In this document: positions 1 through 6,692 of the stretch, one piece after another
How positions within the stretch are numbered: position 1 is the first letter of the stretch
How the letters are laid out: each line of letters begins with the position of its first letter
DNA from: a virus
Taxonomy: Duplodnaviria; Heunggongvirae; Uroviricota; Caudoviricetes
Strand: one strand, 5' to 3'
Virus record (IMG/VR): IMGVR_UViG_2537562194_000022
Location: 1 to 6,692 of that record
DNA: 6,692 nt
Made by a program: the position numbers and the translations under genes
Notes under the pieces: model-generated
The model's input: only the letters and a program-made list of their open reading frames with translations
What the model was told of the DNA's origin: nothing
Databases searched by the model: none

Positions 1-189
1 TTTAAAACTGGTCGTCGTGCGGCGTTACGTGAGATCGAGGATGTGAAACACGATACGCGTGAAGCGGAAGATGTGCTGGATGTGGCGGTGGCCATTGCGG
101 AGGCAGACGGCGAAATTGAGCCGGAAGAGCGCAAGGTGCTGGAAGAGATTGCCGGTGTTCTGGGTCTTCGTCTGGAGAATCACCAGTGA
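1..189 (+). CDS. TerB-like domain protein, C-terminal fragment (5' end lies outside the window)
   Basis: Open frame from position 1 to TGA at 187-189, translating to FKTGRRAALREIEDVKHDTREAEDVLDVAVAIAEADGEIEPEERKVLEEIAGVLGLRLENHQ. The acidic AIAEADGEIEPEE...L segment resembles the TerB (tellurite-resistance-like) fold. Assignment is from motif memory only. Confidence 0.45.
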   Translation, partial: FKTGRRAALREIEDVKHDTREAEDVLDVAVAIAEADGEIEPEERKVLEEIAGVLGLRLENHQ

Positions 190-317
190 CGGTAAAACTG
201 CGCCTGGCTGTGGCTGCACTCCTGCTGTTTCTGGTGGTGATGGTGGATTTCACCAGCAGAATCATGTCGGTGCTGGCGGATGGGGTGCTGGTCTGCGGCA
301 TTGTGGTATTGCTGTAG
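186..317 (+). CDS. Small hydrophobic (probable membrane) peptide, 43 aa, possibly translationally coupled to the upstream gene
   Basis: GTG at 186-188 overlaps the upstream stop (caGTGAcg). Translation is MTVKLRLAVAALLLFLVVMVDFTSRIMSVLADGVLVCGIVVLL, ending at TAG 315-317, with two hydrophobic stretches. Below the length cut-off of the supplied ORF track. No homology evidence. Confidence 0.3.
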   Translation: MTVKLRLAVAALLLFLVVMVDFTSRIMSVLADGVLVCGIVVLL

Positions 318-349
318 CCGGTGATAAAAAGAAACAGCCTGCATAATGC

Positions 350-378
350 TTGATTTTTTTATTTGCTGTTTATTAAAA
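350..378 (+). promoter_or_regulatory. Putative sigma70-type promoter (TTGATT -35; AT-rich TATTAA/TTAAAA -10 region)
   Basis: TTGATT at 350-355 followed 15-17 bp later by tattaaaaat (371-380). The -10 is imperfect and lacks the conserved final T, so this is weak. Confidence 0.2.
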
Positions 379-520
379 ATACTACTGCATGGTGAATCCC
401 CCTGTGCGGAGGGGCAATCAGCAACCAGGTATATGTGATAATCGCGGATTCAGGTGCTGATACTGAATTCACCGGGAGGCACCCGGCACCATGCAAGAAA
501 AAGAATGTGCATGCAAACAT

Positions 521-544
521 GCCCCTCTCCGGAGGGGCTTTTTT
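521..544 (+). terminator. Rho-independent terminator
   Basis: 7-bp GC-rich stem gcccctc (521-527) / gaggggc (532-538), 4-nt loop tccg, followed directly by tttttt (539-544). Confidence 0.6.
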
Positions 545-636
545 ATGGGTAAAAAATGCCCGAATGGGTTCGGGCAATAGCATGAGATACTGATATTGTT
601 GTGTTGTTATCGTGTGGATTTTAACCAGGGTTTATC

Positions 637-663
637 AGGCTGCGCAACTGCGTGGCCTTTTTT
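637..663 (+). terminator. Second rho-independent terminator
   Basis: 9-bp stem aggctgcgc (637-645) / gcgtggcct (650-658) with two G-U wobbles, loop aact, then a T-run (658-663). Confidence 0.45.
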
Positions 664-670
664 CATTTCT

Positions 671-717
671 TGGGCTGTAGTCCCCGTGTGTCATTCAGGC
701 TTCCGGACTACAGCCCA
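671..717. promoter_or_regulatory. 13-bp perfect inverted repeat (operator-like or RNA stem-loop) about 45 bp upstream of the esterase start codon
   Basis: tgggctgtagtcc (671-683) is the exact reverse complement of ggactacagccca (705-717), separated by 21 nt. No T-run follows on either strand, so it is not a classical terminator. Confidence 0.4.
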
Positions 718-759
718 CTCCATATCTGATTTAATACACTATCCCGGCCGGGAGGAATA

Positions 760-2253
760 ATGACATTTAAACATTATGATGTTGTCAGGGCGGCGTCGCC
801 GTCAGACCTTGCGGAAAAGCTGACACACAAACTGAAAGAGGGCTGGCAGCCGTTTGGTAGTCCGGTGGCCATAACCCCGTACACACTGATGCAGGCGATG
901 ACAACAGAAGGAGAGCCACAGGTCAGCCCTGCAACTGAGCCGGATTGGTACTACGTCATCGTACTGGCCGGGCAGTCCAATGCCATGGCTTACGGTGAAG
1001 GGCTTCCGCTGCCGGATTCATACGATGCTCCGGATCCGCGCATTAAACAGCTGGCGCGCCGCAGTACAGTGACGCCGGGCGGGGCTGCCTGCAGATATAA
1101 CGATATTATTCCGGCCGACCACTGCCTGCATGATGTGCAGGATATGAGTACGCTGAATCATCCGAAGGCAGACCTGAGCAAAGGGCAGTACGGCTGTGTC
1201 GGCCAGGGCTTACATATTGCCAAAAAACTGCTTCCGTATATCCCGAATAACGCGGGGATCCTGCTGGTACCATGCTGTCGTGGTGGTTCGGCATTCACCC
1301 AGGGCGCGGAGGGGACATTCAGTGCGGACACGGGGGCCAGCCAGGATTCGGCGCGCTGGGGTGTGGGTAAACCGTTATATCAGGACCTGATTGCGCGCAC
1401 TAAAGCTGCATTACAGAAGAACCCGAAAAATGTGTTGCTGGCGGTGTGCTGGATGCAGGGAGAGTTTGACATGAGCGCCGCCACCCACGCACAGCAACCT
1501 GCGCTGTTTACAGCCATGCTGGCACAGTTTCGTGCTGACCTCTCCGTGTTTAACGCGCAGTGCCATGGTGGCAGTGCTGCAGATGTGCCGTGGATTTGTG
1601 GTGACACGACGTATTACTGGAAAAATACATACGCTACCCAGTACGACACCGTGTACGGCGGGTATAAAAACAGGGAGAGTGAGGGCGTTTATTTTGTGCC
1701 CTTCATGACAGACGGTAACGGCGTCAATACCGCCACTAACGCGCCGGCAGAAGATCCGGATATTCCGGCATCAGGATATTACGGTGCGGCATCGAGAACG
1801 AATGGAAACCAGGTATCATCAAACCGCCCGACACATTTCAGTTCATGGGCGCGCAGGAGCATTATTCCGGATCGTCTGGCAACCGCTATTCTGAACGCAG
1901 CCGGGCGCACCTCAGCCTTCATCAGTGGTAAGGCACCGGAAATCAAACCCTCGCCCGGCGGCAACACGCCATCGGGTCCGTCTGCAGATACGTCCGTTCG
2001 CACAATCTCCCTGCTGCCGGCAGCCGGAGAGGCTGCTGCGCAGGGCTGGAGCATTAAGGATGGCGGAATTCAGTTGTCAGATGGTGTATTTAAGATCACC
2101 AAGCAGAGCAATAAAACCTGGTCCCTGACGCATCCGGTGGATGACGCAATTACCCTGCTGACACAGGGCGGCAGACTGACCTGTGTCAGGCGCACTGACC
2201 AACAATCAGTTCGGGCTGGGGATTTATCTGTATACGGATGCTCCCGTTCCTGA
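760..2253 (+). CDS. nanS-p: Prophage sialate O-acetylesterase of the NanS-p type (DUF1737 N-terminal domain plus SGNH/SASA hydrolase domain); 3' end probably frame-shifted and truncated
   Basis: ATG at 760 preceded by gggagga RBS. The N-terminus MTFKHYDVVRAASPSDLAEKLTHKLKEGWQPFGSPVAI is DUF1737-like. VIVLAGQSNAMAYGEG carries the GQSN block of SGNH/sialate O-acetylesterase enzymes. 497-codon frame. Confidence 0.8.
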   Translation: MTFKHYDVVRAASPSDLAEKLTHKLKEGWQPFGSPVAITPYTLMQAMTTEGEPQVSPATEPDWYYVIVLAGQSNAMAYGEGLPLPDSYDAPDPRIKQLARRSTVTPGGAACRYNDIIPADHCLHDVQDMSTLNHPKADLSKGQYGCVGQGLHIAKKLLPYIPNNAGILLVPCCRGGSAFTQGAEGTFSADTGASQDSARWGVGKPLYQDLIARTKAALQKNPKNVLLAVCWMQGEFDMSAATHAQQPALFTAMLAQFRADLSVFNAQCHGGSAADVPWICGDTTYYWKNTYATQYDTVYGGYKNRESEGVYFVPFMTDGNGVNTATNAPAEDPDIPASGYYGAASRTNGNQVSSNRPTHFSSWARRSIIPDRLATAILNAAGRTSAFISGKAPEIKPSPGGNTPSGPSADTSVRTISLLPAAGEAAAQGWSIKDGGIQLSDGVFKITKQSNKTWSLTHPVDDAITLLTQGGRLTCVRRTDQQSVRAGDLSVYGCSRS

Positions 2254-2371
2254 TGGTGTGGCGATGACGGGTACCGGTAATCCGTTCCTGATGTCGTACT
2301 TCACTCAGACCACTGACGGCAGAGTGAATCTGATGCATCACAGGAAAGCCGGAAACACGAACTGGGGGTTC
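2183..2371 (+). pseudogene. Frame-shifted 3' continuation of the esterase gene, ending at the IS junction
   Basis: The +1 frame from about 2180 encodes protein-like sequence (ALTNNQFGLGIYLYTDAPVPDGVAMTGTGNPFLMSYFTQTTDGRVNLMHHRKAGNTNWGF), whereas the 760-frame ends in low-quality sequence (RLTCVRRTDQQSVRAGDLSVYGCSRS). The +1 frame runs into IS sequence at 2372. Confidence 0.4.
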
Positions 2372-2380
2372 ATCGATAGG
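2372..2380. repeat. IS91-like terminal repeat, ori-proximal end (downstream of tnpA)
   Basis: ATCGATAGG, preceded by GTTC at 2368-2371. Confidence 0.5.
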
Positions 2381-2558
2381 AATTTAAATCCCAAAAAGAT
2401 TAAAAAAACACCCAAAAACGGATGTTTATTCAACACTGCCTGCGTGCCATGAGTGCACCGCCGTCAATTAAATGGATCTTATCGATTGATACTGCATATC
2501 ACTGATGGTTTTTTACCCCATTCCCCTGAAAATGGACGCAACCTCTCCGATGCGGCTC

Positions 2559-3791
2559 TCAGCCGCACACCCGCTGTTGCGCCAGTGGCTCATGCATCAG
2601 GACCAGCTCTGTCAGACGGTAGCCCCGCTTCAGCCCCGTAAAACGCATCTGACCTCCGCACAGGATGCACTTCAGCGGGTCAACCTTCAGTAACCGCTGA
2701 TACATCCCTCTCCACCTGATTTGCATCGCCGTCTTTCTCACCGTCTCCGTTATGACGTACACAACATCTTCCAGTAACCGGCGCTTCACCGGACTCAGGA
2801 AACCGTAGTACCTCACCATACGGAACCCCTTATCCGCCACATGCCAGGAGAACCTTTCCATAAACTCATCACCACTCATCACCAGGTATTCTTCCCGTTT
2901 TGTCCGGTGACTGTTGTAACGCAGACCAATTTCATCCTGACCAGCATAGTGCTCCAGACGGCTCATCGGCACCGGCGGTTTTTTCAGGTAAGAGCCGAAG
3001 TACACCGCCACATGTGTGGCGTTATCCATCACCCGGGATACGTTGACATTCCAGCCCCGCCGGTAATGACTGTCCAGGAAGCGATTCCAGTCCCGTTTAC
3101 TGCTTCCTTCTGCTGCCAGCGCATCCGGTATCACCAGGTCCGGATATTTCCGTGACAGTAACCGCGTTATCCGGTAACGCCACATACTCATCACCTTACG
3201 GGCGTAAAAATGAAGGTTTTTCCAGGTGTGGTCTGATGTCACGCCGCCGGTCGTTGTCGACAGGTGAATGTGCGGATGCCACTGCTGGTCACGTCCCCAT
3301 GTGTGGATGACCGTGAATATCCCCGGCACCACATCTGCCTGGCGGCAGATTTCCTGTATCACATCCGCAGCAATGCGGCTCATCTCTGCCAGTAACCACC
3401 GGTTGTGGAACACCAGGGACCAGTACTGGCAGGGAAGTGTGAACACAATATGCTGCCACGGACAGTCGGGAACCAGACTCAGCAGATACTGTATCCACTG
3501 TGCGCCAGCCTTCACTCCGCAGTGCGGGCAGGAGCGACTTTTACACCGGAAGCAGATCTTTTTTATGTGGCTGCAGTCCGGAGATGAACAGCACCACTGT
3601 GTGTACCCCATCAGCGTGGTCCCGCAGGCCATGATTTTTGTCACAGACTCAATGACTACCGGACGCACTGAACCTTCCGGTTGTTTCTCCAGCCAGTTAA
3701 GCCAGCGGTTTCCCTGCTGAAAAATGTCGGCAAAACGGGGAAGCATCAGAAGGGCGGGGGGACTCCGTCCGGCCAGTGAACCGTGCCACAC
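2559..3791 (-). CDS. tnpA: IS91-family transposase TnpA (HUH Y2 rolling-circle transposase)
   Basis: 410-codon frame with a GTG start at 3791. N-terminal Cys-rich zinc-binding region (CCSSPDC...CFRCKSRSCPHC), HUH motif HPHIH, and a YxxxY pair (VYFGSY). The true start may differ. Confidence 0.9.
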   Translation of the reverse strand: MWHGSLAGRSPPALLMLPRFADIFQQGNRWLNWLEKQPEGSVRPVVIESVTKIMACGTTLMGYTQWCCSSPDCSHIKKICFRCKSRSCPHCGVKAGAQWIQYLLSLVPDCPWQHIVFTLPCQYWSLVFHNRWLLAEMSRIAADVIQEICRQADVVPGIFTVIHTWGRDQQWHPHIHLSTTTGGVTSDHTWKNLHFYARKVMSMWRYRITRLLSRKYPDLVIPDALAAEGSSKRDWNRFLDSHYRRGWNVNVSRVMDNATHVAVYFGSYLKKPPVPMSRLEHYAGQDEIGLRYNSHRTKREEYLVMSGDEFMERFSWHVADKGFRMVRYYGFLSPVKRRLLEDVVYVITETVRKTAMQIRWRGMYQRLLKVDPLKCILCGGQMRFTGLKRGYRLTELVLMHEPLAQQRVCG

Positions 3792-4111
3792 TCCGGGCAG
3801 TACATGCCGCCGGCGCTGATACCGGCAAGAATGGTCGCAAACTCCCGCTCCGTGCAGCGGGCTATTTCAGGATACCCTTCGTCATCAACACGTACAAACC
3901 AGAAGACCAGCTTTTTGTTTCCGGCATCCACAAAGAAGGGAATATTCAGGTCTGCGCAGCACTCAACGGCATCGTCAAAATTATCAAAGCGCAGAGCTTC
4001 TGCGTCTTCTTCGTCAAAGAAGTCATCGTCGTGAAGCTTCACGACATAGCGGGGAAGTTTGCTTCTTTGAGGGGCAGGTTTTCGTTTACGGGGTTTAGCT
4101 GAACGGGACAT
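3746..4111 (-). CDS. IS91 ORF121-like small protein (function unknown)
   Basis: 121-codon ORF with ATG at 4111, directly upstream of tnpA and overlapping its start by 46 bp. This length and position match the ORF121 of IS91. Confidence 0.75.
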   Translation of the reverse strand: MSRSAKPRKRKPAPQRSKLPRYVVKLHDDDFFDEEDAEALRFDNFDDAVECCADLNIPFFVDAGNKKLVFWFVRVDDEGYPEIARCTEREFATILAGISAGGMYCPECGTVHWPDGVPPPF

Positions 4112-4129
4112 ATAACTACCTGAAAGACA

Positions 4130-5572
4130 ATGATATTGTCTGTTTTTATAACGGTAATTTCAGGCCATGACAAGCCGCAGCCGCCAGGCTGCCTACTCGA
4201 TGATAAACAGCAGAGCGCCCTGACAAAAACAGAACGTGAGCTGGCCCTGTCCCGACTGAAGGGGGAGGAAAAAGAGCGTGTCCGGCTGGGGTATGCGGCG
4301 GATGACCTTGGTTTTGTGGGGGATTCGTATCAGGAGGCGAGACAGCGTTATATCAGTAATGCTCTGGAAGCCTGGCGTAATAACGAGGCGAACAAACCTA
4401 AATCCCGGGGTGGAAAATCAGAGACGGAAAAAGCGGAAGACAGTTTTTCCCGGCTACTGAAGCAGCAGAAAGAGCAACTGGCACTGGCCGGTCAGAACAC
4501 GGAGCTGGCGAAGCTGAAGTACCAGACAGCGCTGGGTGAACTGAAAACCCTGTCGGAGATACAGAAGCAGGAACTGCTGCGTAACGCGGCCCTGATTGAC
4601 CAGCAAAAAATCCGGGAACAGTTGCGATCCCGGGAAGAGACCCTGAAGAATGATAATGTGGCTGCGCGTGCATCAAATGAAGCCGAACTGCTGGGGTACG
4701 GGCAGGGAGAACGAGCCAGGGAACGCATGCGGGAGTTGCAGCAGATCCGCGACAGCTTCCGCCAGAAGGATGCGGACCTTCAGTCTCAGTATCAGACCGG
4801 GGATATCAGTGAGGATTTTTACAGACAGGCACGGGCACAGAACGCGCAGTATCTGAGCGAACGCCTTAAGGACCAGGCAGCCTTTTATGCCGAATCGGAT
4901 GCGCAGCGTGCGGACTGGCAGAAAGGCTTGCAGGAGGGGCTCAGTAACTGGGTGGACAATGCATCCGATTACGCTTCACAGGCAGCACAGCTTGCGACGG
5001 AGGGTATCTCAGGGATGGTGAATAACATCACGGAGATGCTGAACGGAAACAAAGTGGAATGGCGCAACTGGGCCTCATCCGTACTGCAGGAAATCTCAAA
5101 AGTTCTTATGAATGCCGCGATTGTCAACGGAATTAAGACGGCGGCAAACGGTATGTCCGGTGCGGGAGGATTTCTCGGCAGCATTGGTGACTGGCTGGGC
5201 GGGGCGGTGGCCAATGCAAAAGGCGGCGTGTATACCTCGGCAAACCTGAGTGCGTACAGCAACAGTATTGTGGATACGCCCACGTACTTTGCCTTTGCAA
5301 AAGGGGCGGGGCTGATGGGGGAGGCCGGACCTGAAGCCATTATGCCTCTGACGCGGGCGGCGGATGGCTCGCTGGGTGTGCGAGCGGTGGGCAGTATGAA
5401 CGGTAGTGCGGGTCTGGTGTATTCCCCGGTCTACCATATCGCCATTCAGAATGACGGGACTAATGGCCAGATAGGGCCGGAAGCTGCGGGCAGCCTTGTG
5501 CAGCTGATTGACCAGCGGGTGCAGGCGGTGATGCTGTCCATGCGACGTGACGGAGGAATGCTGAGTGGCTGA
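4130..5572 (+). CDS. H: Tail tape-measure protein (lambda gpH-like), C-terminal portion only; 5' end removed at the IS junction, first 24 codons are IS-derived
   Basis: Coiled-coil Q/E/R/K-rich middle, Gly-rich segment, and a C-terminus (VYHIAIQNDGTNGQIGPEAAGSLVQLIDQRVQAVMLSMRRDGGMLSG) that matches the lambda gpH C-terminus (NDGTNGQIGP...MRDGG). Phage-derived sequence begins at 4202, in frame. About 457 aa remain against about 850 for a full gpH. Confidence 0.85.
   Translation: MILSVFITVISGHDKPQPPGCLLDDKQQSALTKTERELALSRLKGEEKERVRLGYAADDLGFVGDSYQEARQRYISNALEAWRNNEANKPKSRGGKSETEKAEDSFSRLLKQQKEQLALAGQNTELAKLKYQTALGELKTLSEIQKQELLRNAALIDQQKIREQLRSREETLKNDNVAARASNEAELLGYGQGERARERMRELQQIRDSFRQKDADLQSQYQTGDISEDFYRQARAQNAQYLSERLKDQAAFYAESDAQRADWQKGLQEGLSNWVDNASDYASQAAQLATEGISGMVNNITEMLNGNKVEWRNWASSVLQEISKVLMNAAIVNGIKTAANGMSGAGGFLGSIGDWLGGAVANAKGGVYTSANLSAYSNSIVDTPTYFAFAKGAGLMGEAGPEAIMPLTRAADGSLGVRAVGSMNGSAGLVYSPVYHIAIQNDGTNGQIGPEAAGSLVQLIDQRVQAVMLSMRRDGGMLSG
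4192..4201. repeat. IS91-like terminal repeat, ter-proximal end (upstream of ORF121)
   Basis: cctactcgat; its reverse complement ATCGAGTAGG matches the left end with one indel. Confidence 0.5.
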
Positions 5573-5906
5573 GATAAAAACGCTGCATCTGGTCCCGCGT
5601 GAAGGGATGCAGGTGAGTGAGAAACCGTCGGTGGTGAGGGTTCGGTTTGGTGACGGTTATGAACAGCGCCGACCGACGGGACTTAATGCCAGACTGAAGA
5701 CGTTTCAGGCGGTGTTCCGGGTGACGGATGAACCAACCCGGCGCTGGCTGGATGAATTTTTATCCTGGCATGGTGGTTACCGTGCCTTTTTGTGGCGACC
5801 GCCGAAACATAACCGGACGGTGAGGGTGGTGTGCCGGGAGTGGAGCGTCACAGATAACGCCAGGTACAGTGATTTCAGTTGTACGATTGAGCAGGTGGTG
5901 AACTGA
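5565..5906 (+). CDS. M: Minor tail protein M (lambda gpM-like)
   Basis: GTG start overlapping the H stop (GTGGCTGA), with ggagga RBS 7 nt upstream. VRVRFGDGYEQRRPTGLNARLKTF...IEQVVN aligns with lambda gpM (VRKVRFGDGY...FEQVVN). Confidence 0.9.
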   Translation: MAEIKTLHLVPREGMQVSEKPSVVRVRFGDGYEQRRPTGLNARLKTFQAVFRVTDEPTRRWLDEFLSWHGGYRAFLWRPPKHNRTVRVVCREWSVTDNARYSDFSCTIEQVVN

Positions 5907-6604
5907 TGCAGGATATTCGCGAAGAAAGTCTGAACGAGTCGGTTAAGTCAGAGCAGTCACCGCGGGTGGTACTCTGGGAAATCGACCTGACGGTACAGGG
6001 TGGTGAGCGGTATTTTTTCTGTAATGAGCTGAATGAAAAAGGGGAGCCGGTCACCTGGCAGGGGCGTAAGTATGAGGCATACCCGATTGACGGCAGCGGC
6101 TTTGAGATGAACGGCCGGGGCAGCAGTGCCCGCCCGTCGCTGACGGTGTCCAATCTGTTTGGCCTTGTCACCGGGATGGCGGAGGACCTGCAGAGTCTGG
6201 TGGGGGCCACGGTGGTCCGCCGCCGGGTGTATGCCCGTTTTCTGGATGCGGTGAATTTCGTTGCGGGCAATCCGGAAGCGGACCCGGAGCAGGAGCTGAG
6301 CGACCGCTGGGTGGTGGAGCAGATGTCGCAGCTGACAGCCATGACGGCCTCGTTTGTGCTGGCTACACCGACCGAGACGGATGGGGCGCTGTTTCCCGGT
6401 CGCATCATGCTGGCGAACACCTGTATGTGGGATTACCGGGGAGATGAATGCGGGTATAACGGTCCTGCGGTGGCGGATGAGTTCGACAACCCCACCACGG
6501 ATATCCGGAAGGACAGATGCAGCAAGTGCATGCGCGGGTGTGAGATGCGCGGCATGGTGGCTAATTTTGGCGGTTTCCTTTCCATTAATAAACTTTCGCA
6601 GTAA
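5906..6604 (+). CDS. L: Minor tail protein L (lambda gpL-like)
   Basis: ATG overlaps the M stop (TGATG). 232 aa, as for lambda gpL. MQDIREESLNE...VVLWEIDLT...GGERYFFCNE...GEPVTWQGR...FGGFLSINKLSQ is collinear with lambda gpL along its length. Confidence 0.92.
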   Translation: MQDIREESLNESVKSEQSPRVVLWEIDLTVQGGERYFFCNELNEKGEPVTWQGRKYEAYPIDGSGFEMNGRGSSARPSLTVSNLFGLVTGMAEDLQSLVGATVVRRRVYARFLDAVNFVAGNPEADPEQELSDRWVVEQMSQLTAMTASFVLATPTETDGALFPGRIMLANTCMWDYRGDECGYNGPAVADEFDNPTTDIRKDRCSKCMRGCEMRGMVANFGGFLSINKLSQ

Positions 6605-6614
6605 ATCCTGTTTT

Positions 6615-6692
6615 ATGACACAGACTGAATCAGCGATTCTGGTGCATGCCCGGCGGTGTGCGCCTGCGGAGTCGTGCGGCTTCGTGATAGGC
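6615..6692 (+). CDS. K: Tail assembly protein K (lambda gpK-like), N-terminal 26 codons; continues beyond the window
   Basis: ATG at 6615, 10 bp after the L stop. MTQTESAILVHARRCAPAESCGFVIG matches the lambda gpK N-terminus. Confidence 0.85.
   Translation, partial: MTQTESAILVHARRCAPAESCGFVIG

Follow-up and report, generated by a model that had tools for sequence, protein, structure and literature searches.

The first 317 nt of the DNA analysed here (the window, a 6,692-nt stretch from IMG/VR virus record IMGVR_UViG_2537562194_000022) hold the end of one open reading frame and, overlapping its stop codon, a second and very short one that lies upstream of an esterase gene. An earlier annotation made from the letters without database searches (the sequence-only reading) took the first frame for the C-terminus of a TerB-like protein and the second for a 43-aa hydrophobic partner, and proposed that the two form an undescribed cargo cassette. 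This raises the question of whether the two frames are genuine genes that belong together, what is already known of them, and whether the copy in the window still works. The features on which the answer turns are the following, by position in the window.

1-189, plus strand: 3' end of a tciA-type TerB-family gene, i.e., its last 62 codons and TGA (Pfam TerB, RefSeq name).
174-177, plus strand: GGAG Shine-Dalgarno sequence of the small ORF, 8 nt 5' of its GTG and within the TerB coding sequence (from the sequence).
186-317, plus strand: tciB/DUF3927 gene, truncated 43-aa allele (ORF list, Pfam, PHROG, RefSeq).
315-317, plus strand: TAG nonsense codon, TGG (Trp44) in relatives, which cuts off W-P and the basic tail (DNA and protein alignment with the PPyecE_EH1910 copy).
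318-353, plus strand: leftover 3' end of tciB, in frame, reading PVIKRNSLHNA and then the original TGA at 351-353 (from the sequence).
361-550, plus strand: neighbouring STnc100-family (PasD-related) prophage sRNA gene with its own terminator at 521-538 (Rfam RF02076 at 148.1 bits, gathering score 47; terminator scan).
551-612, minus strand: neighbouring gene for the anti-GcvB sRNA AgvB, terminated by its own hairpin at 576-557 (Rfam RF02702 at 96.5 bits, gathering score 56; terminator scan).
637-658, plus strand: terminator-like hairpin with a T run, 5' of the esterase gene (terminator scan).

The TerB-family gene and its small partner

In the sequence as in the ORF list, frame 1 runs without a stop from the first base to the TGA at 187-189. 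The encoded peptide matches the Pfam TerB profile (PF05099; E 9e-8, 32.9 bits, cut-off 24.4) over profile positions 67-109 of 118. The gene counts 143 codons in relatives, and the search with the TerB profile that the sequence-only reading had recommended for the full protein gives, for full-length relatives, an E of 2e-16 and about 60 bits. In addition, a profile built from seven TciA proteins, TciA being the name given to the TerB member of the pair in phages, aligns over the whole domain with the structure of Klebsiella KP-TerB (2JXU; E 4e-13, query 15-137 with chain residues 21-144). Two acidic motifs, D39-G40-E46 and D117-G118-E124, are invariant in the TerB proteins; the second, as 'ADGEIEPEE', falls inside positions 1-189, and the first, a 'DG...E' motif, is encoded 5' of the window. 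In RefSeq the gene goes under 'tellurite resistance TerB family protein', the corresponding phage family is PHROG 632 ('tellurite resistance'), and with the DjlA model the protein also has a weak match below threshold (28.7 bits where the cut-off is 162; E 9.5e-7). By homology, then, positions 1-189 are the end of a TerB-family gene, as had been proposed.

The small ORF starts at a GTG (186-188) that overlaps the TerB stop codon, giving GTGA at 186-189, and encodes MTVKLRLAVAALLLFLVVMVDFTSRIMSVLADGVLVCGIVVLL, a peptide with a GRAVY of 2.0 in which hydrophobic stretches at about residues 7-20 and 26-43 flank a DFTSR segment; the overlap, the 43 codons and the two hydrophobic segments are all as originally described. 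Positions 186-317 match Pfam DUF3927 (PF13064) with an E of 6.8e-12 and 45.6 bits (cut-off 25), covering only profile positions 2-41 of 53, and PHROG 1470 with an E of 1.6e-21 over positions 1-43 of 54. The latter family is labelled 'TciB-like inhibition of cell division or resistance to colicin', and RefSeq holds the 43-aa product as WP_001344632.1, a 'DUF3927 family protein'; no NCBIfam model covers it. DUF3927 is a small family without genuine multi-domain members; at 50% identity, 1.84 billion proteins yield 117 cluster representatives. A search among solved structures returned no relative of TciB.

In itself, an ORF of this size is unremarkable, since, counting mechanical ORFs of 25 aa or more, 26 overlap bases 1-1500, and the reality of the small gene thus rests on homology and selection. 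Short frames being so abundant in a GC-rich stretch, one could argue that this is a chance frame and that its DNA is a spacer or the upstream region of the STnc100 sRNA gene. There is next to no likelihood of this: the Pfam and PHROG matches are significant, and the protein is conserved in phages that share no nucleotide similarity and have no STnc100 gene downstream (P1, Pollock, ZY21). Furthermore, among close relatives pN/pS is 0.39 in the frame of the small ORF versus 1.1 and 1.6 in the other two frames, i.e., purifying selection is specific to that frame. With a pN/pS of 0.05 for TerB, these ratios indicate that both genes of the pair are under purifying selection. Two overlapping mechanical ORFs, at 59-346 on the plus strand and 2-301 on the minus strand, had no supporting evidence and were dropped.

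Across a set of 43 TciB sequences, D21, S28 and D32 are the only residues conserved in at least 90%; in an alignment of 16 sequences, P45 also reaches at least 90% and W44 is present in most. Hydropathy and the positive-inside rule suggest that TciB forms a hairpin with both termini in the cytoplasm (N-in/C-in). The AlphaFold2 monomer model disagrees, as it predicts one continuous helix over residues 3-53 (pLDDT 91) and no hairpin; D21, S28 and D32 lie on one face of this predicted helix. TciB bears no similarity to TerC, in so far as hhalign of the 16-sequence TciB profile against E. coli Alx gives a probability of 0.1% and an E of 0.59.

Occurrence of the pair and the slot that it occupies

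Whether the two genes are kept together in other prophages, a point that the sequence-only reading had wished to see checked, was addressed on 27 loci whose TerB identity ranges from 33 to 100%. They comprise P1, P7, the Erwinia jumbo phage ChrisDB, Fostie, JLK-2012 and PPyecE, plus prophages of Pectobacterium, Serratia, Citrobacter, Enterobacter, Erwinia, Pantoea, Buttiauxella, Rosenbergiella and others. A DUF3927-like ORF of 49-59 aa with two hydrophobic segments directly follows TerB in 24 of them. In 22 of these 24, the TerB stop and the start of this ORF share 1 or 4 nt, and in the remaining two the start comes within 8 nt of the stop. The pair is also carried by the N4-like coliphage Pollock, Pantoea phage LIET2 and Pseudomonas phage ZY21. 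Altogether, the overlapping pair is kept in over 30 phage and prophage loci of diverse kinds. As judged from this conserved arrangement, TerB and TciB are a translationally coupled two-gene phage cassette, and the part of the original proposal that saw a cassette with a hydrophobic partner is borne out by conservation, coupling and selection alike. Of note, the deposited start of the ZY21 tciB gene is placed too far downstream.

The membrane partner is swappable. An unrelated single-TM protein (PHROG 27356; 67-73 aa) replaces TciB in Pseudomonas phage AF and a P. juntendi prophage, with the same GTGA overlap, and in Vibrio phage MS02 a TerC gene stands directly 5' of the TerB homologue. Vibrio K481 and Pseudomonas PMBT3 have TerB without a small partner gene. 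Natural fusions of the two proteins were considered as Rosetta-stone evidence for a joint function and set aside: the long matches P0128, P0169 and P0173 are frameshift or chimeric gene calls, and the two clean ones, P0265 and P0360, each come from one contig and arise from a frameshift at the overlap, which makes them weak support at most.

Far from being undescribed, the cassette is already catalogued. The RefSeq annotation of this DNA, repeated in many E. coli genomes, reads 'tellurite resistance TerB family protein', 'DUF3927 family protein' and 'SASA family carbohydrate esterase', in that order; phage records name the genes tciA and tciB in JLK-2012 and call the first one 'TciA/TerB-like' in PPyecE_EH1910; and each protein has its Pfam (PF05099, PF13064) and PHROG (632, 1470) family. 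Requiring at least 80% coverage of a 596-nt query, the pair was found in 803 of 5,426 complete E. coli genomes (about 15%), at a median of three places per genome and a maximum of eight.

Taken literally, these annotations would mean that the pair endows the lysogen with tellurite and/or colicin resistance, or that it inhibits cell division. This agrees with the homology to TerB of the terZABCDEF operons, which provide resistance to tellurite, phages and colicins, and with the 'tci' names in the records of P1 and other phages, which state such a function. These names, however, originate with phage P1 and were given 'by homology' only, and no other ter gene (TerC, TerD, TerE, TerZ or TerA) lies near the pair in any of the lambdoid prophage or phage and P1 contexts examined. 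Moreover, according to literature cited in PMC12054061, the minimal tellurite-resistance unit consists of TerC-TerD with TerZ or TerA, not of TerB alone, and published authors call the role of phage-borne terB unknown. The literal meaning of the annotations is for these reasons quite improbable. Our literature search found no tested function for the TerB/TciB pair; in P1, a CRISPRi screen (PMC10695390) scored tciA, tciB and tciC as dispensable for plaque formation.

The genomic surroundings indicate what kind of cargo this is. In E. coli O121 RM8352, the order is the Q antiterminator, a methyltransferase, tRNA-Ile/Arg/Arg, TerB, DUF3927, the esterase and the holin. Stx-converting phages match the window sequence only from base 385 on, and in the Stx1a phage LC567819 the stx1A and stx1B genes end about 105 nt before the stretch homologous to window positions 385-760. 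From this gene order, the pair in lambdoid prophages sits between the Q/tRNA genes and the nanS-p esterase, in the slot held by stxAB in Stx phages; since homology to those phages begins at 385 and stx1AB ends so close to it, the cassette is the alternative cargo of the stx slot. The idea of an accessory hotspot 5' of the lysis genes is confirmed in this respect, with the correction that no lysis genes are left in the 6,692 nt of the window. tRNA genes adjoin the pair in P1, P7, JLK-2012, ChrisDB, the O121 prophage and ZY21, and are absent from most of the other loci. A functional link between them and the pair was accordingly discarded, and we treat the adjacency as reflecting a shared cargo hotspot.

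Downstream, the terminator scan finds a T run after each of the plus-strand hairpins at 521-538 and 637-658, as it does for the minus-strand hairpin at 576-557, and the cassette had been thought to end at the two on the plus strand. These terminators are not its own, the one at 521-538 being the end of the STnc100 sRNA gene. The hairpin at 637-658 is also present in PPyecE_EH1910 and matches no Rfam family above its gathering score. Of note, TerB is listed as a conserved neighbour of prophage Pas sRNA loci in a 2026 preprint (bioRxiv 10.64898/2026.05.13.724894).

Decay of the copy in the window

The 43 codons of the small ORF, although correctly read, are not the native length of the protein, which is 54-55 aa in relatives and ends in a conserved W-P-x-x-K basic tail; the window has a nonsense allele that lacks this tail. 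The leftover tail at 318-353 is identical to the end of the commonest 55-aa allele, ...WPVIKRNSLHNA. The 43-aa allele occurs in only four of about 84 close loci. The exact 43-aa protein is encoded on at least 992 contigs from several EHEC serotypes, a spread compatible with clonal expansion as well as with a retained function.

The state of the adjoining TerB gene follows that of tciB. Ten contigs were retrieved for the exact 43-aa protein; in every one TerB codon E46 is replaced by a stop, and most bear further damage, namely a deletion at the 5' end or within the gene, or an IS element. TerB is damaged as well in the remaining four loci with the 43-aa allele, i.e., in 14 of 14 contexts in total. 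Among the 78 loci with full-length TciB, 74 have an intact TerB, and the other four (L084, L086, L087 and L089) a damaged one beside the 55-aa protein. This association between the TciB allele and TerB damage is no statistical proof, because the loci share ancestry and are not independent samples. By comparison with these relatives, TerB of the present genome is presumably a pseudogene too, codon 46 falling just outside the window.

The rest of the window has also been eroded. An 11-bp deletion near 2184 shifts the frame of the esterase gene, whose homology to the intact gene ends near 2372, and an IS91-family transposase, a tape-measure fragment and tail genes lie 3' of it. With the esterase frameshifted, an IS91-family element present and the lysis genes gone, decay of the pair fits its surroundings, and the window's TerB/TciB copy is decayed and most likely non-functional.

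It could be objected that the 43-aa product still functions alone, as a minimal membrane peptide for which the lost tail was dispensable and TerB is no longer needed. It does retain its start codon, its Shine-Dalgarno sequence, both hydrophobic segments and D21, S28 and D32, and it is found on those many contigs across several EHEC serotypes. Against this, it has lost the highly conserved P45, the mostly conserved W44 and the basic tail; the coupled upstream TerB gene is dead in the contexts examined; E. coli has many further variants with frameshifts or truncations, as is typical of decay; and the host prophage remnant is eroding at several points. A functional 43-aa peptide is in consequence very improbable.

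The joint damage to the two genes could also be the trace of a toxin/antidote or abortive-infection pair, in which TciB would be a membrane toxin or pore former that TciA restrains or triggers, so that loss of TerB would have selected a disarming nonsense mutation in tciB. Several observations would suit such a scheme: TciB is small and very hydrophobic, with D21, S28 and D32 on one face of its predicted helix; the two genes are tightly coupled in translation; the 43-aa allele stands beside a broken TerB in every context seen; and the cassette occupies a cargo hotspot. However, the four loci that combine a damaged TerB with full-length TciB imply that TciB is tolerated without TerB, and the co-decay is explained equally well by neutral erosion of a defective prophage in which the esterase is broken too. 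PADLOC-DB gives no defence match, the only hit being PDC-S48 for TerB (E 0.0028, 14.8 bits) and none being obtained for TciB or TciC. Lastly, the cassette is also present in strictly virulent N4-like and jumbo phages, where abortive infection makes little sense. We regard a toxin or abortive-infection pair as unlikely.

Possible working of intact copies and comparison with known systems

The explanation that we favour, and consider probable as a whole, is that the window contains the 3' end of tciA and a truncated tciB from a coupled phage cassette which has decayed here, and that intact copies would provide a TerB protein together with its membrane partner. TciA would be a soluble, acidic and probably metal-binding protein of the TerB fold, and TciB a small inner-membrane protein. 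The overlap of stop and start codons and the Shine-Dalgarno sequence that TciB has of its own would lead to co-translation of the two at a fixed stoichiometry. Going by gene position and orientation only, the cassette would be carried on the Q-antiterminated late transcript in lambdoid phages and on the transcript of the C1-repressed ban operon in P1; the promoter scan made here was a crude consensus search. By analogy with TerB and TerC in ter operons, TciA and TciB may act together at the cytoplasmic face of the inner membrane. There is an experimental report of a complex between TerB and TerC (Turkovicova et al., 2016, cited in PMC11003894 and PMC12054061). Candidate outputs are the control of ion or envelope stress during phage growth, or the exclusion of other phages or colicins.

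One can go further and imagine a gated device, in which TciB would be more than a passive anchor: a bundle of its helices would bind or conduct cations along the acidic and polar stripe formed by D21, S28 and D32, and TciA would sense a metal or ion and gate the bundle, thereby letting diverse phages reset membrane potential or ion balance. We hold this to be speculative and unlikely. If it were true, P1-like, lambdoid, N4-like and jumbo phages would share a device for lysis timing or for excluding rival phages and colicins, and the linkage of the TciB nonsense allele with a dead TerB would reflect selection to silence an ungated membrane peptide.

As for the window itself, it holds a worn-out copy in an eroding prophage, and the feature matters little there. 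Of wider interest is the role in phages of the widespread TerB/TciB module, which is among the commonest cargo cassettes of enterobacterial phages, is also present in P1, N4-like and jumbo phages, is the alternative occupant of the Shiga-toxin slot and was named by homology twenty years ago. Its translational coupling, its swappable membrane partner, the acidic stripe of TciB and the joint decay of both genes offer starting points for testing it.

Among known systems, stxAB and the other morons of the Q-to-lysis slot share with the cassette their position, their orientation and the downstream module of STnc100, AgvB and the nanS-p esterase, but the proteins are unrelated and the cassette shows no sign of a secreted toxin.

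A second likeness is to DjlA. This DnaJ-like co-chaperone has a TerB-like domain at its N-terminus and is tethered to the inner membrane by a hydrophobic anchor. In DjlA the anchor and the J domain are parts of the same polypeptide, whereas the cassette lacks a J domain and encodes the putative anchor in a gene of its own, co-translated with TerB.

The TerB-TerC part of terZABCDEF resembles the cassette in that a TerB-fold protein is encoded beside an integral membrane protein. It differs from it in its other members, as TerC, TerD, TerZ, TerA and TerE are all missing near the cassette, and in the membrane protein itself, TciB being about 55 aa long and without detectable similarity to TerC; Vibrio phage MS02 is the only case in which a TciA-like TerB adjoins a real TerC gene.

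The closest counterparts are found in P1 and P7. Both have a third gene, tciC, encoding a 35-aa single-TM protein (PHROG 23152), for which the window has no counterpart: no tciC-like ORF is present 3' of position 317, where an sRNA gene is found instead. In addition, the P1 operon (ban) is under the control of the C1 repressor, whereas pairs of the window type lie 3' of Q in the lambdoid late region, and the window's tciB is truncated. The proteins are nonetheless homologous: TciA of P1 and P7 (the pair is named terB/upf69.4 in P7) is 141-144 aa long and shares 41% (P1) and 52% (P7) identity with a 143-aa full-length relative of the window's TerB, and P1 TciB matches DUF3927 with an E of 7e-31. 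The P1 tciA-tciB genes also have the same order and the same stop/start overlap as the pair in the window, with tRNA genes close by.

Small RNA genes and prophage remnants downstream of the cassette

The DNA that follows the small ORF of the cassette carries the following features:

361-550, plus strand: STnc100-family (PasD-related) prophage sRNA gene (Rfam, 148 bits)
551-612, minus strand: AgvB anti-GcvB sRNA gene (96.5 bits)
760-2372: nanS-p-type esterase pseudogene with DUF1737 and SASA domains
2559-3791, minus strand: IS91-family transposase gene

The STnc100-family gene lies directly 3' of the small ORF, and the hairpin at 521-544, which the sequence-only reading had taken for a terminator of the cassette, is the terminator of this sRNA gene. 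The AgvB gene is convergent with it and has its own terminator (576-557); the related AsxR family also matches, more weakly and below threshold. Homology between Stx-converting phages and the window begins at base 385.

In the window the nanS-p-type esterase is a pseudogene, with a frameshift caused by an 11-bp deletion near 2184 that leads to a stop at 2253; similarity to the intact 616-aa gene runs out near 2372. Further downstream, 2559-6604 comprises, in this order, the IS91-family transposase together with a 121-aa ORF, a C-terminal fragment of the tape-measure gene, and tail genes M and L. The prophage has lost its lysis, terminase and head genes by deletion. The nearest genomes are those of the O111:H- strains 95NR1 and 95JB1 (99.0% identity).

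Surroundings of the cassette in related phages

Genes for tRNAs are found no more than 1-2 kb from the cassette at eight loci (L002, L005, L006, L007, L090, L101, L107, and L126), which belong to P1-like, lambdoid, jumbo, and Pseudomonas phages, and are absent from most other loci. Their proximity to the cassette probably reflects a common cargo hotspot.

Before the TerB start, relatives also share a leader that is conserved over about 140 nt (L001 5600-5757, L003 3594-3757) and lies outside the window. It is preceded by a terminator hairpin and holds the inverted repeat CCACAGAG...CTCTGTGG; a consensus scan found no sigma-70 promoter in it. This leader could be a regulatory element.

TciB and other membrane partners of phage TerB

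The AF2 model of the 55-aa TciB (m0fec177f4d26) predicts a single uninterrupted helix over residues 3-53 (pLDDT 91), on one face of which lie the residues that reach 90% conservation among TciB sequences, namely D21, S28, and D32 (alignments A7 and A10). In Pseudomonas phage ZY21, a 62-aa DUF3927 ORF (L126 986-1174) starts 3 nt past the TerB stop; its start is mis-annotated in the deposited record, because the 39-aa "hypothetical protein" given there covers just the 3' part of the ORF. In-frame TerB-TciB fusions are rare (P0265, 197 aa, and P0360, 196 aa; one contig each) and arise by frameshifts at the stop/start overlap; they could be sequencing errors.

Other membrane proteins also accompany phage TerB. 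In Pseudomonas phage AF (L008 1932-2153), where the ORF is not annotated, and in a P. juntendi prophage (L095 2441-2644), TerB is followed by a single-TM protein of 67-73 aa (PHROG 27356) that is unrelated to DUF3927 and occupies its place with an identical GTGA overlap. Vibrio phage vB_VpaP-MS02, which has no TciB, carries a phage-borne TerC-TerB pair, the TerC-family gene being immediately 5' of the TerB gene:

L123 3-797: gene for a membrane protein of the TerC family (Pfam E 8e-39)
L123 901-1326: TciA-like TerB gene

Finally, P1 and P7 possess a third coupled gene, tciC, encoding a 35-aa single-TM peptide (PHROG 23152; P1 copy at L005 3090-3197), whereas the lambdoid version of the cassette lacks it.

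Follow-up and report, generated by a model that had tools for sequence, protein, structure and literature searches.

A prophage element upstream of a sialate esterase gene is probably an STnc100-family small RNA gene with a covarying, possibly pseudoknotted core

Between a moron gene and a truncated esterase gene in a stretch of caudoviral DNA of 6,692 nt (positions 1 to 6,692 of IMG/VR record IMGVR_UViG_2537562194_000022, here called the window), a promoter-like sequence is followed by a possible structured RNA and a strong terminator, and the question is what this arrangement encodes. The first-pass annotation preferred to read it as the equivalent of the leader made from the late promoter of lambdoid phages, which an antiterminator extends into the late genes, and gave an independent small RNA as its second option. 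We consider it probable, at roughly 70%, that the element is an autonomous sRNA gene of the STnc100 family, the AgvB-paired allele known as EcOnc06 in E. coli O157 Sakai. The sRNA gene is already known: Rfam has a curated family for it, and a 2014 study reported the O157 copies to be sRNAs that bind Hfq; the less appreciated aspects of STnc100 seem to be its pseudoknotted core and its near-invariant junctions.

The family assignment comes from an Rfam scan, in which 361-550 (+) matches RF02076 STnc100 with 148.1 bits (E 7e-34, model positions 1-206 of 206; gathering threshold 47 bits). At E up to 1 the region is matched by STnc100, AgvB and AsxR only, and no aptamer family in Rfam that would indicate a riboswitch or attenuator matches 361-550. 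Tree et al. (2014) described, for eight Sakai prophages, 'convergent sRNAs' that lie 3' of PR' and are flanked upstream by a moron CDS and downstream by a conserved ORF (PMC4104026), and listed EcOnc06 for Sp17 with the homologue '5' ECs1961' (PMC4104026 Table S2); owing to different genome versions the published coordinates of EcOnc06 are offset from the current Sakai record, and the correspondence is not an exact mapping. Homologues are bound by Hfq and seen on northern blots (PMC4104026, PMC5331693, PMC7873438), the method used in Sakai being Hfq CRAC, and the probe that detected EcOnc27 on northern blots has the reverse-complement sequence of linker and terminator in the STnc100 copy of prophage Sp5. 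RNA-seq of EDL933 showed transcription of 11 STnc100 copies, with ribosome coverage low, and a northern blot confirmed one of them (PMC5331693). Curation in Rfam together with these homologues bears out the independent small RNA that had been offered as the second option. HnrS, a 66-nt multicopy prophage sRNA, was considered as a processed product and rejected, being EcOnc10-12 and lying at other coordinates.

The element belongs to the 'moron' zone that separates late promoter from lysis genes in a lambdoid prophage. Upstream are the 3' end of a TerB/TciA-like moron gene (to 189, +) and a small DUF3927 membrane ORF (186-317, +), both named from the annotation of homologous regions, followed by the predicted EcOnc06-type transcript of ~159 nt (387-545, +), which is placed by Rfam, folding and promoter geometry. 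AgvB, an anti-sRNA that acts as a sponge of GcvB (PMC4104026), is the convergent partner at 551-612 (-; RF02702, 96.5 bits); its sequence, read from 612 to 551, is identical to the RF02702 consensus, and the terminator scan places its terminator at 576-557 (-). The same scan found a second terminator-like hairpin in the gap between the dyad and the esterase (637-665, with the hairpin at 637-658, +), which has 9 pairs, 6 of them G-C, and a T-rich tail, and is kept in Sp10, Sp5 and 95NR1. The DUF1737/9-O-acetyl-sialate esterase (NanS-p-like) gene then extends over 760-2253 (+), as given by the ORF list and the LC567835 and 95NR1 annotation, and is truncated here; the 95NR1 copy is annotated as a pseudogene, frameshifted and incomplete, beside a transposase of the IS91 family, and in both 95NR1 and 95JB1 an IS91-family element cuts the gene, which is joined to tail genes. 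STnc100 (+) and AgvB (-) form a convergent dyad between the TerB-like/DUF3927 and the DUF1737 esterase ORFs.

Positions 114-6692 of the window are 99.0% identical to two O111 STEC chromosomes, 95NR1 and 95JB1, and the phage record LC567835 (PPyecE_EH1910) is 99.1% identical; in E. coli O157 Sakai, prophage Sp10 shares 98.0% identity over 1-800 and prophage Sp17 96.9% over 220-800. The gene order in Sp10 is Q (ECs_1958), tRNA-Ile, tRNA-Arg, the TerB/TciA-like gene, the sRNA, AgvB1 (-) and the esterase-like ECs_1961, with a strong terminator after the tRNAs (471-490 of locus L124), 740 nt before the sRNA.

Folding and covariation, both of which the first-pass annotation had proposed as checks, point to a stable and conserved structure. 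The folding energy of 385-548 is -65.7 kcal/mol, that of shuffled sequences -51.5 +/- 4.2 (z = -3.4; -3.39). Two sets of homologues were collected independently: the 5' 14-mer (389-402) was scanned against IMG/VR and yielded 68 distinct cores, and the 3' 21-mer (470-490) was searched in species-representative genomes, yielding at least 120 loci in which the 5' strand is unconstrained. Among the 68 cores the covariation of the whole structure is 0.196, a score that 0 of 500 shuffles reach (0.125 after shuffling), and partners slid out of register give at most 0.057. The structured core spans 387-494 (+) and is closed by helix P1 (387-394 with 487-494), in which 98% of cells are paired over the 68 distinct homologues. 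The outer four pairs of P1 covary in the 3'-anchored set, where GCAT/ATGC (47), GTGT/ACAC (23) and TTGT/ACAA (7) are accompanied by the rarer TTGC/GCAA (4) and CTGC/GCAG (3). The helix takes the place of a long-range pairing that had been proposed between ggtgaat (391-397) and attcacc (467-473): these strands are complementary in the window, yet they do not covary, 33 of the 68 cores have a mismatch at the pair 396-468, and hairpin P4 compensates for the change at 468.

Inside P1, the hairpin noticed earlier at 399-414 corresponds to P2 (398-415; 399-403 with 410-414, +), which has a CCCC/GGGG stem on direct reading. P2 is invariant in E. coli-type copies and covaries in other genera (CCTTTC/GAAAGG, CCTACC/GGTAGG, CTCACC/GGTGGG, TCTCC/GGAGG), with its GCG loop motif kept. 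Its near-identity to the terminator hairpin (CCCCCUGUGCGGAGGGGC versus GCCCCUCUCCGGAGGGGC) was considered as a riboswitch-like switch and rejected, because the twinning is confined to the E. coli/Salmonella group; variants freely exchange their linkers and terminators, and no common alternative (antiterminator) pairing was found. Hairpin P4 (446-470; 446-453 with 463-470, +) is 92% paired, with 7 of its 8 pairs changed on both sides (one pair is A-U in 30 sequences and G-C in 29), and the frequency of G-U pairs (58 sequences at P4) fixes the strand as +. Hairpin P5 (472-486; 472-476/482-486, +; CCGGG AGGCA CCCGG) is almost invariant, 99% paired and included in the exact 21-mer 470-490, and no linker separates it from the 3' strand of P1. 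The junction sequences, GGUGAAU and UCACCGGGAGGCACCCGGCACC, are near-invariant.

Covariation also supports a pairing of 417-423 (+) with 455-461, the latter being located in the 9-nt loop of P4, which would form a pseudoknot or an alternative helix. In an alignment-free complementarity test, nearly all variants have 6-10 bp of complementarity between the two strands, with 23 distinct 5' strands and a median of 7 bp versus 4.0 for shuffled loops; examples are ATCAGCA/TGCTGAT, CTGGTG/CACCGG, AATGACTG/TGGTCATT, ACTGGATA/TATCCAGT and GTTCCAGCAG/TTGCTGGAGT. In the MAFFT alignment double changes occur at 5 of the 7 pairs. The geometry of a classical H-type pseudoknot looked sterically impossible, the linkers being 0-1 nt. 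The fully paired P4 loop may be better likened to a kissing-loop, or the helices may alternate.

The core is followed by two features of a different kind. As the first-pass annotation had claimed, there is a strong intrinsic terminator at 521-544 (+), which the terminator scan resolves into a stem of 7 pairs (521-527/532-538), 6 of them G-C, a UCCG loop and a T6 tail, U6 in the RNA, at 539-544. The linker before it contains, on direct reading, an A-R-N tract of four repeats, AAG AAA AAG AAU (AAGAAAAAGAAU; 495-506, +). Tree et al. (PMC4104026) identified ARN repeats as the motif that Hfq binds, and the tract is a candidate site for the distal face of Hfq. The combination of a U-tailed terminator with an A-R-N tract gives the element, in its sequence features, the build of a class II-like Hfq-dependent sRNA.

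The family is both common and widespread. Among 5,426 complete E. coli genomes, 2,831 have a match to window positions 345-548, and in 808 the coverage is at least 80%; a genome has up to 11 matching places, and none of the 12 records listed carries an RNA annotation there. The exact 21-mer is present in more than 25 genera of Enterobacterales, including Salmonella, Enterobacter, Klebsiella, Citrobacter, Kosakonia, Pantoea, Erwinia, Rahnella and Buttiauxella, and these copies score 48-90 bits with the Rfam STnc100 model. In those other genera, classified by eye, the upstream flank has Q-type antiterminators or repressor-like ORFs and the downstream flank has holins or a beta-barrel moron; most convergent dyads belong to contexts of the E. 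coli type (29 of 64, versus 4 of 118 others). The K-12 prophages Qin and DLP12 contain no STnc100 by Rfam and neither core motif. IpeX of K-12 DLP12 was considered as a characterised homologue and rejected, because nmpC is on the opposite strand and DLP12 lacks the motifs and the Rfam match.

A 5' end locked in a helix and junctions that are near-invariant across genera are unusual for a plain base-pairing sRNA and count against the sRNA reading. The functional unit may be the pseudoknotted core of ~110-140 nt and not a seed-pairing sRNA, the Hfq tail being a lineage-specific addition, although we regard this as unlikely; if true, it would make the element a phage-borne structured RNA with a conserved host or phage partner, such as a protein decoy, a substrate of RNase P or other processing, or a tRNA mimic. 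The rival explanation that the conserved core is itself active as a protein-binding, decoy or tRNA-like RNA or as a cis sensor controlling the terminator, with Hfq and terminator features accessory, seems quite improbable to us. In its favour, near-invariant junctions are combined with covarying helices and a pseudoknot, the 21-mer is kept exactly in at least 120 loci, and P5 abuts P1 without a linker much as the T arm does the acceptor stem in tRNA. By simple criteria, 56 of 64 E. coli/Salmonella-type contexts have a + strand terminator no more than 140 nt from P1, as against only 46 of 118 others, and two Citrobacter cores that lack their own terminator are followed after 5-7 nt by tRNA or tRNA-like genes. 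On the other hand, direct adjacency of STnc100 cores to tRNAs is rare, there is no CCA-like end, and a tRNA or tmRNA identity was dropped because ARAGORN found 0 such genes in the window and the tRNA/tmRNA models of Rfam had no match there at E up to 1, and the element itself matches STnc100 and no other Rfam family. No conserved antiterminator pairing was found, the P2/terminator twinning is restricted to the E. coli/Salmonella group, and homologues bind Hfq and pair with many RNAs.

The autonomy of the sRNA gene depends on its promoter, which the first-pass annotation had located at TTGATT with an AT-rich -10 region. The elements are indeed there on direct reading: TTGATT (350-355, +) is a -35-like hexamer, and a -10-like element at 374-380 (+), also seen in the family comparison, can be read as TAAAAA (374-379) or AAAAAT (375-380). 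The spacer from TTGATT to TAAAAA is 18 nt, and the -10-like element ends 6-7 nt before P1; the corresponding hexamer of the main E. coli variants is TTGTCT or TTGCCT, equally spaced from TAAAAG. A generic sigma-70 scan of the window, however, did not call a promoter at 350-380, so on its own the window promoter is a weak match. Within the family the signal is sharper: among 133 non-redundant homologous upstream regions, TAnnnT ends exactly 6 nt before P1 in 29, compared with ~3 at other offsets, and a hexamer with at least 4 of 6 matches and A at position 2 has the same offset in 39, against a background of ~3-9 per offset. TTGACx-17-TAnnnT occurs at this offset in many lineages. This family-wide peak supports a promoter that belongs to the sRNA, and promoter geometry would place the transcription start at or beside G387, giving an RNA of ~159 nt.

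The reported sizes are larger than this. EcOnc06 was seen on northern blots at ~177 nt (PMC4104026 Table S2), which exceeds the predicted 159 nt, so that a start at ~353-370 or processing from a longer RNA is possible. CATAAT at 342-347 is a possible source of a more upstream start. EcOnc27 is 235/247 nt, the 247-nt species being destabilised without hfq (PMC4104026 Table S2), while the distance from core to terminator in Sp5 is 172 nt, and these sizes imply that transcription of that variant begins 55-65 nt ahead of P1. A further conserved leader, ~55 nt long, is present in the main E. coli variants; it consists of TTAAAT-N3-TCACAATTCAG and then a covarying hairpin, and fits the 235/247-nt species. 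The window allele is without this leader. The excess length, the weak match of the window promoter and the maturation by RNase E of StxS, itself a PR' leader (PMC7547250), would suit a 3' fragment that has no promoter of its own, is cut from the TerB/DUF3927 (or stx) mRNA and is protected by core and terminator. Such an origin is distinctly unlikely in view of the sharp -10-like peak 6 nt from P1, the near-consensus -35/-10 pairs in many genera and the retention of the upstream promoter signal behind unrelated genes.

The late-leader reading, which would make the promoter at 350 a Q-dependent PR', end its RNA at tR' and let Q extend it into the esterase and lysis genes, shares the layout of the locus (promoter, ~160-nt structured RNA, strong terminator, late-region genes). 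The antiterminator gene that it calls for was also found, since Q lies upstream in relatives and ends only ~600 nt away in 95NR1, but the sRNA is not the leader of the promoter that Q serves. In Sp10 the end of Q and the element are ~1.1 kb apart, and the interval holds two tRNAs, a TerB-like gene and a strong terminator, which means that the element is not the first terminated unit after Q; in PPyecE_EH1910 the interval is 3.3 kb and contains six ORFs. TerB-like and DUF3927 ORFs, not Q, are directly upstream of the sRNA, and over the wider set of copies the upstream genes are unrelated to one another, among them stx1B, stx2B, a methylase, a TerB-like gene and an ORF classed by eye as AraC-like. 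Tandem copies exist, each with its own upstream region.

The late promoters themselves are located elsewhere. The PR' start and tR' of Stx phages have been mapped experimentally next to Q, upstream of stx, with a 258-nt StxS leader (PMC7547250). When a ~137-nt offset between Sakai versions, seen at AgvB1, is allowed for, the mapped PR' start in Sp5 falls 17 nt past the Q stop and tR' coincides with a clear terminator, both upstream of the tRNAs and stx2, and the STnc100 copy (EcOnc27) begins 104 nt after the stx2B stop. In six loci of other genera with lambda-like Q proteins (L134, L170, L186, L199, L217 and L229), a distinct PR' unit precedes the element: a promoter of the lambda type bearing the AACGATGGG pause motif, then a terminator, both inside ~130 nt after the Q stop. 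The STnc100 core of these loci begins 70-350 nt further on. As for two other marks of PR' leaders, a -10-like pause-inducing element in the first transcribed stretch and a Q-binding element within the promoter, direct reading found no TAnnnT hexamer in 387-412; Q-binding elements vary by Q type and are unrecognisable from sequence alone. To our knowledge, the lambda PR' leader sequence bears no resemblance to the element. With PR'-tR' units adjacent to Q, upstream and separate, the preference for a late leader finds no support, and we give this reading a very slight chance.

For the autonomous STnc100 gene, the following course of events is proposed. A weak sigma-70 promoter (TTGATT at 350-355, -10-like element at 374-380) would start the RNA at or next to G387, and the RNA would fold at once into the core 387-494 with P1, P2, P4, P5 and the pseudoknot between 417-423 and the P4 loop, as covariation suggests. 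Beyond the core, the two standard Hfq-binding modules would be provided by the A-R-N tract (495-506), which is single-stranded, and by the terminator with its U tail (521-544). In the lysogen, judging from the literature on homologues, the RNA would be independent of Q, bound and stabilised by Hfq, and would act in trans on host or prophage RNAs. The pattern of variation suggests that recognition is probably by the lineage-variable arm 424-445 and the linker 495-520. Furthermore, on established lambdoid biology, the sRNA terminator, the AgvB terminator and the 637-658 hairpin could together form a transcription barrier that would stop un-antiterminated transcription from moron or tRNA promoters ahead of the esterase and lysis genes; on induction, Q-modified polymerase from PR' would read through it. 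The analysis itself shows the family identity, the structure, the separation from PR' and the promoter signal; that Hfq binds the window allele, what the RNA targets, the part played in a barrier and the precise 5' end are inferred.

The literature holds no established function for any STnc100 member; the Hfq-binding dyads EcOnc06/AgvB and EcOnc27/AsxR were described between the late promoter and the lysis genes with no function given, and a 2021 review (Sy and Tree) calls the reason for the sRNA dyads 'unclear'. Overexpression of sRNA103 (EcOnc27) was accompanied by higher fimZ and espA transcripts, and its presence in vesicles has been reported. In recent work, variants of the STnc100 copy downstream of stx2 ranked with the strongest predictors of haemolytic uraemic syndrome in the genome (PMC12711010). 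The interest of the element rests on this gap in function, on the link of the stx2 copy to the syndrome and on the commonness of the family in E. coli genomes; the pseudoknot, the fixed promoter-to-helix geometry and the spread over Enterobacterales are handles for mutagenesis and for the correction of annotation.

Among known systems, the nearest is RF02076 itself, a Gammaproteobacterial sRNA first listed among Salmonella Hfq-associated RNAs, which shares with the window element the prophage location, the multicopy state and helices P1, P2, P4 and P5; the consensus-structure line of the match has no pseudoknot, whereas covariation here supports one. The sense members of the dyads, EcOnc06, EcOnc27 (sRNA103) and EcOnc42, have the same order of moron CDS, sRNA, convergent anti-sRNA and esterase-like ORF. 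EcOnc06 has AgvB as its partner, as does the window element, which is 97-98% identical to Sp17 and Sp10, whereas EcOnc27 differs from the window allele in variable arm, linker and terminator, and its RNAs are longer. PasD1 and PasD2 of EPEC (Pearl Mizrahi 2021; 2026 preprint) lie directly upstream of a sialate esterase gene, are Hfq-dependent with many RIL-seq partners and are called structurally homologous to STnc100; the preprint (Zhu, Shabalina and Storz) proposes that PasD and STnc100 share an ancestor, gives them different seed regions and does not contain the word 'pseudoknot', and PasD was compared with the window allele by description only. Lambda 6S and StxS are likewise short terminated RNAs of the late region that Q-modified polymerase must read through, and StxS binds Hfq (PMC7547250), but they start at a Q-adjacent PR' with a promoter-proximal pause element, whereas the window element is downstream and has its own promoter signal. 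AgvB and AsxR share the locus, Hfq binding and a modular build of conserved scaffold and variable segment; they are encoded on the opposite strand, measure 51-62 nt and have no structured core, and the STnc100 element does not belong to their family.

Within the STnc100-family sRNA gene predicted at 387-545 on the plus strand, the P2 hairpin (398-415) and the terminator hairpin (521-538) have near-identical sequences in the window, and in principle the two hairpins could swap strands; this twinning is not kept in other genera. The P2 and P5 loops each contain an almost invariant GC (406-407 and 479-480, respectively); the two are complementary to each other, which suggests a possible loop-loop tertiary contact.

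On the 3' side, the sRNA is convergent with a perfect copy of the gene for AgvB, the anti-sRNA that acts as a GcvB sponge (551-612, minus strand), and the two terminators stand back to back with about 6 nt between them. This dyad is followed by a third terminator-like hairpin (637-665, plus strand) and then by a 12-bp inverted repeat (672-683/705-716), shortly before position 760, where the esterase start codon lies. The hairpin and the repeat are both kept in the Sakai prophages Sp5 and Sp10 and in the O111 STEC strain 95NR1, and they could act as a further barrier or belong to a structured 5'UTR in the esterase mRNA. The DUF1737/sialate-esterase gene itself is truncated in the window. Across 2253-4130, an IS91-family transposase ORF (2559-3791, minus strand) and a small ORF connect the truncated gene with part of the gene for the tail tape measure (ORF 4130-5572), and therefore the lysis and head genes of the window prophage have been deleted.

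In several genera other than Escherichia, the gene downstream of the element is not the sialate esterase, which is replaced by a gene for a putative 249-aa outer-membrane beta-barrel located 58-225 nt (median 218) 3' of the core 21-mer (16 genome loci, e.g. L240). Judged by eye, this protein looks KdgM/NanC-like, and a common tie to the use of sialic acid or oligosaccharides would connect it with the esterase. The exact 21-mer is also present in contigs assigned to Prolixibacteraceae, Streptomyces, Mucilaginibacter and Vagococcus (L138, L168, L175, L194); these most probably reflect contamination or mis-binning of DNA from enterobacteria.

STnc100 genes also occur as tandem pairs with differing variable arms in the IMG/VR loci L006, L072, L009, L020, L021, L029, L043, L078 and L089; the copies are spaced about 467 nt apart in the last seven, and every copy in such pairs comes with a conserved upstream region and a terminator of its own. 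A Citrobacter braakii locus (L197) carries two cores without their own terminator (4060-4260 and 4610-4824). The 3' end of one core is 6 nt away from a tRNA-Met gene, and that of the other is about 7 nt away from a tRNA-like sequence, an arrangement in which the cores look like part of a tRNA array. At another locus (L099), a tRNA-like 3' half lies downstream of the core.

In most E. coli variants the core is preceded by a conserved leader, about 55-80 nt long (e.g. L125, 2880-2951), which the window allele lacks. It consists, in order, of TTAAAT/TGTAAT, TCACAATTCAG, a hairpin and TTTGTTAAAAG, and the hairpin stem covaries (CAGAC/GTCTG, CAGGCA/TGCCTG). This leader may point to a second promoter in a distal position, and could account for the 235/247-nt species of EcOnc27, the STnc100 copy of Sp5.

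Follow-up and report, generated by a model that had tools for sequence, protein, structure and literature searches.

In the lambdoid phages lambda, 933W, and H-19B, the terminator tR' is read through by Q-modified RNA polymerase. Moron sites of lambdoid phages can also carry a pair of convergent small RNA (sRNA) genes. According to the text of the published account (Tree et al. 2014, PMC4104026), such pairs sit between a moron coding sequence and a conserved open reading frame (ORF), downstream of the Q-antiterminated PR', with STnc100, EcOnc27, or PasD on the late strand and AgvB, AsxR, or EcOnc03 on the other. Among the late genes, nanS-p is reported as one of those with the strongest induction by norfloxacin (PMC8065619). 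We analyzed a stretch of viral DNA of 6,692 nucleotides (hereafter, the window), in which an sRNA pair occupies the same position as in these systems and is followed by a nanS-p-type esterase gene.

The window corresponds to the late region of an Escherichia coli prophage that is lambdoid, Stx-phage-like, and defective. The order along it is the TerB/DUF3927 moron, STnc100 on the + strand, AgvB on the − strand, a stretch containing a second terminator (T2) and a stem-loop termed hairpin 2, and the esterase gene; the end of a TerB-like ORF and a DUF3927 ORF were identified upstream of STnc100. The esterase ORF (760–2253, + strand) matched Pfam PF08410 and PF03629 (DUF1737 and SASA) and ended early, at 497 amino acids (aa) compared with 617–648 aa in full-length relatives. 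It is cut short by an IS91-family element, the transposase gene of which (2559–3791, − strand) is located downstream. The C-terminal part of a tape-measure gene also follows the esterase remnant, and the lysis genes are gone from the window. From the esterase cut at 497 aa and the transposase and tape-measure sequences behind it, we concluded that the prophage is defective; with a shortened esterase and no lysis genes left to serve, the former role of the esterase leader is vestigial in the window. Intact relatives have the Q antiterminator first, then methylase and moron genes, followed by STnc100, AgvB, the esterase gene, and the holin and lysis genes, so that the esterase lies downstream of Q. 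The genomes nearest to the window were those of E. coli 95NR1 and 95JB1. The remnant status of the esterase and the opposite-strand AgvB gene, with its predicted promoter in T2 DNA, had both been overlooked in a preliminary description of this DNA.

The STnc100/PasD-family sRNA gene was located at 361–550 on the + strand (Rfam RF02076; 148.1 bits against a gathering threshold of 47, E = 7e-34). Its own terminator, T1, was found by the terminator scan at 521–544 (+ strand) as GCCCCTCTCCGGAGGGGC followed by T6. The convergent gene at 551–612 on the − strand encodes the anti-sRNA (anti-GcvB) AgvB (RF02702; 96.5 bits against a gathering threshold of 56), is identical to the RF02702 consensus at all positions, and has a terminator of its own at 576–557 (− strand). 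The 5' end of AgvB in the window, CGATAAC..., agreed with the sequence and the RACE-mapped start given in the text of Tree et al. (2014, PMC4104026).

Relatives were collected as 80 viral contigs encoding the esterase N-terminus, together with loci retrieved by a DNA search pattern that took T2 and the 5' arm of hairpin 2 as its anchors. Their leaders fell into several types. T2 followed by hairpin 2 was present in types A (the window's own), B, C, and F. Type D leaders contain a T2 homologue followed by a weak and different hairpin, and the encoded protein has a different start (MSIK...); type E leaders are AT-rich and contain neither T2 nor hairpin 2. The 82 protein-anchored esterase loci comprised 29 of type A, 10 of type B, 3 of type C, 36 of type D, and 4 of type E. 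An esterase search with one genome per species returned 12 loci, all in Escherichia, Shigella, or Proteus, and added no hairpin-2 lineage; the loci with a DUF1737 N-terminus typed from this search (L084, L090, and L094) belonged to type D or E. Pairing and covariation were investigated in an alignment of 39 variants of types A, B, C, and F, and the promoter motif was surveyed in 55 unique variants of these four types and 17 of types D and E.

A second terminator-like hairpin had been proposed at 637–663, and the terminator scan bore this out by finding a 9-bp stem and a U-run on the + strand. The stem of T2 (637–645/650–658; AGGCTGCGC/AACT/GCGTGGCCT) contains nine pairs, including six G-C and two G-U, and is followed by the U-run TTTTT at 659–663; the RNA loop is AACU. 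Its predicted folding energy was −14.9 kcal/mol (z = −4.3), and one of 200 shuffles was equally stable. Within positions 1–2400, seven terminator-like sites were detected as against 2.5 ± 1.7 in shuffled sequences. The U-run is directly followed by CATTT in the window, and the U-runs of the relatives ranged from U5 to U8. Across the 39 aligned variants, 98% of the cells of the core helix were paired, all one-sided changes were to G-U, and the core stem was recovered independently by RNAalifold. Type B has a weaker outer helix; type F has a rebuilt, weakened stem of −6 to −7.5 kcal/mol and a displaced U-run. T2 therefore has a GC-rich stem of at least 5 bp, a loop of 3–8 nt, an immediate U-run, and a stem maintained in relatives, as expected of an intrinsic terminator. 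These results suggested that T2 is a canonical and conserved intrinsic terminator of the + strand that probably terminates transcription in vivo. Termination on the − strand was rejected for T2 as well as for hairpin 2; neither has a U-run on that strand, where T2 folded at only −10.1 kcal/mol (z = −2.0).

The GC-rich stem, the tetraloop, the U-run, and the position on the late strand downstream of Q are shared by T2 and the lambdoid tR'. In contrast to the promoter-proximal tR', T2 is found approximately 3.5 kb past Q, preceded by moron and sRNA genes, and apparently doubles as a promoter of the other strand. Between Q and the lysis genes of an intact relative (L001), 20 terminator-like sites were found against 8.6 ± 2.7 expected.

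In the type D leaders, an STnc100-like body, approximately 60 nt, and then GGCTGCGCAT(T/G)GCGC(A/G)GCC with U8 were observed. Judged from its sequence, this hairpin with U8 is clearly the homologue of T2 and the only predicted terminator behind the STnc100-like RNA, which is presumably PasD; T2 would thus be the sRNA's own terminator in those phages. In the window's type, a cassette of T1 and the convergent anti-sRNA sits between the sRNA body and T2. The weak Rfam matches on T2 were all to the 3' terminator ends of sRNA models, including positions 162–206 of STnc100.

The DNA of T2 overlaps a predicted promoter for AgvB. This sigma-70-type promoter (618–647, − strand) consists of the −35 element TTGCGC (647–642), an 18-nt spacer, and the −10 element TAAAAT (623–618). 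The AgvB start, C612, lies 6 nt past the −10 element, the T2 hairpin begins (at 637) 25 nt away from that start, and an A-run (663–659) is present just upstream of the −35 element. The promoter motif gave one match where 0.01 was expected. Its −10 element agrees with the consensus at five of six positions and its −35 element at three of six, and the generic promoter scan missed it because of this poor −35 agreement. The motif, when a short − strand RNA ending in a terminator of its own had to follow within 95 nt, was present in 54 of the 55 variants of the four hairpin-2 types (A, B, C, and F), but none of the 17 type D and E variants had it; the − strand RNA was AgvB, AsxR, EcOnc03-like, or, in types B and F, a different RNA of approximately 75 nt. 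In addition, TGCGCAA was invariant in the 39 aligned variants, and type F retains TTGCGCA despite the decay of its T2. We infer from the placement relative to the published start that 618–647 is probably the working AgvB promoter.

Accordingly arranged on the two strands, 637–663 would be bifunctional, acting on the + strand as a terminator and contributing to the anti-sRNA promoter its −35 element and the region upstream of it. T2 DNA would supply the upstream half of this promoter, with the −35 element TTGCGC spread over the loop and 5' arm of T2 and with the U-run serving as the upstream A-tract. An analogous economy, in which one short segment is the terminator of one unit and a promoter element of its neighbor, is described at the level of the abstract as promoter-terminator coupling (bioRxiv 10.64898/2026.08.19.745784). 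The arrangement in T2 would use a terminator stem-loop as the −35 element and a U-run as the upstream A-tract of a divergent promoter. Such double use, if true, would account for the strong conservation of this short stretch. Furthermore, late read-through should interfere with transcription of AgvB; should T2 indeed combine a backstop terminator with the −35 region of the anti-sRNA promoter, lysogens would make AgvB-type sRNAs, and late read-through would be expected to stop their synthesis.

Hairpin 2 (671–717, + strand) is located in the esterase leader RNA and has a perfect 13-bp stem (671–683/705–717) and a 21-nt loop. The preliminary description had recorded the 13-bp inverted repeat and its 21-nt spacer exactly, and its judgment that such a repeat is unlikely by chance was confirmed: the repeat was the longest perfect inverted repeat in the window with a spacer of 3–40 nt, whereas the longest in 60 dinucleotide shuffles was 11 bp, and the RNA folded at −28.0 kcal/mol (z = −5.8), a stability equaled by none of 200 shuffles. 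Types A, B, C, and F each have a stable hairpin of −17 to −30 kcal/mol at this position. Its loops vary from 21 to 32 nt and are largely unlike in sequence among lineages, while the stem stays paired. In the alignment, 88.7% of the stem cells were paired, compared with 30–48% when the partner columns were slid. Changes on both sides were observed at 4 of the 14 stem positions (C-G/U-A, U-A/C-G, A-U/G-C, and C-G/U-A). This covariation comes from approximately four lineages, with about five or six changes that arose independently, and RNAalifold gave it a covariation term of only −0.34 kcal/mol. Type B has one or two U-U mismatches within the stem. The non-Watson-Crick cells comprised 45 G-U cells, in eight column types, versus five A-C cells; this excess of G-U argues that pairing has been maintained in the + strand RNA and not in that of the − strand.

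The two-sided changes and the G-U excess also bear on the proposal that the repeat is "an operator or an RNA stem". A DNA site bound by a protein, as operator or activator of the esterase or of the AgvB promoter (at −60 to −105 of the latter), would be consistent with the perfect dyad of the window variant and with the co-occurrence of hairpin 2 and the convergent-sRNA promoter, both being present in types A, B, C, and F and neither in types D and E. However, the asymmetries of the repeat are mostly G-T, which pairs only in the + strand RNA (the 45 cells against five A-C), paired substitutions in the arms are not required by a protein that reads sequence, and the spacer is long and variable. 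Lambdoid OR and OL operators have dyad symmetry in common with hairpin 2, but they are dyads of approximately 17 bp, almost spacerless, arranged in sets beside a promoter, and conserved in sequence, whereas hairpin 2 is single, has a spacer of 21–32 nt, and carries RNA-compatible substitutions. No further copy of the repeat arm was found in 14.5 kb of an intact relative, and a reading of the repeat as a cassette end was dropped likewise. Neither a consensus scan nor inspection by eye revealed a + strand promoter near hairpin 2. In spacer, arm substitutions, copy number, and lack of such a promoter, 671–717 thus differs from an operator or transcription-factor dyad, and we consider a role as a protein-binding DNA site very unlikely; the RNA-stem half of the earlier proposal stands. 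With no + strand promoter found, hairpin 2 was also rejected as the 5'-terminal stem-loop of an esterase-specific transcript.

We also considered that hairpin 2 might be a functionless relic of recombination at a moron junction, persisting since prophage modules are young and spread by recombination. Mosaic junctions do occur exactly at hairpin 2: one locus (L020) joins a C/B-type T2 to an A-type hairpin, and two others (L204 and L205) carry foreign DNA in the loop. Moreover, types D and E lack the hairpin, and the lineages that have it are few and closely related. Against such a relic, nine substitutions separate the arms of type A from those of type C without the loss of any of the 13 pairs (three double changes and three G-U), an outcome seen in 0.17% of neutral simulations. 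The inner stem has been remade in type F from U-G, U-A, and C-G pairs, and one variant (L149) has lost the 3' arm and gained a new 7-bp stem, GGCUGCA/UGCAGCC. With loops that have diverged and stems that have not, a functionless relic appears quite unlikely. Therefore, the data favor hairpin 2 as a conserved stem-loop of the + strand RNA, and its pattern of substitution is that expected of a structured cis-acting RNA. A search of Rfam 15 with the whole window gave nothing over 664–760 at the gathering level or at E ≤ 1, and a permissive Rfam search produced no match above 16 bits, most matches being generic terminator ends located on T2. Between hairpin 2 and the ribosome-binding site (RBS), an AU/C-rich and G-poor linker (718–742, + strand) was predicted to be unstructured, being unpaired in both the minimum free energy (MFE) and the centroid folds.

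The RBS itself proved to be simple. A palindrome overlapping the Shine-Dalgarno (SD) sequence had been described upstream of the esterase; both elements are present, each one base away from the coordinates given, with the palindrome CCCGGCCGGG at 743–752 and the SD GGGAGG at 750–755 (+ strand; start codon at 760). GGGAGGA was invariant in the 39 variants, 4 nt before the ATG, and CCC occurred 4–6 nt upstream of GGG in all types. It had further been suggested that the palindrome occludes the RBS, and this was not sustained. Perfect 10-bp palindromes numbered six in the window as against 6.8 ± 2.4 in shuffles. The only hairpin available to the palindrome, UCCC/GGGA, folded at −5.2 kcal/mol (z = 0.02), with 93 of 200 shuffles equally stable. 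Among the 39 variants, no pair of the palindrome was changed on both sides, departures from it just broke pairs, RNAalifold predicted no such structure, and in one lineage the palindrome is replaced by CCCGGAAAGGGG. We therefore rejected an RBS-occluding hairpin at 743–755, which has chance-level stability and no covariation, and concluded that the esterase RBS is a strong and ordinary SD sequence with an incidental palindrome.

The RBS could still be addressed by the loop of hairpin 2. If the loop paired with the SD and AUG region (748–765) as a pseudoknot, hairpin 2 would exert translational control by repressing or timing esterase translation. In the window variant, the pyrimidine-rich loop contains an anti-SD motif, CUUCC (700–704), and an anti-start motif, UGUCAUU (689–695); the inverted-repeat scan paired 689–706 with 748–765 at 72% complementarity over 18 nt, and RNAduplex gave a loop-RBS duplex of −21.7 kcal/mol, compared with −16.0 ± 2.8 kcal/mol for shuffled upstream sequences (p = 0.03). 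Outside the SD, no part of the leader is better conserved than CTTCCGG, which also occurs in type D and pairs there with CGGGAG in the MFE fold; type C loops contain CUCCUC and CUCCUU. The duplex did not generalize, however. It was clearly no better than composition-matched shuffles in 9 of 11 other variants (p = 0.10–0.56); that of a type D variant (L094) was borderline (p = 0.05), and the remaining ten variants were not significant. Types C and F lack the anti-start motif, and many type B variants have it with a mismatch (TGCCAT opposite ATGACA). Of the seven anti-SD bases, two are held in the stem of hairpin 2, and the predicted pairing probability of the SD was just 0.4–0.7 in all types. 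As a general mechanism, loop-RBS pairing was therefore rejected, being significant only in the window variant among the 12 tested, and translational control by the loop is an unlikely role for hairpin 2. A − strand ORF of 19 codons (ATG 694–692, stop 637–635, preceded by GGAAG) would have explained the "anti-SD" and "anti-AUG" motifs through its GGAAG and ATG; this frame is open and begins with ATG in types A and B, but types C and F have no start codon for it, and the candidate was rejected.

A broader version of such control was weighed as well. Hairpin 2 could be an unrecognised cis-regulatory RNA, with a clamped, pyrimidine-rich loop whose anti-SD pairs with the RBS, or which is bound by a trans factor (for example, the neighboring STnc100/PasD sRNA) or by a protein. 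It would then constitute a second, Q-independent, post-transcriptional gate on the esterase and lysis genes. Combined with the overlap of T2 and the AgvB promoter, it would make the 130-nt stretch a switch, shutting off the anti-sRNA and turning on the late message. The STnc100/PasD sRNA and the esterase RBS have the octamer CCGGGAGG in common. We regard this scheme as doubtful.

The position of hairpin 2 limits what it may do. Lying downstream of the T2 U-run, it would be present only in read-through RNA, that is, in late and Q-dependent transcripts, and it cannot compete with T2 or act as an antiterminator. An attenuator or riboswitch was therefore rejected: hairpin 2 lies past T2, no alternative pairing appeared in the MFE or centroid folds, and Rfam gave no riboswitch match. 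As an active signal, hairpin 2 might be an entry site for RNase III or RNase E or, together with the linker 718–742, form a third, Rho-dependent barrier to polymerase lacking Q. Precedents exist in the lambda tR1 rut site, which is split by the boxB hairpin, and in the intercistronic hairpins at which RNase III cuts T7 and lambda transcripts. The stable stem does adjoin an AU/C-rich single-stranded tract, and the loops of types B and C are C/U-rich. Nevertheless, a stem of 13–14 bp is short for RNase III, and a G-poor tract of approximately 25–30 nt before a strong RBS is short for Rho loading; an active signal is thus rather improbable.

By elimination and from its position, hairpin 2 is most likely a passive structural element, which could be a nuclease barrier or processing boundary and would also insulate the RBS. 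Protective stem-loops of mRNA are known from the ompA 5' hairpin, the intercistronic REP sequences, the malE-malF stabilizers, and the RNase III sites between T7 genes; these are likewise stable hairpins located in the untranslated parts of polycistronic mRNAs, near AU-rich single strands. Hairpin 2 has no sequence similarity to REP, and its likeness to protective stem-loops is one of position and stability.

The preliminary description had also presented the repeat as part of a gate on the esterase, and conservation upstream of orthologous genes had been set beforehand as the check on which this would fail. Hairpin 2 was missing at 40 of the 82 esterase loci, namely those of types D and E. 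Its presence with only approximately half of the orthologous esterases indicates that the gene does not require hairpin 2, which is dispensable for esterase expression. The stretch before the esterase is the normal late-operon architecture of a lambda-like phage, and we rejected a special gate. Dependence of the esterase on antitermination by Q, which had likewise been suggested, is plausible and fits the context as established lambdoid biology, with no need of such a gate.

Combining these results, we propose that the stretch is the 3' boundary of a convergent-sRNA-pair module in a lambdoid late operon, joined to the untranslated leader of nanS-p and composed of T2, the overlap of T2 with the promoter, a passive hairpin 2, and an ordinary SD; we hold this composite with about even confidence. 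In a lysogen, T2 would back up T1 (521–544). Together, T1 and T2 would keep transcripts from the STnc100 and upstream moron promoters from crossing AgvB in antisense and entering the esterase gene and, in intact phages, the lysis genes. Once the prophage is induced, polymerase that started at PR' and was modified by Q would pass T1 and T2, and the esterase would be expressed with the late genes. Hairpin 2, as a selected + strand RNA stem-loop at the 5' edge of the esterase leader, would appear in late transcripts only. As a nuclease barrier or processing boundary, it would divide the variable moron and sRNA part from the esterase-lysis message and shield the RBS from upstream sequence.

The accepted picture of Q-dependent late expression is unchanged by this model. 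In the text of the published sRNA-pair accounts (PMC4104026), T2, its overlap with the anti-sRNA promoter, and hairpin 2 are not described. Relative to that text, the overlap, the homology of T2 to the type D sRNA terminator, and hairpin 2 as a conserved RNA would be new, each being an element of a known kind. Hairpin 2, as an unannotated conserved RNA structure, is relevant to the mapping of late-transcript processing and nanS-p expression. The stretch separates virulence cargo (stx or other morons, STnc100/PasD, and AgvB/AsxR) from the esterase-lysis genes, and it is common: at least 624 of 5,426 complete E. coli genomes contain the 151 nt spanning the T2/hairpin 2 stretch, often in multiple copies, with 1,696 occurrences counted.

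In the window, the esterase ORF ends at 2253 and encodes 497 aa, so that the protein is truncated relative to the esterases of related loci (617–648 aa). The truncated esterase is followed by an IS91-family element, with the transposase encoded on the − strand at 2559–3791, and then by the C-terminal part of a tail tape-measure gene, with that part present from 4130 onward; the three are directly joined (2254–4130). Minor tail genes come after the tape-measure part. The prophage is therefore defective, as it lacks the genes for lysis, terminase, and head. Both the sRNA STnc100 and the anti-sRNA AgvB are still kept. Within the IS91 transposase gene, the Rfam model of the 2dG-II purine riboswitch aptamer also matched weakly (3280–3353, − strand; E = 0.25). 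This match scored 21 bits, whereas the gathering threshold is 60, and it is almost certainly due to chance.

The octamer CCGGGAGG occurs at two sites in the window, namely in a hairpin of STnc100 (472–479) and in the Shine-Dalgarno (SD) region of the esterase gene (748–755). Hairpin 2, the stem-loop in the esterase leader, carries an anti-SD-like CUUCCGG (700–706) that could pair with either copy. On the − strand, a 19-codon ORF (MTHGDYSPRNEKRPRSCAA, 635–694) starts in the loop of hairpin 2, is preceded by a GGAAG motif, and passes through the terminator T2. Leader type B has an ORF in the same frame. The start codon is absent in types C and F, and thus the ORF is probably spurious.

In L019, a related esterase locus (about 1290–1375), and at the corresponding position in loci with leader types B and F, AgvB is replaced by a different convergent − strand RNA of approximately 75 nt. 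It has a −10 element TATTAT, a −35 element TTGCGC lying within T2, and its own terminator (GCCCGCG...CGCGGGC followed by a T-run). No Rfam family matched this RNA at the gathering level.

The STnc100 family is present in multiple copies, scoring 120–172 bits, in two further esterase loci, L204 and L205. L204 has a single copy (4984–5196) and four in tandem (6956–7937); L205 has three in tandem (12512–12973) and one further copy (13443–13655). A type F esterase leader lies downstream of all copies in both loci. In L204, foreign DNA is inserted within the loop of a first hairpin 2 copy.

In the intact relative L001, the region from Q to the lysis genes (3000–12500) contained 20 terminator-like sites, compared with 8.6 ± 2.7 expected, and most were on the late strand. 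The sRNAs PasA and PasC have been reported between esterase and holin; one terminator-like site of L001 (9368–9396) is located in the esterase–holin gap.

Follow-up and report, generated by a model that had tools for sequence, protein, structure and literature searches.

Intramolecular transposition by IS1, IS26 and Tn3-type elements deletes adjacent DNA and leaves one copy of the IS at the joint between its end and the new target. Prophages are commonly inactivated by one-sided loss next to an IS, as in the decay of IS-flanked prophages in EHEC. In IS91, orf121 runs into tnpA with a 1-nt overlap, the functional oriIS is 82 bp long and terIS is cleaved at CTCG (PMC13181058). CTTG and GTTC are its dominant targets, CTGG was found in 1 of 292 insertions, and the tetranucleotide adjacent to ori is described as essential (PMC13181058). 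Copies of the related IS801 delete plasmid DNA through recombination (PMC6354349).

The DNA analysed here (the window, 6,692 bp) carries a complete IS91-family element of 1,828 bp on the minus strand (positions 2372–4199), whose ends we set where at least ten independent copies, from plasmids and chromosomes, diverge. The oriIS end (2372–2453, minus strand, ~82 bp) starts with ATCGATAGG, has a subterminal palindrome at 2379–2392 and abuts the tetranucleotide GTTC (2368–2371, plus strand); the joint with the neighbouring gene thus lies at 2371/2372. The terIS end (4112–4199, minus strand) finishes with CTACTCG, the cleavage tetranucleotide CTCG occupying 4196–4199, and a plasmid tandem of the element has a head-to-tail CTCG-ATCG junction. 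Since the two ends are unrelated, there are no terminal inverted repeats. Nor is there a target-site duplication, as the 5′ end of the interrupted gene in strain 11128 and the 3′ part in the window together give an intact gene, base for base. The tnpA gene (2559–3746, minus strand) encodes a transposase of 395 aa that matches PF04986 (1e-39), PF14319 (an N-terminal zinc-binding domain, 3e-19) and the NF033538 equivalog (291 bits, cutoff 125), and that has the HUH/Y2 rolling-circle motifs HPHIH (residues 167–171) and Y249/Y253. Upstream of it, the stop of orf121 (3746–4111, minus strand) overlaps the tnpA start by 1 nt (TGATG), as in IS91 proper. Among 12 distinct oriIS junctions that we read, 10 had GTTC or CTTG, as the window does, the exceptions being CTGG, at the primary insertion in the tape-measure gene H, and CTCG, in the tandem copy.

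To the left of the element is a NanS-p-type sialate O-acetylesterase gene (760–2371, plus strand), with a DUF1737 N terminus, a SASA (SGNH) esterase domain and a DUF6645 C-terminal domain, which is the architecture of NanS-p; the homologue in strain 11128, intact at 616 aa, matches the structures of NanS (3pt5, 2e-121) and NanS-p (6yp6, 8e-30). In the window the gene ends after the nucleotide equivalent to 1626 of the 1851 of the intact gene. An 11-bp deletion, common to the window and strain 95NR1 and absent in 11128, shifts the frame of its C-terminal domain near residue 475 (position ~2183), and the domain is cut at about residue 542. In 11128 the esterase reads uninterrupted across the joint site (GTTC followed directly by GGCGATTAC). 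Further upstream are a small called gene with DUF3927 (186–317, plus strand), which also precedes the esterase in 95NR1 and 11128, and the 3′ end of a called TerB-family gene (PF05099; 1–189, plus strand) that runs off the contig start. To the right, H, the tail tape-measure gene, is present as its final 1,373 nt (457 codons; 4200–5572, plus strand; Tape_meas_lam_C, PF09718, 1e-18). Intact relatives of H are 3,243 nt long (~1,080 aa), and the window is without the first 1,870 nt. H is followed, as for lambda-type gpH, by the minor tail protein genes M (5565–5906, plus strand; PF05939) and L (5906–6604, plus strand; PF05100) and by the 5′ end of K, a C40 peptidase (6615–6692, plus strand), truncated by the end of the contig. 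With the IS taken out, the rebuilt target site reads as continuous H sequence, at 99.7% in over 1,900 genomes and base for base in two intact H genes.

The original prediction, made from the window alone, placed the IS at a deletion joint within a prophage late operon. Comparison of the closed PacBio genomes of strains 95NR1 and 95JB1 with 33 undeleted E. coli O111 genomes bears this out. In the 33 genomes, 11128 among them, this IS interrupts H by simple insertion; the prophage is otherwise full-length, occupies the same chromosomal site and has the matching 5′ half of H across the IS. 95NR1 and 95JB1 have the joint of the window; relative to the undeleted state, 15,830 bp on the side of oriIS (L002 4171–20000, unmatched in the 95NR1 locus) has been lost in situ. 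Gone with it are the genes for lysis, terminase, capsid, portal, connector, tail tube and chaperone, along with H up to nucleotide 1870; these absences, too, had been foreseen. The two genes beside the IS are truncated precisely at its ends; they share a strand and follow the lambdoid gene order, with the intervening genes gone. Two observations that could have overturned the prediction turned out otherwise: the start of intact H genes is not near 4130–4202, and upstream of the esterase 95NR1 and 95JB1 have Q, early genes and int instead of a head and packaging module. The IS landed first in H, and 15.8 kb on one side of it was lost later. The prophage was defective even before the deletion, because H was already interrupted; in 11128 and 7-16 37A the portal gene, too, has an annotated frameshift. 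With the packaging, head and proximal tail genes and the 5′ part of H gone it is, as predicted, unable to make particles.

Two further strains have deletions on the oriIS side of the same IS copy, with a CTTG–IS joint 17,547 bp out in 8B and a GTTC–IS joint inside IS1203 in 9662. The IS itself is nearly invariant; copies in O111 are 0–2 nt apart, and that of the window differs from those in 95NR1, 11128, 8B and 9662 by 1 nt (position 2543). An identical terIS–H junction (4199/4200) is present in exactly 37 complete genomes (33 + 2 + 1 + 1), and among these carriers we found three oriIS-side deletion variants and zero ter-side ones.

These genomes bear on how the tail genes came to lie beside the IS. 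The prediction had also suggested a new insertion at 2371/2372 that carried tail DNA along from the ter side, of which the first part holds: only the ori end adjoins GTTC, and the joint there is new and of the transposase type. The tail DNA, however, was not imported. Import would mean that one-ended transposition from another tail cluster read past terIS and brought the 3′ part of H with M, L and K into the GTTC of the esterase. One-ended transposition of IS91 is frequent, 1–10% classically and up to ~50% without Orf121 (PMC13181058), and the joint does sit at a canonical target. Yet the 5′ half of H lies across the IS in 33 of the 37 genomes with the ter junction, so the tail DNA was already in place and that junction is ancestral, and the undeleted state is found at the same locus in the same 33. 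In addition, 95NR1 and 11128 are colinear on both arms (99.1–99.96%); the tail arm keeps this colinearity over more than 22 kb, through the shared effector genes and into the same right chromosomal flank (tonB to ompW). Downstream of the tail arm there are neither lysis genes nor the 3′ end of the esterase. The failed termination at ter that the prediction had proposed also conflicts with the side of the loss: one-ended transposition moves DNA from the ter side, and what was lost here lay on the ori side. We consider import highly improbable and reject it.

The window is the entire draft contig AEZV02000056.1, which is short and built from multi-copy sequence, and its joint might have been made by assembly. 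In that case the esterase–IS and IS–H junctions of two IS91 copies would have been fused through a collapsed 1.8-kb repeat, and the source genome would be without such a deletion. The contig is indeed mosaic. It diverges from 95NR1, as from every complete genome, by ~1%, and the differing patches correspond to other paralogues of the esterase; bases 1–113 match a paralogue in another O111 prophage rather than the 95NR1 locus; and small indels include 3 bases absent directly left of the joint. No complete genome is identical to either arm, the best matches being 98.6% on the left and 99.0% on the right. Such mosaicism could reflect either a collapsed draft consensus or gene conversion. However, the same arrangement is present in two closed long-read genomes, 95NR1 and 95JB1, and the window esterase shares the 11-bp deletion that distinguishes the 95NR1 locus. 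The tail segment is closest to 95NR1, 95JB1 and 8B (99.0%, versus 98.4% for other O111 genomes). Furthermore, an IS91 copy with the 3′ part of the esterase at its ter side was found in 0 of 5,426 complete genomes. These findings largely reject a chimera, which we judge very unlikely. Because the contig is short, repeat-built and mosaic relative to 95NR1, the linkage within the window itself rests on the closed relatives.

The sequences at the joints suggest what made them. In the original insertion in H oriIS adjoins the rare CTGG, but all three new joints adjoin canonical IS91 targets: GTTC in the window, 95NR1 and 95JB1, CTTG in 8B and GTTC in 9662. GTTC and CTTG together make up 0.49% of positions on that strand, and three such joints would arise by chance with p ~1.2e-7. 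Every new joint lies at a canonical target on the strand of ori cleavage, which argues strongly for the IS91 transposase, rather than random breakage, as their source. With the ter junction identical in 37 genomes, the IS–tail junction must be old, and the esterase–IS junction is the new one and very probably transposase-made. Deletions independent of any IS, through illegitimate or microhomology recombination, do occur in prophages of this lineage (for example, the loss from ydaT to Q in 11128), and one of them could have ended by chance at the IS boundary. However, base 1 of oriIS is the exact end of three different deletions, all of which begin directly after GTTC or CTTG (p ~1e-7). These breakpoint statistics make an IS-independent origin untenable, with a likelihood that we regard as next to negligible.

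In the account that we favour, the genomes show the first two steps: the IS91-family element inserted precisely after nucleotide 1870 of H, without duplication and with oriIS beside CTGG, and the sublineage of 95NR1 and 95JB1, including the window, then lost the 15,830 bp between the esterase GTTC and oriIS in situ, with the terIS–H junction unaltered. Two other O111 strains independently lost larger segments on the oriIS side. The new joints are very probably products of the IS91 transposase at canonical targets. We hold these three steps to be very likely. A copy of the IS, derived from that in H or from identical copies on plasmids, may then have made a simple insertion in direct orientation at the esterase GTTC, and homologous recombination between the two 1.8-kb copies would have removed one copy and everything between. 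What is left is a decayed lambdoid prophage of the E. coli O111 lineage, with int, early genes, Q, distal tail genes and type III secretion system (T3SS) effector cargo, and without lysis, packaging, head and proximal tail genes. We give this full account a probability of about 0.5.

The new joints could also have arisen in one step, through an aborted rolling-circle transposition within the chromosome that transferred the oriIS end to an upstream GTTC. TnpA would nick the bottom strand twice, at oriIS of the H copy (CTGG^ATCG) and at a GTTC^ further upstream, the GTTC-3′OH of the esterase would be joined to the 5′ end of the IS, 15.8 kb would leave as a single strand, and replication would fix the deletion. 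Such an event would account for three ori-side variants and zero ter-side ones among the 37 carriers, and for the target tetranucleotide of every new joint being on the strand with the ori and ter cleavage sites. Its topology is that of the deletions made by IS801, which share their ori border and have a GAAC/CAAG border that varies (PMC6354349). Recombination between two copies, in contrast, does not require the ori-side pattern, although three of three is significant only weakly, and the reciprocal junction of its two-copy intermediate (IS ter next to the 3′ part of the esterase) is the one found in none of the 5,426 complete genomes. A hybrid IS was sought as a sign of recombination; the search was powerless, since O111 copies differ by 0–2 nt and a recombinant would not be recognisable.

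We nevertheless prefer second-site insertion followed by recombination, and regard the one-step event as possible but less probable. Initiation at the H copy is disfavoured because its CTGG flank, a target in 1 of 292 insertions, should be a poor ori substrate if the adjacent tetranucleotide is essential, and the current model prefers an excised single-stranded circle as the intermediate (PMC13181058). The plasmid deletions of IS801 are self-replicating circles, a route closed to a chromosome. The IS is also active in this lineage, as strain 7-16 37A has a new simple insertion in direct orientation in the early region of the same prophage; it is itself without the H copy, and we found no other carrier of that insertion. 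The sole published intramolecular assay of IS91 (Bernales et al., 1999, cited in PMC13181058) reportedly yielded second-site simple insertions, going by its title. We know of no report of a single-step transfer of the ori end without completed transposition in IS91 plasmid assays. On one reading, the transposase produced each of the three nested deletions directly and in a single step, which would make IS91-family elements unidirectional generators of chromosomal deletions; we consider this possible but less likely than not. If it were so, each event would also replace the crippling CTGG beside ori with a canonical tetranucleotide and re-arm the copy.

As an event this is ordinary prophage decay of a known kind; its junctions are unusually informative. 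Stepwise and with natural intermediates, the locus documents how an effector-carrying EHEC prophage, which keeps nleH1-2, nleF, nleG and espM1 as T3SS cargo, became locked into the chromosome: an IS disrupted the tape-measure gene, and IS-associated deletions then stripped the lysis, packaging and head genes. The 37 genomes form a small natural data set on the remodelling of adjacent chromosomal DNA by an IS91-family element, in which the terIS junction is constant, the primary oriIS junction is non-canonical and the three secondary ones are canonical. For genome scanning, the case suggests that IS-flanked joints in short draft contigs be checked against closed genomes before they are interpreted.

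The element resembles IS91 of the alpha-haemolysin plasmid (X17114) and its isoforms in its size of ~1.83 kb, the one-base overlap of orf121 and tnpA, an HUH/Y2 transposase with Y249/Y253, the lack of inverted repeats and target duplication, CTCG at terIS and GTTC or CTTG beside oriIS. It differs in sequence: identity to a copy named 'IS91-like element IS91' by PGAP, which is not X17114 itself, is 90.2% in nucleotides and 94% in TnpA amino acids, where isoforms are set at 95% in both to IS91 V1 (PMC13181058). Judged against that copy rather than X17114, the element probably falls below the isoform cut-off, and is best called a close relative within the IS91 family. The three deletion variants resemble the IS801 series of Pseudomonas syringae pPsv48C, in which nested deletions all reach to the ori end of one copy, have their variable border always at a family target tetranucleotide and leave ter-side DNA in place (PMC6354349). 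The IS801 products, however, are self-replicating circles formed by one-ended rolling-circle transposition of a ter-defective isoform in a small plasmid (PMC6354349), whereas the substrate here is a 5.4-Mb chromosome and terIS and its original junction are intact in 37 of 37 genomes. The IS801 route is therefore not directly applicable, and the resemblance is one of outcome. From the classical replicative elements, which have DDE transposases and carry the signature of target duplication across their products, this locus is set apart by an HUH enzyme, the absence of duplication and functionally different ends, and hence by a strictly one-sided pattern of loss.

The genes of the window were identified by ORF listing together with Pfam and NCBIfam scans. 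In plus-strand order they begin with the 3′ end of a TerB-family gene, followed by a small DUF3927 gene and an esterase gene (760-2371; DUF1737, SASA and DUF6645 domains by Pfam). An IS91-family element (2372-4199) comes next, on the opposite strand to its flanking genes, and beyond it, again on the plus strand, lie the C-terminal part of a lambda-type tape-measure gene (H, ending at 5572), M (5565-5906), L (5906-6604) and the first 26 codons of K. The intact 616-aa homologue of the esterase in E. coli strain 11128 matched both the structure of NanS (3pt5, 2e-121) and that of the NanS-p C-terminal domain (6yp6, 8e-30), so the label of NanS-p-type esterase in the original prediction holds. An ATG within the terIS region opens a 480-codon ORF (4130-5572) that crosses the IS boundary and continues in the frame of the H 3′ fragment; a truncated C-terminal fragment of the tape measure could in principle be translated from it.

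We set the ends of the IS by aligning the window with independent plasmid and chromosomal copies. The sequence common to the copies runs from 2372 (ATCGATAGGAATTTAAATCC...) to 4199 (...GCTGCCTACTCG) and measures 1,828 bp. The product of its tnpA gene (minus strand, 2559-3746) is an HUH/Y2 transposase of 395 aa, 94% identical to that of a copy named IS91 by PGAP, with HPHIH at residues 167-171 and both tyrosines (249 and 253) present. The TGA stop of orf121 (3746-4111) shares one base with the tnpA ATG, an overlap that is a conserved feature of IS91 (PMC13181058) and in which the element resembles IS91 proper. In IS91, CTCG is the terIS cleavage site and GTTC and CTTG are the targets adjoining oriIS (PMC13181058). 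In the window, GTTC (2368-2371) directly precedes the end at 2372, and the end at 4199 closes with CTCG; these tetranucleotides, together with the location of the 2372 end downstream of tnpA, identify 2372 as oriIS and 4199 as terIS. Every structural feature looked for in an IS91-family member was present. Nucleotide identity to an IS91 copy is about 90%, and the element probably lies outside the 95% isoform definition of IS91. On EHEC plasmids we also observed head-to-tail IS91 tandems in which CTCG is joined to ATCG (loci L004, 1471-1510, and L015, 3325-4480), and in plasmid pE2855-4 one full IS91 copy precedes two repeats of a partial unit (orf121 and the start of tnpA). These tandems and partial units resemble rolling-circle multimers and internal truncations on the ori side.

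In the O111:H- strain 11128, the same prophage has an intact esterase gene followed by holin, lysozyme and spanin genes, then by terminase, capsid, portal, connector, tail tube and chaperone genes, and then by the 5′ part of H, the IS, the 3′ part of H, M, L, K, I, J, lom and fibre genes. At its right end the effector genes nleH1-2, nleF, nleG and espM1 extend up to the tonB to ompW chromosomal flank; the int end of the prophage adjoins rspB in strains 95NR1 and 8B. A 600-bp probe for the junction of H 5′ with oriIS (CCACCCTGG/ATCGATAGG) was complete in 33 genomes, O111 wherever a serotype was given. We then joined the H 5′ end of 11128 to the H 3′ start of the window as a synthetic empty site. 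More than 1,900 genomes contain this site as contiguous sequence at 99.7%, and two intact H genes of 3,243 nt agree with it at every base of the junction. Because the reconstructed site is found uninterrupted in other genomes, the primary event was a simple insertion following nt 1870 of H, precise and without duplication. At this insertion oriIS adjoins CTGG, not GTTC or CTTG (positions 19997-20000 of the 11128 prophage locus, L002, next to the equivalent of window 2372). CTGG was used in 1 of 292 experimental insertions, and the tetranucleotide adjoining oriIS is called essential (PMC13181058); the copy in H may thus be a poor donor. Since H is interrupted, the prophage was non-functional already before the deletion, and the portal gene is annotated as frameshifted in 11128 and in strain 7-16 37A.

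The esterase/oriIS junction of the window was complete only in 95NR1 and 95JB1, both PacBio-closed. The prophage loci of 95NR1 (L001) and 11128 are colinear in the left arm (99.1-99.9%) and in the right arm (99.86-99.96% over more than 22 kb, reaching the chromosome), and the 15,830 bp at L002 4171-20000 matched nothing in the whole 46.6-kb locus of 95NR1. This simple comparison with sister genomes explains the rearrangement as an in-situ deletion of 15,830 bp adjoining oriIS. It bears out the original prediction that the IS marks the joint of a deletion within the late operon, that the prophage is now cryptic, and that 2371/2372 is a newly made junction; the terIS/H junction is the original one. 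In line with this, intact H genes do not start near 4130-4202, and upstream lie Q, early genes and int, with no head or packaging module. The accompanying suggestion, that tail DNA had been carried in from the ter side, did not stand, as the ter-side tail DNA has stayed where it originally was, and what was lost lay on the ori side. One-ended transposition moves ter-side DNA to a new site; one-ended import of the tail DNA was rejected, because neither an esterase 3′ end nor a lysis block follows the tail arm.

The window is the entire contig AEZV02000056.1 of draft assembly GCA_000194355.2. No complete E. coli genome was identical to it and neither arm was matched exactly; the best full-length matches were 95NR1 and 95JB1 (99.0% over 114-6692). 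Differences from 95NR1 cluster at 1-113, 879-929, 1393-1446, 4489-4561 and 6487-6661, small indels also occur (including three bases absent at 2362-2368, just left of the joint), and many of the left-arm differences match an esterase paralogue in another O111 prophage. The clustered differences reflect either a collapsed consensus of the draft assembly, the contig being short and repeat-only, or gene conversion. About 190 bp short of the IS, the esterase is put out of frame by an 11-bp deletion at 2183 (between 2183 and 2184; 11128 has TAAGTTCCGCC there). The window shares this deletion with 95NR1, whereas 11128 and another O111 esterase paralogue lack it; it is, therefore, a lineage marker tying the window to the 95NR1 locus. 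For the tail arm the nearest sequences are those of 95NR1, 95JB1 and 8B, and on the basis of this similarity and the shared deletion we assign the window by sequence to the 95NR1-sublineage locus. That the contig is a chimera, joined during assembly through a collapsed IS repeat, is very improbable, given that closed genomes have the same arrangement, that the window carries the shared marker, and that an IS copy followed on its ter side by the 3′ part of the esterase occurs in no complete genome.

Two other strains have lost DNA beside the same IS copy. Strain 8B retains the IS and the same terIS/H junction, with oriIS abutting CTTG just downstream of the DUF3927 gene, and lacks 17,547 bp, the whole esterase included. 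In strain 9662, the GTTC that oriIS abuts belongs to a copy of IS1203 located in the early region. A terIS/H probe was complete in exactly 37 genomes, which is the sum of the ancestral, window, 8B and 9662 arrangements (33 + 2 + 1 + 1), so every carrier keeps the original ter junction. Ori-side losses were found in four genomes, as three joint types, and ter-side losses in none of the 37 carriers. GTTC and CTTG take up 0.49% of positions on the relevant prophage strand, and the chance of three joints falling on them is about 1.2e-7; we strongly infer that the IS91 transposase made the new joints. Each deletion swaps the CTGG flank for a canonical tetranucleotide. 11128 has a deletion of its own, from ydaT through the Q antiterminator gene (L002 1571-1969 versus L001 15805-19870), which is not in 95NR1, 8B or 9662, and IS1203 positions differ between 95NR1/8B and 9662. 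The sublineages are each degrading this prophage independently. In 7-16 37A the right arm has been exchanged for the tail module of another prophage, with an intact H and sodC and flanked by uspF and ompN, not tonB and ompW; the H::IS91 copy is absent. Among EHEC prophages, decay associated with IS elements is commonplace.

Two routes would give the same end product. We favour, with a probability of roughly one half, a second-site insertion followed by recombination between IS copies. An IS copy would first make an ordinary, directly oriented insertion at the GTTC of the esterase, and RecA-dependent recombination between the two 1.8-kb copies would then remove one copy and the interval. IS91 is active in the lineage: in 7-16 37A, a CTTG within this prophage's early region has received a new simple insertion, directly oriented (L008 9007-10834 and L010). 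Strain 12690 carries the IS (3 nt different) as a simple insertion in another lambdoid prophage, at a CTTG within the S49 head-protease gene (L009 9014-10841), a further case of a phage morphogenesis gene disabled by the same IS. The sole intramolecular IS91 assay that we found cited, by Bernales et al. in 1999 (Mol Microbiol 33:223), reportedly gave second-site simple insertions, as its title has it. Identical plasmid copies with canonical flanks are available as donors. The copy in H is expected to be a poor initiator, since its flank is CTGG and the adjoining tetranucleotide is called essential (PMC13181058). Recombination of IS801 copies reportedly deletes plasmid DNA (PMC6354349).

Alternatively, and somewhat less probably, the transposase would nick oriIS and an upstream target on the same strand and join both directly. 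Such direct joining would explain the strictly ori-sided pattern and the absence of an intermediate; the reciprocal junction predicted for a two-copy intermediate (terIS/esterase 3′, GCTGCCTACTCG/GGCGATTACGG) was found in 0 of 5,426 complete genomes. It would also mirror the nested deletion series of IS801 (PMC6354349). The IS801 deletions, however, are generated as autonomous circles, a feat beyond a chromosome, and the one-sided count of 3 versus 0 is statistically not decisive. The IS copies are too alike for a recombinant, as expected from the favoured insertion and recombination, to show. The natural junction series makes a small, useful data set for IS91 biology. Compared with the one-ended-transposition series of IS801, the deletion pattern is alike in outcome but different in route.

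Follow-up and report, generated by a model that had tools for sequence, protein, structure and literature searches.

The window analysed here, 6,692 bp that make up the whole contig of a draft assembly, belongs to a decayed prophage of O111-type E. coli and carries at positions 2372-4199 an intact, recently active IS91 or a very close isoform, the identity with IS91 being set by description. The GTTC tetranucleotide abutting this element marks a later deletion of 15.8 kb beside it and not its primary insertion site, which is in the phage tail tape-measure gene. We hold it highly probable that the identity of the element, its boundaries and a transposase-made origin of the GTTC junction are jointly correct, a judgement that does not cover the one-step route favoured below. 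The IS91 element itself is already known and is an ordinary, textbook insertion sequence.

Organization of the window

The features are given below with their positions, strand and the evidence used for their assignment.

760..2371, plus strand: 5' part of a nanS-p-like esterase gene (DUF1737, SASA and DUF6645; Pfam)
2368..2371, plus strand: GTTC target tetranucleotide abutting oriIS, the final bases of the retained esterase part and outside the IS
2372..4199, minus strand: complete IS91-type insertion sequence of 1,828 bp (empty site, seven other contexts, near-identical copies elsewhere)
2372..2453, plus strand: putative oriIS region, terminal 82 bp (palindromes; function by homology)
2559..3746, minus strand: tnpA, HUH/Y2 transposase of 395 aa, stop codon within the coordinates (Pfam, NCBIfam, motifs)
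3746..4111, minus strand: orf121, 121 aa (ORF list; exact protein named 'IS91 orf2' in UniRef)
4112..4199, plus strand: terIS region of 88 bp, including the orf121 leader (hairpin and CTCG)
4200..5572, plus strand: 3' part of a phage tail tape-measure gene, about 457 codons (Pfam Tape_meas_lam_C; annotation of strains 95NR1 and 11128; empty site)

The 'bottom' strand of the element, which runs from oriIS at its 5' side to terIS at its 3' side, corresponds to the plus strand of the window; the genes of the element lie on the minus strand. No tRNA genes are found within the 6,692-nt window.

Gene content and identity of the element

Both ORFs that an earlier note on this DNA had recognised as hallmarks of IS91 are present, with orf121 upstream of tnpA and its TGA stop codon overlapping the tnpA ATG by one base in an ATGA (shared base 3746). 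TnpA is the HUH/YxxxY enzyme that the note described. It matches the Pfam profiles Y2_Tnp (9.7e-40) and Zn_Tnp_IS91 (3e-19), the latter corresponding to an N-terminal zinc-binding domain, and the NCBIfam profile transpos_IS91 with 291.5 bits (cut-off 125). Its motifs are HPHIH at 157-161 (H157), YFGSY at 249-253 (Y249-xxx-Y253) and CxxC at 65, 73 and 360. The exact TnpA sequence is found on 841 contigs, where it is annotated as an IS91 family transposase, and the exact Orf121 protein on at least 1,000 contigs. In IS91, Orf121 is a regulator of transposition. Searches of the Pfam and NCBIfam profiles gave no match for Orf121, whose C105-xx-C108 fits the motif described for the IS91 protein (PMC13181058).

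These traits agree with the description of IS91 (prototype X17114; Mendiola et al. 1992; Fauconnier et al. 2026, PMC13181058). That element likewise has a 121-aa orf121 that overlaps tnpA in ATGA, a C105xxC108 in Orf121 and an HUH/Y2 enzyme with an N-terminal zinc-binding domain. It has oriIS downstream of tnpA at 5'-GTTC/CTTG and a ter hairpin followed by 5'-CTCG, makes no target duplication, and resides in E. coli chromosomes and plasmids. IS91 isoforms are delimited in PMC13181058 by a nucleotide identity to X17114.5 of 95% or more along the whole element and by a TnpA identity to CAD30457.1 of 95% or more. The copy in the window also appears, from its letters, to have the distinct ends with subterminal palindromes, and no long terminal inverted repeats, that are usual in the family.

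The element could stand on the side of the sister element ISEc37 rather than be IS91 itself, which we consider unlikely. ISEc37 of plasmid pECTm80 is of the same family and architecture, has a tnpA ORF of 1,185 nt, about the same length as here, and is 95% identical to IS91 (PMC3332091). One protein in the same 90% cluster bears an ISEc37-family name, and a length of 1,828 bp, not 1,830 bp, also speaks for the sister. However, TnpA is only 94% identical to this ISEc37-annotated protein, about the distance that separates ISEc37 from IS91 (95%, PMC3332091), and the copy is not ISEc37 itself. The name 'IS91 orf2' of the exact Orf121 protein argues in the same direction, as do the CTCG of terIS, the 88-nt orf121 leader, the ATGA overlap and C105xxC108, which all fit the IS91 description. 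The 395 aa of TnpA are of a size compatible with the 47-kDa tagged IS91 protein (PMC13181058). A search of the literature full text with the terminal sequences of the element returned unrelated primer matches only.

Ends of the element

The oriIS end is at 2372, where the earlier note had placed the left end, and its first letters are ATCGATAGG. This boundary is exact, the similarity beginning at the A of 2372 in every independent copy examined. The ori end is the one downstream of tnpA. GTTC at 2368-2371 is the target tetranucleotide, as had been noted; GTTC adjoins the ori end in six other independent contexts and is a reported IS91 target (PMC13181058).

The terIS end (...CTACTCG) is at 4199, with CTCG at 4196-4199 and CTCG last in all copies, and not at 4201 as first thought. 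Positions 4200-4201 (AT) are already part of the tape-measure gene, whose uninterrupted form, read directly in L007, is CCACCCTGG followed at once by ATGATAAACAG. Removal of exactly 1,828 bp restores this sequence with no target-site duplication. The synthetic empty site made in this way has matches that cover 80% of it or more in 1,955 genomes, and the best matches listed align end to end in one piece. Seven independent copies elsewhere start with ATCGATAGG, end with ...CCTACTCG and continue into unrelated sequence. The length of exactly 1830 bp proposed earlier was reached because two flanking bases had been counted. The true length, 1,828 bp, compares with the 1,830 bp that Mendiola et al. 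in 1992 are said to have given for IS91, the two elements being compared by description. Once the ter end is set at 4199, the inverted similarity of the two ends shortens to CGATAGG / CGAGTAGG, about 7-8 nt; imperfectly inverted ends remain, and the last two letters formerly included belong to the flank.

For IS91 the final 82 bp and the adjacent tetranucleotide are enough for transposition, and oriIS has two imperfect subterminal palindromes (PMC13181058). Imperfect palindromes are found in the putative oriIS region at 2379-2391 (GGAATTTAAATCC) and 2406-2427, and the DNA folds of this region are no better than those of shuffled sequences (z about 0). At the ter side a hairpin GCAGCC-GCCA-GGCTGC at 4177-4192 is followed by CTACTCG, and the fold of 4120-4210 (91 nt, 11 flanking bases included) has -13.5 kcal/mol with z = -2.6, the sole fold of the ori and ter regions that stands out from shuffles. 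A consensus promoter scan of the terIS region and orf121 leader gave no sigma-70-like site for orf121.

Ancestral insertion and ori-anchored deletions

The terIS junction of the window is shared by 37 complete O111 genomes. In 33 of them this copy sits beside CTGG as a simple insertion that interrupts the tape-measure gene and has made no duplication, which identifies this gene as the original target. The prophage of strain 11128 illustrates this state, with an intact esterase gene (616 aa), with lysis, terminase, head and tail genes, and with IS91 as a simple insertion. IS91 targets 5'-GTTC/CTTG, has 5'-CTCG as terIS cleavage tetranucleotide, uses the bottom strand as active strand and makes no target duplication; CTGG was its target once in 292 events (PMC13181058). 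The original insertion differs from common IS91 practice in the use of this rare site. The lack of a duplication claimed earlier holds for the simple insertion in strain 11128; it is not readable from the window because the flanks there, esterase and tape-measure gene, are non-contiguous DNA.

O111 chromosomes have 7-11 places that match the element. Copies in at least six different contexts are identical across the 1,828 bp, which indicates recent transposition, and the rolling-circle IS91-type element of the window is intact and looks active on this evidence, in line with the earlier reading. The window copy differs by one base, a private SNP at 2543, from those in 11128, 95NR1, 8B, 9662 and others.

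In the window the ori end abuts GTTC within the esterase gene. The missing 15.8 kb hold the lysis, terminase, head and tail genes together with the 5' half of the tape-measure gene. The deletion cuts the esterase gene at this GTTC, which in the intact gene is followed by GGCGATTACGG; the retained part is frameshifted too by an 11-bp deletion at 2183. The remaining four of the 37 genomes carry three different, nested deletions, each starting exactly at the ori end:

Deletion 1, outer end at GTTC in the esterase gene: strains 95NR1 and 95JB1, as in the window
Deletion 2, outer end at CTTG upstream of the esterase gene: strain 8B
Deletion 3, outer end at GTTC inside an IS1203 copy: strain 9662

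A target tetranucleotide abuts the ori end downstream of tnpA in all these arrangements (GTTC, CTTG or, at the ancestral site, CTGG). Across the upstream 20 kb, GTTC and CTTG take up 0.49% of positions, so that three of three junctions would fall on them by chance with a probability of about 1e-7; the presence of GTTC beside the ori end is beyond chance. No homology beyond the tetranucleotides is able to place the junction there. The closely related isolates 8B and 8E differ by an ori-anchored deletion, 8E having the simple insertion.

Formation of the GTTC junction

The series began when a lambdoid prophage of the O111 lineage received a single IS91 in its tape-measure gene by rolling-circle (HUH) transposition, which placed oriIS beside CTGG and made no target duplication. 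In the lineage of the window, 95NR1 and 95JB1, a secondary event then joined the ori end to the canonical GTTC 15.8 kb upstream on the same strand. No ter-side variant was seen, and the reciprocal junction of terIS with the esterase gene, expected of a two-copy intermediate, is present in 0 of 5,426 genomes. Deletions at the ori end only and the absence of this intermediate point to the transposase joining the ori end to upstream tetranucleotides, a reaction demonstrated in experiments for IS801.

We lean towards a one-step intramolecular reaction, whose chemistry and number of steps we infer. TnpA would nick the bottom strand between CTGG and ATCG at the ori and between GTTC and GGCG upstream. 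The 3'-OH of GTTC would be linked to the 5' terminus of the IS, the strand between the two nicks would be released, and replication would fix the deletion in one daughter. More tentatively, and at slightly less than even chances, we propose that IS91 transposase directly makes one-step, unidirectional chromosomal deletions from the ori to same-strand upstream GTTC/CTTG, needing neither a second copy nor recombination. In the one published study of intramolecular IS91 transposition, Bernales et al. (1999, cited in PMC13181058) reportedly obtained second-site simple insertions rather than deletions, which we count against our best explanation.

The strongest competitor, somewhat less probable than the one-step reaction, is that a second IS91 inserted in the same orientation at the esterase GTTC and that RecA-dependent recombination between the 1.8-kb direct repeats deleted the interval with one of the copies. 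The donor copy stays in place after IS91 transposition and the O111 chromosomes have their 7-11 matching places, both favourable to such a course, and recombination between copies of IS801 likewise causes deletions (PMC6354349). The product would be the sequence observed; the one-step and two-step routes yield the same final sequence. Against it stand the missing junction of the intermediate and the expectation that two steps should give deletions on both sides, all three of those observed being ori-side, which is weak statistics with three events. The junction of GTTC with the ori end is transposase-made under both routes.

Three other accounts of the junction are very improbable. The earlier note took the element for an IS91 of exactly 1,830 bp (2372-4201) that had entered by simple rolling-circle insertion at the GTTC target and was still at its place of insertion. 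GTTC before the ori end supports this, as does the habit of IS91 to insert without duplication and to favour GTTC/CTTG (PMC13181058). However, the genes of the two flanks are 15.8 kb apart in the ancestral prophage, the same copy lies beside CTGG as a simple insertion in 33 genomes, and the empty site with the seven other copies sets the ter end at 4199, giving 1,828 bp. GTTC is not the primary insertion junction.

An assembly artefact, in which the repeat would have led the draft contig to fuse flanks from two different IS91 copies, the left of one and the right of the other, is equally improbable. It is suggested by the window being a whole draft contig, by three unusual single-base deletions at 2361-2367, immediately before the junction and private to the window, and by the private SNP in the IS. 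We reject such a chimera because two closed PacBio genomes, 95NR1 and 95JB1 (PMC6602927), share the order esterase, IS91, tape-measure gene; moreover, no complete genome has an IS91 copy with the other esterase half that could be the source of a chimera.

Least probable of all is a deletion independent of the transposase, by illegitimate or microhomology-mediated recombination or by prophage mosaic exchange with a coincidental GTTC: lambdoid prophages recombine often and the substitutions between the window and 95NR1 are clustered, yet three independent deletions run from the first IS base to GTTC, CTTG and GTTC, for which the chance is that given above. Microhomology at the deletion junction was rejected as a candidate, the shared CGAT being 2 nt inside both partners and the junction between GTTC and ATCG not lying where recombination within it would put it.

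Comparison with other IS91-family elements

The closest parallel to the one-step reaction is the deletions by one-ended transposition of IS801 in Pseudomonas savastanoi plasmids, which are also of variable size; one of their borders is always ori801, and the second falls at GAAC/CAAG, the target tetranucleotide on the other strand (Bardaji et al. 2019, PMC6354349). In those laboratory-selected events a small circle that keeps the replicon is retained, whereas in the natural O111 variants the chromosome is retained and 16-20 kb of prophage are lost. IS801 is without orf121, which is present here. IS1294 and ISCR are rolling-circle IS91-family elements as well, and they share the ori and ter ends and the use of tetranucleotide targets. 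A well-known side reaction of these elements, read-through beyond terIS, mobilises ter-side DNA; the rearrangements here, in contrast, are all ori-side. In the literature searched, one-step adjacent deletions are reported for IS801 on plasmids and none was found for IS91 or for chromosomes. An mBio 2024 paper on IS-mediated adjacent deletions has no IS91, the matching term being IS911.

Implications for IS91 and the O111 prophages

Neither a remembered length nor the inverted similarity of the termini can fix the boundaries of IS91-family elements: two flanking bases chanced here to lengthen the repeat and to reproduce '1830'. Likewise, a canonical target tetranucleotide beside the ori end is no proof of primary insertion. 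Made up of a single ancestral insertion and of three independent deletions that run from the ori end to GTTC, CTTG and GTTC, the O111 series is a clean natural record that shows IS91 removing late and structural prophage genes in a pathogen lineage. It is, in addition, a simple system in which to ask whether IS91-family transposases make one-step adjacent deletions. If the one-step reading is true, IS91 would be a natural generator of nested deletions that erodes prophages in EHEC O111.

Organization of the prophage region

The window covers 6,692 bp of a lambdoid prophage and represents the whole contig AEZV02000056.1 of a draft E. coli assembly. Its features are, from left to right:

Left edge: end of a TerB-like gene, then a small DUF3927 gene
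361-550, plus strand: STnc100 sRNA gene (148 bits, above the Rfam gathering score)
551-612, minus strand: AgvB sRNA gene, anti-GcvB of EHEC prophages (96.5 bits, above the Rfam gathering score)
From 760: nanS-p-like esterase gene (Pfam DUF1737 and SASA; DUF6645 beyond a frameshift)
2372-4199: IS91-type element, between the esterase and tape-measure genes
2559-3746, minus strand: tnpA, 395 aa
3746-4111, minus strand: orf121, 121 aa
Right of the element: 3' part of the tail tape-measure gene (Pfam Tape_meas_lam_C)
Downstream of the tape-measure part: minor tail genes

The STnc100 and AgvB genes are prophage-borne, neighbouring and convergent, directly upstream of the esterase gene. Taken as a whole, the window best matches 95NR1 and 95JB1, both O111:H- outbreak strains (99.0% identity across 114-6689). 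Substitutions relative to 95NR1 are not evenly spread and occur in patches (879-929, 1393-1446, 4489-4561, 6487-6661), a pattern that would fit mosaic recombination of prophages or paralogues collapsed in the draft assembly. The esterase gene is frameshifted by an 11-bp deletion at window 2183 relative to the intact 11128 allele, and that of 95NR1 is likewise flagged as frameshifted by RefSeq, indicating that the gene was broken earlier than, or independently of, its IS91-linked truncation. In the early region of this prophage, the sites occupied by IS1203 copies differ between O111 strains. One of them is cut in strain 9662 by an IS91-anchored deletion; two IS families are thus eroding the O111 prophage.

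A known IS91-type element of 1,828 bp

The gene pair, the family matches of TnpA and the element ends confirm that a known IS91-type element was correctly spotted in the earlier note. TnpA matches Pfam Y2_Tnp and Zn_Tnp_IS91 as well as NCBIfam transpos_IS91 (291 bits, cut-off 125). Its HUH motif is H157-P-H-I-H, its tyrosine pair is Y249/Y253, and CxxC motifs lie at 65, 73 and 360. Orf121 gave no match in the family search; it carries C105-xx-C108, a motif that Fauconnier et al. (PMC13181058) highlighted in the Orf121 of IS91. The exact TnpA is found on 841 contigs and the exact Orf121 on at least 1,000. UniRef names the latter sequence 'IS91 orf2', and RefSeq labels the gene pair 'IS91 family transposase' and 'hypothetical protein'. 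All IS91 features tested were found: overlap of the tnpA ATG by the orf121 TGA, CTCG at the ter end (terIS), a GTTC/CTTG target, a Y2 HUH transposase and no target duplication. Indirect signs favour IS91 itself or a near isoform. TnpA shares 94% identity with an ISEc37-family protein (by name), ISEc37 and IS91 being 95% identical (PMC3332091), and its 395 aa are consistent with the 47-kDa tagged IS91 TnpA of PMC13181058. The element is already known and there is nothing new in the element itself. The 1992 IS91 abstract is said to place the tnpA start at bp 454; window 3746 is exactly bp 454 counted from 4199, which we take to match that start. A 480-aa ORF is also predicted at 4130-5572 (plus strand), with its ATG within terIS and running in frame into the tape-measure 3' part; gene callers annotate this ORF as a protein.

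Strain 11128 (O111:H-) carries the same element, with 1 base different (2543), inside a tape-measure gene that is otherwise continuous. Excision of exactly 1,828 bp from 11128 joins CCACCCTGG to ATGATAAACAG, the uninterrupted tape-measure sequence, and this joint is read directly in the uninterrupted gene of strain 2014C-3011. For the synthetic empty site, 1,955 genomes have a match covering 80% or more of it, the best matches listed being single pieces of full length. Copies with an identical transposase in 7 other contexts invariably start with ATCGATAGG (7/7) and finish with CCTACTCG (7/7), with unrelated sequence outside both ends; they are 1,828 bp long, 1,827 in one. Empty site and other copies together assign the element to 2372-4199. 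The ori end (oriIS), downstream of tnpA, hence lies where the earlier note had put it, while the right end is two bases short of the proposed 4201 and the length is 1,828 rather than 1830 bp. The difference comes from counting in the AT at 4200-4201, tape-measure bases that fortuitously lengthen the terminal inverted similarity.

The final four bases (4196-4199) are CTCG, the terIS cleavage tetranucleotide of IS91 (PMC13181058). A hairpin GCAGCC-GCCA-GGCTGC (4177-4192) forms the subterminal palindrome of the ter end (compare PMC13181058), and the ori end has imperfect palindromes at 2379-2391 and 2406-2427. The plus strand reads 5'-target, ori ... ter, CTCG-3' and equals the bottom strand of PMC13181058, the active strand in IS91. 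A 1,827-bp IS91 copy adjoins GTTC between glmU and atpC in CP077465.1; it is 1 base short, the comparison shifting from about window 2408 in an A-rich stretch, and the 18 similar places reported indicate a chromosomal insertion common to many.

The view that the copy is intact holds for both ORFs and both ends; its activity is presumed from the sequence, in which nothing appears to count against it. Copies in at least 6 chromosomal and plasmid contexts are identical across 1,828 bp, O111 chromosomes have 7-11 matching places each, and the human isolates 8B and 8E (Idaho) differ by one of the deletions described below. TnpA from another copy could act in trans. CP074861.1 (4351483-4382311) has three IS91 copies, 12.32 kb apart and in one orientation, with pairwise shared flanks: gntP side, IS, nlpD-pcm ... 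cysN-cysD, IS, nlpD-pcm ... cysN-cysD, IS, hok side. The trio suggests that a chromosomal segment bounded by IS91 copies was duplicated in tandem.

Nested deletions anchored at the ori end

GTTC at 2368-2371 adjoins the ori end. Its reading as an IS91 target is upheld by 6 other independent copies with GTTC beside ori, and its position is not due to chance; more than 90% of experimental IS91 insertions are next to 5'-CTTG or 5'-GTTC (PMC13181058). Comparison with 11128 reveals that the junction, made by IS91, is not the first insertion and results instead from a secondary 15.8-kb prophage deletion. The prophage is also present in strain 11128, with the same Cro and DUF3927 proteins, in the order intact 616-aa esterase gene, holin, lysozyme, terminase, capsid, portal, tail and tape-measure gene interrupted by IS91. 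The window and 95NR1/95JB1 are without 15,830 bp, starting with the base that follows the esterase-gene GTTC and ending with the one that precedes the ori end. In the primary insertion CTGG, a rare IS91 target (1/292 events; PMC13181058), stands beside ori, and the window GTTC is a secondary site, not the original landing site of the copy.

The terIS/tape-measure junction is present in exactly 37 complete genomes, all O111 (37/37), none of which has a ter-side variant. The ancestral ori junction is found in 33 of the 37, the exceptions being 95NR1, 95JB1, 8B and 9662. The 8B copy has its ori end next to an intergenic CTTG upstream of the esterase gene (window 669-672), and 17,547 bp of the 11128 arrangement are missing. 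In 9662 the ori end adjoins GTTC within an IS1203 copy further upstream; intact IS1203 reads ACGATTTTC past that GTTC. The window junction is thus one of three nested IS91-made deletions in O111, which the earlier note had missed. Each of the three has the first IS base as one border and, as the other, the position just past a same-strand canonical IS91 target. Since GTTC and CTTG together make up 0.49% of positions in the 20 kb upstream, all three would fall at targets by chance with a probability of about 1e-7. Comparison of the undeleted sequence past the tetranucleotides with the IS end uncovered no homology able to set the junction position.

Three single-base deletions (2361, 2363, 2367), 5-11 nt left of the GTTC-oriIS joint, are unique to the window, which reads GAACTGGGGGTTC where all other alleles (95NR1, 8B, 11128) read GAAGCTGGGGGAGTTC. 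The deletions are either a draft-assembly error or a real scar. C at 2543 is also private to the window. The source being a draft contig, the simplest reading of private differences is errors near a repeat boundary.

Probable mechanism of deletion

It is established for the HUH superfamily, as PMC13181058 relates from Chandler et al. 2013, that the nucleases cut ssDNA, remain attached to the 5' phosphate and expose a 3'-OH. IS91 TnpA cuts 3' of the ori tetranucleotide and 3' of a target tetranucleotide. With a target located upstream in cis, on the same strand, its 3'-OH would be joined to the IS 5' end, giving exactly the joint seen, GTTC followed by ATCGATAGG. The strand between target and ori would be released and replication would yield one deleted chromosome. 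We lean towards the hypothesis that this single reaction made the deletion; it would account for events restricted to the ori side and for the absence of an intermediate. A less probable scenario, insertion of a new copy at GTTC followed by its recombination with the old one, leads to the same final sequence; however, the reciprocal terIS-esterase junction of its intermediate was found in none of 5,426 genomes. The GTTC-ori junction is transposase-made by either route.

The closest experimental precedent for ori-anchored deletions is IS801, whose Pseudomonas plasmid deletion derivatives all have an ori801 border, the other border being GAAC or CAAG (PMC6354349). The O111 deletion series is a natural example of behaviour already known in the family.
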